A stretch of 64,000 bases of DNA from Spirochaetia bacterium (GTDB lineage: Bacteria > Spirochaetota > Spirochaetia > SP-2023): assembly GCA_965225855.1 (NCBI GenBank), contig CBDDCK010000004.1:64001-128000 (forward strand). Reading direction: 5' to 3'. The translations under genes were made by a program, and so were the position numbers. Of this stretch, positions 1 through 64,000 are shown in pieces. The notes under the pieces were generated by a model, which was given only the letters and a program-made list of their open reading frames with translations, was not told the DNA's origin and ran no database searches. Every line of letters starts with the position of its first letter. Within the stretch, counting starts at the first letter, position 1.

Positions 1-2
1 GA

Positions 3-113
3 GAAATCTTTGTGAATGCGCTAATTACCGGGGCTTTTAGTCATAATTCTTTGCTTAGCATTCCGTACGCTCTTGATGCCATGATAGAGCTAATTGAAGA
101 AGTCATACCATAA
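3..113 (+). CDS. 3' end of iron-siderophore ABC substrate-binding protein (tandem paralog of next gene; truncated by window edge)
   Basis: Translates EIFVNALITGAFSHNSLLSIPYALDAMIELIEEVIP*, nearly identical to the C-terminus of 190..1209 (EIFVNALIAGAFAHSSLLSIPYALDAMVELIEEVIL*). Confidence 0.85.
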   Translation, partial: EIFVNALITGAFSHNSLLSIPYALDAMIELIEEVIP

Positions 114-189
114 GGGGGCACTTTATAGTAGCTCCCAATATTGCCAACATATTCCCGAAATACCCTAATTTAAGAGAGAGAGAGGACTC

Positions 190-1209
190 ATGCGTAAATT
201 TTATCGCTTTTTTGTATTTTGCTTGTTTGTTACTGGTTGGTTTGCTTTGTTTAACTGCCAGAAAAAGTCGGAAGTGGTGCAGGCAGATGCTTCCGAAGGT
301 AGCCAGCAGGAAGGAGAAACTTCCAATTTTCCCCTGACCATAGAGCACAAGTTTGGCACTACGGTAATTGAGCGCAAGCCCCAACGGATAGCTTCGCTAG
401 ATTTTGAAGGTGCGGACAATTTATTGGCTCTGGGCGTCCAGCCAGTGGTTATCCGCTATTGGTATGGTGATTACCTACGTAGAGTTTGGCCTTGGGCAGA
501 GCCCTTGTTACAAACAGAGCCAAGCGTACTAGAGAATGGCGATTTAAACTATGAACAAATCGCTGCGGAAAACCCTGATGTAATTATTGCGTTGTGGTCT
601 GGTATTGATGAAGAGGCTTATACCAAACTTAGTAGCATTGCGCCCGTAGTGGCGGTTCCCGAAGGGGTGGAAGATTATTCTTTGCCTTGGGACAAAAGGG
701 CTATTAGAACCGGTCTGGCCATTGGGGAAGAAGCTAAGGCTCGGGAAATGGTGCAGGGTATTGAACAAAAACTAGAAGGTATTCGGCAAGCCTACCCGCA
801 GTGGCAAGGGAAGACGTTTGGCTATGTCCAGTTTTGGCAGAATCTACCGGGAGCTTATACTTCTTTAAGTCCTCGCATACAGTTTTTTCAGAAAATGGGT
901 TTTCGCACTCTTCCAGCCATTGACGAACTGGCGAAGAAGCAGGGAGGCAATAAGTATTACGTAAATCTAAGTGAAGAGAAATTGAATTTGATTGATGGCG
1001 ACTTAATCGTTTGGGTTACCAGCAATGATAAGGAGAATTGGGAGGGGATTAAAGGCTTAAAGGCGCGCAAGTTCTTAAAGGCACATCAAGAAGGGCGAGA
1101 AATTTTTGTGAATGCGCTAATTGCAGGGGCTTTTGCCCATAGTTCTTTACTTAGCATTCCGTACGCACTTGATGCCATGGTAGAGCTAATAGAAGAAGTC
1201 ATACTATAA
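190..1209 (+). CDS. Iron-siderophore ABC transporter substrate-binding lipoprotein (FhuD/FepB-like)
   Basis: Signal peptide with Cys (ALFNC); FPLTIEHKFGTTVIERKPQRIASL, LLALGVQPV and NYEQIAAENPDVII motifs; GAGAGG RBS. Confidence 0.9.
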   Translation: MRKFYRFFVFCLFVTGWFALFNCQKKSEVVQADASEGSQQEGETSNFPLTIEHKFGTTVIERKPQRIASLDFEGADNLLALGVQPVVIRYWYGDYLRRVWPWAEPLLQTEPSVLENGDLNYEQIAAENPDVIIALWSGIDEEAYTKLSSIAPVVAVPEGVEDYSLPWDKRAIRTGLAIGEEAKAREMVQGIEQKLEGIRQAYPQWQGKTFGYVQFWQNLPGAYTSLSPRIQFFQKMGFRTLPAIDELAKKQGGNKYYVNLSEEKLNLIDGDLIVWVTSNDKENWEGIKGLKARKFLKAHQEGREIFVNALIAGAFAHSSLLSIPYALDAMVELIEEVIL

Positions 1210-1223
1210 GGGGTTGCTATACA

Positions 1224-2339
1224 ATGGGAGTTTTGGAAACGCTAAAATCGAAAATTTTTGATGTAATTATTGTTGGCGCAGGGCCTTCGGGCCTGTTTGC
1301 CGCATTCTATAGTGGTATGCGGGGCATGGATACTGCTGTTATGGAATGTCAGCCTATGGTCGGTGGCAAGCTAAATTTCTATGGGGAAAAAATTGTTTGG
1401 GATGCGGGTGGGCATCCGCCTATTTTGGCAAGTCAACTATGCCGGCAGTTATCGGAACAAGCGCAAATTTTTGAACCACAGATTTTATTTGGAGAAAAGA
1501 TTGTCCAGGTTTCTCAAAGTGCGCCATATGATAGTCATGACAACAATACCGCAATTGGCACTTGTTTCCGCCTGTCTTCGGAAACGGGTCGTGATTTTTA
1601 TAGCCGCTCTGTAATTATGGCGATTGGTAGTGGGGTGGTGAAACCCAAACTTTTATCCTTTGATGAAGGCCATCAAGCTGGCCAAAGGTTTGCAGAAGGC
1701 AATATAGCGAACCTTCATTATAGGGTTTCGCGGCTAGATGATTTTATTGGTAAGGTGGTTATGATTTCTGGCGGAGGGCATTCGGCTCTGGACTGGGCTG
1801 GAGAAATCTCTCAGGTAGCGAGAGCCGTTCACTTAGTTTATCGCAAAGCAGAGTTTGAAGGCCACGAAAATTTGGTTCAGCGGTTAAAATCGAGTATCCA
1901 TTGCTATTTGGAAACAAGCATAGTTGGGTTGGAATTAAATAAAAAGGATTTAATTGAAGCAGTGCAATTGGAAAGCCTCCATAGTGGTTCGAGTTTTTCG
2001 ATATTGGTGGACTGTCTGCTCGTTAGCCATGGTTTTGATCGTGATGATAGTTTATTACAGCAAAGCCCTTTACCGAATTTGAATTTAGATGAAGGGCGTA
2101 TTGCCGGTGATGCTTTAGCACAGACCGGGCAGGAAGGAATCTTTGCTGCCGGCGATGTGCTAAGATTTCCGGGTAAGGTTAATTTACTAGCTGGCTGTTT
2201 TCAAGATGCTGTCAATGCGGTGAATCGGGCTAAATCTTATATAGACCCTGCCGCAAATGGGAAGGCCAGGGTTTCCAGCCATAATGCGGTATTTGAAGAG
2301 CGCAATGCGATTTTGTTTGCTGCCAAAAAACAGAGATAA
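1224..2339 (+). CDS. Ferredoxin-NADP+ reductase, thioredoxin-reductase-like (YumC type)
   Basis: GAGPSGLFAAFYSGMR FAD motif, GGGHSALDWA NADPH motif, GIFAAGD and C-terminal VSSH; no CxxC. Confidence 0.85.
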   Translation: MGVLETLKSKIFDVIIVGAGPSGLFAAFYSGMRGMDTAVMECQPMVGGKLNFYGEKIVWDAGGHPPILASQLCRQLSEQAQIFEPQILFGEKIVQVSQSAPYDSHDNNTAIGTCFRLSSETGRDFYSRSVIMAIGSGVVKPKLLSFDEGHQAGQRFAEGNIANLHYRVSRLDDFIGKVVMISGGGHSALDWAGEISQVARAVHLVYRKAEFEGHENLVQRLKSSIHCYLETSIVGLELNKKDLIEAVQLESLHSGSSFSILVDCLLVSHGFDRDDSLLQQSPLPNLNLDEGRIAGDALAQTGQEGIFAAGDVLRFPGKVNLLAGCFQDAVNAVNRAKSYIDPAANGKARVSSHNAVFEERNAILFAAKKQR

Positions 2340-2350
2340 ATAGTAAAAAG

Positions 2351-2389
2351 GCTCTTTGCTCAACTTACTTTAAGAATTGGGCAAAGAGC
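2351..2389. terminator. Probable bidirectional intrinsic terminator between convergent FNR and sodB
   Basis: GCTCTTTGCTCAA...TTGGGCAAAGAGC inverted repeat, A-run on the left and T-rich on the right. Confidence 0.7.
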
Positions 2390-2414
2390 TCTTTCTTGTT
2401 CTATTTACAATAAA

Positions 2415-3017
2415 TTACGATGCATTATCCAATTTTTCAGCAACATATTCCCAATTGACTAAATTATTTACAAAAGCTTCTAAATATTTAGGGCGGGCAT
2501 TTCTGTAGTCAATATAGTAAGAATGCTCCCATACATCGCAGCCAAGTAAAGCCTCGCCACCGTGAACCAGCGGATTTTCTCCGTTGGCTGTTTTGGTTAT
2601 TTCCAATTTACCGCTGCTGTTTAGAATCAACCATGCCCAGCCAGAACCAAATTGTGTTGCACCTGCAGTACAAAAGGCTTGCTTAAAAGCATCGACCGAG
2701 CCAAAATCTGCTACAAGCTTTGTTTCAAGCTTTCCCGGTATTTTACCATTGGCCTTAGAAGCCATCATTTTCCAAAATTCAATGTGGTTCCAATGTTGGG
2801 CAGCATTATTGAACAGACCAGTTAAATTTTGCTTCCAAGCCTCTTTAACTATTTCTCCCAAAGATTTATTTTCTAGACTAGTGTCTTCTAATAATTTATT
2901 GCCGTTTACGACATAAGCATTGTGGTGCTTGTCGTGATGAAATTCTAAGGTTTCTGCAGACATATGCGGCTCAAGCGCATCGTATGCATAGGGCAAATCG
3001 GGTAAAGTAAAAGCCAT
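2415..3017 (-). CDS. sodB: Fe/Mn-family superoxide dismutase (Fe type)
   Basis: LPYAYDALEPH, HHDKHH, FNNAAQHWNH, QFGSGWAWL and DVWEHSYY motifs. Confidence 0.95.
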   Translation of the reverse strand: MAFTLPDLPYAYDALEPHMSAETLEFHHDKHHNAYVVNGNKLLEDTSLENKSLGEIVKEAWKQNLTGLFNNAAQHWNHIEFWKMMASKANGKIPGKLETKLVADFGSVDAFKQAFCTAGATQFGSGWAWLILNSSGKLEITKTANGENPLVHGGEALLGCDVWEHSYYIDYRNARPKYLEAFVNNLVNWEYVAEKLDNAS

Positions 3018-3124
3018 TTCTATTTCCTCCTAAGAAATAAAGTTCGATTAAAGTTAGGCCATATTGCCTGAAATGTAAAAAAAAGTCTATATAGAATGAA
3101 GCCGCAGGCCAATTAATCGCCCCG

Positions 3125-4249
3125 CTATTTTTGTTCCGAATTAAATGTAGGGTTAAATTGTTGTTCTACTTTGACAAACGTTGCTCTTTTGCTAATTTGT
3201 TTGAGTGTTGATGCGCCTATATAGGTACAGGTTGAGCGGACACCACCCAAGATATTGAGAATTGTACCTTCTACTTTGCCACGGAAAGGAACCACTACTG
3301 TTTTGCCTTCCGATGAACGGTATTGTGCCACACCTCCTGCATATTTTTTCATTGCTGTATCCGATGACATGCCATAGAACTTCATCACTTTTTTTTCAAG
3401 AACTTTTGGTTCCGATGATAAAACCGAACCATCTTCATTTAATTTTATTTCTACTTCGTCTGTAGTGTAATAGGTTGTCTCAATTTCACCGCTACATTCT
3501 TCGTGGCCAGCCAGCATACCACCTAGCATTACAAAATCAGCTCCCCCTGCAAAAGCTTTGGCTACATCGCCAGGGCAGGCACAACCGCCGTCTCCACATA
3601 CTAAACCACCTAAACCGTGGGCTGCATCAGCGCATTCCATAATTGCCGATAGCTGGGGCATTCCTACGCCTGTTTGTATGCGTGTAGTACATACTGAACC
3701 GGGCCCTATACCTACTTTTATTATGTCTGCTCCACGCAAAATTAGCTCTTCTGTCATTTCACCCGTTACTACATTCCCTGTAATGATGGTAGTTTCTGGG
3801 TATGTCTTGTGGAAGTTTGATACCAGATCGCTAAACCTTTGAGTATAGCCATTGGCAACATCAATGCACAAAAACTTGACGCTACCTTTGGGAACTCTCG
3901 TATAAAAATCTTGCCACTTAGCTACGTCTCTTTGTACAATTCCCATTGAATAAGCAACATATTCGGTGTTGGTTTCTGGAGCCGTAAAGAATTTTACTAA
4001 TTCGTCCGTACTGTAGTGCTTATGTAAGCAAGTCATTACATTGTGCTTAGCTAACTCTCTTTGCATTTCCATGGTGCCTGTTGTGTCCATATTGGCTGAC
4101 ATAATAGGCACACCCGTCCAAGTATTACCAGAATTTTTAAATTTAAATGTACGGTTTAAGTCCACTTCCTTGCGAGAGTTTAACGTGGAACGTTTGGGGC
4201 GAAGCAATACACTTTTAAAGTCAAGTTTATTATCTGGAATAATATGCAT
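3125..4249 (-). CDS. guaC: GMP reductase
   Basis: LRPKRSTL, ANMDTTG, IDVANGY, KVGIGPGSVCTTR, DGGC, FYGMSS and YRSSEGK motifs. Confidence 0.95.
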   Translation of the reverse strand: MHIIPDNKLDFKSVLLRPKRSTLNSRKEVDLNRTFKFKNSGNTWTGVPIMSANMDTTGTMEMQRELAKHNVMTCLHKHYSTDELVKFFTAPETNTEYVAYSMGIVQRDVAKWQDFYTRVPKGSVKFLCIDVANGYTQRFSDLVSNFHKTYPETTIITGNVVTGEMTEELILRGADIIKVGIGPGSVCTTRIQTGVGMPQLSAIMECADAAHGLGGLVCGDGGCACPGDVAKAFAGGADFVMLGGMLAGHEECSGEIETTYYTTDEVEIKLNEDGSVLSSEPKVLEKKVMKFYGMSSDTAMKKYAGGVAQYRSSEGKTVVVPFRGKVEGTILNILGGVRSTCTYIGASTLKQISKRATFVKVEQQFNPTFNSEQK

Positions 4250-4555
4250 AGTTCCCTCGCAATTACAATATTTATCTGCACTATTGGCCCATTGACGCTA
4301 ATAATCCCAGCGGGGTAATATAGAGCTATTGGGCAAAATTGGCAACTATTTTTTACCCTTTTTTGGTGATAGTTTCATTATTGTCATAGTTGCTAAATCG
4401 AGCTTATTAGAATAGCAAACCCAAGCCCGCCAGTTTTATCGTTCGATCCGGGACTACCCTTTGATAGGGAACTGGCATACAGATATTGAGAACAAAGCCA
4501 AAAACGAGTTTTAAAAAACATGAAAAATGGCCAAAAATATAAAGCTTGTTTTTAC

Positions 4556-4584
4556 TAGACGAATTGCATACAGATAAGTATACT
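4556..4584 (+). promoter_or_regulatory. Putative sigma70 promoter upstream of phoH operon
   Basis: TAGACG-17 bp-TATACT. Confidence 0.45.
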
Positions 4585-4781
4585 GCCACCAATCCCTTGT
4601 GGATTGCATTCTCAACTATTGCAAGCAGGTTACAATTGCTTATAGCAGAGCATATTATTGCGTCAATCTTAGCCGGTAAGCTTTAAACAAACTATGTTTT
4701 TTATAGTAGATACTTTTCTCAAATATGGCCCTTCTTCTAAACCATTTTCCAGCTAGCTGGTGAAGCCCGTTATTTAGATAC

Positions 4782-5816
4782 ATGAACGATTGTTCAAAAG
4801 AAAATACAAAAAAAGGCTCTGCTTTGTTTTCTTCATCTGATGTTTTAGAGAATCTCGGCCAATTAGAAATTGTCAATGAGCACCTAGCTTCCCTTTGTGG
4901 GCCCAATGACCATAATTTGGAAGTAATAGCTGCTTTATTTGATTGCCGAATATCTTGTATAGGGAATCAAGTGAGCCTGCACAGCCCAGATGCGGATGTA
5001 CAAAAATTATTCCAGTTATTTTTGGCAAGGCTACTATCTTATATGGAGCAGGGCATAGAAATTCAAGCCGACTTACTCGATGCCTTGTACTGTGCCATAA
5101 AAGATGAATACCAAACCGATGACTCAATGTACAATCCCAAGGATTCAGCCTTAGCCCTTAATGGTAGAACTATCCTGCCGCGAAATTATCGCCAACATCA
5201 ATTACTACAACAATTATTTCACTGCGATATTATTTTTGCGCTGGGCCCTTCCGGTACGGGCAAAACCTTTCTAGCGGTAGCCTATGGCCTTAACCAACTA
5301 CTTGCAGGCAAAACCAACCTACTATTACTTTCTCGTCCAGTTGTTGAAGCAGGGGAAAACCTAGGTTTTTTGCCAGGAGATTTTGCCCAAAAGATTGAAC
5401 CATATATGCTGCCTATCTATGATGCTATACGCTATCTCATCAAAGCAGAACAACTAGCAGCATTAGAAACCAAGAAAATGATTGAAATTGCCCCTTTAGC
5501 CTATATGCGTGGCCGAAGCCTGCGCGATGCGGTTATCATTTTGGACGAGGCTCAAAATGCAACAAAGCAACAAGTAAAAATGTTATTGACTCGCTTGGGT
5601 GAAGGTTCTAAAGCGATATTAACAGGCGACCCTAGCCAAAGTGATTTAGACAAAAAACCAGGGTCTTGTTCAGGGCTTGCCCAAACATCAAAATTTTTAG
5701 CCAAAGTAGAAGGAGTCGGCGTTCAGTATTTTCGCAACGAAGATGTGGTGCGAAGTGCTTTAGTACGCCGCATTGTAAAAGCTTACGAAGCAAATGAGAA
5801 AAAGATAAAAGGATAG
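4782..5816 (+). CDS. phoH: PhoH-family ATPase (YbeZ-like)
   Basis: GPSGTGKTFLA, SRPVVEAGENLGFLPGD, IAPLAYMRGR, ILDEAQN and TGDPSQSDL motifs. Confidence 0.95.
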   Translation: MNDCSKENTKKGSALFSSSDVLENLGQLEIVNEHLASLCGPNDHNLEVIAALFDCRISCIGNQVSLHSPDADVQKLFQLFLARLLSYMEQGIEIQADLLDALYCAIKDEYQTDDSMYNPKDSALALNGRTILPRNYRQHQLLQQLFHCDIIFALGPSGTGKTFLAVAYGLNQLLAGKTNLLLLSRPVVEAGENLGFLPGDFAQKIEPYMLPIYDAIRYLIKAEQLAALETKKMIEIAPLAYMRGRSLRDAVIILDEAQNATKQQVKMLLTRLGEGSKAILTGDPSQSDLDKKPGSCSGLAQTSKFLAKVEGVGVQYFRNEDVVRSALVRRIVKAYEANEKKIKG

Positions 5817-5827
5817 GAGCCAAAATT

Positions 5828-6373
5828 TTGGAACAAGTCCATATCTTTGTACAAATTGATGATGCAAGTATCCCTGAATTGGAACAGTGTGCAAAAACGA
5901 TCAACTCAAATTTAACCGAGCTTTCGCAACAATGCCACAAAATGCTGGAAGAATTGTTTGGCAAAATATTTCAAGATAGCGAGTTTCAAGCTTTGCTGAA
6001 CAAAGAAGGGCTAGCTCAAACAAAAGTATTCGAGTCTAGCTGGGAAATAACTTTGCTACTTTGTTCAGATATTCGCATGGCCCAATGGAATAACCAGTTT
6101 CGCAATTTAAACGAAACTACCGATATCTTGTCTTTTCCATCGCAAGAGCCGTATGGCGGAGATTTATTATTGTCATTAGATTCTTGGCAAGAAAATTGCC
6201 GAGAATTTGGCTGTGATTTGGTTGAAGAATTGAGGCGTTTACTATTACATGGTCTATTGCATTTAGCTGGTCTCGATCACTATCCAGACGAAGAACCCGA
6301 GAGCCCAAGGAGCCTTATGTTATTATATCAAGAAAACTTACTGAAACAGTATATAGAGAGTTATATTGTATGA
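5828..6373 (+). CDS. ybeY: rRNA maturation RNase YbeY
   Basis: TDILSFP and HGLLHLAGLDH metal-binding motif; follows phoH. Confidence 0.9.
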   Translation: MEQVHIFVQIDDASIPELEQCAKTINSNLTELSQQCHKMLEELFGKIFQDSEFQALLNKEGLAQTKVFESSWEITLLLCSDIRMAQWNNQFRNLNETTDILSFPSQEPYGGDLLLSLDSWQENCREFGCDLVEELRRLLLHGLLHLAGLDHYPDEEPESPRSLMLLYQENLLKQYIESYIV

Positions 6374-7296
6374 GAATATTTGGGAAACGCAGCAGAAAAA
6401 ATGACGATGAGGAACTTTATAGTCAAAACAACCTCAAGCATCGAATCTGGTTTGGCCGAAGAAAGCAAGATGAAAAAAAGGGAAATGATGGGTCTGGTTT
6501 GACAGAAAATACCCAGCGGATTCTCGATGGCGTGCGTAGTTTACAAGAGATTAGTGCCAAGGAATTGATGATTCCCAGAGTAGATGTTGATTTCCTAGAC
6601 AAAAATAGCAGTGTGGAAGAATTGGAATTGGCATTGACCCGCTCTAACCATTCCCGATTTCCAGTGTACGAAGATACGACCGACAGAATTATTGGTATCC
6701 TTTATGCTAAAGATTTGATACCTTACTGGGTCGAAAAGAAATTATTTGATGTTGCAGAAACTTGTCGCAAACCATATTTTGTGCCCGAGAGCATGAAGGT
6801 TGATGCCCTGCTAGCCGAATTTCAGTACCGCCATGTTCATATTGCGATGGTAGTCGATGAGTATGGCGGCATATCGGGAATTATCTGCTTGGAAGATATT
6901 TTAGAAGAGATTGTTGGTGATATTCAAGACGAATTTGATGAAGAAATTGAAAAGATTATTACTTTAGAAGAAGGCGTTTATGTTTGTGATGCCCGCTTAA
7001 ATATCACTAACTTGAATGAAGAACTGAATATAGATTTACCTACCGATGATTGTGATACTGTGGGTGGTTTTGTTTTCTCTCATTTGGGCAAAATCCCTAG
7101 CCTCTATGAAAAAATTCACTACAAAAATATTCAGTTTGTCGTTCAGAAATTGGAGGGACACCGCATTGAATCCATTAAAATTATCCTTTCAGGGGGAACG
7201 ATTACGGCAAACCAATCAACAGATTCGGCAAAATTTGCCAAATCTAACAAACTTACAAAATCTAGCGGAGAATTGGAGAGTATCTCTTCATCATAA
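6370..7296 (+). CDS. CBS/CorC-HlyC domain protein (CorC/TlyC family)
   Basis: MIPRVDV, HSRFPVY, HIAMVVDEYGG, LEDILEEIVGDIQDEFD; C-terminal CorC domain. Confidence 0.9.
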   Translation: MRIFGKRSRKNDDEELYSQNNLKHRIWFGRRKQDEKKGNDGSGLTENTQRILDGVRSLQEISAKELMIPRVDVDFLDKNSSVEELELALTRSNHSRFPVYEDTTDRIIGILYAKDLIPYWVEKKLFDVAETCRKPYFVPESMKVDALLAEFQYRHVHIAMVVDEYGGISGIICLEDILEEIVGDIQDEFDEEIEKIITLEEGVYVCDARLNITNLNEELNIDLPTDDCDTVGGFVFSHLGKIPSLYEKIHYKNIQFVVQKLEGHRIESIKIILSGGTITANQSTDSAKFAKSNKLTKSSGELESISSS

Positions 7297-7303
7297 TTTA
7301 TTT

Positions 7304-9340
7304 ATGCATTTGAAATTGATTTTTAAATTATCTAGCTTTTTATTCAGCTTGTTGCTACATAGCTTTTTCAATATAATGCTGATAGCCCAAACCGGTAGAA
7401 CCGGTGGCGATCAGCATTATAATATAGACGAAGCCCGTGCAGAAGAGCTGGAGCAGAAAACACTTTTTTACGATGCGATTGAAATCTGGCAGCGTGTTTT
7501 AAATAAAAGCCCAAATAACAGTCGAGCCTATTTTGGAATTGCTCGCGGTTACATGCGTTTAGGGCACTACAAGCAAGCTTTGGACTTTGTGGAAAAAGCT
7601 TTATTGCTGGCCAACCAGAACTACCAAATCGGCATCTTGAAAAGTCGCGTTCAAATGGGTCTTGAGCAATATGAAAAAGCCAAAGCCACACTACTGGAAT
7701 TAAAAGAAAAACATTCTAATTATCAAATAGATTTAGCTTTGTCTGAACTTTTTGCTGTTTTGGGAGATTTAGCTACCAGCGTAAAATATCTGAATGCAAT
7801 TAAAGAATTTGCCAGTGAAGATTTAAATTTTCAATTAACTTCGCTGATGATTTACGAAGAAGCCGGTAAAATTGACACTGCCAATACTTATTTGCAAAAA
7901 GCCTTAGATGCCTACTATAATGAGCCTGTAGTGCATAAGTTAGCCGCAGCTTATTATTTGCGCCGGGGGCTTTACGACAAAATTCAGCAAGAAATTGATA
8001 TTCTGAAATCTTTGGGAATTGATACTGAAGAATTGAATTTGCTCAATTTGGAAGCAGCTTACTTAAACGGCGATTACGAACTAGCCAGTAATTTGGCAAA
8101 AGCACTGCTCGAAACCTATCCTAAAAATGCCAAAGCATGGTATATGCTAGGTCTATCTTACAGCAATGCAGGAAACATGGAAAAGGCCCTAGATGCCTTG
8201 AACACTGCTAGACGCATTACACCGAATGATGAATTGATAAAAATTGTAATTGCGGATATACTTCGTAAAAAATATAATTACCCTTCCCAATGGCATAAAA
8301 AAGAAGCGATGTACTATATTGCTAATGCTGTAAAAAAACACGATGATTTACTATATGAAGAGGCTTTGCAAAATTATCGCTTCGCTTTACAGATCGATCC
8401 TTTGAATAGCGAAAATTGGATGGCCTTTGCTTCTGTGTTTCGAGATAGGGGAAATTATGCCAAATATTTGGATAAACTGTATTCTTGGAAAGAATTTTAT
8501 GTTAAAAAAGGAGACTCATCTCCAGAGCTTGAAGGACTGATACGCCTTTATGAAGCTTCAACCCCGCAAAGCGTTGCCTATAAATGGGGTATAGAACAAT
8601 TTTTCTACCATAACAATTTCTACCCAATACAGTTTTTTGTTATTCAGGGGAGTAGTCGTCATGTTGAAATTGCTGGTGAACTTGGTTCGCATTTCATCAA
8701 TATTTTACAATGGTATGAGCAGCCTTTTGTCATCGATGAAGTAAAAAATGTTTTTGATGATTTGGAAGCTCAAAAACTAGCATACAATAATAGAAATAAC
8801 AGTGATTATTATATTATTTTAAATTTTACAAAATCGATAAATGGCAGTTTTCGTTTTGAATTTGACTTGTATTTGAGTGCTACGGGGAAGCATATCAAAC
8901 AATATGTTATTGAACGAGTTTCTAATGGCAACATCTATCGTTCTTTTGTCTCTTTGGCAAAACAATTAAATCAGCTATTCCCACAAAAAGCTAGAATCAT
9001 CAAAGCAAAAGTAAATCGCGCGGTAATGAGCTTGGGTAGTTTAGACGGAATCAAGAAAGGCCAAGAATGGCTAATCCTATCGAATACCGATGGATACTTT
9101 GGTGAATATAAAAATAGCGATGTGATTGGGATTTTAACGGTAGATGCCGTTGACGAGAAAGTGAGCGAAGGCACGGTAAAGTTGCGCTCTTTGGTAAACC
9201 GAGTGCAAACAGATTACATTGTTTTGCCGTCACAACCAAAAGAAGAAGTTGCAGAACAAGTAGCGCCAAAGAATACGATCGTATTGCAAGAGCCAAATAT
9301 CGATTTAAAAATGCGTTTGTTTGAGCTGGATAATAGATAA
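7304..9340 (+). CDS. Exported tetratricopeptide-repeat protein
   Basis: Several TPR-like units (AYFGIARGYMRLG, AWYMLGLSYSNAG, ALQIDPLN); start moved to ATG 7304, which begins a signal-like segment and avoids overlap with the preceding gene. Confidence 0.75.
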   Translation: MHLKLIFKLSSFLFSLLLHSFFNIMLIAQTGRTGGDQHYNIDEARAEELEQKTLFYDAIEIWQRVLNKSPNNSRAYFGIARGYMRLGHYKQALDFVEKALLLANQNYQIGILKSRVQMGLEQYEKAKATLLELKEKHSNYQIDLALSELFAVLGDLATSVKYLNAIKEFASEDLNFQLTSLMIYEEAGKIDTANTYLQKALDAYYNEPVVHKLAAAYYLRRGLYDKIQQEIDILKSLGIDTEELNLLNLEAAYLNGDYELASNLAKALLETYPKNAKAWYMLGLSYSNAGNMEKALDALNTARRITPNDELIKIVIADILRKKYNYPSQWHKKEAMYYIANAVKKHDDLLYEEALQNYRFALQIDPLNSENWMAFASVFRDRGNYAKYLDKLYSWKEFYVKKGDSSPELEGLIRLYEASTPQSVAYKWGIEQFFYHNNFYPIQFFVIQGSSRHVEIAGELGSHFINILQWYEQPFVIDEVKNVFDDLEAQKLAYNNRNNSDYYIILNFTKSINGSFRFEFDLYLSATGKHIKQYVIERVSNGNIYRSFVSLAKQLNQLFPQKARIIKAKVNRAVMSLGSLDGIKKGQEWLILSNTDGYFGEYKNSDVIGILTVDAVDEKVSEGTVKLRSLVNRVQTDYIVLPSQPKEEVAEQVAPKNTIVLQEPNIDLKMRLFELDNR

Positions 9341-9362
9341 ACAGAGAGGTGAAAATTAAGTA

Positions 9363-10397
9363 TCAATAGCTGCGGAATTGCTGTAGAAAAGCCAAATTGC
9401 CACTGTGAAAATGACGTATATCATTGATGCGGTAGCGCATCATCACTAAACGGTCTAAGCCTAAGCCAAAAGCAAAACCACGATAGTGTCTAGCATCAAT
9501 ACCACCATACTCTAAAACTTTGGGATGGACCATACCACAGGGGAGTAATTCCAGCCAACCGCTGCGCTTGCAAACTGAACAGCCCTCACCTTCGCAAACA
9601 AGGCAAATAGTATCCAGTTCAAAACCGGGCTCAACAAAAGGAAAATAACCAGGACGCAAACGAATTTTTACTTGCTTTTGAAAAATCTCGCTCAATAATT
9701 GTTTCATAAAATAAATTAAATGGGATACAGAAATATCTTCGGCAACCATCATTCCTTCCATTTGATGGAACACAGCTTCATGGGAAGCATCGATGGCTTC
9801 ACAACGAAAAACCTTGCCGGGCGCAACAAATTGAAACGGTGGCTGCTCGGCTTCCATTCCGCGCACTTGAATGCTAGAGGTATGGGTACGCAACAAATGC
9901 TTCATATCTTGAAACCAGAATGTATCTTGCATGTCGCGGGCAGGGTGATTCTGTGGAATATTTAAAGCTTCAAAATTGTGATAGTCGTCTTCAACATGTG
10001 GCCCATCTAAAATTTGGAAGCCCATAGACAAAAAAATATCTTCAAGTTCCTGCTGAACAAAACTGATAGGGTGCATGGCCCCACTCAATTCGCCCCAATA
10101 TTCTTCGCTAAGGCTATAGTCAAACCAATCTTGTTTTAGCTTGCTGTCGAGCTCGCTGTACTCAACTTGTTGTTGTTTGCGTTTGATCTGTTCTTCAAAA
10201 AGTACTTTCAGCTTATTACTCTTTTGACCCACAGCCTTTTTTTCTTCTAAACTCAATTCTTTTAGGTTTTGAGTCAGGGCACGCAATTTCCCTTTTTTGC
10301 CCAAATACGCCGCTTTTAGCTGGGAAAGCGCAGCCGTATTAAGCTCTGTTTGGGCCAAATCTTGTTGAAATTCTTGCTCTAATACATAAATATTCAT
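9363..10397 (-). CDS. pheS: Phenylalanine-tRNA ligase alpha subunit
   Basis: HPARDMQDTF, LRTHTSS, FHQMEG, YFPFVEP and GFAFGLGLDRL motifs. Confidence 0.97.
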   Translation of the reverse strand: MNIYVLEQEFQQDLAQTELNTAALSQLKAAYLGKKGKLRALTQNLKELSLEEKKAVGQKSNKLKVLFEEQIKRKQQQVEYSELDSKLKQDWFDYSLSEEYWGELSGAMHPISFVQQELEDIFLSMGFQILDGPHVEDDYHNFEALNIPQNHPARDMQDTFWFQDMKHLLRTHTSSIQVRGMEAEQPPFQFVAPGKVFRCEAIDASHEAVFHQMEGMMVAEDISVSHLIYFMKQLLSEIFQKQVKIRLRPGYFPFVEPGFELDTICLVCEGEGCSVCKRSGWLELLPCGMVHPKVLEYGGIDARHYRGFAFGLGLDRLVMMRYRINDIRHFHSGNLAFLQQFRSY

Positions 10398-10489
10398 GGA
10401 ATTTCCTTTCTAACCAGCGAGATTCTACCAGCATCGCCCAAAAAAGTGAATAGACTTAACAGACGGAAGACAAGGAAATTTGCATAAAA

Positions 10490-10524
10490 AAAGGCCCAAT
10501 ATCAATACTAATAATTGGGCCTTT
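10490..10524 (-). terminator. Intrinsic terminator after groES
   Basis: AAAGGCCCAAT/ATTGGGCCTTT perfect inverted repeat followed by a T-run on the - strand. Confidence 0.75.
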
Positions 10525-10545
10525 AGAATCAATTACTGTTTATCT

Positions 10546-10809
10546 TTAGCTAATGATAGCAATAATATCATCATTTTTGACAATCAAATGCTCAGCACCT
10601 TCGATTTTCACAGAAGAGCCTGCGTACTTATCGTACATCACTTTTTGCCCAGCTTTAACAACAATGTCTTTGTCTTCGCCTATGGCAACGACAGTGCCTG
10701 TTTGCGTTTTTTCTTGGGCGGTATCGGGGATATAGAGCCCAGAAGCAGTTTTTGTTTCAGCTTCTTGAATTTTAATCAGCACACGGCTACCAAGTGGTTC
10801 TAAAGCCAT
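10546..10809 (-). CDS. groES: Co-chaperonin GroES (no adjacent groEL)
   Basis: [13 protein letters not shown]...[15 protein letters not shown]...GTVVAIG...YDKYAG; AGGAG RBS before ATG at 10809. Confidence 0.95.
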
Positions 10810-10940
10810 AAATGTCTCCTTCACTTTAAAAGTTTGTTTACTTGTTTTAGTATGGTGAATATAGCTATAAGTGCTAGCAAACGTCAAGGAAAAATTTTAT
10901 CAGTGTATACACACGCACCGATGTTTTTGCCAAAACAAGC

Positions 10941-12224
10941 TTGACCTGTACCAAAAATACTATTATTTTTGCTATCCAAAAAATGCACATGGGGATATAT
11001 GTTTTGGGAGGTTTTAATAACAAAACACCAATAGCAATTGCAACCATATTTATACTGAGCTGTATTGTTTATAGTCTGTTCGTTTATGCCCCTATTCGTC
11101 AAAGTAGCCAAAATTTTGTGCAAGGGCGTTCGGAAGATTCGCTAAAGGTTTTTGCTACGTTTAGTATTGTTAAGGGCGTAATTGAAGCTGCCAAAGCAAT
11201 ACCGAAAATCAACATTCTGGCAAAACGAATTGAGCCTGTAGAACAAATTGTCGATATGTTGTGGTACTTTAGTTTGCTTTCCTATATATTCAATCAAATT
11301 TTAGACTTTTATATTTCTACTGGTTCTATTTTTACGCTGTCAATATTTGCCATTATCATTTACCAACTATTAAAAATAGTGTACTTGTGGAAAAATTGGC
11401 AAATCATGGCGGGAATATTGGATACCCCTATATTTCGGCTAGTCTATAGAGGGGCTTTATTGTTTGCTTTGATCTTGCCGTTATATATTTTTATTAGCGT
11501 GAATACCTACCAATGGTTCGATCAAGAATTTGTTGCACCTGAATATAAAGCTATTGTTTTAATGTTTTCCGAGGTGGAAGCTGTAGAAAAGAGCATTGAC
11601 AATAAAGAAAAGCTCCGCCAAACTCAATTGAAAAAACTAGAGCTAGATATACAAAATCAAAAATCCAAACTAGCTGAAATGACGAGCCAAATGGACACAT
11701 TACAAACCAAAATACAGCCTCTTAAAGCCGAGCGCTGGTTTTTTCAACGGTGGTTTTCATTTGGGGAGAGTAAGGAAGAACAAAAGTTAGCTAGCGAATA
11801 TGATTTGGTTGCAGAACGAGCAGAAAAACTACAGCAAAGCATTGAGAGTGCTGAAAAAAATTTGGCAACGATACAGAGCAAGGGCTGGTGGGGATTATGG
11901 AATAGAACAAAAGATTACGTAACCCAAAGTATAGATTATTCTGTAGCCTATACTAAGGGGTTTATGCTCCTTATGGGCAGTGAGGGTAGGCAAAGGCTAC
12001 GCAACTATGCCCTCAATAGCATTGCTTTATTTGTAATCTACTTTGCGGTATTTCCCATCGCCTTGCTCTTGGTGGTGCGCAGTTTGTTCGAAAACAATGA
12101 GTCGCAAGAGATAAGACTATTGCTCCAAGAATTAAAACTCTTGCGCTTGCAATCCACAGTGAAGGATATTAAAGCTACTCCGCAGCTACCAAGCAATAAG
12201 TTAGAAGACAAGCAGACAGAATAG
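10941..12224 (+). CDS. Hypothetical membrane protein with central coiled coil
   Basis: Several hydrophobic segments and a heptad-rich region; no recognised family; start uncertain. Confidence 0.6.
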   Translation: MTCTKNTIIFAIQKMHMGIYVLGGFNNKTPIAIATIFILSCIVYSLFVYAPIRQSSQNFVQGRSEDSLKVFATFSIVKGVIEAAKAIPKINILAKRIEPVEQIVDMLWYFSLLSYIFNQILDFYISTGSIFTLSIFAIIIYQLLKIVYLWKNWQIMAGILDTPIFRLVYRGALLFALILPLYIFISVNTYQWFDQEFVAPEYKAIVLMFSEVEAVEKSIDNKEKLRQTQLKKLELDIQNQKSKLAEMTSQMDTLQTKIQPLKAERWFFQRWFSFGESKEEQKLASEYDLVAERAEKLQQSIESAEKNLATIQSKGWWGLWNRTKDYVTQSIDYSVAYTKGFMLLMGSEGRQRLRNYALNSIALFVIYFAVFPIALLLVVRSLFENNESQEIRLLLQELKLLRLQSTVKDIKATPQLPSNKLEDKQTE

Positions 12225-12363
12225 TGAAAGTAAACAGCAAACATTGCTAAGAAAGTAAATCACAAAATCTTATTTTCTGCTGGCTTATTTGTTAGAATGT
12301 GGCTCTTCAGGGGGTAAAGCTAAAGATAAAACAATAAAGCACAATCAAGCAGGAGGATAATCA

Positions 12364-13497
12364 ATGGCGAAAAAGGCAGCCGTACAGGGGGTAACCAACC
12401 TGGAATCCACGGAAGAAAAGAACAAAGCCCTGGGGGTTGTTTTAGAGCAAATCGAAAAACAATATGGCAAGGGCTCGCTTATGCGCATGAGCGAAGACCA
12501 AAAACTGGAAGTAGAGGTGGTCCCTAGTGGGTCCATTTTGTTAGATGAGGCTCTGGGGGTCGGGGGCTACCCCAAAGGCCGAATTATTGAAGTGTATGGC
12601 CCCGAGTCCTCGGGTAAAACCACTTTGACTTTACATGCCATTGCAGAGTGTCAAAAGCAGGGGGGCACCGCTGCTTTTATTGATGCAGAGCACGCTCTCG
12701 ACCCACAGTATGCTAAAAAGCTGGGGGTAAAAATTGAGGAGCTGTGGGTTTCTCAACCCGATAGCGGTGAGCAAGCTTTGGAAATAGCCGATACCTTGGT
12801 GCGCTCTGGGGCTGTGGACATTGTGGTGGTGGACTCGGTGGCGGCTTTAACTCCTAGTGCCGAGATTACCGGCGAAATGGGTGATTCCCATGTAGGCCTG
12901 CAAGCTCGATTGATGAGCCAAGCCTTGCGCAAATTGACCGCCAATATATCAAAGTCTGGCTGCATTGTGTTCTTTATCAACCAAATCCGCATGAAGATTG
13001 GTGTAGTGTTCGGCAGTCCAGAGACTACAGCAGGCGGTAATGCCCTGAAATTCTATTGTTCTGTACGCTTGGACGTGCGGCGTATTGAAACCCTTTCCAA
13101 GGGTGCCGATGATGCTTATGGCAATCGGGTGCGCGTCAAAGTGGTAAAGAATAAAGTGGCCCCGCCCTTCCGCAAGTGTGAGTTTGATATTATCTTTGGC
13201 AAGGGTATTTCCACTCAAGGGTGTTTGGTCGATGCTGCGCTGAAGTGTGAACTCATCAAAAAGAGCGGTAGCTGGTTTTCCCGCATCACAGCTAGCGGGG
13301 AAGAGAAGATCGGCCAAGGTCGGGACAATGTAATAGCATTCCTAGACCAGAACCCACAGATAGCTAATGAACTAGAAACGGCTGTACGGTTGCAACTGTT
13401 TGGAGAAGAGCAACCAGAGGCAAAAGCCCCTGAAAAGCCTGAAAAGAAGAGTGCCGATAAAAAAGCTACAGAAAAGCCTAAAGCGGGCTTGCTATAG
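12364..13497 (+). CDS. recA: Recombinase RecA
   Basis: [36 protein letters not shown] and GGNALKFY motifs; AGGAGG RBS. Confidence 0.99.
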
Positions 13498-13554
13498 TGA
13501 TTAGCCTCTAGCCAAGTTGCTATCAAACCTTCTACCCAAGGAAAATTATAGCAC

Positions 13555-13593
13555 AAAGGGCTAGCCCAAACTACGGACTAAGGCTAACCCTTT
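13555..13593 (+). terminator. Probable recA terminator hairpin
   Basis: AAAGGGCTAGCC...GGCTAACCCTTT inverted repeat with one G-U pair. Confidence 0.5.
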
Positions 13594-13853
13594 CGATTAA
13601 AAGCCAACAAATACCATTCAAGCTATACAGTAGCTATCTTAGAACGAACCACACAGTAATATCCAAACTACAAGTAATTCTCTGGACGGGCGATAAGAAT
13701 AGATATTATAGAGCCTAACGAATAAAAGAGTACCAATTGGATAAACTTTCAAAGCTGTAAGCCATTTTTACCTATTGCTAACAAAAAGTCTAGACATAGC
13801 TAGCCCTTTATGCTATCGTTTGGCCCAGAACAAATGCACATTGTGTAGAGGAG

Positions 13854-14026
13854 GATTGGACGTCCATGCATCGGGCTGTTATCAGTGGCCTTAAGAAAGA
13901 GTGAAAGTGCTACTAAAAGCAGGTGCCGATATTAATGCCAAAAGTAGCGATGGCCTTAGCTGCCTAGGCGTGGCTTTAGAAAGAGGGCAGCACAAGATAG
14001 TAGAGTATCTGTGTTCGAAAGGGGGC
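13854..14026 (+). pseudogene. Frameshifted ankyrin-repeat gene remnant
   Basis: DWTSMHRAVISGLKKE* in one frame continues as VKVLLKAGADINAKSSDGLSCLGVALERGQHKIVEYLCSKG in another; together two ankyrin repeats. Confidence 0.75.
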
Positions 14027-14111
14027 CCAGTAGCCCCAACTTCAAATCACTTAACAACCAGGGGCCAGCTTAGGCCCCAGCAAAATAAAACAAATGAAAA
14101 CAGGAGCTTTT

Positions 14112-14822
14112 ATGTTGCAATACCATTTACGTCCAGCCCATTTGCAAGGGCTAGACGACAAATACCTAGCGCAGGCAGAAAATGTCCACAGCTACGAGCT
14201 AGAAGAAATTCTACAGTTGATGAACAAAGAGGAGTCTGTACTCAATCCTGGCTTGAGTCGCCTAGCCTTGTCTACTTTTACCAAAGTGATGGCCGGTATT
14301 GTGGAAGAGGGTGGGGCAATCAACTTGCCGTTTTTCAAGATGTACCCCACCATTACGGGTACTTTTGACTCGCCCGAAACGCCATTTACCCAAGGTGAGC
14401 ATCAGGTGCAGATGAGTCTCAACTTAAGCAAAGAACTGCAAGAGGTACTGCCCAATGTCAAGGTGCAGAAAGAAATCTTTACGCCCAGCTTGCCCATAAT
14501 TAACAAAATACTGGATACGAGCAGTGGCAGCAAAAACGGCAATATTAGCGCAGGTGGTGCGATAAAAATTAGTGGTTCGCGCCTGAAAATAAAAGGCAGC
14601 GACTCGAACAACGGTGTCTACTTTGTGGCTGAAGATGGTAGCAACCAAACCAAAGTAACTACTGCTCTTATCCAGAACCGCCCTAGTGAGATCATTGTGA
14701 ATGTACCTAACTTCAATGTGGGGGATAAATACACTCTTAAAGTGGTAACCCAATATAGCGGTTCTAGCATGTTGAAGAATCCGCGGACTGGCACATCAAA
14801 TATTGTATTGACAGTAATTTAG
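14112..14822 (+). CDS. HU-like DNA-binding domain plus C-terminal Ig-like (DUF4469-like) domain protein
   Basis: N-terminal YLAQ...EEILQLM...EGGAINLPFF...ITGTF; C-terminal IKISGSRLKI.G..NGVYFV..NRPSEIIVNVP..YTLKVVTQYS; AGGAG RBS before ATG 14112. Confidence 0.75.
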   Translation: MLQYHLRPAHLQGLDDKYLAQAENVHSYELEEILQLMNKEESVLNPGLSRLALSTFTKVMAGIVEEGGAINLPFFKMYPTITGTFDSPETPFTQGEHQVQMSLNLSKELQEVLPNVKVQKEIFTPSLPIINKILDTSSGSKNGNISAGGAIKISGSRLKIKGSDSNNGVYFVAEDGSNQTKVTTALIQNRPSEIIVNVPNFNVGDKYTLKVVTQYSGSSMLKNPRTGTSNIVLTVI

Positions 14823-14841
14823 CATTTCTAGCTTGGGCTGT

Positions 14842-14869
14842 GATACTCTTATAGGCCTATAAGAGTATC
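14842..14869. repeat. Perfect 28-bp palindrome between convergent genes
   Basis: GATACTCTTATAGGCCTATAAGAGTATC equals its own reverse complement. Confidence 0.9.
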
Positions 14870-14952
14870 TTTGGACGGCCTATGAGAGTTTTACTGTATT
14901 CCTTAGCTGATCTATAGCGTATGGCTTGTGAGAGGTACATACTAATAACTGG

Positions 14953-16311
14953 TTAAAATAAGTTGGTAGGAAACATTGATATTCCTTCGATTTCCATCTG
15001 TATATCTAGTTTCTCATTGAATGCATCACTATTCACAATGCCTGCTTTGCCTATCATGAACGGGGGCACATAACGCAGAAGGGTACTGTTCCTATTATTG
15101 ATTCTTAATAGGAATGTCAGCTCTTGACTATCCTGAAAAACAAAAGTGAGTATTTGGTTGTATTTATGCTGTAGGTTTGGGCCTAGTTGATAGGGGAAAA
15201 ACAAAGTGCCCTTTCGTGGGCTACCCTTGAGTACATTTTGCTCTGTAAGCGTATCGGTGTTCGACCAAGAGAACCTGCCATCATTTTGCAAGCGAATGTT
15301 GCCATATAGCTGGGCAGAGCTCAGCTGGCTACCATATTGGAGAATGGTAGAAAGTGCGAACCTCCGCTGCTCCAAAGCTTTTTGTTTGTAATATTCCAAC
15401 TTGTCCGGAAGAACCTTCTGCAATTCAATAATGCTCTCTTTACCTTGATTGCGGAAATATAGAGAAATCTCATCGACCTGGATAAAAACAACTCGGATTT
15501 GGTTGCCATTGAAAGCTAGTTCAGCAGCTACATTAGTAACCTTGTTTACCTCATAGGGGAAGATATGGCTAGCTTGGGCTGAATGCTTTAAATACAGCTC
15601 TAACTGTTGTTTGCTTTGATTGAGGTAGAGCTGGCCTAATGGCAACATTAATAGCCGTAAGTCAATATGGCGCCCGCTCTGTAGTAACTGCGTATATTCC
15701 TTTTTGTACCAAATTCCGTTCAGGCTATTTAAGTCTACATTGAGCTCATCTCGGCTTTGTTCAAATATGGCAAGCTTTACCACCTGCTGTGCTCGTTTGG
15801 CTCGGTTTTCAATCCTCAAATAATAATCAAAAGCAAAGCCTCTAACTCCATCTTCTGTAAGAACTTCATACCAACGGCCTTCTATATTCCCTAAAACAAC
15901 ATTGGACGAAGCTTGAGCCAAAATTTTTACCGTTTGCTGGGGCCGCAAACGATACACTTGGTCGGCCTTACTTGTTGCTGCAGAACGAATGACAAGGCCA
16001 CTCGGGTGCATATTGACCGCATACCAATGTTGATATTGCATAAACTGTTGGCGGTATTCTTCTGCATTCGGTAAGTGGCGGAAAAAAGCAATCCGACTGG
16101 TAGAAATGGGATATTTTTTATTTTGAAAAGAGACTACATAGCTATCAGTAACTTTAGATCCACCTATGATTGTTATAATTTGGCCGTTATCTAATTGAGA
16201 ATTGGTTTCGCTCCAAAGTAAAACACCGTAACCTAAATGGCTAGAGCAAGATGGAAAAAGCGATAACAAAAGTATTACCTTAAAAATACAAAAGATGTTT
16301 TGGAAGGTCAT
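14953..16311 (-). CDS. SH3-domain-containing lipoprotein (spirochaete-type)
   Basis: LFPSC lipobox then GYGVLLWS; SH3b-like VYRLRPQQTVKIL...WYEVLTEDGVRGFAF; start uncertain (ORF open to 16539). Confidence 0.7.
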   Translation of the reverse strand: MTFQNIFCIFKVILLLSLFPSCSSHLGYGVLLWSETNSQLDNGQIITIIGGSKVTDSYVVSFQNKKYPISTSRIAFFRHLPNAEEYRQQFMQYQHWYAVNMHPSGLVIRSAATSKADQVYRLRPQQTVKILAQASSNVVLGNIEGRWYEVLTEDGVRGFAFDYYLRIENRAKRAQQVVKLAIFEQSRDELNVDLNSLNGIWYKKEYTQLLQSGRHIDLRLLMLPLGQLYLNQSKQQLELYLKHSAQASHIFPYEVNKVTNVAAELAFNGNQIRVVFIQVDEISLYFRNQGKESIIELQKVLPDKLEYYKQKALEQRRFALSTILQYGSQLSSAQLYGNIRLQNDGRFSWSNTDTLTEQNVLKGSPRKGTLFFPYQLGPNLQHKYNQILTFVFQDSQELTFLLRINNRNSTLLRYVPPFMIGKAGIVNSDAFNEKLDIQMEIEGISMFPTNLF

Positions 16312-16535
16312 TGATACAAAAAATTTACCATGCACAATCCGCATCTTTTCACAAAATATTTTAGACTGGCAAATAAGTCTAGTGTAATCAAATAGTTTTT
16401 CTCCATAAAATAATGAATCCAACATTCCCAACATTTTAAGGGAAGAGGGAAGCTGGAAAAAATTCCAATTCCATGCAAAAGCTTTGTAAGCAAAATTTAT
16501 TGACTCACAATAAAAATCAAATCCAAAATGGCGCA

Positions 16536-17717
16536 TCAATTTTGTTTTGGCACATCAAACATCTTCATAGTTTTGCCAGAGCTAATAAAAACAGCGATTG
16601 ATTTTAAGCCTTTGATATGATTTGCGGTAATGCGCAAAATTTCTAACATGGGAACCGCAAGAAACATGCCGATAACCCCCCATAAATATCCCCAGAACGC
16701 CAAAGAAATGAGTATCAACAGTGGGCTTAAATCCAGTTTGTCGCCTTGCAACTTAGGGTCGAGAATATTGCCAATTAAAATTTGGATTCCTGTAATAGAC
16801 AAGCCAACGATTATTGGAACATTCCATGTAGGGTAAAACTGAATGATACTGATCAGTGTAATCAATATCGTAATTGCTACGGAACCGATATTGGGAATAA
16901 AATTAAAAGCAAATGTAAAGAAGGCCCATGTTAAAGGGTTTTGCACTTGGTAAAAATTTAGCAAGAGCCAAACAAGCAAAGAAGTGAGAAAACTGATAAT
17001 AAATTTTAATTGTAAGTACTTGGAAATCTTTTTTGAAATAATGTTGATGTTTGCAATAATAGATTCATACATTTCTTGTTTTAATATGGATTTGAGCTTT
17101 AAAGATGTGTCTTTTGCTTCGCTGAGAATAAAAAAGACAAATATAAATACGAGCAAAGCCCCCGATAAAAACGTAAGAAAATTATTCGCACTGTTTAGAT
17201 AAAAGTCAAAGCTAACACTACTAAAAATGTAATCACGTATATTAAAACGCGGCTGTGTTATTTTATTTGGCAAAATATCATGATTAAAACCATTAATTGT
17301 ATTATTAAAACGAGAGATAATATCATTGATAATTTCGTTGAGCTGGTTTTCATAAGAATTAATATTACTGAAAAAATACAGTAAATTATTGAGAATAATC
17401 CAGCTAAAAAAAACCAAAATAATAGCATAGATAAAAGAAATTATGGCGGAAATAAACATTCTATTCAAATTGGTTTTCAAGACAATAAAATCAATAATCG
17501 GCAAAAGCATAAAACAAGAAAACATAGATAGAGTAATGGCGATGAAGATAAACTTGAATGTTTTTAAAATCCAAAACAACAAGATAATAAGCCCCAAGCC
17601 ATAAAACATATTTTGCAAGGGCAATTGCAAAAGCAATCTAGGGGGGATATTCTCGGTTGGCTCTTTTTCAAGAATCGTTTCGTATGGTCGCCGAAATATT
17701 TTTTTGAAACGGAACAT
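16536..17717 (-). CDS. AI-2E family transporter
   Basis: Multi-pass; KYLQLKFIIS, FNFIPNIGS, GNILDPKLQGDKLDLSP, WGYLWGVIGMFLAVP; GAGGA RBS before ATG 17717. Confidence 0.88.
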   Translation of the reverse strand: MFRFKKIFRRPYETILEKEPTENIPPRLLLQLPLQNMFYGLGLIILLFWILKTFKFIFIAITLSMFSCFMLLPIIDFIVLKTNLNRMFISAIISFIYAIILVFFSWIILNNLLYFFSNINSYENQLNEIINDIISRFNNTINGFNHDILPNKITQPRFNIRDYIFSSVSFDFYLNSANNFLTFLSGALLVFIFVFFILSEAKDTSLKLKSILKQEMYESIIANINIISKKISKYLQLKFIISFLTSLLVWLLLNFYQVQNPLTWAFFTFAFNFIPNIGSVAITILITLISIIQFYPTWNVPIIVGLSITGIQILIGNILDPKLQGDKLDLSPLLILISLAFWGYLWGVIGMFLAVPMLEILRITANHIKGLKSIAVFISSGKTMKMFDVPKQN

Positions 17718-17748
17718 ATAATCCTCACTATTTGGGATATACGGAATT

Positions 17749-18513
17749 TTATTCTTCTGCTTGGTATATTTGAGAAATTTGCGAAACTTGCGAAAATAAA
17801 GGTAGCTGGAGAAAGAATTTCTTTTCCCTTCCCCCAGTTCGTATAAGAATATCCAAACCATCATTATTAGGCTTGTTTTTTGTATTGTTTAGCATTTCTT
17901 TATAAGGAATTAAAAAAAGTGCATAGCTGACAGGAGAACCCATTTTTGGCATAGGGCGTTCTTCTTGCAAAAGTAACAGCCCACGGTGTTTGATTTCAAT
18001 TTGAAACTCCTCTTTTAGTTTGCCTTGCTCGCTTTTTTGGGCTTGTTGCTGGGTTTGAGTCAGTCGTTCAATTTTGGCAACAACATTGATCATGAGAGCT
18101 TTTTTGTCAAAACTTTGCTTCAAACTAAAACGATAACCATTTAATTTGCCACTGGTTTGCAGTCTGCGCAGTGAAGGATAAATCACACCGAGGATAACAA
18201 TAAACAAAACAATGTCTGCCAAAATAATGAAGCGCATCCGCTTTTGCATGATTTTTCTATTTACCATATCCGCAAGGCGCGGCTTGGCAAGGCGCACGCG
18301 CTCTTCTTTAGAACTAAAAAATTCTGGTTTATTATTCAGCAATGGCTTGCTATAGGGATATTGCCGGATAAAATATTCCTCTTCCAATATTTGTTCGTCC
18401 AAAGTGGCCGTAATTTTTGTATCTTCAGGATGTAAAATATTTTTTATATCCATATCGTTTAAAGTGTCTTCTTGAAAAATACTTTGTTTTTGTTCTATTT
18501 TATTGTCATTCAT
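17749..18513 (-). CDS. Hypothetical single-pass membrane protein
   Basis: 254-aa ORF with one TM segment, co-directional in cluster. Confidence 0.6.
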   Translation of the reverse strand: MNDNKIEQKQSIFQEDTLNDMDIKNILHPEDTKITATLDEQILEEEYFIRQYPYSKPLLNNKPEFFSSKEERVRLAKPRLADMVNRKIMQKRMRFIILADIVLFIVILGVIYPSLRRLQTSGKLNGYRFSLKQSFDKKALMINVVAKIERLTQTQQQAQKSEQGKLKEEFQIEIKHRGLLLLQEERPMPKMGSPVSYALFLIPYKEMLNNTKNKPNNDGLDILIRTGGREKKFFLQLPLFSQVSQISQIYQAEE

Positions 18514-18522
18514 GTATAAAAT

Positions 18523-19716
18523 CTAAAAAGATAATACTTTATCCAGTAATTGATCGGTACGCCACCAAGTAACAACCACTTCGTCTTCGTAAAAATTTAG
18601 TGCACTAACTAGGCCATTGGGAGCAAGGTAGAGTTTGTATGGTATATTCGGTTCAGTATCAATAAAAACAGTGTATTGCTGCCTCCCTTTATCATTGCGA
18701 TAGACCAAAGCATTTTGACCATTTGAGTAGGTTTTCAGAAAAACTAAAAAATCATTACTCGTAATGCCCATCAATTGTTCGCCATAAATCTGGCGTATTT
18801 CCGCATTCTCTGAACTAAAATCTCTTACTGTAAAATGTTTTTTTAAAATTTGAGAATTGCGCTCAGTTTGAATACTATAAATATCATATTTATTGGATTT
18901 TATCTCTCTTGTTTTGGAAGTTGCATCGTTGATTTTTGCGATATAACTATACAATTCAAAAAATAACAATTTGCCATCGTAAGAAAAATTTGGGCTCATA
19001 ATTTCAAAAAACATATCTCTTTGTTTTCTATTTTGGTTTTGAAAAAATTTATCCTGCAAAATGGTTTGGCGAACTGATAGCTGAAAACGATTAATCAATA
19101 TACCATCACCAGAAAATTGGTAAATTTGATACATTTCTGGACCGCGTAAAATAACAAAAAGATTATTTTGGCTATCTATAAACAATTTGGTAATTTGATA
19201 GTGAAAATATTGCCCACCGATACCCTCTTTGCCAATCCAGTAGAGGAATTTCCCTTTTTTGTCAAAAGTTAAAATAACTTGGGCGTACAAACTATTGAGC
19301 TCTGCTACATTTTGATCGATGGTTGAAGTTACATAAAGCTTATCCATGTTTGCTGCTATTTCTGAAATTTCGCCAAATGGATATGTTCTATCCAGATATT
19401 TTGGATTTCCTTGATCGCTATCATAACGGTATTCAGGATTATAAATAATATAGCTCAATTTGCCATAATTCGTGTAATGAAAAATCTTGCGAGATAAGTG
19501 GTCAGCAATAAAATAACTACCCAATGGGGTTAATGTAAAACTATTATTGTCATTATATAGAAAATTATTTATAGAAAATAAATTTATTTCTTTGCGCATC
19601 ATACCTATTGGAATGCTAAAGATTCTTTCGGAATTGAAATTCGCTGTTTGCGCGCGACAGCTAAGCAAAAAAATACAAAATACAATGAGAAGGATATATC
19701 GGTTTACAAAAAGCAT
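18523..19716 (-). CDS. Lipoprotein resembling spirochaete LIC_12708 family (beta-propeller-like)
   Basis: LLSC lipobox; IGKEGIGG motif; C-terminal VVTWWRTD; family call from recall. Confidence 0.65.
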   Translation of the reverse strand: MLFVNRYILLIVFCIFLLSCRAQTANFNSERIFSIPIGMMRKEINLFSINNFLYNDNNSFTLTPLGSYFIADHLSRKIFHYTNYGKLSYIIYNPEYRYDSDQGNPKYLDRTYPFGEISEIAANMDKLYVTSTIDQNVAELNSLYAQVILTFDKKGKFLYWIGKEGIGGQYFHYQITKLFIDSQNNLFVILRGPEMYQIYQFSGDGILINRFQLSVRQTILQDKFFQNQNRKQRDMFFEIMSPNFSYDGKLLFFELYSYIAKINDATSKTREIKSNKYDIYSIQTERNSQILKKHFTVRDFSSENAEIRQIYGEQLMGITSNDFLVFLKTYSNGQNALVYRNDKGRQQYTVFIDTEPNIPYKLYLAPNGLVSALNFYEDEVVVTWWRTDQLLDKVLSF

Positions 19717-19746
19717 AATGATATTTGTACTATTTCCATAAATTCT

Positions 19747-20520
19747 TTATTTTTTAGAGGCTTCGCGCGTATCAACCAAAAGCCTGGTAAAGGCTTCATC
19801 TTGTTTTTTATAAAATTCTATGTCAAAAAAATCATGGCCAGTAACAAAGCCGAGTTCAACAATGGCACGGGTAATCCGAATTGCATTTTCTAAACATGCT
19901 AAAGATCGGTTTTGGGCAAAAAATTTCTGCTGCTTTGCTATCTGATCGTCAGCATAATGGTGAAATATTGTTAGTTGTTCGCGCCTGAGGTTAGATATAT
20001 AATTATTGACGCCAAGCTGTGGGCGCAAATTTTTACACAAAATACTATTGCGAAGGATCGCTGTAAATTGGTATTCATAATTCAGAATAATGAGATAACT
20101 GCTGCTTTTTTGGGCATAATTGGCAAACGAACTCAACGCTAAACCCAAGGCACGTATATCAATAAGCCAACTTTCTTCGTGCTTCAAATCTATAAGTTCT
20201 ATTTGTTTTGTTACATCTTGCATGGGGTAGGGTATTTTCGGCAAAAATAATTTTTGGTAAATGTCAATAATTTTAGCAAATTTATTGCGAAAAATCGTGA
20301 TCTGCTTTTCCACCAATTTTATTTGCAAAGACATTTGAATTTTTACAATCTGCACTTCATATAGTATCTGGTTTATACGAAAATGGGCCGCTAGTAATAG
20401 TGCCGAAATTTCTTCACTTTTTTCTGCAGCCGCAATCTTTTTATTTAGCTCTTTGCATTGTTCTATATATTTTGTGCAATGGATACTAATAATTTGGTTA
20501 TCAACGATAATATCAGACAT
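19747..20520 (-). CDS. Hypothetical protein
   Basis: 257-aa helical-looking ORF within co-directional cluster. Confidence 0.55.
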   Translation of the reverse strand: MSDIIVDNQIISIHCTKYIEQCKELNKKIAAAEKSEEISALLLAAHFRINQILYEVQIVKIQMSLQIKLVEKQITIFRNKFAKIIDIYQKLFLPKIPYPMQDVTKQIELIDLKHEESWLIDIRALGLALSSFANYAQKSSSYLIILNYEYQFTAILRNSILCKNLRPQLGVNNYISNLRREQLTIFHHYADDQIAKQQKFFAQNRSLACLENAIRITRAIVELGFVTGHDFFDIEFYKKQDEAFTRLLVDTREASKK

Positions 20521-20651
20521 ATAAGACTGCCAAGTAAATAGAGTAGAAAAATCAATTTAAATATTGCTTTTATAGTATATAATAAAAGCACCAAAAATAA
20601 AAGTGCCAAACGGCTATTGTATTAAACAAACCAATTGTAACATATAAAGAC

Positions 20652-22355
20652 TTATAAATATCGGTTTAAAAGTTGTTCAGCATGCGCTAAAGATACAGGA
20701 TTTTTTGTATCTCCAGAGAGCATGCGCGCTAATTCTGCAGGCCGTTTTTCTGGAGTTAATTCATAAATACTTATCTTCGTATTATTTGTATCGTATAATT
20801 TATCAATTTTGATGTGGGTACTGGCACTGGCTGCAATGGAAGCCAAATGGGTTACACAGAGTATTTGTTTATGCTGGCTCAATTGGTGAATATGTTGGGC
20901 CAATTTGCTACCCGTTTCTCCACCAATACCCGTATCAATTTCGTCAAAAATGATCGATTCGATACTGCTATTACCAGCCCTTTGAGCTGGTTCACTTTTT
21001 ATCGCCAGCATGATGCGAGATATTTCGCCACCAGAAGCAACTTGCTGTACTTCATGAAAATTTTCTCCGGAATTGGCAGCTAGCATAAATCGAGCTTTGT
21101 CAATGCCATAACTCTGGCATAAAATATGGCCATTTTCGTTACTTCGGTGCGATAATTCAATCTGAAATTTTGCCTGCCCCATACCCAAATTATGAAGATT
21201 TTCTTCAATACGCTGCGAAAGCATTGCTGCGTATTTTTTGCGCTGCTGGCTCAAAAATTGTGCTTCCTGCATGAGTTGCTTTTCCCAAGTCTGAAGTTGT
21301 TCTTTTTGTTGAACAATAAAATCTCCGCTATTTTCCAAGGAAGTCAGTTTATTTGCTGCTTCACGGCCAAATTGAACCGCTTCATTCAGTGAAGAATTGC
21401 CATATTTACGGCTCAAGAGAATGAGTTTGCTCAAACGCTGATCAAGCTGTTGCAATTGTTCTGGATTAACTTGCAGCTTATTTTTTTCTTCTTTACAGCT
21501 ATCTAATATATCTTCAATTTCAATATAAGCGGACTGAAGCCGAGGCAGCAATTCAGCAACAGAGCCCAATTTTTTTGCCAAAGAAGTCAGTTGCGACTGG
21601 CTGCGATCGAGTAAAATCAATGCCTCTCGGCCGACTTTGATAAATTGATCAAATTGCTGCAGGAGGCTTTCGGCATTGCTAAGCAGCTCAATTTGCTCAC
21701 TAAGATTTTGATCTTCATTTTCTTGTGGCTTTAGTTCTTCCATTTCTTCAATTGCTTTACGCAAATAAGCAATTTGTTCTTGCTCTTTACCGGCCATTAG
21801 CTCCGCGTCAGCCAATTCTTTTTTCTTTTGATTGAGCTCTTGAAAGGTTTTGCCAAATTGTTCCACCCGAGAATTCAATTGCGCATAATTGTCCAACAAC
21901 CGCAATTGCTGGCGACTATGGTATAGAGATTGGTTTTGGTGTTGCCCGTGTAAATCAAAAAGCAAAGCCATAAATTCTGCCAATTTATTCCTTGCCATAG
22001 GAATATGTTGGATATAGCAAGAATTTTTGCCATTGTCCTTCAAAATGCGCCGCACTGTCAATTCTGAAGCTTCGTTTGGAATTTCACTTTCTAACGGAAT
22101 TTCATAACTTTTCAACCAATCGTTGGCTTCTCTATTTTTTGCTTCGATGCTCAAAAGCCCAATAACTTCAGCTTCACTGCACCCTTTGCGGACAAAAGCA
22201 CTATCCCCTTTATGGCCTAAAATTAGACCTATAGCACCCACGAGCAAAGATTTACCTGCACCAGTCTCACCGGTGAAGACATTAAACCTAGGTCCCAATT
22301 GAACACAAACATTTTCAAAAAGGGCGTAGTTGCGAATATGAAGCTCTTTTAACAT
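20652..22355 (-). CDS. recN: DNA repair protein RecN
   Basis: TGETGAGKS, DLHGQHQNQ, ASGGEISRIMLA, FDEIDTGIGG and CVTHL motifs. Confidence 0.97.
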   Translation of the reverse strand: MLKELHIRNYALFENVCVQLGPRFNVFTGETGAGKSLLVGAIGLILGHKGDSAFVRKGCSEAEVIGLLSIEAKNREANDWLKSYEIPLESEIPNEASELTVRRILKDNGKNSCYIQHIPMARNKLAEFMALLFDLHGQHQNQSLYHSRQQLRLLDNYAQLNSRVEQFGKTFQELNQKKKELADAELMAGKEQEQIAYLRKAIEEMEELKPQENEDQNLSEQIELLSNAESLLQQFDQFIKVGREALILLDRSQSQLTSLAKKLGSVAELLPRLQSAYIEIEDILDSCKEEKNKLQVNPEQLQQLDQRLSKLILLSRKYGNSSLNEAVQFGREAANKLTSLENSGDFIVQQKEQLQTWEKQLMQEAQFLSQQRKKYAAMLSQRIEENLHNLGMGQAKFQIELSHRSNENGHILCQSYGIDKARFMLAANSGENFHEVQQVASGGEISRIMLAIKSEPAQRAGNSSIESIIFDEIDTGIGGETGSKLAQHIHQLSQHKQILCVTHLASIAASASTHIKIDKLYDTNNTKISIYELTPEKRPAELARMLSGDTKNPVSLAHAEQLLNRYL

Positions 22356-22382
22356 AGGAAGTCCCCAATCTTATACAAAAAG

Positions 22383-23570
22383 TTAGCAACGGAGTACACT
22401 GTGCCAACCTAGTTTCGTACGGATATTCTCAAAATAACTATTGTTGTGCGACATAGCTAGAAACTGAATGCGTTCTTCACTGCTTGTAATGTAGACACTT
22501 TCTCCGGGATAAAGTTCCCCTAGTGGCCAACCATCTATCGCTACAGAAAGAGGATAGGTACTTCGGTCATAGAGCTCTTGAGTATATTTTTCTGTCGTTT
22601 GCGTTTTCTGCTCTTTAGGTATGTTGTAAGGCATAGGATTGGGCATAGATTTGACGATAGGCCCTGGAGGTGTAATAGCTGAATTGCGTATAAACAAGTA
22701 GACATCGCTAGGCACCACCACGGGCCGGGTGGCCAATGAAAAAGGAGAAACAGAAGTAATAATTAGCGCATCCATTTCCGCATCAACAATGGGACCACCG
22801 GCAGCCAGAGAATATGCGGTGGAACCCGTAGGCGTTGCCACAATAATTCCATCACCTTGAATGGGAATACTAGAATTGCCAACTTGTAGTTCAATGTCGG
22901 CCACCAAGCCAGCACGATAGGTAGAAATAGCTACTTCATTGAGGGCAAAAAGGCTTCGGTGATGCTTAGGATTTTGATAGGCATCTAATGTCCATGCTTT
23001 CAACATCATTCGAGAACTGTAGACAAAGGCCCCAGAAAAAATGCTTGCCATAGAAGCTTTCATATTGTGAAAGGAAATACTGGTAATATAGCCAAGCGTA
23101 CCGGTGTTGATCGGCAAAATGGGAATTTGGCGGAACGGGGAATAACAAAGGTATTTTAGTACCGTACCATCGCCACCAATCGTAATAACCAAATCAAAAA
23201 TTTCTTGAATATTTATACCGAACAAAAGTTCATCAAGATGCTGCTCATAATATTCTGAAGGCTGAGATTGTAAAGGGATATGTAGGTAATGGGCAATATA
23301 TTCGAGCAAATGCGCACGTGAAGGCGCAAATTCGCTATACACCAAAGACTCAATACCTTTGCTTTTTAAGATGGATAAAAGCTCTTTTAAGCAAGAGTAT
23401 GTTTTGGCTTTACTAGGATTTGCGTAAATGAATACACGGCGGATAATTTTGTTTGTGCCCTTATCGACAATACAAAAATGGTTTTCATTAGCAGGCTCCA
23501 GCGGAAATAATGTAGGTTCTTGAGGCTGGCTAAATTCTGTAAATAAAATATTTTGTTCGGTTTTTGACAT
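22383..23570 (-). CDS. nadK: NAD+ kinase
   Basis: GGDGT, GTLGY, NE, DGIIVATPTGSTAYSLAAGGP; adjacent to recN. Confidence 0.92.
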   Translation of the reverse strand: MSKTEQNILFTEFSQPQEPTLFPLEPANENHFCIVDKGTNKIIRRVFIYANPSKAKTYSCLKELLSILKSKGIESLVYSEFAPSRAHLLEYIAHYLHIPLQSQPSEYYEQHLDELLFGINIQEIFDLVITIGGDGTVLKYLCYSPFRQIPILPINTGTLGYITSISFHNMKASMASIFSGAFVYSSRMMLKAWTLDAYQNPKHHRSLFALNEVAISTYRAGLVADIELQVGNSSIPIQGDGIIVATPTGSTAYSLAAGGPIVDAEMDALIITSVSPFSLATRPVVVPSDVYLFIRNSAITPPGPIVKSMPNPMPYNIPKEQKTQTTEKYTQELYDRSTYPLSVAIDGWPLGELYPGESVYITSSEERIQFLAMSHNNSYFENIRTKLGWHSVLRC

Positions 23571-23658
23571 TATACCAATGAGTTTGCTACTTGTAAATTC
23601 TTTCTACAGTAATACTATTTAAGCGATGCAACCAAGCTTTTTGTAAAGAGCACTTGTA

Positions 23659-25086
23659 GTGGAATCTACCCTATCATACAAGTATACTGCTGCTATGACT
23701 ATTCCTTTATTAGCATCTATTTCTTTTATTTCCCTTATACCGCATGAAAGCCAATTGTCTAAAAAGATTCAGCCCCAAATGGAAATCACAGAATTTGCAA
23801 TTTACAATGCGAAGCAGTACCAAAACTTTTTCGCAGCTAAAGCGTCTTTCGGCTCTACTTCATTTTTACAATCGGCTTTTTGGGGCCAATTTAAAAGTAA
23901 ACAAGGCTGGAGGCCGCATTATTTTTATGGCAAGATACACGAAAGCAAAAACTTTGAATATAAAGAAGAATATGAATTCGCATTTTTAGTGTTAAGCCGT
24001 TCTTTATTACCCAAAGCACTTCCTGCATTGTTTTCTATTGCTTATATTCCTTTTGGTCCTATATTTTCACACCCGCAAAATGCTTCCTGCGAATTTTCAA
24101 AACTAGTTGAATCATGGAATCCTTTTGCCGATAGTCAGCAGTATTTTACTATATGCCGACTAATTGGGCAAAAATTATTGGGCTATATTCCTCTTTCTTG
24201 TTTTTTTATTCGCTTGGATAGCAATTATTTATTGCGTTGGCAGCCCGCTTTGCCAAGCCGAGCCCATGCCGCAGAGGCCAAAGAGCAAGCAGAGGTACCG
24301 AAAAAATCGCAAACAAAGTTAGACACAGAACAACCAATGGGGCAGGAATTTGGTTTTTGCCGGGCCATTCAGCGAGTCCAAGTTCCCACTACCGTATTGC
24401 TGGAAATCCATTGCAGTGAAGAGCAATTATTATCGCAGATGCATAAAAAACATCGCTACAATATTCGCCTAGCGCAAAAAAAAGGGGTAGAAATCCATTG
24501 CATTGCTGCTTGGGGAAATGGGCAAGATGAGCAAAATTGGCAAGAAAGTTTGGAAGAATGGTACCGTCTTTACCAAATTACTGCCGAGCGAGATCAAATT
24601 GGTATTCATAAATTTTCTTATTACCGAAGTTTGTTTGAGCAACAACGCGAAGATGCTCAATTATTTTTGTATTTGGCCTACAGCCGGCAAAATGCTAGAT
24701 CACAAGATGTAGAAGAAACGGCTAGACAAATTTTGGCTGGTATTATTGTATTGCACTGTGGGCAAACAGCCACATATTTATACGGGGCTTCTGCCAATGA
24801 ACATCGCAAGCTAATGCCCAATTATTTACTGCAATGGCAGGCCATTTGCCAAGCGCGCACGGCGGGGCTGCAATACTATGATTTTTTTGGTATACCAGCC
24901 CATGCTGACCCGAAAGACCCTTTGCATGGGCTGTATCGTTTTAAAGTGGGTTTTGGTGGCTATTTAATTCAGCGCAGCGGAGCGTGGGATTTAGCTTACA
25001 GCAAGGTTTTTTATGGCCTGTACCGCTTATTGGAAAAAATCCGTTTGCTGCTTTATCATTTGCGCCACCGTGGCCATCGTAGGTAA
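23659..25086 (+). CDS. FemABX-family peptidoglycan peptidyltransferase
   Basis: FLQSAFWGQFK, RYNIRLAQKKGV, YLYGAS, PNYLLQWQAI, YDFFGI and GLYRFKVGFGG motifs; start uncertain. Confidence 0.9.
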   Translation: MESTLSYKYTAAMTIPLLASISFISLIPHESQLSKKIQPQMEITEFAIYNAKQYQNFFAAKASFGSTSFLQSAFWGQFKSKQGWRPHYFYGKIHESKNFEYKEEYEFAFLVLSRSLLPKALPALFSIAYIPFGPIFSHPQNASCEFSKLVESWNPFADSQQYFTICRLIGQKLLGYIPLSCFFIRLDSNYLLRWQPALPSRAHAAEAKEQAEVPKKSQTKLDTEQPMGQEFGFCRAIQRVQVPTTVLLEIHCSEEQLLSQMHKKHRYNIRLAQKKGVEIHCIAAWGNGQDEQNWQESLEEWYRLYQITAERDQIGIHKFSYYRSLFEQQREDAQLFLYLAYSRQNARSQDVEETARQILAGIIVLHCGQTATYLYGASANEHRKLMPNYLLQWQAICQARTAGLQYYDFFGIPAHADPKDPLHGLYRFKVGFGGYLIQRSGAWDLAYSKVFYGLYRLLEKIRLLLYHLRHRGHRR

Positions 25087-25452
25087 GTAAATAACGGCTA
25101 AAAAATTCTAGGCAATCTTGACCTTTTGTTTTTCAATCCCCAAGAATCTCCCTAAGAAAAGCTACTGAAAGGAAAATTATGGCTAAAATACTGTCAATTT
25201 AGATTTGGACAGGGTCTAAAATATAATTTATGGATTGCTATCAAGTTTGTTTAAGTATAGATACGGAAAAGTAACAATTATGGATTGGGTAATTCCATTA
25301 GATAAGCCCATGGCTAAGGAATTAGTTAAAATACTTTAAGAGTTTATTGCTAAGACTTAGAAAATGAATAGACAGTAGAGAAACAACCTTTAGCCAGCCA
25401 TAGCTATTGCCAGCCATAGCCTTTTACAATACACTCCCTATAAATAAAGGGT

Positions 25453-26169
25453 ATGATAATGGCTAAAATATGCGGGGTTCTGGCAATGCAAGGTGATTAT
25501 GCCAAACATTGCGAGGCTCTATCACATTGCGGTGTAGAAAGCTTGGAAGTACGCAATCTAGCAGATTTGCGCCGCTGTGAACGCTTGATTATACCGGGAG
25601 GTGAAAGCACCACCATCTACCGCTTGCTAAGCAAACAAGGCCTATGTCAGCCATTGTTGGAACGGGTGCAAGCGGGCATGCCGATGTTTGGAACATGTGC
25701 TGGCATGATACTACTTTCGCGCAATATTATCGCTAGCGGACAGGCATTCCAATATACCGACCAGCCTACTTTAGCTGTTATGGACTTGACCATACAGCGC
25801 AATGCCTATGGCCCTCAAATCGCTAGTTTTTGCACCGAACTAAGCCTAGCAGAACAAGGTTTAGAAAGCCCTTTGTTCCAGCGCTTTCTACAAAAGAGAC
25901 CAGAGCAGACAACGCTACCTTTAGTGTTTATTCGCGCTCCTATTGTGCTTAGCTGGGGTACTAGTGTACAAGTGTTATTGCGCTGCCCTCCTCCAAAGCA
26001 ACTTTGGCGACTTTGGCCACTTTGGCAATCAAGGCAAGATAGCCAAGCTCCAAACTCTGCACAAGCTCACCAAGCAGTATGCTTTCAGCAAAACAATATA
26101 CTGGCTTGTAGCTTCCACCCTGAATTAGAGCACAATACCCTGTTACATGAATACTTTTTAAGTTTGTGA
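25453..26169 (+). CDS. pdxT: PLP synthase glutaminase subunit
   Basis: GVLAMQG, IPGGESTT, GTCAGMI, RNAYG, VFIRAP and SFHPEL motifs. Confidence 0.93.
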   Translation: MIMAKICGVLAMQGDYAKHCEALSHCGVESLEVRNLADLRRCERLIIPGGESTTIYRLLSKQGLCQPLLERVQAGMPMFGTCAGMILLSRNIIASGQAFQYTDQPTLAVMDLTIQRNAYGPQIASFCTELSLAEQGLESPLFQRFLQKRPEQTTLPLVFIRAPIVLSWGTSVQVLLRCPPPKQLWRLWPLWQSRQDSQAPNSAQAHQAVCFQQNNILACSFHPELEHNTLLHEYFLSL

Positions 26170-26208
26170 AACTGGTACAAATTAGACTATACCCAGGCTG
26201 TAATTGGC

Positions 26209-26243
26209 AAAAGCAGCCTTGATAAAAAACTTACCAAGGCTGC
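26209..26243 (-). terminator. Intrinsic terminator after lipoprotein copy A
   Basis: GCAGCCTTG/CAAGGCTGC stem then TTTT on - strand; related sequence follows copy B. Confidence 0.65.
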
Positions 26244-26277
26244 AATTGGCCAATGCAAGCGTTGCAACAACCAAACC

Positions 26278-28092
26278 CTACCTTACAACACTAATACTAG
26301 TGCTTAGGTTTTCTGGACTACCAGGTACAAATTCTGCTGCTGTTTCCAGGTTGTATGCACCATTATTATCACTTTTACCCCCCTTAACCAGTATCTTATC
26401 GACTTCCGCTTTTACACTACCCCTTAAAGTAATATTTAATCTTGTTGTACTTGCACTAGAACCTGTGGCTCTGTTTACACCTTCATTTGCGTGCCGGGGT
26501 AATGGGTATCTCTTCTTACCATCACCGGATACAATCGTCAATTTGCTAAAGTCCCAGTCTGTAACTGCTCTCGGTAACCTGACACCTCTAATAGTTAACT
26601 CGCCTCCATAATAATCGTAGACTGCACTGGTGATGCTGGCTACATACCCACTAACGGTAATCGGGTTGCTTGGGTCTTCTGCGCTACCACCTGCAAAGCC
26701 TGCTGCTGCTTCCAGGTTGTATGCACCATTAGCATCACGAACACCTTCCTTAACCAGTATCTTCTCGGCTTCCGCTTTTACACTACCGCTTAAAGTAATA
26801 CTTAAGTAGGTTGTACCTGCACGAGAACCTGTGGCTGTGTTTTCACCTGCAGTTTCGTGCCGGGGTAATGGGTATCTCTTACTACCATCACCGGATACAA
26901 TCGTCAATTTGCTAAAGTCCCAGTCTGCAACTGCTCTCGGTAACTTGATACCTCTAATATATAACTCGCCTGTATTAGCATTGTAGGTTGCACTGGTGAT
27001 GCTGGCTGTATACCCGCTAACGGTAATAGGATTGGTTGTGTCTTCTGCGCTACCACCTGCAAAGCCTGCTGCTGCTTCCAGGTTGTATGCACCATTAGCA
27101 TCACTATCACCATCGTTAACCAGTATCTTCTCGGCTTCCGTTTTTACACTACCGATTAAAGTAATCTGTAAGCCTGTTGCACTTGCACGAGAACCTATGG
27201 CTCTGTTTCTACTTTCAAAACCTACGGCTCTGTTTTCTGGCCGGGGTAATGTGTATCTCTTACTACCATCACCGGATACAATCGTCAATTTGCTAAAGTC
27301 CCAGCCTCTAACTGCTGCTGGTAAATTAGTACCTGTAATCACTAACAAGCCTAAAGTAACATTGTAGGTTGCACGGGTAATTGCGGGGTCGGGTAGCTTA
27401 GGCGATTCATCATCGACTTGTTCGACTTGTTCAGCTTGTTCGTCTTTAGGTTGCTTAGGCGACTGATCTTCGGTTTCAGTCTTAGACTGCTTATCTTCGA
27501 CTTCTTCGGTTTGTTCGGCTTCGGGTAGTTCAGGCGACTGATCTTCAGCTTGTTCAGCTTGTTCGTCTTCAGTTTGCTTACGCGATTGATCATCGACTTG
27601 TTCGGCTGCGGGTATATTCCTAACGGTTAAGTCTTTGGCTGTATCTAAACCCGCCCAACTACCAGAGCTAACGCTAAGCAAGCCTTTTTTTAGACCATTG
27701 CTACCCACCTTGCCATTCAGAGTAGCTTTATCGGCATCGGTAAGTCTAAGCCAAAGTGCTGTGCCATCGCTTTTAATACGGTACTTACCTTGTTCAAGAC
27801 CGTTACTATTTACCCCAGTGGGTTTGGCATCTGCAGTATAGGCACTGAAGGCTACACCATTTGTTCGGCTTCCTACCCTGATAGTTTGGATTTGCGCTTG
27901 TTTCACACTGGTAGGACTTAAGTCAGTACCTTGTACGGTTAACAGAGCCGTAGCAAAGTCGTAGATAGCGTTATTGATAGTCGGCCCAGACGGCCCAGAA
28001 GATGGTGCATCGTCATCGGGTGGGGCGCAGGCCAAGGCCATAAAGGCCAGTAGCCAGGCTACAGGCAATAAAAATAGTTTGAGCTTATACAT
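26278..28092 (-). CDS. Modular repeat surface lipoprotein, copy A
   Basis: GGAGG RBS, MYKLKL...MALAC lipobox; one N-type domain, acidic E/Q/D/K/P linker, three ~120-125 aa repeats (IT.A.Y...WDFSKLTIVSGDG.KRY.LPR...GAYNLE.AA.F..GS.E). Confidence 0.85.
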   Translation of the reverse strand: MYKLKLFLLPVAWLLAFMALACAPPDDDAPSSGPSGPTINNAIYDFATALLTVQGTDLSPTSVKQAQIQTIRVGSRTNGVAFSAYTADAKPTGVNSNGLEQGKYRIKSDGTALWLRLTDADKATLNGKVGSNGLKKGLLSVSSGSWAGLDTAKDLTVRNIPAAEQVDDQSRKQTEDEQAEQAEDQSPELPEAEQTEEVEDKQSKTETEDQSPKQPKDEQAEQVEQVDDESPKLPDPAITRATYNVTLGLLVITGTNLPAAVRGWDFSKLTIVSGDGSKRYTLPRPENRAVGFESRNRAIGSRASATGLQITLIGSVKTEAEKILVNDGDSDANGAYNLEAAAGFAGGSAEDTTNPITVSGYTASITSATYNANTGELYIRGIKLPRAVADWDFSKLTIVSGDGSKRYPLPRHETAGENTATGSRAGTTYLSITLSGSVKAEAEKILVKEGVRDANGAYNLEAAAGFAGGSAEDPSNPITVSGYVASITSAVYDYYGGELTIRGVRLPRAVTDWDFSKLTIVSGDGKKRYPLPRHANEGVNRATGSSASTTRLNITLRGSVKAEVDKILVKGGKSDNNGAYNLETAAEFVPGSPENLSTSISVVR

Positions 28093-28155
28093 AAGCAATA
28101 CCTCCAACAATGGATAAAGATTAACCAACCCATACGGGCTAGTCTGTAAATCCCC

Positions 28156-28182
28156 ATTTTGCTAGGGGGGGTGTTGCGTCAA
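28156..28182 (-). promoter_or_regulatory. Putative promoter of copy A with C7 tract in spacer
   Basis: - strand TTGACG-caacaCCCCCCCtag-CAAAAT (15-bp spacer); A-tracts upstream; conserved in copy B. Confidence 0.55.
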
Positions 28183-28384
28183 GGCCTATATAAGCTTTTT
28201 GTAAGTTTTTTGTGCTTTTTTTGTGTCTTAGTGTTGTAAGGTGGTTCAAAATCCATGCCAATCAAAAGGCTTGGGGGTATGCGATAGCAGGCGCAACGCC
28301 AACTATGCCAACCGTGCCAACCCAACCATGCCAACCATTGGGCGGTATCAATATATCGCAGTTGGGGTCATCGGCCCGCAATAT

Positions 28385-28537
28385 ATAGCCAGATATTGTG
28401 CAAGTCGTCTAAAATGCCAGCATTGATGCTGTGGGCTACGGTGAAAGCATCGGCATACTGGCCCTATTTGAGGTCGTCCCAGTTTTGGCTTTCTACGATG
28501 TTGTTGGGTTTTAGGAAGTCTATGGCTTGCTTATTTT
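28385..28537 (-). pseudogene. Remnant of Mu-like phage head morphogenesis protein (gpF) N-terminus
   Basis: - strand reads KQAIDFLKPNNIVESQNWDDLK*GQYADAFTVAHSINAGILDDLHNI, with in-frame TAG at 28464-28466; resembles the gpF A.AFTVA motif (recall). Confidence 0.6.
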
Positions 28538-28579
28538 TATGGTTTTTAGTGCCTTGCTATGATACATCTTTCCGCCTTC

Positions 28580-28648
28580 GATCAATACCTTACTCCAATG
28601 CGGATCAATACCTTGCTCCAATGCGGAACAAGGCATTACTCCAACTTG
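28580..28648. repeat. 23-bp tandem repeat, two near-identical units plus one degenerate
   Basis: GATCAATACCTTACTCCAATGCG / GATCAATACCTTGCTCCAATGCG / GAACAAGGCATTACTCCAACTTG. Confidence 0.8.
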
Positions 28649-28736
28649 CTATAATATATTGTAGATGGCCTTATTAATAGTCGGCCCAGACGTCCCATAC
28701 GGCCCAGAAGAAGGCGCATCGTCATCGGGTGGGGTG
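28649..28736 (-). pseudogene. Third, decayed 5' fragment of the repeat lipoprotein family
   Basis: TPPDDDAPSSGPYGTSGPTINKAIYNIL* matches the mature N-terminus of copy A (APPDDDAPSSGPSGPTINNAIYD); no signal peptide upstream. Confidence 0.8.
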
Positions 28737-28848
28737 TTGGTTGGAGGTGGGGCAGTTATTGGTTGGGTGTTGGGGTGGGTTATAGGGATTGATACCCAAC
28801 CAAAGGGAAAACAAAGAGAAACCCAAATAAAAACGCTTTAAATTCTAG

Positions 28849-30525
28849 CTAACGATTTCGATAGACAAATGCATCTTTATAGCCAGCTATACGAACTCGG
28901 CGCAGTATATCAGTAACTTGGGATTCATTCAAATTGCCAATCAAACAGCGGTAATATTTCTTGCCGTTAATATTTGCTGGAACCACATTCATTTTATATT
29001 TGTTGGTAAACCGCTCATAAACTTGGCGAGTTTTAAGTATATCTTGGAATGATGCTAATTGAATATAATAGCCATCGGGTAAATGCAAATTGTTTAGGTT
29101 GACAATTTTTTGCGGTATGCGCGTTGCAACTACAGGCGAAGGTTGTGCTTGGTTGAGAATTTGATCAAGAGTTTTAGACCGTGTTCCCCCTGCCGATGGC
29201 ATGGCAGAAGGGGTAGTCGGTTGCTTTTCATCTGGTTCAAAAGATGGACTGGTTTCAATTGTCGCATCATTTGGCTCTGCGGGCGTGCTTCTTTTTGGCA
29301 CTATCCTTGGGATTCTATTTAGGCTGCCACTAGGGGGTGGATTCATATCGGCTATAGTAGGAAAGTAGATTTCTGGCTTTTTGGGAATATTTGAAGGTTG
29401 AGGCGGGTTAGCTGTTTTCGGTGTATGCCCCCATTCTTGCTTGGTAGAAGAATTTTCTGGAGCTTCGTAAGAAGGACGATTTTGGCTTAGCTTTTTTGAC
29501 GGTGTCGGAATTAAATCACCAGGCCTACTGCGGGCTTCGCTTTTTCCTTCTGTAGTTTCAGTTTTTGCCGTGTCTTTATCGGCAAATCCACGGAAAGGCG
29601 TGGGGCCTGCATCACTCCTCGGTGGTATTGTTTCTTCGAGAGCAGGTTTTGGTTCTTCGCTAGTAATGTCTTTTATCAAAAGAGGTTCATCGGCTTCCTG
29701 AATCGATTCTAGCTCATTGGGATTGGGCTTTGCTGTAGGGGCAATGATATTGAGCCTCGGTTTTTCTATTTCTTGGGGTGGTGTATTTCTACTGGGAACA
29801 TGTTTATACGATGGAGGGCTGGTTTGGCTTTCACGATTGTACTGTCTATTTTTAGGTGCAAAAGGTTCTTCCGCAGGCGTTTGGGCTACAGGCGGGATTT
29901 CTGCCCTAGGGGGGAGGCCAGTAACTATAGCACTTTCGGTAAACAGTTCAGCTTCACCATTTTTGGGGATTGTGCTTAAAGCTTGGGTTTCCACAGAATC
30001 TGTAAAACCATTGGGGCTATCAGAATTTTGCGGGGGATAGTTTCTCGTATTCTGGATAGGAATTCTTGAGCCTGTTGGATTTTCTGGAATATTGATAGGC
30101 TTAGTTGGCGTTTCTTCCATAGCACGAGGCAGAATATCTGTCGTTTCAACTGGGCTTGCAATAATGCCTTTGTATTCCACGGCAGGGTTTACTTCCGCAT
30201 TATTGCCATTCAGGGCTAACTGAACAATGCGCACTTCGGCAATACTGCCCTCTCCTAGCTCCAAGCGACTAGATGCTTCTGGTGAAAGTGCGATTTTTCG
30301 ACCTATTATTTTCCGTTGCTGTACGGTAAAAACTTCAGTTCGGCCTGAATCTGGATTGGTTATACTTACCCAACTATTCCCTGGAAATAGATTTACCAGT
30401 GCTATTGAGTCATTCAAATTTGAGTCGATTAAAACGGGAAGATGGTAAATACCGTTTGCAAATAGTAGCTGTTGAGCTGTATTTATAGAGCCCCATAGAA
30501 AAAGGGCTAAAAGAACTTTTTTCAT
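28849..30525 (-). CDS. Exported SPOR-domain protein with long Pro-rich linker (RlpA-like N-terminus possible)
   Basis: Signal peptide; WVSITNPDSGRTEVFTV; C-terminal YYIQLASF...YYRCLIG...GYKDAFV. Confidence 0.8.
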   Translation of the reverse strand: MKKVLLALFLWGSINTAQQLLFANGIYHLPVLIDSNLNDSIALVNLFPGNSWVSITNPDSGRTEVFTVQQRKIIGRKIALSPEASSRLELGEGSIAEVRIVQLALNGNNAEVNPAVEYKGIIASPVETTDILPRAMEETPTKPINIPENPTGSRIPIQNTRNYPPQNSDSPNGFTDSVETQALSTIPKNGEAELFTESAIVTGLPPRAEIPPVAQTPAEEPFAPKNRQYNRESQTSPPSYKHVPSRNTPPQEIEKPRLNIIAPTAKPNPNELESIQEADEPLLIKDITSEEPKPALEETIPPRSDAGPTPFRGFADKDTAKTETTEGKSEARSRPGDLIPTPSKKLSQNRPSYEAPENSSTKQEWGHTPKTANPPQPSNIPKKPEIYFPTIADMNPPPSGSLNRIPRIVPKRSTPAEPNDATIETSPSFEPDEKQPTTPSAMPSAGGTRSKTLDQILNQAQPSPVVATRIPQKIVNLNNLHLPDGYYIQLASFQDILKTRQVYERFTNKYKMNVVPANINGKKYYRCLIGNLNESQVTDILRRVRIAGYKDAFVYRNR

Positions 30526-30976
30526 AATAAAATTTTACACAACCAGTGGTTATGCTTTCCCCTCCAAAGCTGCAAAATATAAGGCCACCAGCCTAAATTC
30601 GCACCACCTAACTCTAACTAAGATTGCAGGGGCTGACAAAGAAAAATTTATGTTTTTTTAGAAAAATGCAATTTTGGTTTCAAAACGGGAAGTGCATGAT
30701 CAAACAGTTGAGGCTTATAACTAAAAATAAAAAGATTAGCCGCTTAGTTTGCATTCTAAAATATGAAAATGATATAATAACAATTTTTATCAGGACTTGT
30801 TAAGCATAAAAACTTAATCACAATAATCAACCTTATGGTTTAGGCCAATTCAGTACTTGTATGGATAGCCTTGTAATGATTGGAATTTTATACTCGGGCA
30901 AACAGCAATGCAGAAAATGTAGCAAATTACTCGTAACCCAATTTACCAATTTATTAAAACAAAACGGAGATTCTAT

Positions 30977-31786
30977 ATGCAACAAATTACACTCTTTAAT
31001 CGCCTCTTCTGTAGGCGCCATATTAGGCAAACAATGGCCCTGTTCTTAATAATAACAGGGTTACTAATCAATAGTATAAATATTCATTCTCAAAATTTAT
31101 CAGATAAAGCACAAAGCCAAGCCGATAAAATTATGGCGATGCTCAAGCAATCTTCAGAAGATATTTGGCAATTTCAAGTACAAGCAAAATTATTATCATA
31201 CAACCCCGGAACTGGTGAAAATATCAAAACAGAATTATTGATCTATGCTGATCGCAATAAAGGTAAAACAAAAAGTTTGGCAAAAGTTTTAGCACCAGAA
31301 CGTAGCGAAGGCCAAATCTTCCTCAACAATATCAATGTATATTGGGTTTTCTACCCCAAGTTACAACGTTCGCTAGCCCTTTCGCCGCTATCTACTTTAG
31401 CCGGTGATGTAAGTATTGGCGATATTTTAGCCCCCCCACCATTGCAAATTTACAAACCCAAAGTATTGGAAAGTGATGGCAAAAAACTCGTACTAGAACT
31501 GATAAAAATGGTGCGGAATGCTCCTTATACCAAAGTTATCCAATATTACGAAGGTGATATTCTAAAAAATGCTGAATTTTACGGTGGTCAAAGCGGAAAA
31601 ATTTTAATGAAACGGGCACAGTATCTAAAGCCCATAAAAAACAGAGATGACTATTTTTATACTCAAGTCAAGATTCTCAATGAGTTACAAAAAGGAAGAT
31701 ACACTATTATCGCCTTTAGCCAGCCACGGGATATTAAAATTCCTACAGCTTGGTTTAATCCCAATAATTTAACCAAAGTACCATGA
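30977..31786 (+). CDS. Outer membrane lipoprotein-sorting protein (LolA-like)
   Basis: LAKVLAPERSEGQIFL, WVFYP, LAGDVSIGDI, APYTKV and C-terminal IPTAWFNPNNL. Confidence 0.75.
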   Translation: MQQITLFNRLFCRRHIRQTMALFLIITGLLINSINIHSQNLSDKAQSQADKIMAMLKQSSEDIWQFQVQAKLLSYNPGTGENIKTELLIYADRNKGKTKSLAKVLAPERSEGQIFLNNINVYWVFYPKLQRSLALSPLSTLAGDVSIGDILAPPPLQIYKPKVLESDGKKLVLELIKMVRNAPYTKVIQYYEGDILKNAEFYGGQSGKILMKRAQYLKPIKNRDDYFYTQVKILNELQKGRYTIIAFSQPRDIKIPTAWFNPNNLTKVP

Positions 31787-33456
31787 TCATCTATTTTTTT
31801 TGGAGAAAAGCTTTATTTTTTAGACCATCGTTTGGGATTTTCTTAGCTTTATTATCGTTAGGTTTATTGTCTTTAATAAGTGGGTTTACAGCTCAAGAAA
31901 CCATGGAAATTAAAGACCCTTTTGCAGCCATTCCCGATTTAGATTTTACAGATAATGCTGAAGAGAGCGAAGTTAGTGCGGCTTTTGGTGACATTGAAAA
32001 TGAAATTGGAGATGAACCTGATCAAAAAAAATCTTTTTGGCGCAATGAAACACGGCTTAGTAACAGGCTAGGAACTTTAGGACGGGTCTTTCGCACAACA
32101 AGTCTAACCAATATGGATAATCGCTTAAACCTACGTACATTAGGTTTATTCCTTGAACTTGACCTTGAAGCCAGTTTGTCTTTGTTGTATCTTAGCCTAG
32201 AGGGAATAGAACGTAAGGCTTTCAATTTAGTACTCAATTTTTATAGTAAAGCCAGTAATGACCAAGCGAGTAACCCACATGTATCAAATTCCATACCACC
32301 AGAATTGGCATATTTTTCTTTTGGTTTCCACCAACTTTACGCTAGCATTTTTGCAAATTTAGGGCAGGGTTCTAATACGGATATTGAATTGAGTATAGGT
32401 AGACAACCCTATTCTCAAGGAGTCTCTATCTACTTTAATCCATTAAATTACTTAGATGACAGTGGTTCTTTTTTTGAAGCGAAAAACAATTGGCAATTGT
32501 TGCTTGGTTTATCTTTGCCCAGTTTTGCTCTGCGCTTGCGCTATATGCCTGTATTGCGCTTCCATAAAGATTCGCCCCTGCAGGCCAATATTTTAGATGC
32601 AAATGAACATAATTATAGTACTTGGGAATACACCTTTTCATTTTTAGAAAGCCGTAACCGTAGGCAATTATTATCTTTAGAAGCAAGTTTATTTCTGGGA
32701 CAAAGCAACTGGCAGCTAGTAGGCTATGCTGTAGAAAAACTCTTTTATGATTGGAGTGAAGGTTTTTATCTGGCTATAGGGGCCAGCGGCCTACTACCTT
32801 TTAGCATTCGCACGCAATATTTCCAAATCTATGCCGAAGGCCTACTAGGTAATGGCATTAGCAAATTAGGGAAGCTAAATAAAAATAATATGCTGGCCTT
32901 AGGTTACAGTTTTAAAAAAAACAGAAAGTCGTTTCCCCGTTATTCATGGCAAAATGCTGATGTCGATCAATTACAATTTCGTGGTTTGCTGGGTCTGCAG
33001 TGGACTCCGCTGGCAAATTTTGATATTTATGGAGAATACCGCTATGACGGTAGTGCATTGCATGTCCAACAATTACTGCGCCTTTTGCGTGGGTTGAAAG
33101 ATTATAATGAAGACCGAAATAATCCACTTCAAGGGTTGTTTTGGCAAGGGATGATTGAACGAAAATCATTTGCCAAGCCGTTTTCTTTAACCCAGCATGT
33201 TGTCGCTCTAGCAGCTACTTTGCGTAACATCGCAGATTATTTGGATTTACAGTTTAGCTATTTTCTTTCATTGCCAGATATTTCCAGCTCTTTACACTTA
33301 AAAGCCAGTTTATATTTGTTTGATCGAGAATTGCAATTGTATGCCCAAAACCGTTGGTATTTGCCCAGCCCTCTAGCCAATTTTAGGAATTCAGGTGCTT
33401 TTGGCAACGTACCATACTTAGTTGATATAGAATTGGGTCTAGAATTGCAACGCTAA
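31783..33456 (+). CDS. Putative outer-membrane beta-barrel protein
   Basis: Signal peptide, amphipathic beta-strand pattern, QLYA..IGRQPYSQG..FNPLN motif; ATGA overlap with preceding gene. Confidence 0.55.
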   Translation: MIIYFFWRKALFFRPSFGIFLALLSLGLLSLISGFTAQETMEIKDPFAAIPDLDFTDNAEESEVSAAFGDIENEIGDEPDQKKSFWRNETRLSNRLGTLGRVFRTTSLTNMDNRLNLRTLGLFLELDLEASLSLLYLSLEGIERKAFNLVLNFYSKASNDQASNPHVSNSIPPELAYFSFGFHQLYASIFANLGQGSNTDIELSIGRQPYSQGVSIYFNPLNYLDDSGSFFEAKNNWQLLLGLSLPSFALRLRYMPVLRFHKDSPLQANILDANEHNYSTWEYTFSFLESRNRRQLLSLEASLFLGQSNWQLVGYAVEKLFYDWSEGFYLAIGASGLLPFSIRTQYFQIYAEGLLGNGISKLGKLNKNNMLALGYSFKKNRKSFPRYSWQNADVDQLQFRGLLGLQWTPLANFDIYGEYRYDGSALHVQQLLRLLRGLKDYNEDRNNPLQGLFWQGMIERKSFAKPFSLTQHVVALAATLRNIADYLDLQFSYFLSLPDISSSLHLKASLYLFDRELQLYAQNRWYLPSPLANFRNSGAFGNVPYLVDIELGLELQR

Positions 33457-33554
33457 AGATATAAGGTCTATAATATTTATACACAAAATTCTAGCAAGTC
33501 GCTAAAATCAAAGTAGCTAAAGAGCCCTTTACTTTTTAGCTATATCGTTTTAGC

Positions 33555-34547
33555 GTGCGAGAAGCTGTGAAAACAAAAATTATCTACAACCCCAAAAGTG
33601 GTAAACGCAAATTACAGCCAAAAATGAGTTATGTGGTTGAACAGCTTAGTGCCGCAGGCTATAACAATGTGGAAGTCTATCCCACTAAGACCGCTGGTGA
33701 TGCTTGTGAAGCGGCTTGTGTAGCCTGTGCCAACGGTTTTGACTTACTTATTGCTGTAGGCGGAGATGGTACTGTCAGTGAAGTGGTCAATGGTTTGTAT
33801 TTACAACGTGGTAAAGAAAATGGAAATTCTACCAAAATACCGATTCTCGGCTATATTCCTTCAGGAACTTCTAATGACTTTGCTTCAGCTCTGCGTATTC
33901 CCAATGATCTTCGTAAAGCAGTAAAAGTCATTACCGAAGGGCATTGTGCTCAAATTGATATTGGCAGTGTAAACCAACAACGCAGCTTTAACTATATTTT
34001 GGCCGCGGGAGCTTTCACTCGATTAACATATACCACTCCCCACCACTTAAAACGGCTTTTGGGGGTTTGGGCTTACCTTAAAGATATTTTGTGCGAACTC
34101 CCGCTGATTAGCAAGCCCTTTCGGCTGCGATTGACCATTGATGGCCAAGAAATCTCTGGAGAGTATGTAATTGCTTTGATTATCAATTCCCCAAATTTTG
34201 CTGGTATGCGCAAAGTGGTGCCAAATTCTTGTATGGATGATGGTTTTTTCGACATTTTGCTATTGCCTAAAAGTAACCCTAAAGTTTTTTTTTCAGCTTT
34301 ACGAGGTATGGCGTTGGGCGTAGATGAAAGCATTCAGGAATCAGGTATTTTATATTTGCAAGGGAAACAAATTCTAATCGAAAGCGAAAAACGCTTGGAT
34401 TGGAATATTGATGGCGAATTGAAAGGTAGCGATCATTCGCTTGAAGGCAGAAGTCTAATGGCAATAGAATGCCAACAAAAATGTTTGAAAATTATGGTGC
34501 CGTCAATGGCTATGCATAAAGTTTTATTTAATCAAAATATTGGATAA
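33555..34547 (+). CDS. Diacylglycerol/lipid kinase (YegS/DgkB family)
   Basis: IYNPKSG, GGDGTVSEVVNG, PSGTSNDFA, DDG and NIDGE motifs. Confidence 0.92.
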   Translation: MREAVKTKIIYNPKSGKRKLQPKMSYVVEQLSAAGYNNVEVYPTKTAGDACEAACVACANGFDLLIAVGGDGTVSEVVNGLYLQRGKENGNSTKIPILGYIPSGTSNDFASALRIPNDLRKAVKVITEGHCAQIDIGSVNQQRSFNYILAAGAFTRLTYTTPHHLKRLLGVWAYLKDILCELPLISKPFRLRLTIDGQEISGEYVIALIINSPNFAGMRKVVPNSCMDDGFFDILLLPKSNPKVFFSALRGMALGVDESIQESGILYLQGKQILIESEKRLDWNIDGELKGSDHSLEGRSLMAIECQQKCLKIMVPSMAMHKVLFNQNIG

Positions 34548-35123
34548 GTCTGGGCAAGATTAACAAATAGCAAGCACAAACTGTATCATGAGCAAAATAG
34601 CCAATAATTTGCCAACTTAAACATTCTGATTGCAATATATGGAATCCTAATATAATGTTTCGTCCCCATATAAATTAAACATAGCACTAACTCTTACTAA
34701 CACTACTATTTATATCTGATTAAGCCTATTCTATACCTCTTACTAAAGCTAGTCTGAATTTCAAACTAGCATTACTTGCAAGTCGTAACACAAAATGAAT
34801 AAGCACCTTCGCTGTACAAAGATATTTTAATAACTTCATATTTAATAGACATAACAAAATTCTTATGATAATTATTTTTACTACCTTAAATTAAAGTAAG
34901 TACGCGATTATTTAGAGATACCTGAAAAGCATCAAGAGTAAATGAGTTTAAACCCAACATAAATTTTACTCTATTTTTATTGGGTAATTCTACATTACAA
35001 AACGGAAATGGTAAAAATTCAACAATACCTCTTTTCATTTATGCAGCAAATCAGATAATAGTTTTGTTTTATATATTAAAAGCAAATCCGCTGCTAGCCT
35101 TTGCTTATGAATGAGATTACTAA

Positions 35124-37685
35124 ATGGCAAATACCCCCATACAGTATGGCACTATCATTAAAACAACACCATTTACCGATATAGAACTACCACACCACCG
35201 GGAATATCAGAAAAAAATATCCGCAGACGATATTAATAAGCGTTTTGCCAAAATTGAAGAGATGCTTGTAGACTTGCAAGCCTTGAGCCTTGATATCCAA
35301 AAACAACAAAATGCAACAATCCAAAATTATATAGAACAGCATGCAATTGTTCAAAATATGGCAGAGAAAAATAGCCACAATGACCAAAACCACCAGCAGT
35401 TATTTTCTATCCTAGAGATTCTAAATGAGGACATTCAATTTCTAAAAGAAAACATGAGCTCAATGCAGTATTCTTTAGAGCAAATGGAGACCCAATGGGA
35501 TCAATGGGAAACATTCATTAAAGATTTGGAATACAACCAACAAACGCAATTGCAGCAAGTACAAGTCGTTCAGCCTTACGAAGAACGTATAGATCCAGAC
35601 CAAGGCGAAACGATAACTAAAGATTCTAAAGCCAACACAACCGAAATGGCTCATAATAGAATTGATGATATGGAACGGTTGTTACAGCTTGAAGAAAATA
35701 TCCACAATGAATTAAAGCAACCTATTACTGAAACTTCCTTGCAAACAGAAAAAGCAGAAAAGAAACACTCAAATCCTTATGATGGCTGGTCTAGTTCAGA
35801 ACCCGAACAAGCAGTTTTAGGGTTAGGCAACCGTGATATAGACTCTACCGAAGAAGAGATACACAAAGAAAGTAATTTCTTCTCAAATGAACTTGAAGAA
35901 AATATAGAGTCGATCATTTTGGAAGAAGATCGCTCTCTTGGCAAAGGCTTTGAAACTTTATTTGATAATGAAACTGTAGATGATTTGTATAATGATAATG
36001 TCGAAAGTGATGAGAACGATACTCAAGATTCTGAAAACCTAGAGCAACTTCTTGAGGAAGGGCTGGACGATGATTCTCTTTTTAGAAATACAGAAGATAT
36101 TCCCAATAATAGTGATGATCTTAACATGGATTCTAAAGAGTTGAAGAGCACCTTTGATGGTGAAGCGTTGAATAACGCAGAATGGGATTTATTGGAATCG
36201 GAAAAAAATGCCCATGCAGATGGGAAGGCGGATAAAAATACCAATGATTTGCCAGAAGATAGCTTTATCTTTCTTGCTGAACTAGAAAAGAATCTAGTGG
36301 TTGAAGGCGCAGAAATAAACCCAATAGTTGAAAATGACATGAATAATAATTTTCATGAAGAATTAGAATTGAGTATTAATTCGGAAGCCATTGATTTTAT
36401 TTTTGACGAGTCCTATCCAGAAACGCCAGAAAATATTAATAGTACAATCACAGATATTTTGGCTGATTGGCAAAATATGCAAGAACAGCCAACAGAGCCA
36501 AACACGAGGCCGAACAGCAATATTGATTATCAACAAGAAAAAGACAAACAAGCTCTGAATCGTTTTCAAGTGGAAACACAAAAAAGTGGAAATGAGGATT
36601 TTGGTGATGAAGAAATATCAGAAGATGAATTTATTACGTTTGACTTAGACCACCCTGCTAATGAGACCTTCAGTGTTATTTCCGGCACCCAGTCCAAAGA
36701 ATCGGAAGGCTCAAATCTTCTCGATAAACAGGTAGAGCTAGATGATGGAGTTGTAGAGCAAACCATAACAAATAGTCCAAATAATTCGATGCAAAATTCT
36801 TGGCCAGGGACATTGTCTAATCTGGAAACTGAAAAACAAGAGAATATTGAGGCCCTCGATATTGATGAAATGATTTCCAATTTAGACGATGGGCAAGATT
36901 CTCTTGTACTATCTTATACTCAAAAATCATTTCCAAAGTTGCCTCAAGAGCCAAAAAAACCGCAAAAGCAGCCAACCAATCAACAGCTAAATGAGGCTTC
37001 GACCTATCTGGATAATAAGCAAAATTTGACCGATCAAGCTTTTGAAATTCTAAATGAGCAACAACTCACCCCTTCGGCTCAGAATGAACAGCTTGATAAT
37101 GAAATTTCCCAGCTTTTGATAGAATTGGGAAACCCAGAAAGTTCGGATAGCTCTTCATTAAAAAATGGCGATAACAATAACCAACATCCTGAAAGCTCAC
37201 TTCAATACTTGGAAATCCCAACTGATCCTCTTGAAGTTCCCAAAAGCCCTAATACAGATTATTTAGAAGAACCAGAATTGCTCAAGAGTTACAGAGAGCA
37301 AGCTCTACAAATAGAACCCAATTCTAGTCCAATAAAAGATATACCCCACTTTGCCATCTCGCCAAGTACAGAACTTTTATGTAATCAACTTGCTGTTCAT
37401 TCGAGTTTTATCAATGTCCCAGATGATCTATTTGAATCTATTCCAAAGCAAATTGAAAATCCAATTGAAGCAGATAATTCCAATATCATTATTTCTGAAG
37501 AAAATCTATTCCAAACTTTCGATGATGACGATGAAATAGCTGAAATTATCCAAGTCGATAATATTGAAAAAGATGAAGGCATTCCTGTATTAAATCTTGA
37601 TTTAAGTACTATTGAAAACGATTTTTTATTAGATGATGAGTATGATGATAGTGATATTCAAATTACAGAAAAGGAAGAAATATAA
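35124..37685 (+). CDS. Hypothetical very acidic protein with N-terminal coiled coil
   Basis: 853-aa ORF rich in D/E/N/Q, low complexity. Confidence 0.65.
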   Translation: MANTPIQYGTIIKTTPFTDIELPHHREYQKKISADDINKRFAKIEEMLVDLQALSLDIQKQQNATIQNYIEQHAIVQNMAEKNSHNDQNHQQLFSILEILNEDIQFLKENMSSMQYSLEQMETQWDQWETFIKDLEYNQQTQLQQVQVVQPYEERIDPDQGETITKDSKANTTEMAHNRIDDMERLLQLEENIHNELKQPITETSLQTEKAEKKHSNPYDGWSSSEPEQAVLGLGNRDIDSTEEEIHKESNFFSNELEENIESIILEEDRSLGKGFETLFDNETVDDLYNDNVESDENDTQDSENLEQLLEEGLDDDSLFRNTEDIPNNSDDLNMDSKELKSTFDGEALNNAEWDLLESEKNAHADGKADKNTNDLPEDSFIFLAELEKNLVVEGAEINPIVENDMNNNFHEELELSINSEAIDFIFDESYPETPENINSTITDILADWQNMQEQPTEPNTRPNSNIDYQQEKDKQALNRFQVETQKSGNEDFGDEEISEDEFITFDLDHPANETFSVISGTQSKESEGSNLLDKQVELDDGVVEQTITNSPNNSMQNSWPGTLSNLETEKQENIEALDIDEMISNLDDGQDSLVLSYTQKSFPKLPQEPKKPQKQPTNQQLNEASTYLDNKQNLTDQAFEILNEQQLTPSAQNEQLDNEISQLLIELGNPESSDSSSLKNGDNNNQHPESSLQYLEIPTDPLEVPKSPNTDYLEEPELLKSYREQALQIEPNSSPIKDIPHFAISPSTELLCNQLAVHSSFINVPDDLFESIPKQIENPIEADNSNIIISEENLFQTFDDDDEIAEIIQVDNIEKDEGIPVLNLDLSTIENDFLLDDEYDDSDIQITEKEEI

Positions 37686-38906
37686 ATGGAAATAAATAGC
37701 GATTATTTAATTATTGGTGCTGGAATTGCTGGTCTAACCGCTGCTACAACTATTCGCAGTTTGGATAAAGCTGCCACTATCACTTTGATAAATGGCGAAT
37801 ATCACTCACCATATAAGCGCACAGCTCTTAGTAAATACCTTGCTAGCGGATTTGCGCCCGGCGACTTTACTTTAGCAACAAAAGAAGATTTGCAGAAATC
37901 CTACAATATACACTTGCTGGAAGACATAATTAAACAAATCGATTATGAACAAAAGCTAGCGATAGCTGGGCATTGCCAATATGGCTATCGTTATTTAATT
38001 CTTGCCACTGGAGCTAAGTACGAATTGCCAGCAGGGCTTCAACACCCAAAAATCAAATTCTACCATAACAAACAAGAGACCTTGGCCTTGCAAGAACAAC
38101 TTAAAGGATTACCAAATATAGCTATACTCGGTGGTGGAGTTCAAGGTATTGAAACTTGCTATGAATTGCTCAAATTGAGCAAAAATATCTGTTTAATCGA
38201 TCCACATGAAACCCCCCTTGCCCGATTTTCCTTCCCTTATATTAGCGCATATTTAAAACAAGACCTTGAAGATAGAGGCGTACAATGCCATTGGAACCAG
38301 CGAATTTGTAATTATACAGATTCTATTCTCAATGAATTTGAATTGACAGTCTGTTGTTTTGGAACAATACCAGTAACAGAACTATTTCCAAAAGACGCTC
38401 TGTTGCAGGATAACTTACTTATTGCACCGGGTGTTTTTGTCTGTGGTGATAACCTTGTATATTCTGGCCCAAATGCAGATTTAAATACAAATCGCTGTAC
38501 GCTCTGGCACGAAGCAATGGACTTAGGCCAATTAGCCGGCCAAAATGCAGTAAGACTTGCACAGGGAACGGCTATAGAAAATCTAACCAAAATGAATCGT
38601 AAAGTTTATCGCACGAAGATTGGCATCATAGATAAAATTTTATTTTTGGGTGCTCCCATCTTTCTGGCAGGAAAAGATAATCTTTACAGTGAAAAACATT
38701 TTCTCTTGTCCAATTCAGATTATTACCAGTTAATCATCGACCAACAAGACAAACTCATTGGAGCTTCCCTTCTCTGTGAAAATCGCGACTTACTCCAGCC
38801 TTTACAGCAAGCAATTTGGGAAAATCTCGAGTATGGACAAGCTTGTTCCATTTTAGACATTCCACAAAGCAGTGAGTTTGACGGTTTGTTCCCAAATTCA
38901 AAATAG
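37686..38906 (+). CDS. FAD-dependent pyridine nucleotide oxidoreductase (rubredoxin reductase/NirB-N-like)
   Basis: IIGAGIAG, PYKRTALSK, LILATGA, LGGGVQGIE, VFVCGD and GQLAGQN motifs. Confidence 0.8.
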   Translation: MEINSDYLIIGAGIAGLTAATTIRSLDKAATITLINGEYHSPYKRTALSKYLASGFAPGDFTLATKEDLQKSYNIHLLEDIIKQIDYEQKLAIAGHCQYGYRYLILATGAKYELPAGLQHPKIKFYHNKQETLALQEQLKGLPNIAILGGGVQGIETCYELLKLSKNICLIDPHETPLARFSFPYISAYLKQDLEDRGVQCHWNQRICNYTDSILNEFELTVCCFGTIPVTELFPKDALLQDNLLIAPGVFVCGDNLVYSGPNADLNTNRCTLWHEAMDLGQLAGQNAVRLAQGTAIENLTKMNRKVYRTKIGIIDKILFLGAPIFLAGKDNLYSEKHFLLSNSDYYQLIIDQQDKLIGASLLCENRDLLQPLQQAIWENLEYGQACSILDIPQSSEFDGLFPNSK

Positions 38907-38964
38907 AAAAAATAGAGTTTGTTTGGAAAATCTTGGAAGATATTTTAATTGAAAAGGAGTATAT

Positions 38965-39534
38965 ATGAAATGTTCTATATTTATTGCTACCAGTGCAGAT
39001 GGTTATATTGCAACACAGGATGGAAGTATTGATTGGCTCTATACAGCAGGGAATCCAGAAATTGAAATGGGGCCAGTAGAAATGGGCTTCACAGATTTTA
39101 TTGCATCTGTAGATTGTATGATTATGGGGCGCAAATGCATGGATATGATTGCCAGTATGAATTTAAGCCGAGAACAATGGCCTTATGGAGATATACCTGT
39201 TTTTGTGTTGAGCAATTCCATTTCAGAAGCCCCTCTCAATTTGCGTGATAAAGTGGAAATTTATTCAGGGCCTATCCCAGATTTATTAGAACGATTAAAT
39301 AATAAAGGTTATCAACACGCCTACATTGACGGTGGGGCAACTATTACAGCTTTCTTAAATTTGAAACTTATAAATCAAATGACAATCACCAAAGTGCCCG
39401 TACTCTTAGGTGAAGGGATTCCACTTTTTGGCAAAATTAATAGTAATATCAAACTTGAAGAATCAAAAGCAAAGGCATTCCCCAACGACTTTATTCAAAT
39501 TCAATACCGAGTAAAATACCAAGAATCAACATAG
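38965..39534 (+). CDS. Dihydrofolate reductase family (RibD C-terminal-like) protein
   Basis: IATSADGYIA..DW, MGRK, YIDGG and PVLLGEGIPLF motifs. Confidence 0.88.
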   Translation: MKCSIFIATSADGYIATQDGSIDWLYTAGNPEIEMGPVEMGFTDFIASVDCMIMGRKCMDMIASMNLSREQWPYGDIPVFVLSNSISEAPLNLRDKVEIYSGPIPDLLERLNNKGYQHAYIDGGATITAFLNLKLINQMTITKVPVLLGEGIPLFGKINSNIKLEESKAKAFPNDFIQIQYRVKYQEST

Positions 39535-39581
39535 ATACGAGCTTCATCGTAAAATTTTTTGCTTCTATAGTTCTACAAAAA

Positions 39582-40241
39582 ATGAAGATAAGCAAATTGC
39601 TTATTGGCATTACAGGTAAAAGCTGTGCTGGTAAAGATTTTGTCTGCACAATTTTAAAAAATTGGGGCTACAATGAGCTCAATTTGGATAAAATTGGACA
39701 CAAGGCACTACAACAAAAACAAGAGATTGTTCTTCAAACTTTTCCCGAAATAACAAACGCACAAAAAAATATTGATCGCAAAAAATTGGCGGATTTAGTC
39801 TTTCGCAAAAAGGCAGCATTGCATAAGCTAGAGGCCATACTGCATCCATATATGAGAGAGCTTGTACTAGAAGAGCTCAACAAACTTGTTTATACAAACT
39901 ATATCGTATCAGGGGAACATACGGTGGATTACTCATCAAGCGATTATAAATTGATTTTAAATGCTGCTGTTTTGGAAAAATTAGGGCTTTTGCCTCTTTG
40001 CGAGCTAGTTCTGTGGGTAGAGGCTCCTTTATGGATTCGTGCCTGGCGAGCTCAAAATCGCGACAATATCGGCTTCTACAAATTTTTATATCGAAATTGG
40101 GCCCAACGCAATCTAAAGAAACCATTTCAGCATAATAATATATACTGTATCACCAACAATAAAATCCGCCCCCAAAATGCACAGTCCGATATTCTTCAGC
40201 AATTGATACGAGTTCCCCAGCTTGCATTGGAAGTTAGGTAA
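39582..40241 (+). CDS. coaE: Dephospho-CoA kinase
   Basis: IGITGKSCAGK, DKIGH, IDRKKLADLVF and LEAILHP motifs. Confidence 0.88.
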   Translation: MKISKLLIGITGKSCAGKDFVCTILKNWGYNELNLDKIGHKALQQKQEIVLQTFPEITNAQKNIDRKKLADLVFRKKAALHKLEAILHPYMRELVLEELNKLVYTNYIVSGEHTVDYSSSDYKLILNAAVLEKLGLLPLCELVLWVEAPLWIRAWRAQNRDNIGFYKFLYRNWAQRNLKKPFQHNNIYCITNNKIRPQNAQSDILQQLIRVPQLALEVR

Positions 40242-40246
40242 TTATC

Positions 40247-41131
40247 ATGAAAGTATCGCAAGAGCGCTCTTTTTCAGCCCACAGTACCGCACCATACCAT
40301 GGAAATTCTCTGCAAGAGCAAAACCAGACAAAACAGCCCTTTTTCGATACCCCTAATATAGCTGAGTCATTGAATGATTATGATTCCACGTTATCTAATT
40401 CGGCAGAATATGATGAGCTTGCGAGAGACTACGATTCTTTTCAAAACCAACAAATTGGACAAGATAGAGGTTGTTATCAAGTTGTTATCGTTTTTCTGTT
40501 ATTGCTGATGTCGCTTCTGATTATGGCTATTGTTTATCAATTATTTTTTCGCCCCCGGCCTACTACACCAAAAATACTCGGTATAGAAACAAAAGCGCTC
40601 GAAGAATCATCGGCAATACCAGCTAAAGGAGATATGGAGCAAGAAAAACGAGAGCTAAAATTAGAATCCGAAGGGATAGCACAAAGTAAAGAACAAACAG
40701 AGCAAAAACAGCCTGTAGAGCAAACAACAAGAAAAAATTTAGATACGCTTTCCAAGTCATCGCCGATAAGCAGCATAACGCCCAGAGGCGAAGAAATACG
40801 CCCTGTGTCTAATTCTAAAACCTTTGTTTCTACAAAGAAAAAGCTTCCAGACAATAATGAACAATTATTGCTGAGTAAAATTGGTGGTATCGGCTATTGG
40901 ATACAAGTTGGGGCGTTTTCTTCTTTAAAAAATGCCAATAAAACGAAACAGCTGCTGACCCAAAATTATTTAGAGTCTGTCATTCAAGAAAGCAAAAATG
41001 AGACTAGAAAAATTTACCGAGTTCGTGTAGGTTTATACACTAGCAAAGAAGAGGCTGAAAGAATACTACGCCAAGTAAAAAACATTGATAAAATTTTTGC
41101 GAAAAGCATTATCATTCATATAGAAGTATAA
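40247..41131 (+). CDS. Membrane-anchored SPOR-domain cell division protein
   Basis: One TM segment; YWIQVGAFSSLKNA...YRVRVGLY SPOR domain. Confidence 0.85.
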   Translation: MKVSQERSFSAHSTAPYHGNSLQEQNQTKQPFFDTPNIAESLNDYDSTLSNSAEYDELARDYDSFQNQQIGQDRGCYQVVIVFLLLLMSLLIMAIVYQLFFRPRPTTPKILGIETKALEESSAIPAKGDMEQEKRELKLESEGIAQSKEQTEQKQPVEQTTRKNLDTLSKSSPISSITPRGEEIRPVSNSKTFVSTKKKLPDNNEQLLLSKIGGIGYWIQVGAFSSLKNANKTKQLLTQNYLESVIQESKNETRKIYRVRVGLYTSKEEAERILRQVKNIDKIFAKSIIIHIEV

Positions 41132-41188
41132 TCTATTATTTAAGTTTTTGCTAGGAGAGAGGATCACTCAAGTCTGAGAAGGTATATC

Positions 41189-43120
41189 ATGAGAAATTCA
41201 AACATAAAGATTTTTACAATGTTTATTTATTTATTGCTGGTAATTTTAATCATTGGCTCTGTCAGTTTTTTAGTTGTTCAGAGGGTGCAAGTAGCCAAAC
41301 AAGCGCAAGCCTATGCAGAGCAAATTGTTGATCGTATCAATAACAGCTATGTAGCAAATGGCAGCTTTACGGTTAATACTTTTACTCGAGACATCAAAGA
41401 TGCGATGCAATCTTTTAGTGATTTGATTAAAGTTATCACTATAGTTGATAGTGAAGATATAATGCAAAATCGCTTTCGTCTGGATAGCATTGACCCCGAG
41501 CAAGACAACAATCCCAATTGGCAAAATGAATTAGAATATAGCTATAATCCATTTCTCTACGAAGAGAAAAGTTACCCTTTATATCTTCCGGGCCAGGTAA
41601 ATGCCAACATCAATATATTGTATCAGCGTTTGCCAATTCAGTTGATTAAAGATGTGTTACAATTTGATACGATTGTAATTCTTGCCCTGCTAATTTTAAG
41701 TTTTCTGACCTTCCTCTTTATCCCCAAGCGCGATCCAGCCGAAACAGCTTGGGCTTTAAAGTCTGTTAATGAAGAAGATGAGCTATATCATGAAATAGAC
41801 AATATCATTGAAGAAAATGATATACAGCAAATAATTGGGGAAAAAACAGATAAAGAGCAAAAACAGTTAGGCGAACAAGATGAACTACCAGAATCTTGGC
41901 ATTCCCATGATTTACCGGAAAACAGCTGGGGCGAAGAAAGTGAAGAAAAAAATGCAAAAACAGTAGAGCCTGAGGAAGATGAATTTGCTCACCTTCTTGG
42001 TTCCAATCAGCTCAATAGCGATATTGTCCATATAGAATCGAATGATGATCGCTGGGGAGATCAAGATAGTGAAAAAACCTCGAAAGATATAGATACCTTC
42101 TTAGAAAATGAGAAAGTAGACCTAAGTTTTAATGATGATTCTATTGCTGAACAAGAGATACAGCAAAGTTCTATCCAAGATATTGATGACTATATTGCTT
42201 CTCAACCTGCACTGCCTGATGAGTTTGTAGAAAAGGAAGCAGAAGAGTTTGATATTCCAAGTGCAGAAAACACAGAAGCAATAACCACTGAAGAAGAGCA
42301 TGAATTAGGCGATTTGTTAGACAATGAATTTCCAGACCTTGAGACCAGCAGTTTTCTGGGGCTAAATGATGAGTTTGTCAATGTGGACAGAATGGAAGCA
42401 ACCGAAAATGAGCAAGAATTTGAGGAATTAGATTTTGGTGATGAATTAGTCGATGATTTAGATGAAGGCTTAGGTGATGACGCGCTAGAAGCTATCGAAG
42501 ATCAGCTTGATGCAAATATATTCTCTCAATTGATGGCTGCGGAATCTGTAGCAGCAACAGAACTGGCTGAAGAAAATGCAGATGATATGGAAATTATAGA
42601 AGATACCGCAAGTCCAGAGCAAACAGACGAACCACTAAATGATGAAGATACACCTCAACCTATGACAGAAGAGCGCAGGCAAGAAGTTTTATCTTGGCTA
42701 GAGAATTTTCTTGAGGATCAAAAAGCAAACTTCGCAGAGAATGATACGCCTGAGCTTTCGGTGGCTTTATTGGAAACCGACAAAACTGATGTTGAAATTG
42801 TGCGGGCTTCACTCGAACAAGATTTAGCCTTGAAAGCATCGATATTACCCAATGATAATGGTATGTCGATTGTTCTTCCCTGTAAAAATATTCAATATGG
42901 TATTGAAGAACTACAAAATGCAGCCGGTAGATTGCCATTTTCTTATCTCAAAAATCTAAAGATGGGAATCACAGGAGTTAGTGCAGTCCGTAGTAATGTA
43001 GAGCCAGCAATAGTTTTAGCCGAAATGGAATATGCTTTAGCGAACAGCGATCAAGATAATAATATCAGCATCTTTGATGCTAACGATCAAGTTTTCAATC
43101 AACAATTTGAAAATGTTTAA
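41189..43120 (+). CDS. Hypothetical two-TM membrane protein with long acidic cytoplasmic region
   Basis: Two TM helices flanking a periplasmic segment; acidic linker; C-terminus loosely resembles a degenerate GGDEF fold. Confidence 0.6.
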   Translation: MRNSNIKIFTMFIYLLLVILIIGSVSFLVVQRVQVAKQAQAYAEQIVDRINNSYVANGSFTVNTFTRDIKDAMQSFSDLIKVITIVDSEDIMQNRFRLDSIDPEQDNNPNWQNELEYSYNPFLYEEKSYPLYLPGQVNANINILYQRLPIQLIKDVLQFDTIVILALLILSFLTFLFIPKRDPAETAWALKSVNEEDELYHEIDNIIEENDIQQIIGEKTDKEQKQLGEQDELPESWHSHDLPENSWGEESEEKNAKTVEPEEDEFAHLLGSNQLNSDIVHIESNDDRWGDQDSEKTSKDIDTFLENEKVDLSFNDDSIAEQEIQQSSIQDIDDYIASQPALPDEFVEKEAEEFDIPSAENTEAITTEEEHELGDLLDNEFPDLETSSFLGLNDEFVNVDRMEATENEQEFEELDFGDELVDDLDEGLGDDALEAIEDQLDANIFSQLMAAESVAATELAEENADDMEIIEDTASPEQTDEPLNDEDTPQPMTEERRQEVLSWLENFLEDQKANFAENDTPELSVALLETDKTDVEIVRASLEQDLALKASILPNDNGMSIVLPCKNIQYGIEELQNAAGRLPFSYLKNLKMGITGVSAVRSNVEPAIVLAEMEYALANSDQDNNISIFDANDQVFNQQFENV

Positions 43121-43122
43121 CA

Positions 43123-43290
43123 AAATATTTGCCTGAATGCGAATATAACTTTTCCAACAAATACCCTTATGAAGATTTATTGGACGGTAAAAAACTCAAT
43201 TTTAACTGGAATCAAGAAGTACCAATGAAATTACGTTCTTTAATAGAGGCTATGCTCAACAGTGATTATAAAGAATGTCCTAATACTTAA
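43123..43290 (+). pseudogene. Possible Ser/Thr protein kinase C-lobe remnant
   Basis: KYPYEDLLDGKKLNFNWNQEVPMKLRSLIEAMLNSDYKECP* resembles subdomains X-XI (L..LI..ML..DP..RP) with R to C. Confidence 0.4.
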
Positions 43291-43565
43291 TGATAAGTGA
43301 TGCATTTGCTTATGCGTGTTATGCGTGCGGTGAAAAACTAATTTCTTTAGGCAAAAAAGAATTTAAAAGAATTTGTAAGGGAATTAAATGTATTGATAGC
43401 CGAAATTTATTTAAACGATTTTTTGTAAAAGATTCATCTAACTGTTATGTACTTACTGCTGATTCCCCTACCAAGTTTGAGCTTAGCAAGATATTAAGAG
43501 ACTGGGATATTGATAATGAACAATTAAACACTATAAAAAAAATTAATGACGTAAAACTCGATTAA
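43290..43565 (+). CDS. Small hypothetical protein or gene fragment in AT-rich patch
   Basis: 91-aa ORF; TAATG overlap with upstream remnant. Confidence 0.35.
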   Translation: MISDAFAYACYACGEKLISLGKKEFKRICKGIKCIDSRNLFKRFFVKDSSNCYVLTADSPTKFELSKILRDWDIDNEQLNTIKKINDVKLD

Positions 43566-43918
43566 ACAAGATAATATAGAAATAAAATTTAAAGAATTTT
43601 GATACGATCGGAATGTTTTTTTGAAGACGATAAACTTAGCCCTAAGGTTGACACAAGCTCCCTAAAAGGAAATTTAACAAAAGACAAATCAAATAGAAAA
43701 AAATACAATCTAAATGGTTTTTACGAAAATTCATAGGTTGTCAGACTTTTTCAAAATCATCCCCCGTTTTTAGCAAGTCTTTTTGAATCCAATAATAATT
43801 AAAATAGTGAAATTGGCTGCTGGGATATTGAGTTGAGGGCTTGCCAAACTGTTGAGGAGGAAAGCCTGACACAACCCTTTGATTTTTTCAGCTTGCCTTT
43901 TTCGCTAAAAAGCAATGA

Positions 43919-44806
43919 TCACAAAATGATTTCAGCATGGCGGGCAGCGTGGCACTGCAAGTTCACCGCTACAGGTAATGAAGCAATATGGCACGGTGCC
44001 ACATTGACTTTTACGCCAATAGCACTAGTTTGGCCTCCCAAGCCCATAGGGCCAACGCCACAATTGAGAATCTGCTGTAATAAACTATCTTCCAGCTCTG
44101 CAGCTATCCGATCCTTGCTGTGGTCATTGAGTGGGCGCAGCAAAGCTTGTTTTGCCAACTCGGCACAACGTTCAAAATTCCCACCGATGCCAACCCCAAC
44201 AATTAAAGGCGGGCAAGGTTTTCCACCACCTTGCGTTACCGTTTTCAAGACATATCGGCATATATCCTCACTACTTGCCGATGGTGAAAACATTTTCAAT
44301 CGGCTCATATTCTCGCTGCCGGCCCCTTTGGGTGCTAGCATAATATGGACTTTATCACCCGCAATTATTTCAGTATGGAACACCGCAGGGGTATTGTCCC
44401 CTGTATTGACGCGAGCAAGCGGATGCTTAACTACAGATTTACGCAAAAAACCTTTGCTATATCCAGAGCGAATACCATTATGGATTGCTTCATAAGGGTC
44501 TGAAAGAAAATGCACGTTGCGACCGATTTTTAAATAAACCACTTGCAACCCTGTGTCCTGACATAAGGGGATACGCTCTTCTTGAGCCAATGCGCTGTTA
44601 TCTAGAATTTGTTGTAAAATTTCTTTGGCTAGAGCTGATGTTTCCTGTTTTAAGCCAGCCTCCAAATTGCTTTGCACTTCCTTGGGTAATTCGATACAAG
44701 CATGTTGTACAGCTTCTTCTACAGCATCTTCTAATAACTTGCAGTCAAAAAAACGTATATCTGGTCTAGTAGTTTTGCTCGAAATATCTATATTTTGTAA
44801 TGGCAT
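43919..44806 (-). CDS. Fe-S hydro-lyase, fumarate hydratase/tartrate dehydratase alpha subunit
   Basis: PLCQDTG, LRKSVV, NTGDNTPA, KGAGSEN, CPP..GVGIGG, GPMGLGG and CHAAR motifs; AGGAG RBS before ATG 44806. Confidence 0.93.
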   Translation of the reverse strand: MPLQNIDISSKTTRPDIRFFDCKLLEDAVEEAVQHACIELPKEVQSNLEAGLKQETSALAKEILQQILDNSALAQEERIPLCQDTGLQVVYLKIGRNVHFLSDPYEAIHNGIRSGYSKGFLRKSVVKHPLARVNTGDNTPAVFHTEIIAGDKVHIMLAPKGAGSENMSRLKMFSPSASSEDICRYVLKTVTQGGGKPCPPLIVGVGIGGNFERCAELAKQALLRPLNDHSKDRIAAELEDSLLQQILNCGVGPMGLGGQTSAIGVKVNVAPCHIASLPVAVNLQCHAARHAEIIL

Positions 44807-45154
44807 GTGGGCTCCTATAAAATAAAATTTTTGCTCATTATATAGCTCTCTTGAATACTGACCACCGTTAGCAAACCATAAATAAGGAAAGTAATACAAG
44901 TACCAACTAAAAAAATACTTTCCAATCCAGCTCCAATATTGCATGCAGACTATAAACAAATGAAATTTTGCATAATTTAAGATAAACCGCTAGGGACCTT
45001 GCTTGTACGATAGATATTCCTTAAGCTAGCCGCAATTATATTTTGGTGGCGACTGTGAAGACCTTGGCTTAACGAAGCCAAAAGATTTTGGAGTTTTCTT
45101 AACAAAAAATAATAAAACTTAAAATCACTTTCGTTTTTATTAAAGGTTGTATGA

Positions 45155-45703
45155 ATGGGAGATATGAGAGGCACGACTATAGTCGGAGTAAAATATAATG
45201 GCATGGTGGCCTTAGCTGGAGATGGCCAAGTAACTTTTAGTGAATCCATTATGCTGAAAAGCAATGCTCGCAAAGTTCGGCAAATTGCAGGGGGCAAAGC
45301 ACTGTGCGGTTTTGCAGGTTCGACTGCAGATGCTTTTACCTTGGAAGAACGCTTTGAAGCCAAACTTAAAGAATTTAATGATTTGACCCGCGCTGCGGTA
45401 GAATTGGCACGCGAATGGCGTATGGACAAAGCTCTAAGAAATTTAGATGCTATGCTACTTTGCGCTGACCCCCAACGCATTCTGTTGATCTCGGGCCGCG
45501 GAGATGTGATAGAGCCAGAACACAACGTAATTGCTATTGGTTCTGGCGGAGGTTATGCTTTTGCCGCAGCACGTGGCCTTCTTTCGGCAACAGAACAAAA
45601 TAATAACAATATGGGCGCTGGAGAAATTGCGCGCAAAGCATTGGAAATTGCAGCAGATATTTGCGTTTTTACCAACCAGCATATTATTGTAGAAACTATT
45701 TAA
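45155..45703 (+). CDS. hslV: ATP-dependent protease subunit HslV
   Basis: [29 protein letters not shown] and DICVFTN motifs. Confidence 0.97.
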
Positions 45704-45735
45704 GTCTAAAAAAGACGGAATCTCAAGGAATTTTT

Positions 45736-47295
45736 ATGGCAAAGAACAGCAGAAAAAAAGAATTGAATATAGATGAGCTAACTCCGCAAGAATTAGTTCA
45801 AGAATTAGATCGCTATATTGTTGGCCAAGCTGCAGCCAAAAAAACAGTAGCAATTGCTTTGCGCAATCGAGTGCGCCGCAGCTTGTTGGACAAAGATTTG
45901 CAACGCGACATTACCCCAAAAAATATCATCATGATTGGCTCAACAGGGGTCGGGAAAACAGAAATTGCCCGTAGGCTATCGCAGTTATCTGGGGCCCCAT
46001 TTATTAAAGTGGAAGCCACAAAATACACCGAGGTTGGCTATGTTGGGCGCGATGTAGAATCTATGGTGCGGGACTTGATGAGGGCAGCGGTGAGCAGTGT
46101 TCGCAAGGAAATGCAAGAAGACGTTGATTCGTTGGCCCAATATTCTGCCGAAGAACAATTGTTGGATTTACTATTACCTAGCAATAACAAATCCAATAGT
46201 GCCAGTAATACGAAGACCGATGATGCAGAGCAAACTCACAGCCCAGAAAACCAAAGGAATCGCAAAAGTCGAGTAAACAAGGAAGAACAGGACAGTTTAT
46301 TTCCTGTTGAAGAAAATCAGATAGAAAAGAAAATAGCTGAGCCAGTTGTGCAAGAAGAGTCCAATAATCGCCCTGAACAAAAAGTGCGCGAAAAACTCCG
46401 CGATATGCTACACAGCGGCCAATTGGACGAGCGTATGGTCGAACTCCCAAACGAAAATGCCAGCCATGGCATGAATTTTGTCAGCAGTGCCAATGTAGAG
46501 ATTTTTACCAATATGCCAGAAGAGTTGGGCAATTTAGGTGAAAATCTACAAGAAGCGTTTAGCAATTTTATAGGACATAAACGCAATCGTTATCGGAAAG
46601 TGCCGGTCAAAAAAGCCCAAGAGATTTTGCTGCAAGAACATCGCGAAAAATTGGTTGATGAAGAAGCAGCAATAGATTTAGCCCGTAATCGTGTAGAAAA
46701 CCGCGGTATCATTTTTATTGATGAGATTGATAAAATTGCTGTGCGTGAAGGGCGTAGCCGAGGGGGTAGTGGCGAAGTTTCTCGCGAGGGCGTACAACGC
46801 GATATCCTGCCGATTGTGGAAGGTTCTCAAATCCGTACACGCTACGGTATGATAGATACAACTCATATTTTATTTATCGCTGCCGGTGCTTTTAATTTAA
46901 GCAAGCCATCGGATTTAATTCCCGAATTACAGGGCCGTTTCCCGTTGCGTGTCGAACTGGAATCCCTTACTGCCGAATCGCTCGAAGCTATTTTAAGCAC
47001 TCCAAAGAATTCACTAGTTTTTCAATATACCAAGCTTCTAGCAACAGAAAATGTAACTTTAAATTTTGAACCAAATGCATTGAAAAAAATTGCCAGCATC
47101 GCCTCGGAAGTCAACGCCAATACTGAAGACATCGGTGCTAGGCGGCTGCATACTGTATTAGAAACATTGCTCGAAGATATTTCATTTCATGCCAGTGATT
47201 GCGTTGGGCAAACAATAACCATTGATGAGGATTTTGTTAGCGATAAATTACGCGATATTGCAACTGATCAAGACCTATCACGCTATATTTTATAA
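45736..47295 (+). CDS. hslU: ATP-dependent protease ATPase subunit HslU
   Basis: GVGKTEIARRL, KYTEVGYVGRDVESM, FIDEIDK, VQRDILP, ELQGRFP and IGARRL motifs. Confidence 0.97.
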   Translation: MAKNSRKKELNIDELTPQELVQELDRYIVGQAAAKKTVAIALRNRVRRSLLDKDLQRDITPKNIIMIGSTGVGKTEIARRLSQLSGAPFIKVEATKYTEVGYVGRDVESMVRDLMRAAVSSVRKEMQEDVDSLAQYSAEEQLLDLLLPSNNKSNSASNTKTDDAEQTHSPENQRNRKSRVNKEEQDSLFPVEENQIEKKIAEPVVQEESNNRPEQKVREKLRDMLHSGQLDERMVELPNENASHGMNFVSSANVEIFTNMPEELGNLGENLQEAFSNFIGHKRNRYRKVPVKKAQEILLQEHREKLVDEEAAIDLARNRVENRGIIFIDEIDKIAVREGRSRGGSGEVSREGVQRDILPIVEGSQIRTRYGMIDTTHILFIAAGAFNLSKPSDLIPELQGRFPLRVELESLTAESLEAILSTPKNSLVFQYTKLLATENVTLNFEPNALKKIASIASEVNANTEDIGARRLHTVLETLLEDISFHASDCVGQTITIDEDFVSDKLRDIATDQDLSRYIL

Positions 47296-47303
47296 TTCCA
47301 ATC

Positions 47304-47340
47304 AAGAGCGGCTGGAATCGCTTCGTATTCAGTCGCTCTT
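47304..47340. terminator. Hairpin between convergent hslU and bioB
   Basis: AAGAGCGGCTGGA...TTCAGTCGCTCTT inverted repeat with G-U pairs. Confidence 0.6.
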
Positions 47341-47344
47341 GATT

Positions 47345-48328
47345 TTATTGTGCTTGCGGATACATTCCCAATTTTTCCAATAATACTTTATCGCTATTGG
47401 TATTTTGATTATCCGTAGTGAGCAATTTATCCCCATAAAAAATAGAGTTTGCTCCAGCGTAAAAGCAAAGGGCCTGCATTTCTTCCGACATACGGGTGCG
47501 CCCTGCGGATAAGCGAATACGGGAAGCTGGCATCATAATTTTCGCTACGGCAATCGTGCGAATAAAATCAAAAGGATCGACACGAGCTTCTAAATTTAGA
47601 GCACTGGGGGTGCCTTCTACAGGGACTAACATATTGATCGGCACGGATTGTGGATGAGGTTCTAAAGCAGCTAAAGTACAGAGCATAGATGCTCTATCAG
47701 CTACTTTTTCACCCAAGCCAATAATTCCGCCGGTGCATACTTTTACCTCATGTTTTTGCAAACCCTTTAAGGTTTCAATGCGATCTTCATAACAACGGGT
47801 ACTCACGACTTTACTATAATATTCTTTAGACGTATCGACATTATGGTTGTAGTAATCCAAGCCAGCTTCTTTGAGCTCCTTTATTTGGGATTCGCTAAGC
47901 ATTCCCAACGTCATACAAGTTTCCAAACCTAATTCTTTCACACTACGCAAAATTTCGATCAATCGAGGCATATCGCTGTCATCAGGGCTGCGCCAAGCGG
48001 CACCCATACAAAAACGTCCGGCTCCTTGTTCTTTAGCTATTTTGGCCGCTTTTCTCACAGCTCCCACATCGAGTAGACCACTTTCTTCCACTCCACCACT
48101 GTGGTGAGAGCTTTGCGAACAGTAGCTACAATCTTCACTGCAACCACCACTTTTAATATTTAACAAAGTCGAAAGTTGTATTTCGTTGGGGTCAAAAAAT
48201 TGGCAATGCAGTGAATGCGCCCAATGGAGCAATTCCATAAAAGGCCTCTCAAACAAAGCATGGGCTTCGTCTTTGCTCCAATCATAGCGCAGGGTGTCTT
48301 CTATCAAGTTTTCTGCAACATCAATCAT
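47345..48328 (-). CDS. bioB: Biotin synthase
   Basis: CSEDCSYCSQS radical SAM motif; RFCMGAAWR, YYNHNVDT, SVPIN, RLSAGR and NSIFYGDKLLT. Confidence 0.97.
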   Translation of the reverse strand: MIDVAENLIEDTLRYDWSKDEAHALFERPFMELLHWAHSLHCQFFDPNEIQLSTLLNIKSGGCSEDCSYCSQSSHHSGGVEESGLLDVGAVRKAAKIAKEQGAGRFCMGAAWRSPDDSDMPRLIEILRSVKELGLETCMTLGMLSESQIKELKEAGLDYYNHNVDTSKEYYSKVVSTRCYEDRIETLKGLQKHEVKVCTGGIIGLGEKVADRASMLCTLAALEPHPQSVPINMLVPVEGTPSALNLEARVDPFDFIRTIAVAKIMMPASRIRLSAGRTRMSEEMQALCFYAGANSIFYGDKLLTTDNQNTNSDKVLLEKLGMYPQAQ

Positions 48329-48897
48329 AGCTATCTCCTGTTTTTTGGTTTGATATTAGCCCATTGTGCGTTGGTACAAAACAGACCAATCAAAATGGAC
48401 ATGGTTAGGGTGGTTAGATGGAAGGCAATTCGCCTAACGATAAAGTCTTTCAAGGCAAGATAAACTTCTGCGTTATTATCAAAAAAAATAATGCTTATGC
48501 AATATCCATCGACAGATAAACACAGATTTTCGTAAGTATCACAAAAATCGCTCCAAGCTGATTACCAAACTTAATAAAAGAATCACATTCCTTCACAGTC
48601 AAGATCACGAATTTCTTTGTAAAGAAAACGGCCTTTACCGAGCATACTGTGAAGAATCAAAATCATTGGAACGCTACTTTTTGCCTTGGTTCCATAAACA
48701 AACCAACATACATTCTGCAAAGAGTAAAAATATTTTTACACTACAACGCCCCCGTATTGTACTGACAAACAAAGCATGTGTCTGTAGTTTGCTCTGCGGT
48801 AAGTGCTAGATTTGACTATTTCTTTCAGCGTTATTCGCTGTGTATCTCTATATTACAAGTTCTGTAGTATGCTATGGCTTTACGGTTTCACACCAGT

Positions 48898-49341
48898 TTA
48901 TTTGTTATGCAGTTTAGATGAATGGCAAACTATCTCTTTTAGCAACACGGCTGGCGGAGCAAGTAAGTTTCCCTTAGGTTTCCCTTCTTCAAACTCAACT
49001 TTTGAAGACTCTAAACACCAAGAAATAAAGTCCGGCAACTCAAATAACTTATAGTAAGGCAAACCAGTGACGGCAAACAGCCCCTCTTGCTTACTGCCTA
49101 AAAACCAAAGATGCTGTAATTTTTGCTGAACTTGGTTATTTAATCCGGCTAAAAAATCGCTAGCAAATCGCTCTTGGTGGGTAAACCCATAACTACAAAA
49201 TTGCTGGTAATAAAGTGGCGTTATGAAGTCTTTGCTAAACTCTTCCCAAAAGACCTTTCAAGCAGAAACATTCATTTGCTCCCTAAATTCAGCAAATTTT
49301 ACTAAATTCTCCCGTGTAATTGAACGCTTTTCCATGAACAT
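48898..49341 (-). pseudogene. Hypothetical gene interrupted by an in-frame TGA
   Basis: ATG 49341, MFMEKRSITRENLVKFAEFREQMNVSA*KVFWEEF..., open for 147 codons except TGA at 49258-49260; further broken coding-like sequence toward 48440. Confidence 0.45.
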
Positions 49342-49653
49342 GACTCTTCTACTCGCACTCTAATATAAATGAACTATAAAGCAAAGCCATCTATTCTAGC
49401 CTGCTAAAATAAAATGGATAATCAAAAACCATCTACAAGTTAGACCCGACTATAACACAGAACAAACTAAATGATCGTTGATATTTTAATTGTATTTAAC
49501 CTATACACATATCAGTTATCGGTGATACACAACCCAATTTAAACTATATTTACTCTGAATATCGGCGATAATTTTTCAAATTGCTATTGAGTATAACACA
49601 ACATTCTTTTTGAAGCCTCAATCAAAAGAAATCGATCTTTAAGATGCCTATAT

Positions 49654-52600
49654 TTATGAAGCCGATGGCAACATTTCCAATATCAATTCGACTTCACCAA
49701 CACTCAATTGCGTTGCCCGAGCAATTTCACTACTACTCCATTTTTTACTATGCAGCTGGACAACGGTATTGCGCACATCACTGTCCATCTTACTTCCATT
49801 ATTCACACCCAGAGAACCTCGTTCATTCGGGCGGTTTTTGCGTACAATCGTTTCAACCGTGTGCAAGTTACTTTGTATATTTTCTGACAATTCCAGCATA
49901 CGAGTTTCGGTTTTAGCGATCCATTCGCGCATTTTATCGATCCCCTGACTGTCTGCATGTAACTCGTTAATAGCTTGTTGCATCTCTTGTAGTTCATCTT
50001 GAGTGCTGTGTAACTGTTGCTGCTGCTGTTCTAATTCTTGCTCTAATCCTTTTGCCTTGCCAAAACCCAATTCTAAAGGTTGCAGCTGTTTCTGCATTAC
50101 TTCTATCTTTTGTTCCAAGTCACTCAGATTATCATTATAGCTATGAAGTAAGGAAGCAGCTTCCAATAATTGCTCTTTGCGCTGATCAAGCAATTCCAGT
50201 AAATCACTGCTTTCATTGTATAAATATTCTAGTTTGTCCAAATGGCTTTGATACGATGACATCTTTTGCTGTTGCTGTTCTAAGCTTTCACGCTGTTGAT
50301 ACAGGCTTCCAGACAATTCTAGCACTTGTTCCATCTGCTGTTCCATATCACTTAGTTCATTGCGCCGAGCTAATAAAGTTGCTAGCTGTTCTGAAGTTTT
50401 TTGCCCAATTTGGCTATTTTCATTCAGCGTACTTTGTAACTGCGATATATCTTTTTCCAGTTCACGAAGTAAGTATTCTTTTTCTGCCAATGCTTGCAAA
50501 TTCTCTTGTAATTTTAAACTATCTGGCAAAGCCTTGCGTACATTCGCTAAATTATTCTCTGAAGTATGAATAATTTTATTCAAATCATCGACATCTTTAC
50601 GCATATGGGCCAAGTCATCACGCAGAGCCTTACGTTCATCAGAATTTAATTGGTGCAATTCACGGGTATTCGATAAAATATCTTCATAAAACTGACGGTA
50701 GTTTTCTTCCATTTCCTGTTTCAAAAGCTCAGAACGCTGTCCCACATTTCTTGTCAAATTCTGGCTTAAATTTTCTATAGATGCTTCTTGTTGTTCACTT
50801 AAATTTTGTAAATGTTTTAATTCATCAATTACTCGTTCTCTCTCTCGCTCCATTTTACCCTGTAAGTGTTTATGCAAGTTTTCAAATTCCTTACGCTGTT
50901 TTAACATTTCCTCTTGAGAGGCCAATTGTTGTTCTTGCCAGAATTCATTTCGCTTGTGCTGAGCCTCTTGCGCAGCTTTTGCTTGTTGAGCATTTTGTTC
51001 TGCCAAAAATTTCTTGTGCCATTGCTCCAATTGAGAAATTAAATTCTCTTCCTGTTTTTCTTTTAAATTTTTGCTAAATTCAATGAGACTTTTACTTAAA
51101 GCCTCTTTTTGTTCTTCAAAAGATTCAACAAAATTTTTGCTCCATTGCTCCAAAGCCTTATACTTTTGTTCTAACTTGCTATCAAAATCCTTCTGATATT
51201 CTTTTAATAAATCATTACTTTTCTGGTCGCACTCCAGCAAACCTTGCTGATGTAGTATCGCCTGATCTTGAGCACTTTGTTCAACTTGAGCTAACTGGTA
51301 ACCGATATTACTGCGCAATTCAGTAATAGAATATTCAATCTCTTTGCGCAACTCCACCGTATGATCGGATAAATTTTTATTTAAAGAATCCATGCGTTCA
51401 TTGGCATCTTGCTCAAATTCTTGCAACTGTCCTAACACCTTAGTTTGCTCAACATGCGTTTCTTCGATACGGGCCTGTTGCTCTTTTTGCTCATGTTTAA
51501 ATTGCTCTAATAGCGTATCAAACTCTTCTTTTGCATTGGAAAAATTTTGAGTCAAAGTTTCCCATAATTTATCTTTTTCTTGCTGTGTTAGAGCTAATTC
51601 ATTTTCTAAAGTCTGTTGTTTCGTTTGTATCAATTTTTTCTGAGCAATAAAATGTGTCTCACTTTCCTTCCCCAAAATTTCAAAATGCTCTAGCCAACTT
51701 TTTAAACGCTGTTGTATCTTTTCTTGTACTTCACTTTCAAATTTTGCACCTAAAGATTCCAAAGCCTCAAGCTGTTTGACACGAATTTGTTCCATTTCCT
51801 GCCTCTGCTCTTCCAAACGGGCTTGCCAATTCTGTTGTTGCTGTCTTTGTTCTTCATATTGGCTGGACAACTGGGTTGTAACCAGTTCTTTATTTTCTGC
51901 CAAATCTTTACGATTATCACTCAGCCAATCCTCCCAAACTTGATTTTGTTGTTCCCGAGCATTTTTCTGTTCGCTCAAAAAAGATTGAAGTTCTTTGCGG
52001 TTTCGTACCAACTCCAGTTGAGTATCCTGATGCGATTGAACCTCCCTACGCCCTTCATCTAGTCGCTCCTGCCAACATTCTAAAAAATTGCGCTGCCTCT
52101 GATGATATTCTTCCAGAGCTTCTTCTTGTTCATGCCAAATTTTATCGAGGTGTTCCAACGCTTCCTGACGCTGCTCTACTCTACGCTGTAGTCCCTCCTC
52201 TGAATTTTGGCCTACCTGTTCCAATCGCTCATGCCAATGTTTATCAGCCACATTTAAGTTTTCAGAAAAACGCTCGTGCAATTTTTGCAGCTTTTCATAA
52301 GCTTTTTGCTGATCTTCTTCCATTGAGCCATGGAGTTCTTGCTTTCGCTCTGCAATTTCATCGTAAATAGTTTCAAATTCATCACGGGCATTATCTTGAA
52401 AATTTTTCAAATAATTTTCTTGACGCTGCAGCATTTTTTGCTCTGCAAGCTTAACATTTTTCTTAACAATACCAACTTCAGCCTCTGCCGAAACTTTAGC
52501 ACTGCGCAGGTATTGCAATATTTGTTTTTGCTCTAAATCCCTTTTTTTCTGTAAATTACTGGCATTTCTCAAAGCTTGTTGCAGACGATTCCAATTTTGT

Positions 52601-54306
52601 AAACTACCATTAATTAACTCTTGATGTTTTACTTCTTTATCCTGCTGCTCCCGAGCTTGCTGCTGCAAATCATCTTTCAATTTACGATAAGCTTCTTGCT
52701 CTTTTTCCAGCCCTTCTAGCCTTTTCTCTTCCTCTTCGCGATAACGATGTTGTTCAGCCCGCTGTAATTTTTTTAACTCATGTAGATCATTTTCCGTCTT
52801 TTCAATATTTAAAGCTAATTGTCCCGTAATTTCTTTCCATTGATTATCGATTTTCTCACTATCATGCAATGCTATACGCAAATTGCCATCTAAGACCGTA
52901 TATTTTTGTTCGGCCCTTTGTAACATTCCATCAAGTTTACACGCATACTCTTCGACTTGAAGCAAATTCCCTGCTAAACGGGCTTCCCTACGGCGGTATT
53001 CATCTTGTTCATCTGCCGAGTTACAATCGTCTAACAATTTTGTTAATTTTTCTTTAAGGCCAGCATCTTTTTGAAAAAGTTGTAACAATTGCTCTCGGCA
53101 CTCTTGCGCAATTGCAGCTATTTCACTCTCCTCACCCAGCAAATGGGATTTGTTCAAACCTTGAAAACAAGGATTTACTAAGTTTAAACTCCAAAACAAA
53201 CTAATACCTTTGTCCCAAAAAGCATCAACTTTTTCTTGATCTTCTGGAAAAACTTCACGCAAAACACTGACAAAAGCCCTTTGTAGTTGGCGAATATGCA
53301 ATCCACCACTACAGGCGTGGCCATTGACAAAGCTTTGAACCAAACGCTGATTATATAGGCCACTATCATTAATCTGCCATTCAGCCAAATGAGTAAAACT
53401 CAACTGCCATCTTTCACCCTTTAGATTGCAAGGCTGGTAAAGATAATTTAATTTTCTCCATTGCGGTAGAGTTTTAAATAAATCTCCTATACTTTTTTGT
53501 CTAATGATATGGCTTTGATTTAAATGAATTTCCAAACCCGGATATAAAGCAGCAATTTTACACAATACGTCAAACAATTGTGGAATTCGTATCGATTGTT
53601 TACCAAAAATTTCAGAATCAGGCGTAAAACGAATAAAAGTACCATTTTCCTTATCACATCGGCCACGGCGATCCCTTACAACACGCCCTCCGGAACTTTC
53701 TATTTCAGCAAATTTATGTTCTTGATACGATCGCAGCAAAAAACGACTGCTCAAAGCATTGACTAATTTTAAACCTAAACCACTAAGGCCTTCACAAAAT
53801 TGAATTTCCACACTATTATTTTTTGAGTTTTGCCCTAATTTTTGAATTTTTGTACGCAACTGCGTATGCGGAATGCCCCGCCCATAATCACGAATCGTAA
53901 TGGTTTCAGAACTACAAAGCACGTCAATAATCTTGCCTTGTCCTTTGCTGTATCCTTGAAGGTATTCATCAATACTATTATTGAGCAATTCTTTAAATAG
54001 CACGGTAACACCACTATGCCATGTTTTTTGGTTGCCCAAATTATAACGCAAATTTTGGCTCCCAGGCATATCCGTAATAGAAGTATATAAGTAGTTAGGA
54101 TAATGCTGGCGCAAATGCTCAATAATAGAGCTAGGCCTATTAGCTCTTACGCTGTGGATACCCGATTTAGACACAGCTGCCGTGGAAGCTGGGCTGGAAA
54201 CAGAAGAAGTTTCTGTTTTTAGTGGCACTTTCGGCACTAAAGCTAAAGGGGGCATGACAAAATCCCTACCATGTTCAACGGAAGTATTATCAGAGAGGTC
54301 TTTCAT
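49654..54306 (-). CDS. ParE/GyrB-like GHKL ATPase-transducer fused to SpiroCoCo-like coiled coil with C-terminal HTH
   Basis: KELLNNSIDE, IRDYGRGIP, GLSGLGLKLVNALS, GTFIRFTPDSEIF, SFVNG and PCFQGLNK motifs, then ~1100 aa coiled coil and VVQLHSKKWSSSEIARATQLSVGEVELILEM. Confidence 0.8.
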   Translation of the reverse strand: MKDLSDNTSVEHGRDFVMPPLALVPKVPLKTETSSVSSPASTAAVSKSGIHSVRANRPSSIIEHLRQHYPNYLYTSITDMPGSQNLRYNLGNQKTWHSGVTVLFKELLNNSIDEYLQGYSKGQGKIIDVLCSSETITIRDYGRGIPHTQLRTKIQKLGQNSKNNSVEIQFCEGLSGLGLKLVNALSSRFLLRSYQEHKFAEIESSGGRVVRDRRGRCDKENGTFIRFTPDSEIFGKQSIRIPQLFDVLCKIAALYPGLEIHLNQSHIIRQKSIGDLFKTLPQWRKLNYLYQPCNLKGERWQLSFTHLAEWQINDSGLYNQRLVQSFVNGHACSGGLHIRQLQRAFVSVLREVFPEDQEKVDAFWDKGISLFWSLNLVNPCFQGLNKSHLLGEESEIAAIAQECREQLLQLFQKDAGLKEKLTKLLDDCNSADEQDEYRRREARLAGNLLQVEEYACKLDGMLQRAEQKYTVLDGNLRIALHDSEKIDNQWKEITGQLALNIEKTENDLHELKKLQRAEQHRYREEEEKRLEGLEKEQEAYRKLKDDLQQQAREQQDKEVKHQELINGSLQNWNRLQQALRNASNLQKKRDLEQKQILQYLRSAKVSAEAEVGIVKKNVKLAEQKMLQRQENYLKNFQDNARDEFETIYDEIAERKQELHGSMEEDQQKAYEKLQKLHERFSENLNVADKHWHERLEQVGQNSEEGLQRRVEQRQEALEHLDKIWHEQEEALEEYHQRQRNFLECWQERLDEGRREVQSHQDTQLELVRNRKELQSFLSEQKNAREQQNQVWEDWLSDNRKDLAENKELVTTQLSSQYEEQRQQQQNWQARLEEQRQEMEQIRVKQLEALESLGAKFESEVQEKIQQRLKSWLEHFEILGKESETHFIAQKKLIQTKQQTLENELALTQQEKDKLWETLTQNFSNAKEEFDTLLEQFKHEQKEQQARIEETHVEQTKVLGQLQEFEQDANERMDSLNKNLSDHTVELRKEIEYSITELRSNIGYQLAQVEQSAQDQAILHQQGLLECDQKSNDLLKEYQKDFDSKLEQKYKALEQWSKNFVESFEEQKEALSKSLIEFSKNLKEKQEENLISQLEQWHKKFLAEQNAQQAKAAQEAQHKRNEFWQEQQLASQEEMLKQRKEFENLHKHLQGKMERERERVIDELKHLQNLSEQQEASIENLSQNLTRNVGQRSELLKQEMEENYRQFYEDILSNTRELHQLNSDERKALRDDLAHMRKDVDDLNKIIHTSENNLANVRKALPDSLKLQENLQALAEKEYLLRELEKDISQLQSTLNENSQIGQKTSEQLATLLARRNELSDMEQQMEQVLELSGSLYQQRESLEQQQQKMSSYQSHLDKLEYLYNESSDLLELLDQRKEQLLEAASLLHSYNDNLSDLEQKIEVMQKQLQPLELGFGKAKGLEQELEQQQQQLHSTQDELQEMQQAINELHADSQGIDKMREWIAKTETRMLELSENIQSNLHTVETIVRKNRPNERGSLGVNNGSKMDSDVRNTVVQLHSKKWSSSEIARATQLSVGEVELILEMLPSAS

Positions 54307-54550
54307 TGTATACTCATCTATTTTAAGAATTAATTGGAAAAATTATCAGGTTGTCTACACAAATTGAATTTAACGAACATCCAGACAAATTTGGCAGATT
54401 GTAAAGGAAAACGCAATAAATGTCATAAAAATTTAAATTGTAGCCAGAAAATAATCAAAAACTTCATAATAAAAACCTTGGCATAATTTTAAATAATAAT
54501 AACTCGGTATTTTTGGAATTCTATTTCATTTACAATTTTTCAATAGATAC

Positions 54551-54579
54551 TTGTCAAAAAATATCAAAAACATTATATT
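54551..54579 (+). promoter_or_regulatory. Putative sigma70 promoter of liv operon
   Basis: TTGTCA-17 bp-TATATT. Confidence 0.45.
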
Positions 54580-54654
54580 GGTTTCCTTTGAATTGTTTAC
54601 AAAGTTATATACTTTTAGAAACAATTATAATTAAAAAACTGGAGGATTCCATTG

Positions 54655-55869
54655 ATGAAGTATTTACCTAACATTGCAATATTTGCGATGAGTTTGCTAT
54701 CTATTTTTACCAATGTTGCTTGTACTCAAAATGCCAAGCCTAAAAAAATAACAATTGGTTTTATCGGGTCAATGACTGGTGATTATGCCAATTATGGCCA
54801 ATTGCAAAGTAAAGCATTGCAGCTAGCTCTCGATGATTTTAATAAAAATGAAGGTGGTATCGCAGACGCTGCTGTTGAGTTAATAATTGAAGATTCTCAG
54901 GGTAAAGTAGAAAAAGGAAGTATTGCAGCGCAAAAGTTGATCAATGTTGATAAAATTAGTGGTTTAGTTGGCCCTGTTTTTTCTGGTGTAGCTATTGGCA
55001 TAGCTCCTGATTTTCAAAATGCCAAAGTCCCCGTTATTTCTGGTTCTGCAACGACTCCTGACCTAACTGAAATTGGCGATTATATTTTCCGTACAGTCCC
55101 CAGTGATGGCTTGCAGTCTGCAGTTTTAGGCCCTTATATCGCACAAGAACTAGGATATATGACTATGTCTATTATATTTACCAATAATGATTACAGCCAA
55201 TCCCTTGCTGAAAGTGTAACCAAAACTTATGAAAAAACGGGCGGGAAAGTGTTACTAAGCCTTGGTGCTCCTGAAGGTACCAAAGATTTTCGTACCCAAT
55301 TGGCCCAGATTAAAGACATTAAACCGGAAGCCATTTTTCTGCCCAACTATGTTGCCGAATGCGCACAAATCATAAAACAAATGGATGAAATTGGTTTGGA
55401 CATTCCCATTATCAGTGCCGATGGTTTTTCTAATACAGAAATCCATAGCCTGATTGGAAAATTGGCAAACGGTGTTATTTTTTCGGCAAGCCCAAGTAAT
55501 GAATCGGAAAAAGCAATTTCTTTTAGGACAGCCTATAATGCGGAATTTGGTGTCGATCCCGATGACTTTAGTACCAATATTTACGATGCGACAACAATTT
55601 TATTGCGAGCAATGAAAGCTAGTTACAATGAACAAAATAAGATGATTGATGCCGAGGCTTTACGCCTGAACATTCAAAATACCAAGAATTTTGCAGGGGT
55701 ATCGGGTAACATTGAATTTGCTGTTAATGGTGATGTCAAGAAAGGAATTGCAATCAAATCGGTTATTGGAGGCAAATTTGAAACTATAGGCTTATACACG
55801 GTAGAGTCGGGCCAATTGCAGCAATTACATACAGATACTTCATCTGCAAATATACATTCAAAAGATTGA
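54655..55869 (+). CDS. Branched-chain amino acid ABC substrate-binding lipoprotein (LivK-like)
   Basis: NVAC lipobox; ISGSATTPDLT, YIFRTVPSD, NNDYS and DFRTQL motifs. Confidence 0.9.
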   Translation: MKYLPNIAIFAMSLLSIFTNVACTQNAKPKKITIGFIGSMTGDYANYGQLQSKALQLALDDFNKNEGGIADAAVELIIEDSQGKVEKGSIAAQKLINVDKISGLVGPVFSGVAIGIAPDFQNAKVPVISGSATTPDLTEIGDYIFRTVPSDGLQSAVLGPYIAQELGYMTMSIIFTNNDYSQSLAESVTKTYEKTGGKVLLSLGAPEGTKDFRTQLAQIKDIKPEAIFLPNYVAECAQIIKQMDEIGLDIPIISADGFSNTEIHSLIGKLANGVIFSASPSNESEKAISFRTAYNAEFGVDPDDFSTNIYDATTILLRAMKASYNEQNKMIDAEALRLNIQNTKNFAGVSGNIEFAVNGDVKKGIAIKSVIGGKFETIGLYTVESGQLQQLHTDTSSANIHSKD

Positions 55870-55945
55870 AAGTGCCATAAGCTTAATCATTTATGGATCG
55901 GGAAGAGTCTATAAATCTTTGCATTTTTGAGTTCAATACAATTTT

Positions 55946-56863
55946 ATGCTTCTATTACAATTCACTATCAACGGCTTGTCTATAGGTGCTATTTATGCCC
56001 TAATTGCTTTGGGCTACACAATAGTCTATGGCATTCTACAATTTATCAATTTCGCACACGGCGGTATCATGATGATTGGCACATACACTGGCCTTAGCGT
56101 ATATATGTATTTATTGCCGCTTGCTGATGGAAGTATTTTAGTACAAATATGGTACTGTCTAATAGCCATTTTCATTGCAATGTTGAGTAGTTCTTTACTT
56201 GGCTATTGTATTGAGCTGTTAGCTTATCGCCCTTTGCGCAATTCGTTGCGTCTAGCACCGCTACTTTCTGCTGTTGGAATGTCCATACTTTTGGAGAATA
56301 TTGCAGCATTGGTTTGGGGTACACGCAATCGTAGTTTTCCAACGCCATACCCAAATACGGCTTTGCCGCTGTTTGAATATGGTGGAAAAACTTTGATTAT
56401 TTCAACTCACGATCTAATCGTGCTCATATTGAGTATTATTGTTTTGGCTTTCACCTACTTTCTCACCCAGAAGACACGCTGGGGAAAAAGTTTGCGTGCC
56501 ACATGTATGGACAACAAAGCTGCCACTTTAATGGGAATTCCCGTCAACAGAGTAATCTCTTCTGCATTTATCCTAGGTAGTTTACTTGCTGCGTTAGCGG
56601 GCTGCTTTGCTGCAATGTCTTTTACCGCCTATCCTACAATGGGAACACTCTGGGGACTAAAAGCTTTTATCGCTGCCGTTCTTGGTGGAATAGGCAGCTT
56701 ACCCGGTGCGTTATTAGGAGGCTTATTTTTAGGGCTTCTCGATTCCTTAGGTCAAGCATTTTTGGGAGGTTACAAAGATGTACTGGCTTTTAGTATCCTT
56801 TTGCTTGTACTTATTTTTAAACCAAGTGGTCTTTTAGGGAAGAACATTCGGGAGAAAATTTAA
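55946..56863 (+). CDS. livH: Branched-chain amino acid ABC permease
   Basis: GAIYALIALGYTIVYGILQFINFAHG and LKAFIAAVLGGIGSLPGA motifs. Confidence 0.93.
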   Translation: MLLLQFTINGLSIGAIYALIALGYTIVYGILQFINFAHGGIMMIGTYTGLSVYMYLLPLADGSILVQIWYCLIAIFIAMLSSSLLGYCIELLAYRPLRNSLRLAPLLSAVGMSILLENIAALVWGTRNRSFPTPYPNTALPLFEYGGKTLIISTHDLIVLILSIIVLAFTYFLTQKTRWGKSLRATCMDNKAATLMGIPVNRVISSAFILGSLLAALAGCFAAMSFTAYPTMGTLWGLKAFIAAVLGGIGSLPGALLGGLFLGLLDSLGQAFLGGYKDVLAFSILLLVLIFKPSGLLGKNIREKI

Positions 56864-56866
56864 TTT

Positions 56867-57790
56867 ATGTACTATTATCTACTGCTAATTTTTACGTATG
56901 TTGCCATATATTTTATTTTAAGTGCTAGTCTCAATTTGGTCGTTGGTTTTACGGGGCAGCTCTCACTAGGGCATGCAGCTTTTTTGGCCATTGGTGCTTA
57001 TGGAGTTGGTATTTTTACCAGTTTTTTATATCAATTTTCATTTTGGTTGTTTTGGCTACTTTCAGCTCTGCTGGCCGCTTTTATCGCATTTTTAATGGGT
57101 ATTCCCATTTTAAGGCTCAAAGGAGATTACCTTGCGATTGGCACTTTAGGGCTTGGAGAGGTCGTGCGTGCGATAATCCAAAATTGGGATAGCGTAACGC
57201 GTGGGCCTAGAGGAATTACGGGCATAAAAGGGCCTCAATTCGGTGCGAGCTACTTGCGAGATAATATGCTGTTATATGCTTTATTTGCTTGGATAGTGGC
57301 CATTGCTATCTATTTTTTCTGCCGTCATTTAGTCCGCACCCGATTGGGCCGAGCAATGGAGGCTATCCGAGAAGACGAAATTGCTGCTAGTTCCGTAGGG
57401 ATCAACCCGATGCATTATAAATTATTAGCCTTTTCGTTGTCTGGTTTTTTTGCCGCCCTTGCCGGGGGCTTGTGGGCCGCACGTTTTGGCACCATTACAG
57501 AATCTATCAGTAATTTTGAATACTCGGTATTATTTCTTTCTATGGTCGTACTGGGAGGAATGGGCAACCTCTGGGGTTCATTACTTGGCTCTGTGCTCAT
57601 AACTTTTTTTGATTTTGCACCACAGATGTTTGGTTTAACCAGTATAATTCCTCCCGAAATCAATCGCATTTTCTATGGCTTGTTATTGGTAATCATGATG
57701 ATTCATCGCCCCCAAGGTTTTCTCGGTCGCTCTAAACCAAAATTTATTTACAACCACAATCCTATTGTCGAAACAAGACCCAAAGACTAA
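56867..57790 (+). CDS. livM: Branched-chain amino acid ABC permease
   Basis: GQLSLGHAAF, LRLKGDYLAI, AIREDE and MVVLGGMG motifs. Confidence 0.93.
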   Translation: MYYYLLLIFTYVAIYFILSASLNLVVGFTGQLSLGHAAFLAIGAYGVGIFTSFLYQFSFWLFWLLSALLAAFIAFLMGIPILRLKGDYLAIGTLGLGEVVRAIIQNWDSVTRGPRGITGIKGPQFGASYLRDNMLLYALFAWIVAIAIYFFCRHLVRTRLGRAMEAIREDEIAASSVGINPMHYKLLAFSLSGFFAALAGGLWAARFGTITESISNFEYSVLFLSMVVLGGMGNLWGSLLGSVLITFFDFAPQMFGLTSIIPPEINRIFYGLLLVIMMIHRPQGFLGRSKPKFIYNHNPIVETRPKD

Positions 57791-57800
57791 GGTCGTCATT

Positions 57801-58604
57801 ATGGAAATTTTGTTGGAAGTACAAGATATATGCCGTTCCTATGGCGGAGTAAAAGCTCTACAAAACGTCAATATCCAAATACCATGTGGCAAAATAATCG
57901 GTTTAATAGGCCCAAACGGAGCTGGTAAAACAACGCTATTCAACCTAACTACCGGTATGGACCAACCTAATAGTGGGCAAATATTTTTTTCTGGCAACCA
58001 TACTCTAAACAATAAAGCCCCATACCAAATTTCACGCTTGGGAATAGCTCGTACTTTCCAAAATATCCGCTTATTTAAAGAGCTAACCGTTCTGGAAAAT
58101 GTAATGCTGGGAATGCACTATCAGCAAGGGAATCAATATAATAAAGGGAATCGCTTTATACATGCATTGCGTTCATTGCTGCAACACCGAGAATTAGAAG
58201 ATGATTTAATCAAAAACTGTATTTATTGGCTAAATTTTTTTCAACTAGAATCTTATAAAGAAGAACAAGCCGATAGTCTGCCTTATGGTAAACAACGCGA
58301 GCTAGAAATAGCTAGAGCTTTAGCTAGTAAACCTCGGTTATTGTTTCTCGACGAACCAGCAGCAGGTATGAATCCCAGTGAAACTCAAGAATTGACACAA
58401 AATATTCAGCGTATCAGCGACTTGGGTATCACTGTTGTATTGATTGAACACGATATGCATTTGGTAATGCAAATTTGTCAAAATATAATTGTATTACACC
58501 AAGGCCAAAAAATTGCAGAAGGTAACCCTCAAGAAATTCGCAATAATCCTACTGTGATTGAAGCGTATTTGGGCGACAGTGCCACACAGGAAACGCCATG
58601 CTAA
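57801..58604 (+). CDS. livG: Branched-chain amino acid ABC ATP-binding protein
   Basis: GPNGAGKTT, GIARTFQNIRLF, LPYG, LDEPAAG, IEHDM and VIEAYLG motifs. Confidence 0.93.
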   Translation: MEILLEVQDICRSYGGVKALQNVNIQIPCGKIIGLIGPNGAGKTTLFNLTTGMDQPNSGQIFFSGNHTLNNKAPYQISRLGIARTFQNIRLFKELTVLENVMLGMHYQQGNQYNKGNRFIHALRSLLQHRELEDDLIKNCIYWLNFFQLESYKEEQADSLPYGKQRELEIARALASKPRLLFLDEPAAGMNPSETQELTQNIQRISDLGITVVLIEHDMHLVMQICQNIIVLHQGQKIAEGNPQEIRNNPTVIEAYLGDSATQETPC

Positions 58605-59308
58605 AAATAGAAAACATCAATGTTTTTTACGGCTCAATTCAAGCGCTGTATTCATTAAATTTGGAAGTACCACAAGGCAAAATAGTAAGCCTAGTAGGAG
58701 CAAATGGTGCTGGTAAAAGCACACTGCTCAATAGTATTGCAGGTTTACAACAACCTCGGAGCGGTTCTATCAGTTGGTGTGATCAAATCATTTATGCAGA
58801 CAATCGCAAATTAGAGCCACATTTAATTGTTAAACATGGGATAGCCTTGGCTCCCGAAGGTCGGCGGATTTTTGCTGGCCTAAGCGTCCAAGACAATCTG
58901 GAAATGGGAGGCTATAGTATTACGGATAAGCATCTTTTCCAACAGCGTTTAGCGAATCAGTACAAATTATTCCCCCGTTTAGCCGAACGCAGTAGCCAAC
59001 GCGCTGGCTCACTATCTGGAGGCGAACAACAAATGTTGTGCATTGCCCGCGCTTTGATGAGCCAACCTCAACTCTTGTTGCTCGATGAACCAAGTTTAGG
59101 TTTAGCTCCTTTAATTGTTGAAAATATTATCCAAACTATTGTTCGTATTAATCGTGAGCAACAAATAACGGTGCTACTGGTTGAACAAAATGTCCGTTTG
59201 GCTCTACAAAATTCACAGTATGCCTACGTCTTAGAAAATGGGCATATTAGCTTAGAAGGTAGTGACTTATTGCAAGACCCTCGTGTAATTCAAGCTTATC
59301 TAGGCTAA
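58598..59308 (+). CDS. livF: Branched-chain amino acid ABC ATP-binding protein
   Basis: GANGAGKST, PEGRRIF, LSGGEQQML, LDEPSLGLAP and LVEQN motifs. Confidence 0.93.
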   Translation: MLKIENINVFYGSIQALYSLNLEVPQGKIVSLVGANGAGKSTLLNSIAGLQQPRSGSISWCDQIIYADNRKLEPHLIVKHGIALAPEGRRIFAGLSVQDNLEMGGYSITDKHLFQQRLANQYKLFPRLAERSSQRAGSLSGGEQQMLCIARALMSQPQLLLLDEPSLGLAPLIVENIIQTIVRINREQQITVLLVEQNVRLALQNSQYAYVLENGHISLEGSDLLQDPRVIQAYLG

Positions 59309-59322
59309 TCAATTCAATAAAT

Positions 59323-59645
59323 TTAAAAAATTTCAAAGCAAATAATCAGCCTGATACACCCGCTCTAATGCCAGCTTCAAATTATTTTGACAATCCAAAA
59401 GTTGCTGGTCATTAGCCCACATTTCTATGACAAAAGGTGTTTCAAAATCTCAAAATATTGAATAAAATTTACTTCGCCTTCTCCAATTACTAAATCGCGG
59501 AATTGACCAGAAAAATCGTCTTGTACGGCTTTGGTATCTTTGATGTGTAAGGCGATAATTTCATGAATACCCGCTTTCAGATTTTTTCTATATTATTATT
59601 CCAGGCAAATAGGTTTCCCATATCAGGATAAACTTTAAGTTGGGA
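59323..59645 (-). pseudogene. 3' half of L-ribulose-5-phosphate 3-epimerase (UlaE/SgbU family), truncated and frameshifted
   Basis: LKVYPDMGNLFAWNNNIEKNLKAGIHEIIALHIKDTKAV..GQFRDLVIGEGEVNF..FEILK, then frameshift to PFVIEMWA. Confidence 0.85.
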
Positions 59646-59864
59646 GAAGAAATTATTTGCTGATCCGGAACATGATAACTGAATGGGATAAGACGCGATA
59701 ACTCGGGATTTTTTTGGGATAAATGGAAGGTAAAAATTGGCTTACTTTCCAAAATAAAAAGGTAAAAAAATTTTTGTTTTTCGGCCTATGGGCCATTGTC
59801 GGCAGTAATTGGGCAACAATATGGCATCAAGTATCAAAATATCATGGTAACGGGCCACGGTCTC

Positions 59865-59930
59865 AAAAAGCTAGTAAGGTTTCTGAAAAAAGCTAGTAAG
59901 GTTTTGACTGAAAACCTTACTAGCTTTTTT
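59865..59930. repeat. Direct plus inverted repeat element upstream of copy B
   Basis: AAAAAGCTAGTAAGGTTT twice (22-bp period), then perfect 20-bp inverted arm AAAACCTTACTAGCTTTTTT after a 5-bp spacer. Confidence 0.85.
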
Positions 59931-59994
59931 GATTGGCAACCTGGGGATTTTCCAACAAACCCGATCAACACTGTATGGCCAAAGTTGTTTGCTT

Positions 59995-60040
59995 GAAGAG
60001 CCCCAGCTAAATACCCAGAAGAGCCGCAACTAAATACCCA
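59995..60040. repeat. 23-bp tandem repeat x2 upstream of copy B promoter
   Basis: GAAGAGCCCCAGCTAAATACCCA / GAAGAGCCGCAACTAAATACCCA. Confidence 0.8.
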
Positions 60041-60127
60041 GAAGCCCATATAGCCAAAGCTAAAGTGCCCAAACATAAAAAAACACACAAAAAACACAAA
60101 AAAACTTACAAAAAGCTTATATAGACC

Positions 60128-60154
60128 TTGACTCAATTCCCCCCCTAACACAAT
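60128..60154 (+). promoter_or_regulatory. Putative promoter of copy B with C7 tract in spacer
   Basis: TTGACT-caattCCCCCCCtaa-CACAAT (15-bp spacer); A-tracts upstream; homologous to copy A. Confidence 0.55.
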
Positions 60155-60217
60155 AGGGCTCTATGCACTAGCCCGTATGGGTTGGTTAATCTTTATCCAT
60201 TTTTGGAGGTATTGCTT

Positions 60218-62356
60218 ATGTATAAGCTCAAACTACTTTTATTGCCTGTAGCATTGCTACTGGCCTTTATGGCCTTTGCCTGCGCACCACCCGATGACGA
60301 TGATCGATCTTCTGGGCCGACTATCAATAACGCCATCTACGACTTTGCTACGGCTATCTTAACTGTACAAGGTACTCACTTAGGTGGTGCGCAACAAGCG
60401 CAAATCCAAACCATCACGGTAGGAAGCCGAACAAATGGTGTAGCCTTAAGTTCCTATACTGCAGATGACCCAGCCACTGGGCCAGATAGTCGCAGTCTTG
60501 CAAAAGGTAAGTACCGTATTAAAAGCGATGGCACAGCGCTTTGGCTGAAACTTACCGATGACGATAAAGCTACTCTTGAGGCCAAGGTGGGTAGCGATGG
60601 TCTAAAAAAAGGGTTGCTTACTAGCACTGGTGCTTGGGCGGGTTTAAATACAGCCAAAGACTTGGAAGTTAGTAATGTACCCGAAAATAAGCAGTCTAAA
60701 GTATCCGATGACAATCAGCCATCTAAGCAAACTGAAGACGAACAAGCTGAAGAAGTCGAACAAACTGAAGAAGACGAACAAGACGAACAAACCGAAGAGC
60801 AGTCGCCTAAGCAACCTAAAGACGAACAAGACGAAGAAGAGTCGCCTAAGCAACCTAAAGACGAACAAGTCGAACAAGCTGAAGAAGAGTCGCCTAAAGC
60901 TGCAATTACCCGTGCAACCTACGATGTTGGCACGGCGCTGTTAACCTTGCAAGGTACTGACTTAGGTAGTGCAACCCAAGCGCAAATCCAAACTATCACG
61001 GTAGATGGCCTAGCCTTAAATTCCTATTCTCCAGATGACGATGCTACTGGGCTAAATAGTCGTGGTCTGGCAAAAGGTAAGTACCGCATGCATAGCGCTG
61101 GCACAGCGCTTTGGCTTTACCTTACCGATACCGATAAAACTACTCTGAATGGCAAGGACGGTATGGATACCAATGGTCTAAAAAAAGGGTTGCTTAGCGT
61201 TGGCTCTGGTGCTTGGGCGGGTTTAAATACAGCCAAAGCCTTGGCCGTTAGTGGAAACCCACCCGCAATTACCCGTGCAACCTATGATGTAAATACGGGT
61301 AAATTAGTGATTACAGGTACTAATTTACCGTCAACAGTGTATGATGGCTGGGACTTTAGCAAATTGAGGTTTGTCGCAGGTAATGGTCGTAAGAGTGCCC
61401 CATTATTACGGCACCACCCATATCCAGAAAACTTCGCCATAGGTTCTGCAGGAAGTGCAACAAGCTTAACGATTACTTTAGGGGGTAGTGAAAAAAGGAA
61501 AGCCGATGCTATATTGGTTAACGATGGTGATAGTGATGCTAATGGTCAATACAACCTGGAAGCAGCAGCAGGATTTGCAGGTGGTAGCGCTGGAGACACA
61601 ACCAATCCTATTACCGTTAGTGGGTATACAGCCAGAATCACCAGAGCAACCTACGATGCTAATACAGGCCAGTTAGTGATTGTAGGTTACAATTTACCGA
61701 AAACAGTTGCAGACTGGGACTTTAGCAAATTGACGCTTGTATCCGGTGATGGTAAGAAGAGATACACATTACCCCGGCACTCAACCACAGGTGCAAACAC
61801 AGCCACAGGTTCTCGTGCAAGTAGAGTCAGCTTAACGATTACTTTAAGCGGTACTGTAAAAGCGGAAGCCAATAAGATACTGGTTAAGAATGGTGATAGT
61901 GATGATAATGGTGCATACAACCTGGAAGCAGCAGCAGAATTTGCAGGTGGTAGGGCTGAAGACACAAGCAACCCGATTACCGTTAGTGGCTACGTAAGCT
62001 TGCTCAACACCGTATCATATATAACTCATAGAAGCGTGTTAAATATTAGTGGTAGCAGGTTACCGACAGCAGTTGCAGAGTGGGACTTTAGCAAATTGAC
62101 GCTTGTATCCGGTGATGGTAAGAAGAGATACACATTACCCCGGCACTCAACTACAGGTGCAAACAAAGCCACAGGTTCTCGTGCAAGTGCAACAAGCTTA
62201 AATATTACTTTAAGCGGTATTGTAAAAGCCAAAGTCGAGGCTATACTGGTTAAGTCTGGTTTTGGTGATGCTAATGGTGCATACAACCTGGAAGCAGCAG
62301 CAGAATTTGTACCTGGTAGCGCAGAAGACCTAACCACTAGTATATTCAAGTTATAA
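60218..62356 (+). CDS. Modular repeat surface lipoprotein, copy B
   Basis: GGAGG RBS, MYKLKL...MAFAC lipobox; two N-type domains separated by an acidic SPKQPKDEQ linker, then three WDFSKL/YNLEAAA repeats. Confidence 0.85.
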   Translation: MYKLKLLLLPVALLLAFMAFACAPPDDDDRSSGPTINNAIYDFATAILTVQGTHLGGAQQAQIQTITVGSRTNGVALSSYTADDPATGPDSRSLAKGKYRIKSDGTALWLKLTDDDKATLEAKVGSDGLKKGLLTSTGAWAGLNTAKDLEVSNVPENKQSKVSDDNQPSKQTEDEQAEEVEQTEEDEQDEQTEEQSPKQPKDEQDEEESPKQPKDEQVEQAEEESPKAAITRATYDVGTALLTLQGTDLGSATQAQIQTITVDGLALNSYSPDDDATGLNSRGLAKGKYRMHSAGTALWLYLTDTDKTTLNGKDGMDTNGLKKGLLSVGSGAWAGLNTAKALAVSGNPPAITRATYDVNTGKLVITGTNLPSTVYDGWDFSKLRFVAGNGRKSAPLLRHHPYPENFAIGSAGSATSLTITLGGSEKRKADAILVNDGDSDANGQYNLEAAAGFAGGSAGDTTNPITVSGYTARITRATYDANTGQLVIVGYNLPKTVADWDFSKLTLVSGDGKKRYTLPRHSTTGANTATGSRASRVSLTITLSGTVKAEANKILVKNGDSDDNGAYNLEAAAEFAGGRAEDTSNPITVSGYVSLLNTVSYITHRSVLNISGSRLPTAVAEWDFSKLTLVSGDGKKRYTLPRHSTTGANKATGSRASATSLNITLSGIVKAKVEAILVKSGFGDANGAYNLEAAAEFVPGSAEDLTTSIFKL

Positions 62357-62443
62357 GTTGGTAAGTAGGGTTTGGTTGTTGCAACGCTTGCATTGGCCAA
62401 TAGCAGCCTTGGTAAATTTTTTATCGTGGTTGGTTTTATCAAA

Positions 62444-62583
62444 TTATAGCCTTGGTATGGAGAAAATACCAAGGCTATAAATTTTTTTATTAAGGCTGTA
62501 AATTTTTTTGTCAAGGCTGTAAATTTTTTTATTAAGGCTGCTTTTGCCAATTATAGCCTTGGTATGGAGAAAATAGCAAGGCT
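62444..62583. repeat. Hairpin and 21-bp tandem repeat cluster downstream of copy B
   Basis: Perfect 15-bp IR TTATAGCCTTGGTAT/ATACCAAGGCTATAA with an imperfect second copy from 62551; AAGGCT(A/G)TAAATTTTTTT(ATT/GTC) x3 at 62471-62533. Confidence 0.85.
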
Positions 62584-62920
62584 GGTACAACCAAGCTAAA
62601 AGGCAAAACCCTGCTAATTAATGGCCTTGATTGGTGATTGTAAATAAACTGATTGATCATTTATAATCATCACGTTATAGTTGATTATAACTTTTTATAA
62701 ATTTAGGGATTTATACTATGAATATCCAACAACTTAATAAAGAGAAGTGGCTCAATGCAGTTTTTCTGGAATGGGGCACTTTTGCTATAGGGAATGCGAA
62801 TAATCTTGATTGACTTGTGGACGCAGACAGGTAAACGAATGCGTAAAAATCGTATTTAGCATAGATACGGATTTACCATACACAGCGATATTGTAAAATA
62901 GCTCTAAACTTTCAAGATAG

Positions 62921-63631
62921 GTGGAAAATATGGATTTTTCGGAACTGAAGGAACAAGTATACCAAGCGAATATGGGTATCCAAGCCAATGCTTTGGCGCG
63001 TTTAACTTGGGGCAATATTAGTCAGGTAGACCGTAGCTTGGGGGTGTTTGTAATTAAGCCCAGTGGTGTGCCTTATGAACAGCTCCAAGCGCAGAATATG
63101 GTGGTGGTTTCTTTAGAAACAGGTTTGCCGCTGGAAACCCAAACTTTGAAACCTTCTTCCGATACGTCAACCCATTTGGAATTGTACCGCGCTTTTACAG
63201 AGCTGGGAGGCATTTGCCATACCCATTCTCCCTTTTCCTGTGCTTGGGCCCAGGCTCAGCGCGAAATTCCCATATTGGGAACTACCCATGCCGATTATAC
63301 GGTGCAAAATATTCCTTGCACCGCTGTAATGAGTGATGCTGCTATCCAAGGCGATTATGAAGTAGAAACAGGTCGCCAGATTATTGAGCGCATGCAAAAA
63401 TTTAAGCCGACAGAACTTGAAATGATTTTAGTTGCCTGCCATGGTCCTTTTACTTGGGGTAAAAATGGCTTTAAGGCTTTGGAAAATGCAATAGTTCTGG
63501 AAGAAATAGCTAAAATGGCTTTTTATACCGTCCATCTGAATCCACAAGTTTGCGAGCTAAAAGATAGCTTAAAGCATAAACATTACTATCGTAAACACGG
63601 TGCAGGGGCCTATTACGGCCAAAATAGCTAA
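62921..63631 (+). CDS. L-ribulose-5-phosphate 4-epimerase (AraD/UlaF/SgbE family)
   Basis: TWGNIS, IKPSGV, PSSDT.TH, HTHS, GTTHAD, HGPFTWG and KHYYRKHG..YYGQ motifs. Confidence 0.95.
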   Translation: MENMDFSELKEQVYQANMGIQANALARLTWGNISQVDRSLGVFVIKPSGVPYEQLQAQNMVVVSLETGLPLETQTLKPSSDTSTHLELYRAFTELGGICHTHSPFSCAWAQAQREIPILGTTHADYTVQNIPCTAVMSDAAIQGDYEVETGRQIIERMQKFKPTELEMILVACHGPFTWGKNGFKALENAIVLEEIAKMAFYTVHLNPQVCELKDSLKHKHYYRKHGAGAYYGQNS

Positions 63632-63644
63632 GAATAGCTAAGCG

Positions 63645-63697
63645 TTACGGCAGTTTATATGTGGGGTGCTATTTAGGGCCTGTATAAACTGCTGTAA
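63645..63697 (+). terminator. Long hairpin after epimerase gene
   Basis: TTACGGCAGTTTATA...TATAAACTGCTGTAA inverted repeat. Confidence 0.5.
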
Positions 63698-64000
63698 TTA
63701 TCCTCGTTTTTATATTCCTTCTTGATTTTAAAAAAGGCCTCTGAGTATCCTATGGCAGACAACACTAAAGCGACCTTTTAGGAAATACGCTAGTACTCAA
63801 GCAAAACGCCATTGCCCAAGTCCAAGCTAAAGCGGACTGGTAACAAGATTCGCACGTAAATGTTGTAAATAGTAACCTACATAGTTTTTATTGAATATTG
63901 CTCTTGTGGGGTTCTGATTACCTAGGTTTGATTATTTTACTTAGCCCTACCCAAGAGAATAGCACGCATTTATGCTACCATGTAGACCAATCAGACATAT

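Follow-up and report, generated by a model that had tools for sequence, protein, structure and literature searches.

What does the ATPase of a DNA topoisomerase do at the head of a giant spirochaete rod protein? The question is raised by a single gene in the window, by which we mean the whole 64,000-nucleotide stretch of a Spirochaetia contig analysed here.

Architecture of the fusion protein

The original prediction described one uninterrupted reading frame, and the frame is indeed free of internal stops from 49654 to 54306 on the minus strand, encoding a protein of 1550 amino acids (P0001). An upstream block conserved in four aligned genomes, ATAG..GAGTATA.ATG, supports its start. The features of the locus are the following:

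49654..54306, minus strand: whole fusion ORF, P0001, 1550 aa (ParE-type ATPase module, helical rod and SpiroCoCo_C)
54307..54320, minus strand: likely ribosome-binding site, a conserved stretch preceding the ATG (four genomes aligned)
54136..54306, minus strand: residues 1-57, low-complexity variable leader in place of the ParE N-terminal strap, the Y5/I10 equivalents being gone (orthologue identity 18-33%)
53512..54135, minus strand: residues 58-265, GHKL ATPase domain, with a disordered insert at about 75-96
53017..53511, minus strand: residues 266-430, transducer domain of S5 fold
50626..53016, minus strand: residues 431-1227, acidic helical rod without proline
49678..50625, minus strand: residues 1228-1543, SpiroCoCo_C (NF047515)
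49675..49782, minus strand: residues 1509-1544, HTH-like three-helix tip, with SVGEVELILE as acidic last helix

Pfam HATPase_c matches residues 102-230 above its cut-off (28-30 bits versus 26.4), DNA_gyraseB matches residues 318-421 weakly (E 2.6e-4), and TIGR01055 scores 74 bits versus 723. An AlphaFold2 model of residues 51-479 (pLDDT 81.6) has ParE/GyrB ATPase fragments as its best fold matches (Z 31.2 to 1s16), the values for other GHKL proteins being 20.3 for MutL, 14.3 for SMCHD1 and 13.4 for MORC2. The Pfam and fold matches bear out the predicted ParE/GyrB-type ATPase and transducer, and the motifs named for it were all located: the catalytic Glu and Mg-binding Asn at E106/N110, DxGRG at D140-P146 and the lid at G173-G178, with the altered strap at H68-Y74 and the QTK loop at L384-K386. 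TOPRIM is absent, as had been claimed; a Pfam search of P0001 returned no Toprim match, and the motifs EGxSA and TD[AP]DxDG are missing from all seven full-length fusion copies scanned. At the other end, the NCBIfam model SpiroCoCo_C matches residues 1228-1543 with 133.7 bits (cut-off 125; orthologues 135-154 bits), which confirms the proposed family membership. Hydropathy agrees that the fusion has no membrane anchor: the maximum over 19 residues is 0.97-1.56 in 10 of 10 fusions versus 2.16-2.76 in 6 of 6 anchored SpiroCoCo proteins. The architecture of P0001 is established. We found no earlier description of it, and literature searches found no papers on SpiroCoCo; this is an undescribed protein build, conserved in one spirochaete group.

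A conserved gene of one genus

A search for the same architecture in other genomes found it in four of four genomes of the genus, whereas 247 other class members gave no instance; its range is narrow, one genus among the genomes searched. Within the genus the fusions are 59-62% identical and their loci non-syntenic. The protein database holds 10 fusion clusters, about 43-86% identical to P0001 (45-86% by alignment). A related-locus search yielded no fusion in genome contigs and, in metagenome contigs, matches of 27-33% identity only.

Could the gene be an assembly chimera, or an accidental fusion in neutral decay? One metagenomic copy, which stands for one of the 10 clusters in the database, is broken into two ORFs of a single contig (P0008 and P0180), as such an artefact might be. 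Yet the fusion is intact in four of four genomes and in eight full-length proteins, and the junction, where a chimera check had been advised, is spanned by contigs of identical and of about 85% identical sequence, some of which may be the source of this DNA. Synonymous sites are near or at saturation though the GHKL domains are still 67-75% identical. Of 12 GHKL/transducer pairs compared, five had a finite dS, and these give dN/dS of 0.06-0.16; by these estimates the fusion is under strong purifying selection. Orthologues and selection estimates together refute a chimera or neutral decay, to which we give practically no credence.

Separate parE and gyrB genes, whose presence was to be confirmed, are both in the genome. 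Neighbours of the fusion gene differ among the four genomes, and we take them to be bioB with an ABC binding protein, nadC with an rlpA-like gene, an rseP-like gene and a degP-like gene; none is flagellar in any of the four. Scans for promoters and terminators did not depart from chance (16 versus 17.7; 6 versus 4.0), and Rfam gave no match in the window. A plasmid tblastn with the fusion tip found no match.

Origin of the ATPase module

The predicted topoisomerase ancestry holds, and can be narrowed to ParE. The fusions share with ParE of the spirochaete/PVC/Bacteroidota type a common GHKL and transducer fold (Z 31), 27-32% identity, an EH[IL]R motif and a spacing of 30 residues between DxGRG and the lid GxG (8 of 8 fusions), which is 38 in GyrB. 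They differ from ParE in lacking TOPRIM and tail, and hence strand passage, in lacking the strap and Q335, and in carrying the insert at 75-96. In quick donor trees, from which rows without the motif were dropped (14 from one, 4 from another), the fusion sits on a stem of 2.1-3.0 changes per site, in one tree beside stand-alone ParE derivatives. AU tests reject none of three placements (with the ParE of the genus, p 0.10; with GyrB, p 0.14; within spirochaete/PVC-type ParE, p 0.12), so that we argue the donor from the indel and motif evidence only. Within the genus, the fusion module is 66-75% identical, ParE 72-75% and GyrB 82-86%; set beside a stem of roughly two changes per site, these values suggest rapid change of the module followed by renewed constraint.

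Stand-alone TOPRIM-less ParE derivatives of 335-390 aa consist of this module excised at the same point, but lack the rod and are variable at the catalytic motifs (lid and QTK loop); such derivatives with decayed lids are common among database matches to the module, which also include a ParE-ATPase/ankyrin fusion (P0142). None of these is close to the fusion (best 164 bits versus at least 540). They indicate that the ParE module has repeatedly been freed from topoisomerase. Scoring of 8000 candidates turned up no shorter form of the fusion's own ATPase subfamily (best 150 bits).

Residues kept and lost in the ATPase head

Nine residues are invariant in 11 of 11 fusion copies: E106, N110, D140, R143, G144, K162, G173, G176 and G178, equivalent to ParE E42, N46, D73, R76, G77, K103, G114, G117 and G119. 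K386, the equivalent of K337, is lysine in ten copies and arginine in one, giving a basic finger from the S5 domain in all, and the T165 equivalent is present in 9 of 11. The sequence features of an active GHKL ATPase are in place, namely catalytic Glu, Mg-binding Asn, G1 Asp, lid glycines and S5 basic finger. The dimerisation strap (Y5 and I10 equivalents) and the equivalents of Q335 and T336 are lost in every copy, and those of R22, D45, G101 and Y109 are changed in every copy. The QTK loop, originally reported as altered, keeps its lysine. Residues acting within a subunit are retained and the inter-subunit strap is gone. In all, 54 of 137 ParE-invariant columns, lid G101 and strap included, are lost in all fusions, which makes ATP turnover uncertain; 20 ParE-conserved positions are fixed to new invariant residues, among them W283, W300, C171 and E172. 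From these patterns the head probably binds ATP, and we lean, with less assurance, towards its hydrolysing it.

The same losses invite another reading, a degenerate ATPase used as a scaffold. The module would persist because of its fold, serving in oligomerisation or docking (to topoisomerase IV, gyrase or the membrane, for instance), and nucleotide would be at most structural. The changes at the strap, R22, D45, G101, Y109 and Q335 would suit a degenerate enzyme, and the title of PDB entry 1EI1 attributes activation of the GyrB catalytic centre to dimerisation; the newly fixed positions are what a new interface should leave, and the common TOPRIM-less derivatives offer a precedent. Those decayed derivatives, however, vary freely at lid and QTK loop, whereas the fusions hold nine residues and a basic K337 equivalent without exception down to 45% identity. 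We consider a purely structural module rather unlikely.

The rod and the anchored paralogue

Between residues 431 and 1490, P0001 contains two prolines and is rich in E, Q, L and K. Of the roughly 1100 residues of coiled coil originally proposed, a helical rod of about 1050 aa can be upheld; heptad periodicity is of modest strength and mixed, seven windows giving best periods of 3.46-3.68, so our claim extends to a helical rod that is probably a coiled coil. Its composition is strongly acidic (212 D+E versus 151 K+R), and its length differs among orthologues through in-frame blocks.

All four genomes of the genus carry, beside the fusion, a second, conventional membrane-anchored SpiroCoCo gene, whose own match to SpiroCoCo_N (NF047514; E 3e-17) is itself below cut-off. 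Residues 1228-1543 of the fusion are collinear with this paralogue at 20-22% identity. No homology was detectable between the two rods: along the N-terminal two thirds, segment profiles of the paralogue did not outscore reversed controls. The suggested likeness of the junction (YRRREARLAG...) to the region that follows the membrane helix in SpiroCoCo proteins was likewise undetectable: SpiroCoCo_N has no match in the whole protein at E<=0.1 or in residues 426-636 at E<=1, and the paralogue profiles again did no better than reversed controls. Other SpiroCoCo_N matches in the genome were rejected as relatives, being short repeat proteins with a hydrophobic C-terminal tail. Compared with the SpiroCoCo family (NF047514 N-domain, NF047515 C-domain), the fusion thus shares the C-terminal 316 aa, a long helical rod, an HTH-like tip and a spirochaete-only range; it lacks the N-terminal membrane helix and NF047514, adds a 370-aa ATPase module and has the tip glycine replaced. 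In a SpiroCoCo_C tail tree (20 rows, one of them, L081, in the wrong frame), the fusion falls with the order's anchored copies, apart from other spirochaetes with support 89, but long branches meet there.

The tip: DNA or protein?

The terminal HTH of the original prediction models as an HTH-like tip of three helices, but resembles DUF6115/DUF2802 tips of SwrB/FipA type more than DNA-binding domains. Foldseek with the C-terminal model returned nothing at E<=0.001 and a weak likeness to resolvase-type HTHs at E>=0.09. In 11 of the 12 tails scored, DUF6115 ranks first among Pfam families; three of the 12 exceed its cut-off, none of them a fusion, and the anchored paralogue passes in a separate search. 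Fusion tips score 21.6-25.2 versus a cut-off of 27, with weak DUF2802 matches (E 0.02-0.25). SwrB is, we presume, a DUF6115 protein.

Profile positions 45-66 map to residues 1524-1545 of P0001. E1538 and L1541, equivalent to FipA E126 and L129, are kept in 7 of 7 fusions. The G110 equivalent is N or K in all seven; 17 of the 19 other spirochaete tails and five of the six anchored copies in the order have glycine there. According to PMC11620751, which also supplies the FipA numbering, the DUF2802 domain of FipA binds FlhF; G110 is required for this binding, so the partner of the fusion may differ. FipA without its membrane anchor was non-functional. FipA, SwrB/FlgW-like proteins and the spirochaete DUF6115 gene behind fapA resemble the fusion in their coiled region and their small tip of three helices, in which E and L are spaced alike, but the fusion is ten times longer and soluble, carries an ATPase, lacks the G110 equivalent and falls below cut-off.

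Genomic evidence links the family to flagella. Short TM-coil-HTH genes follow flhF-flhG-(fliA)-fapA in 5 of 6 loci fetched and match SpiroCoCo_C (four of the five at E<=1e-8), four of the five exceeding the DUF6115 cut-off; flhF is present in the genome studied here. A first co-occurrence sample had FlhA in 80 of 80 genomes and hence no contrast. Counted genome by genome, SpiroCoCo_C occurs in 58 of 60 FlhA-positive genomes, in none of 10 FlhA-negative ones (five families, at least two orders) and in none of 41 genomes of one FlhA-less order. On this evidence the tip likely binds protein rather than DNA; a part in flagellar or polar organisation we rate as an even prospect.

These data bear on the mechanism first put forward, an independently evolved MORC/SMC-like ATP-gated clamp that would hold DNA, or link nucleoid to cytoskeleton, through the terminal HTH. 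A GHKL and S5 pair followed by long helical segments or coiled coil is the layout of MORC, paraMORC and SMCHD1 (PMC2292703); the weakly resolvase-like tip and an ATPase module more basic than ParE (pI 6.5-9.0 in 11 fusions versus 5.2-6.0 in four ParE of the genus) would also fit a clamp. But the module derives from a type IIA topoisomerase and not from the MutL/MORC branch (Z 31 versus 13-14), and the MORC S5 motif, GhXhhpXXRhl in PMC2292703, occurs in 0 of 11 fusions. There is no restriction-modification context either, neighbours read by eye in four genomes including no helicase, methylase or endonuclease. Neither an SMC signature nor a hinge was found; an SMC signature or CxxC (zinc hook) is present in 0 of 7 fusions, one of which has a chance GxxxxGKT in the QTK loop, and SMC models score 20-27 bits on P0001 versus cut-offs of 567-1087. 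The strap, which closes the gate in topoisomerases, is lost in 11 of 11 fusions, rod and last helix are acidic, and the tip and the family's tracking of FlhA point to flagella. The clamp is weakened accordingly and now seems improbable.

A possible ATP-dependent switch

The reading we prefer, tentatively, is a soluble SpiroCoCo paralogue that borrowed an ATP switch and serves flagellar or polar machinery rather than clamping DNA. A lineage-specific SpiroCoCo duplicate would have received a ParE-type ATPase and transducer, without TOPRIM, in place of the absent N-terminal anchor. In the cytoplasm the product would form parallel dimers or oligomers, joined through a rod that may measure as much as about 157 nm. 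Its head, presumably uncoupled from DNA strand passage, would bind and probably slowly hydrolyse ATP, acting as a nucleotide-dependent switch or reversible anchor, and its tip would bind a flagellar or cell-pole protein of FlhF or export-apparatus type, as FipA/SwrB do, possibly not the partner of the anchored paralogue. The anchor requirement of FipA sits badly with a soluble FipA-like protein and weakens this reading. A bolder form, which we hold doubtful, makes the former gate of a type II topoisomerase an exapted, ATP-driven head, either switch or motor, of a 150-nm rod that positions or organises periplasmic flagellar motors from the cytoplasm, with the rod and not the strap providing dimerisation. 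If true, this would be a GHKL ATPase working in motility, neither on DNA nor as a chaperone.

In the fusion, nature offers a clean example of a topoisomerase ATPase that left DNA topology and became fixed again under new constraint. As it discards the strap and the DNA-coupling glutamine and keeps the intra-subunit chemistry, it tests the minimal needs of a GHKL gate. It also gives a first enzymatic handle on SpiroCoCo, a family present in nearly all flagellate spirochaetes sampled, and the disappearance of SpiroCoCo together with FlhA lets a flagellar role be tested directly.

Architecture of the fusion protein

The fusion joins a ParE-type GHKL ATPase and transducer to a helical rod and a SpiroCoCo C-domain. 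As originally predicted, it is read from one uninterrupted frame and lacks TOPRIM, a Pfam search of the 1550-aa protein giving no Toprim match. Its features, and those of the frame directly downstream, are as follows.

Features of the fusion (minus strand) and its downstream frame
Window 49654-54306 (-): single ORF, 1550 aa
Residues 102-230: HATPase_c (Pfam, over cut-off)
Residues 318-421: DNA_gyraseB (Pfam, weak match)
Residues 436-1490: acidic rod, about 157 nm long if straight
Residues 1228-1543: SpiroCoCo_C (NCBIfam NF047515, over cut-off)
Window 48880-49340 (-): frame of about 150 codons with one internal stop, present once in the genome, possibly a decayed gene

AlphaFold2 modelled residues 51-479 as GHKL and transducer continuing into a long helix (pLDDT 81.6, pTM 0.77). 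The closest structures are ParE (Z 31.2 and 30.9), followed by MutL (20.3), SMCHD1 (14.3) and MORC2 (13.4); the likeness to ParE is partly expected, because 9 of the 20 rows of the input alignment are ParE/GyrB. The last 328 residues were modelled as a long single helix ending in a three-helix tip (pLDDT 73, pTM 0.26). The fusion has the SpiroCoCo C-domain but neither the N-domain (NF047514) nor membrane-anchor features: a membrane helix is absent from every fusion examined, as had been proposed.

Both modules are known, but their combination is not described in the literature searchable here, mostly outside subscription journals, which agrees with the novelty first claimed. Within that literature we found no paper on SpiroCoCo, LA3659, DUF6115 or spirochete coiled-coil proteins, nor on a spirochete protein combining coiled coil and GHKL; a search on prokaryotic GHKL/coiled-coil/topoisomerase MORC returned MORC papers, including PMC2292703.

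Distribution and selection

The same architecture occurs in the three other genomes of the genus (59-62% identical), in differing gene neighbourhoods. A module-profile search of 251 genomes of the class matched four, all of this genus, and the two remaining genomes of the order carry SpiroCoCo in anchored form only. The protein database holds 10 fusion clusters, 2 partial and 1 split into P0008 and P0180; one member is named 'ATP-binding protein, partial [Spirochaetota bacterium]' at NCBI. Among 1.8 billion representatives, three score at least 540 bits, and the next is an ordinary ParE-like protein at 164 bits. Contigs bridge the junction, one of them about 85% identical, while the best-matching runs may be the source of the present DNA. 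Synonymous sites are close to saturation among orthologues; dN/dS is 0.06-0.16 for the GHKL/transducer pairs that allowed its calculation (5 of 12). GHKL is conserved better than the rod (67-75% vs 51-61% identity). Judged from these sequences, the fusion is genuine and under selection. The genome also encodes its own ParE (690 aa) and GyrB (642 aa), both separate, and an 893-aa membrane-anchored SpiroCoCo; both SpiroCoCo genes are present in 4/4 genomes of the genus. In one of these (G001), a GC-rich repeat-unit array with several open frames lies downstream of the fusion gene (L015:5195-6660).

The ATPase head

Residues were compared in 11 fusion copies using E. coli GyrB numbering, which for D49, E50, D73, R76, I10, R22 and the other positions is our presumed assignment. 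Numbering of E42, N46, H116, Q335, K337 and Y5 follows PMC4159350. E42 and N46, the catalytic Glu and Mg-binding Asn of the original prediction, are unchanged in all copies, together with D49, E50, D73, R76, G77, K103, G114, G117, G119 and G164; T165 is kept in 9/11. Y5, I10, R22, D45, G101, Y109, Q335 and T336 are altered in every copy. Strap and QTK loop are thus changed as proposed, except that the K337 equivalent persists (K in 10 copies, R in one). According to PMC4159350, GyrB K337 contacts the gamma-phosphate, and Q335 is the switch joining hydrolysis to DNA. Twenty ParE-conserved positions are fixed to new residues.

This pattern suggests that intra-subunit chemistry is retained, while the fusion has lost the strap by which two heads lock together and the glutamine that couples to DNA. 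From the residues kept, we infer that the head binds nucleotide, has a new interface and is already brought together as a dimer by the rod; it is probably an active ATPase. Loss of 54 of 137 ParE-invariant columns counts against such a head, and the module may instead serve for scaffolding or docking, with little catalytic activity, which we consider rather unlikely. A MORC/SMC-like DNA clamp, as first envisaged, would fit the GHKL+S5+rod layout common to MORC and the fusion; however, the MORC motif occurs in 0/11 copies and there are no restriction-modification neighbours, and we consider a clamp somewhat less likely still. The fusion is not a MORC, an SMC protein or a topoisomerase.

Origin of the module

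The fusion module and ParE of the spirochaete/PVC/Bacteroidota type have in common an EH[IL]R motif and a G1-box-to-lid spacing of 30 residues (38 in GyrB). In trees, a very long stem leads to the module, whose later divergence between genomes of the genus is close to that of ParE (66-75% identity for the module, 72-75% for ParE); AU tests did not single out a donor. Database matches include many ParE derivatives of 335-390 aa that lack TOPRIM, and a gene of this type, whether native or acquired, may have served as intermediate. Only the last ~300 residues show detectable homology to the anchored paralogue, and the predicted resemblance of the junction to the post-TM start of SpiroCoCo was not recovered.

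These stand-alone ATPase+transducer proteins, with decayed lid and QTK motifs, are spread across the ParE tree (P0037, P0038, P0043, P0048, P0057, P0081, P0082, P0095, P0105, P0110, P0111, P0127, P0133, P0134, P0145, P0153 and P0166), and similar clusters of 365 and 374 aa are present in the ESM Atlas. They look like a repeated, undescribed parE truncation, though some may be contig-end fragments. P0142 (768 aa) joins a ParE-like module to ankyrin repeats; its lid, GLSGLGLKLVNALSS, is that of the fusion, but the two do not group in trees. ParE of this genus (L001:6352-8424, equal to G000:C5:618351-620423 in the genome carrying the window) has an acidic 55-90 aa insertion within GHKL that neither the fusion nor the ParE of other spirochaetes contains.

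The tip and a possible flagellar link

SpiroCoCo_C is present in 58 of the 60 FlhA-positive genomes; the two genomes in which it was not detected are 81% complete (260 contigs) and 93% complete (360 contigs). The domain occurs in 0/10 FlhA-negative genomes from 5 families, and in 0/41 genomes of one order that includes FlhA-negative members (2 of the 41 tested for FlhA). Across the phylum, open frames bearing it range from about 450 to >9000 aa. The genome carrying the window has flhF.

DUF6115 is the best Pfam match of 11/12 SpiroCoCo tails (3 pass the cut-off, none a fusion); DUF2802 matches weakly. According to PMC11620751, DUF2802 residues G110 and L129 of FipA are required for FlhF binding, and spirochaetes are reported to lack FipA. 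Profile mapping places FipA G110, E126 and L129 at K1522, E1538 and L1541 of the fusion; glycine occupies the K1522 position in 17/19 other tails and 5/6 anchored copies of the order, and in 0/7 fusions. Short TM-coil-tip genes, matching DUF6115 and SpiroCoCo_C alike, follow flhF-flhG-(fliA)-fapA at five of the six loci retrieved; the remaining one did not extend to that side. The genome carrying the window also has a short gene of this type (C5:187538-188329). These genes share position and topology with SwrB-like factors; SwrB topology and role are treated in bioRxiv 10.1101/2021.04.30.442225, and PMC13277936 places SwrB together with FlgW.

Our tentative preference, which we hold at somewhat less than even confidence, is that the fusion is a soluble SpiroCoCo paralogue with a borrowed ATP-dependent head. 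The head would act as a switch or reversible anchor, and the tip would engage flagellar or polar machinery. Besides this reading, the scaffold and the clamp, we leave some probability to roles of another kind.

Other repeat and lipoprotein families

Three further families were seen in this genome. The first is lipoprotein-like and multi-copy (600-720 aa); its members contain 'ITRATYD' repeat modules and a spacer that is acidic and rich in Q/E/K. The second, an expanded family of short VDKRFEQ/AMQQ repeat proteins with a hydrophobic C-terminal tail, presumably recalls Borrelia Bdr proteins. The third comprises six tandem genes near the anchored SpiroCoCo gene, whose N-termini we take to be subtilase-like.

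Members of the three families
Window 60182-62356, window 26278-28128, G000:C5:54745-56754, C5:98036-100099: 'ITRATYD' family
G000:C5:52901-54514, 100452-101171, 1104888-1113673: VDKRFEQ/AMQQ family
G000:C5:1649356-1659042: six lipoprotein genes of ~500 aa
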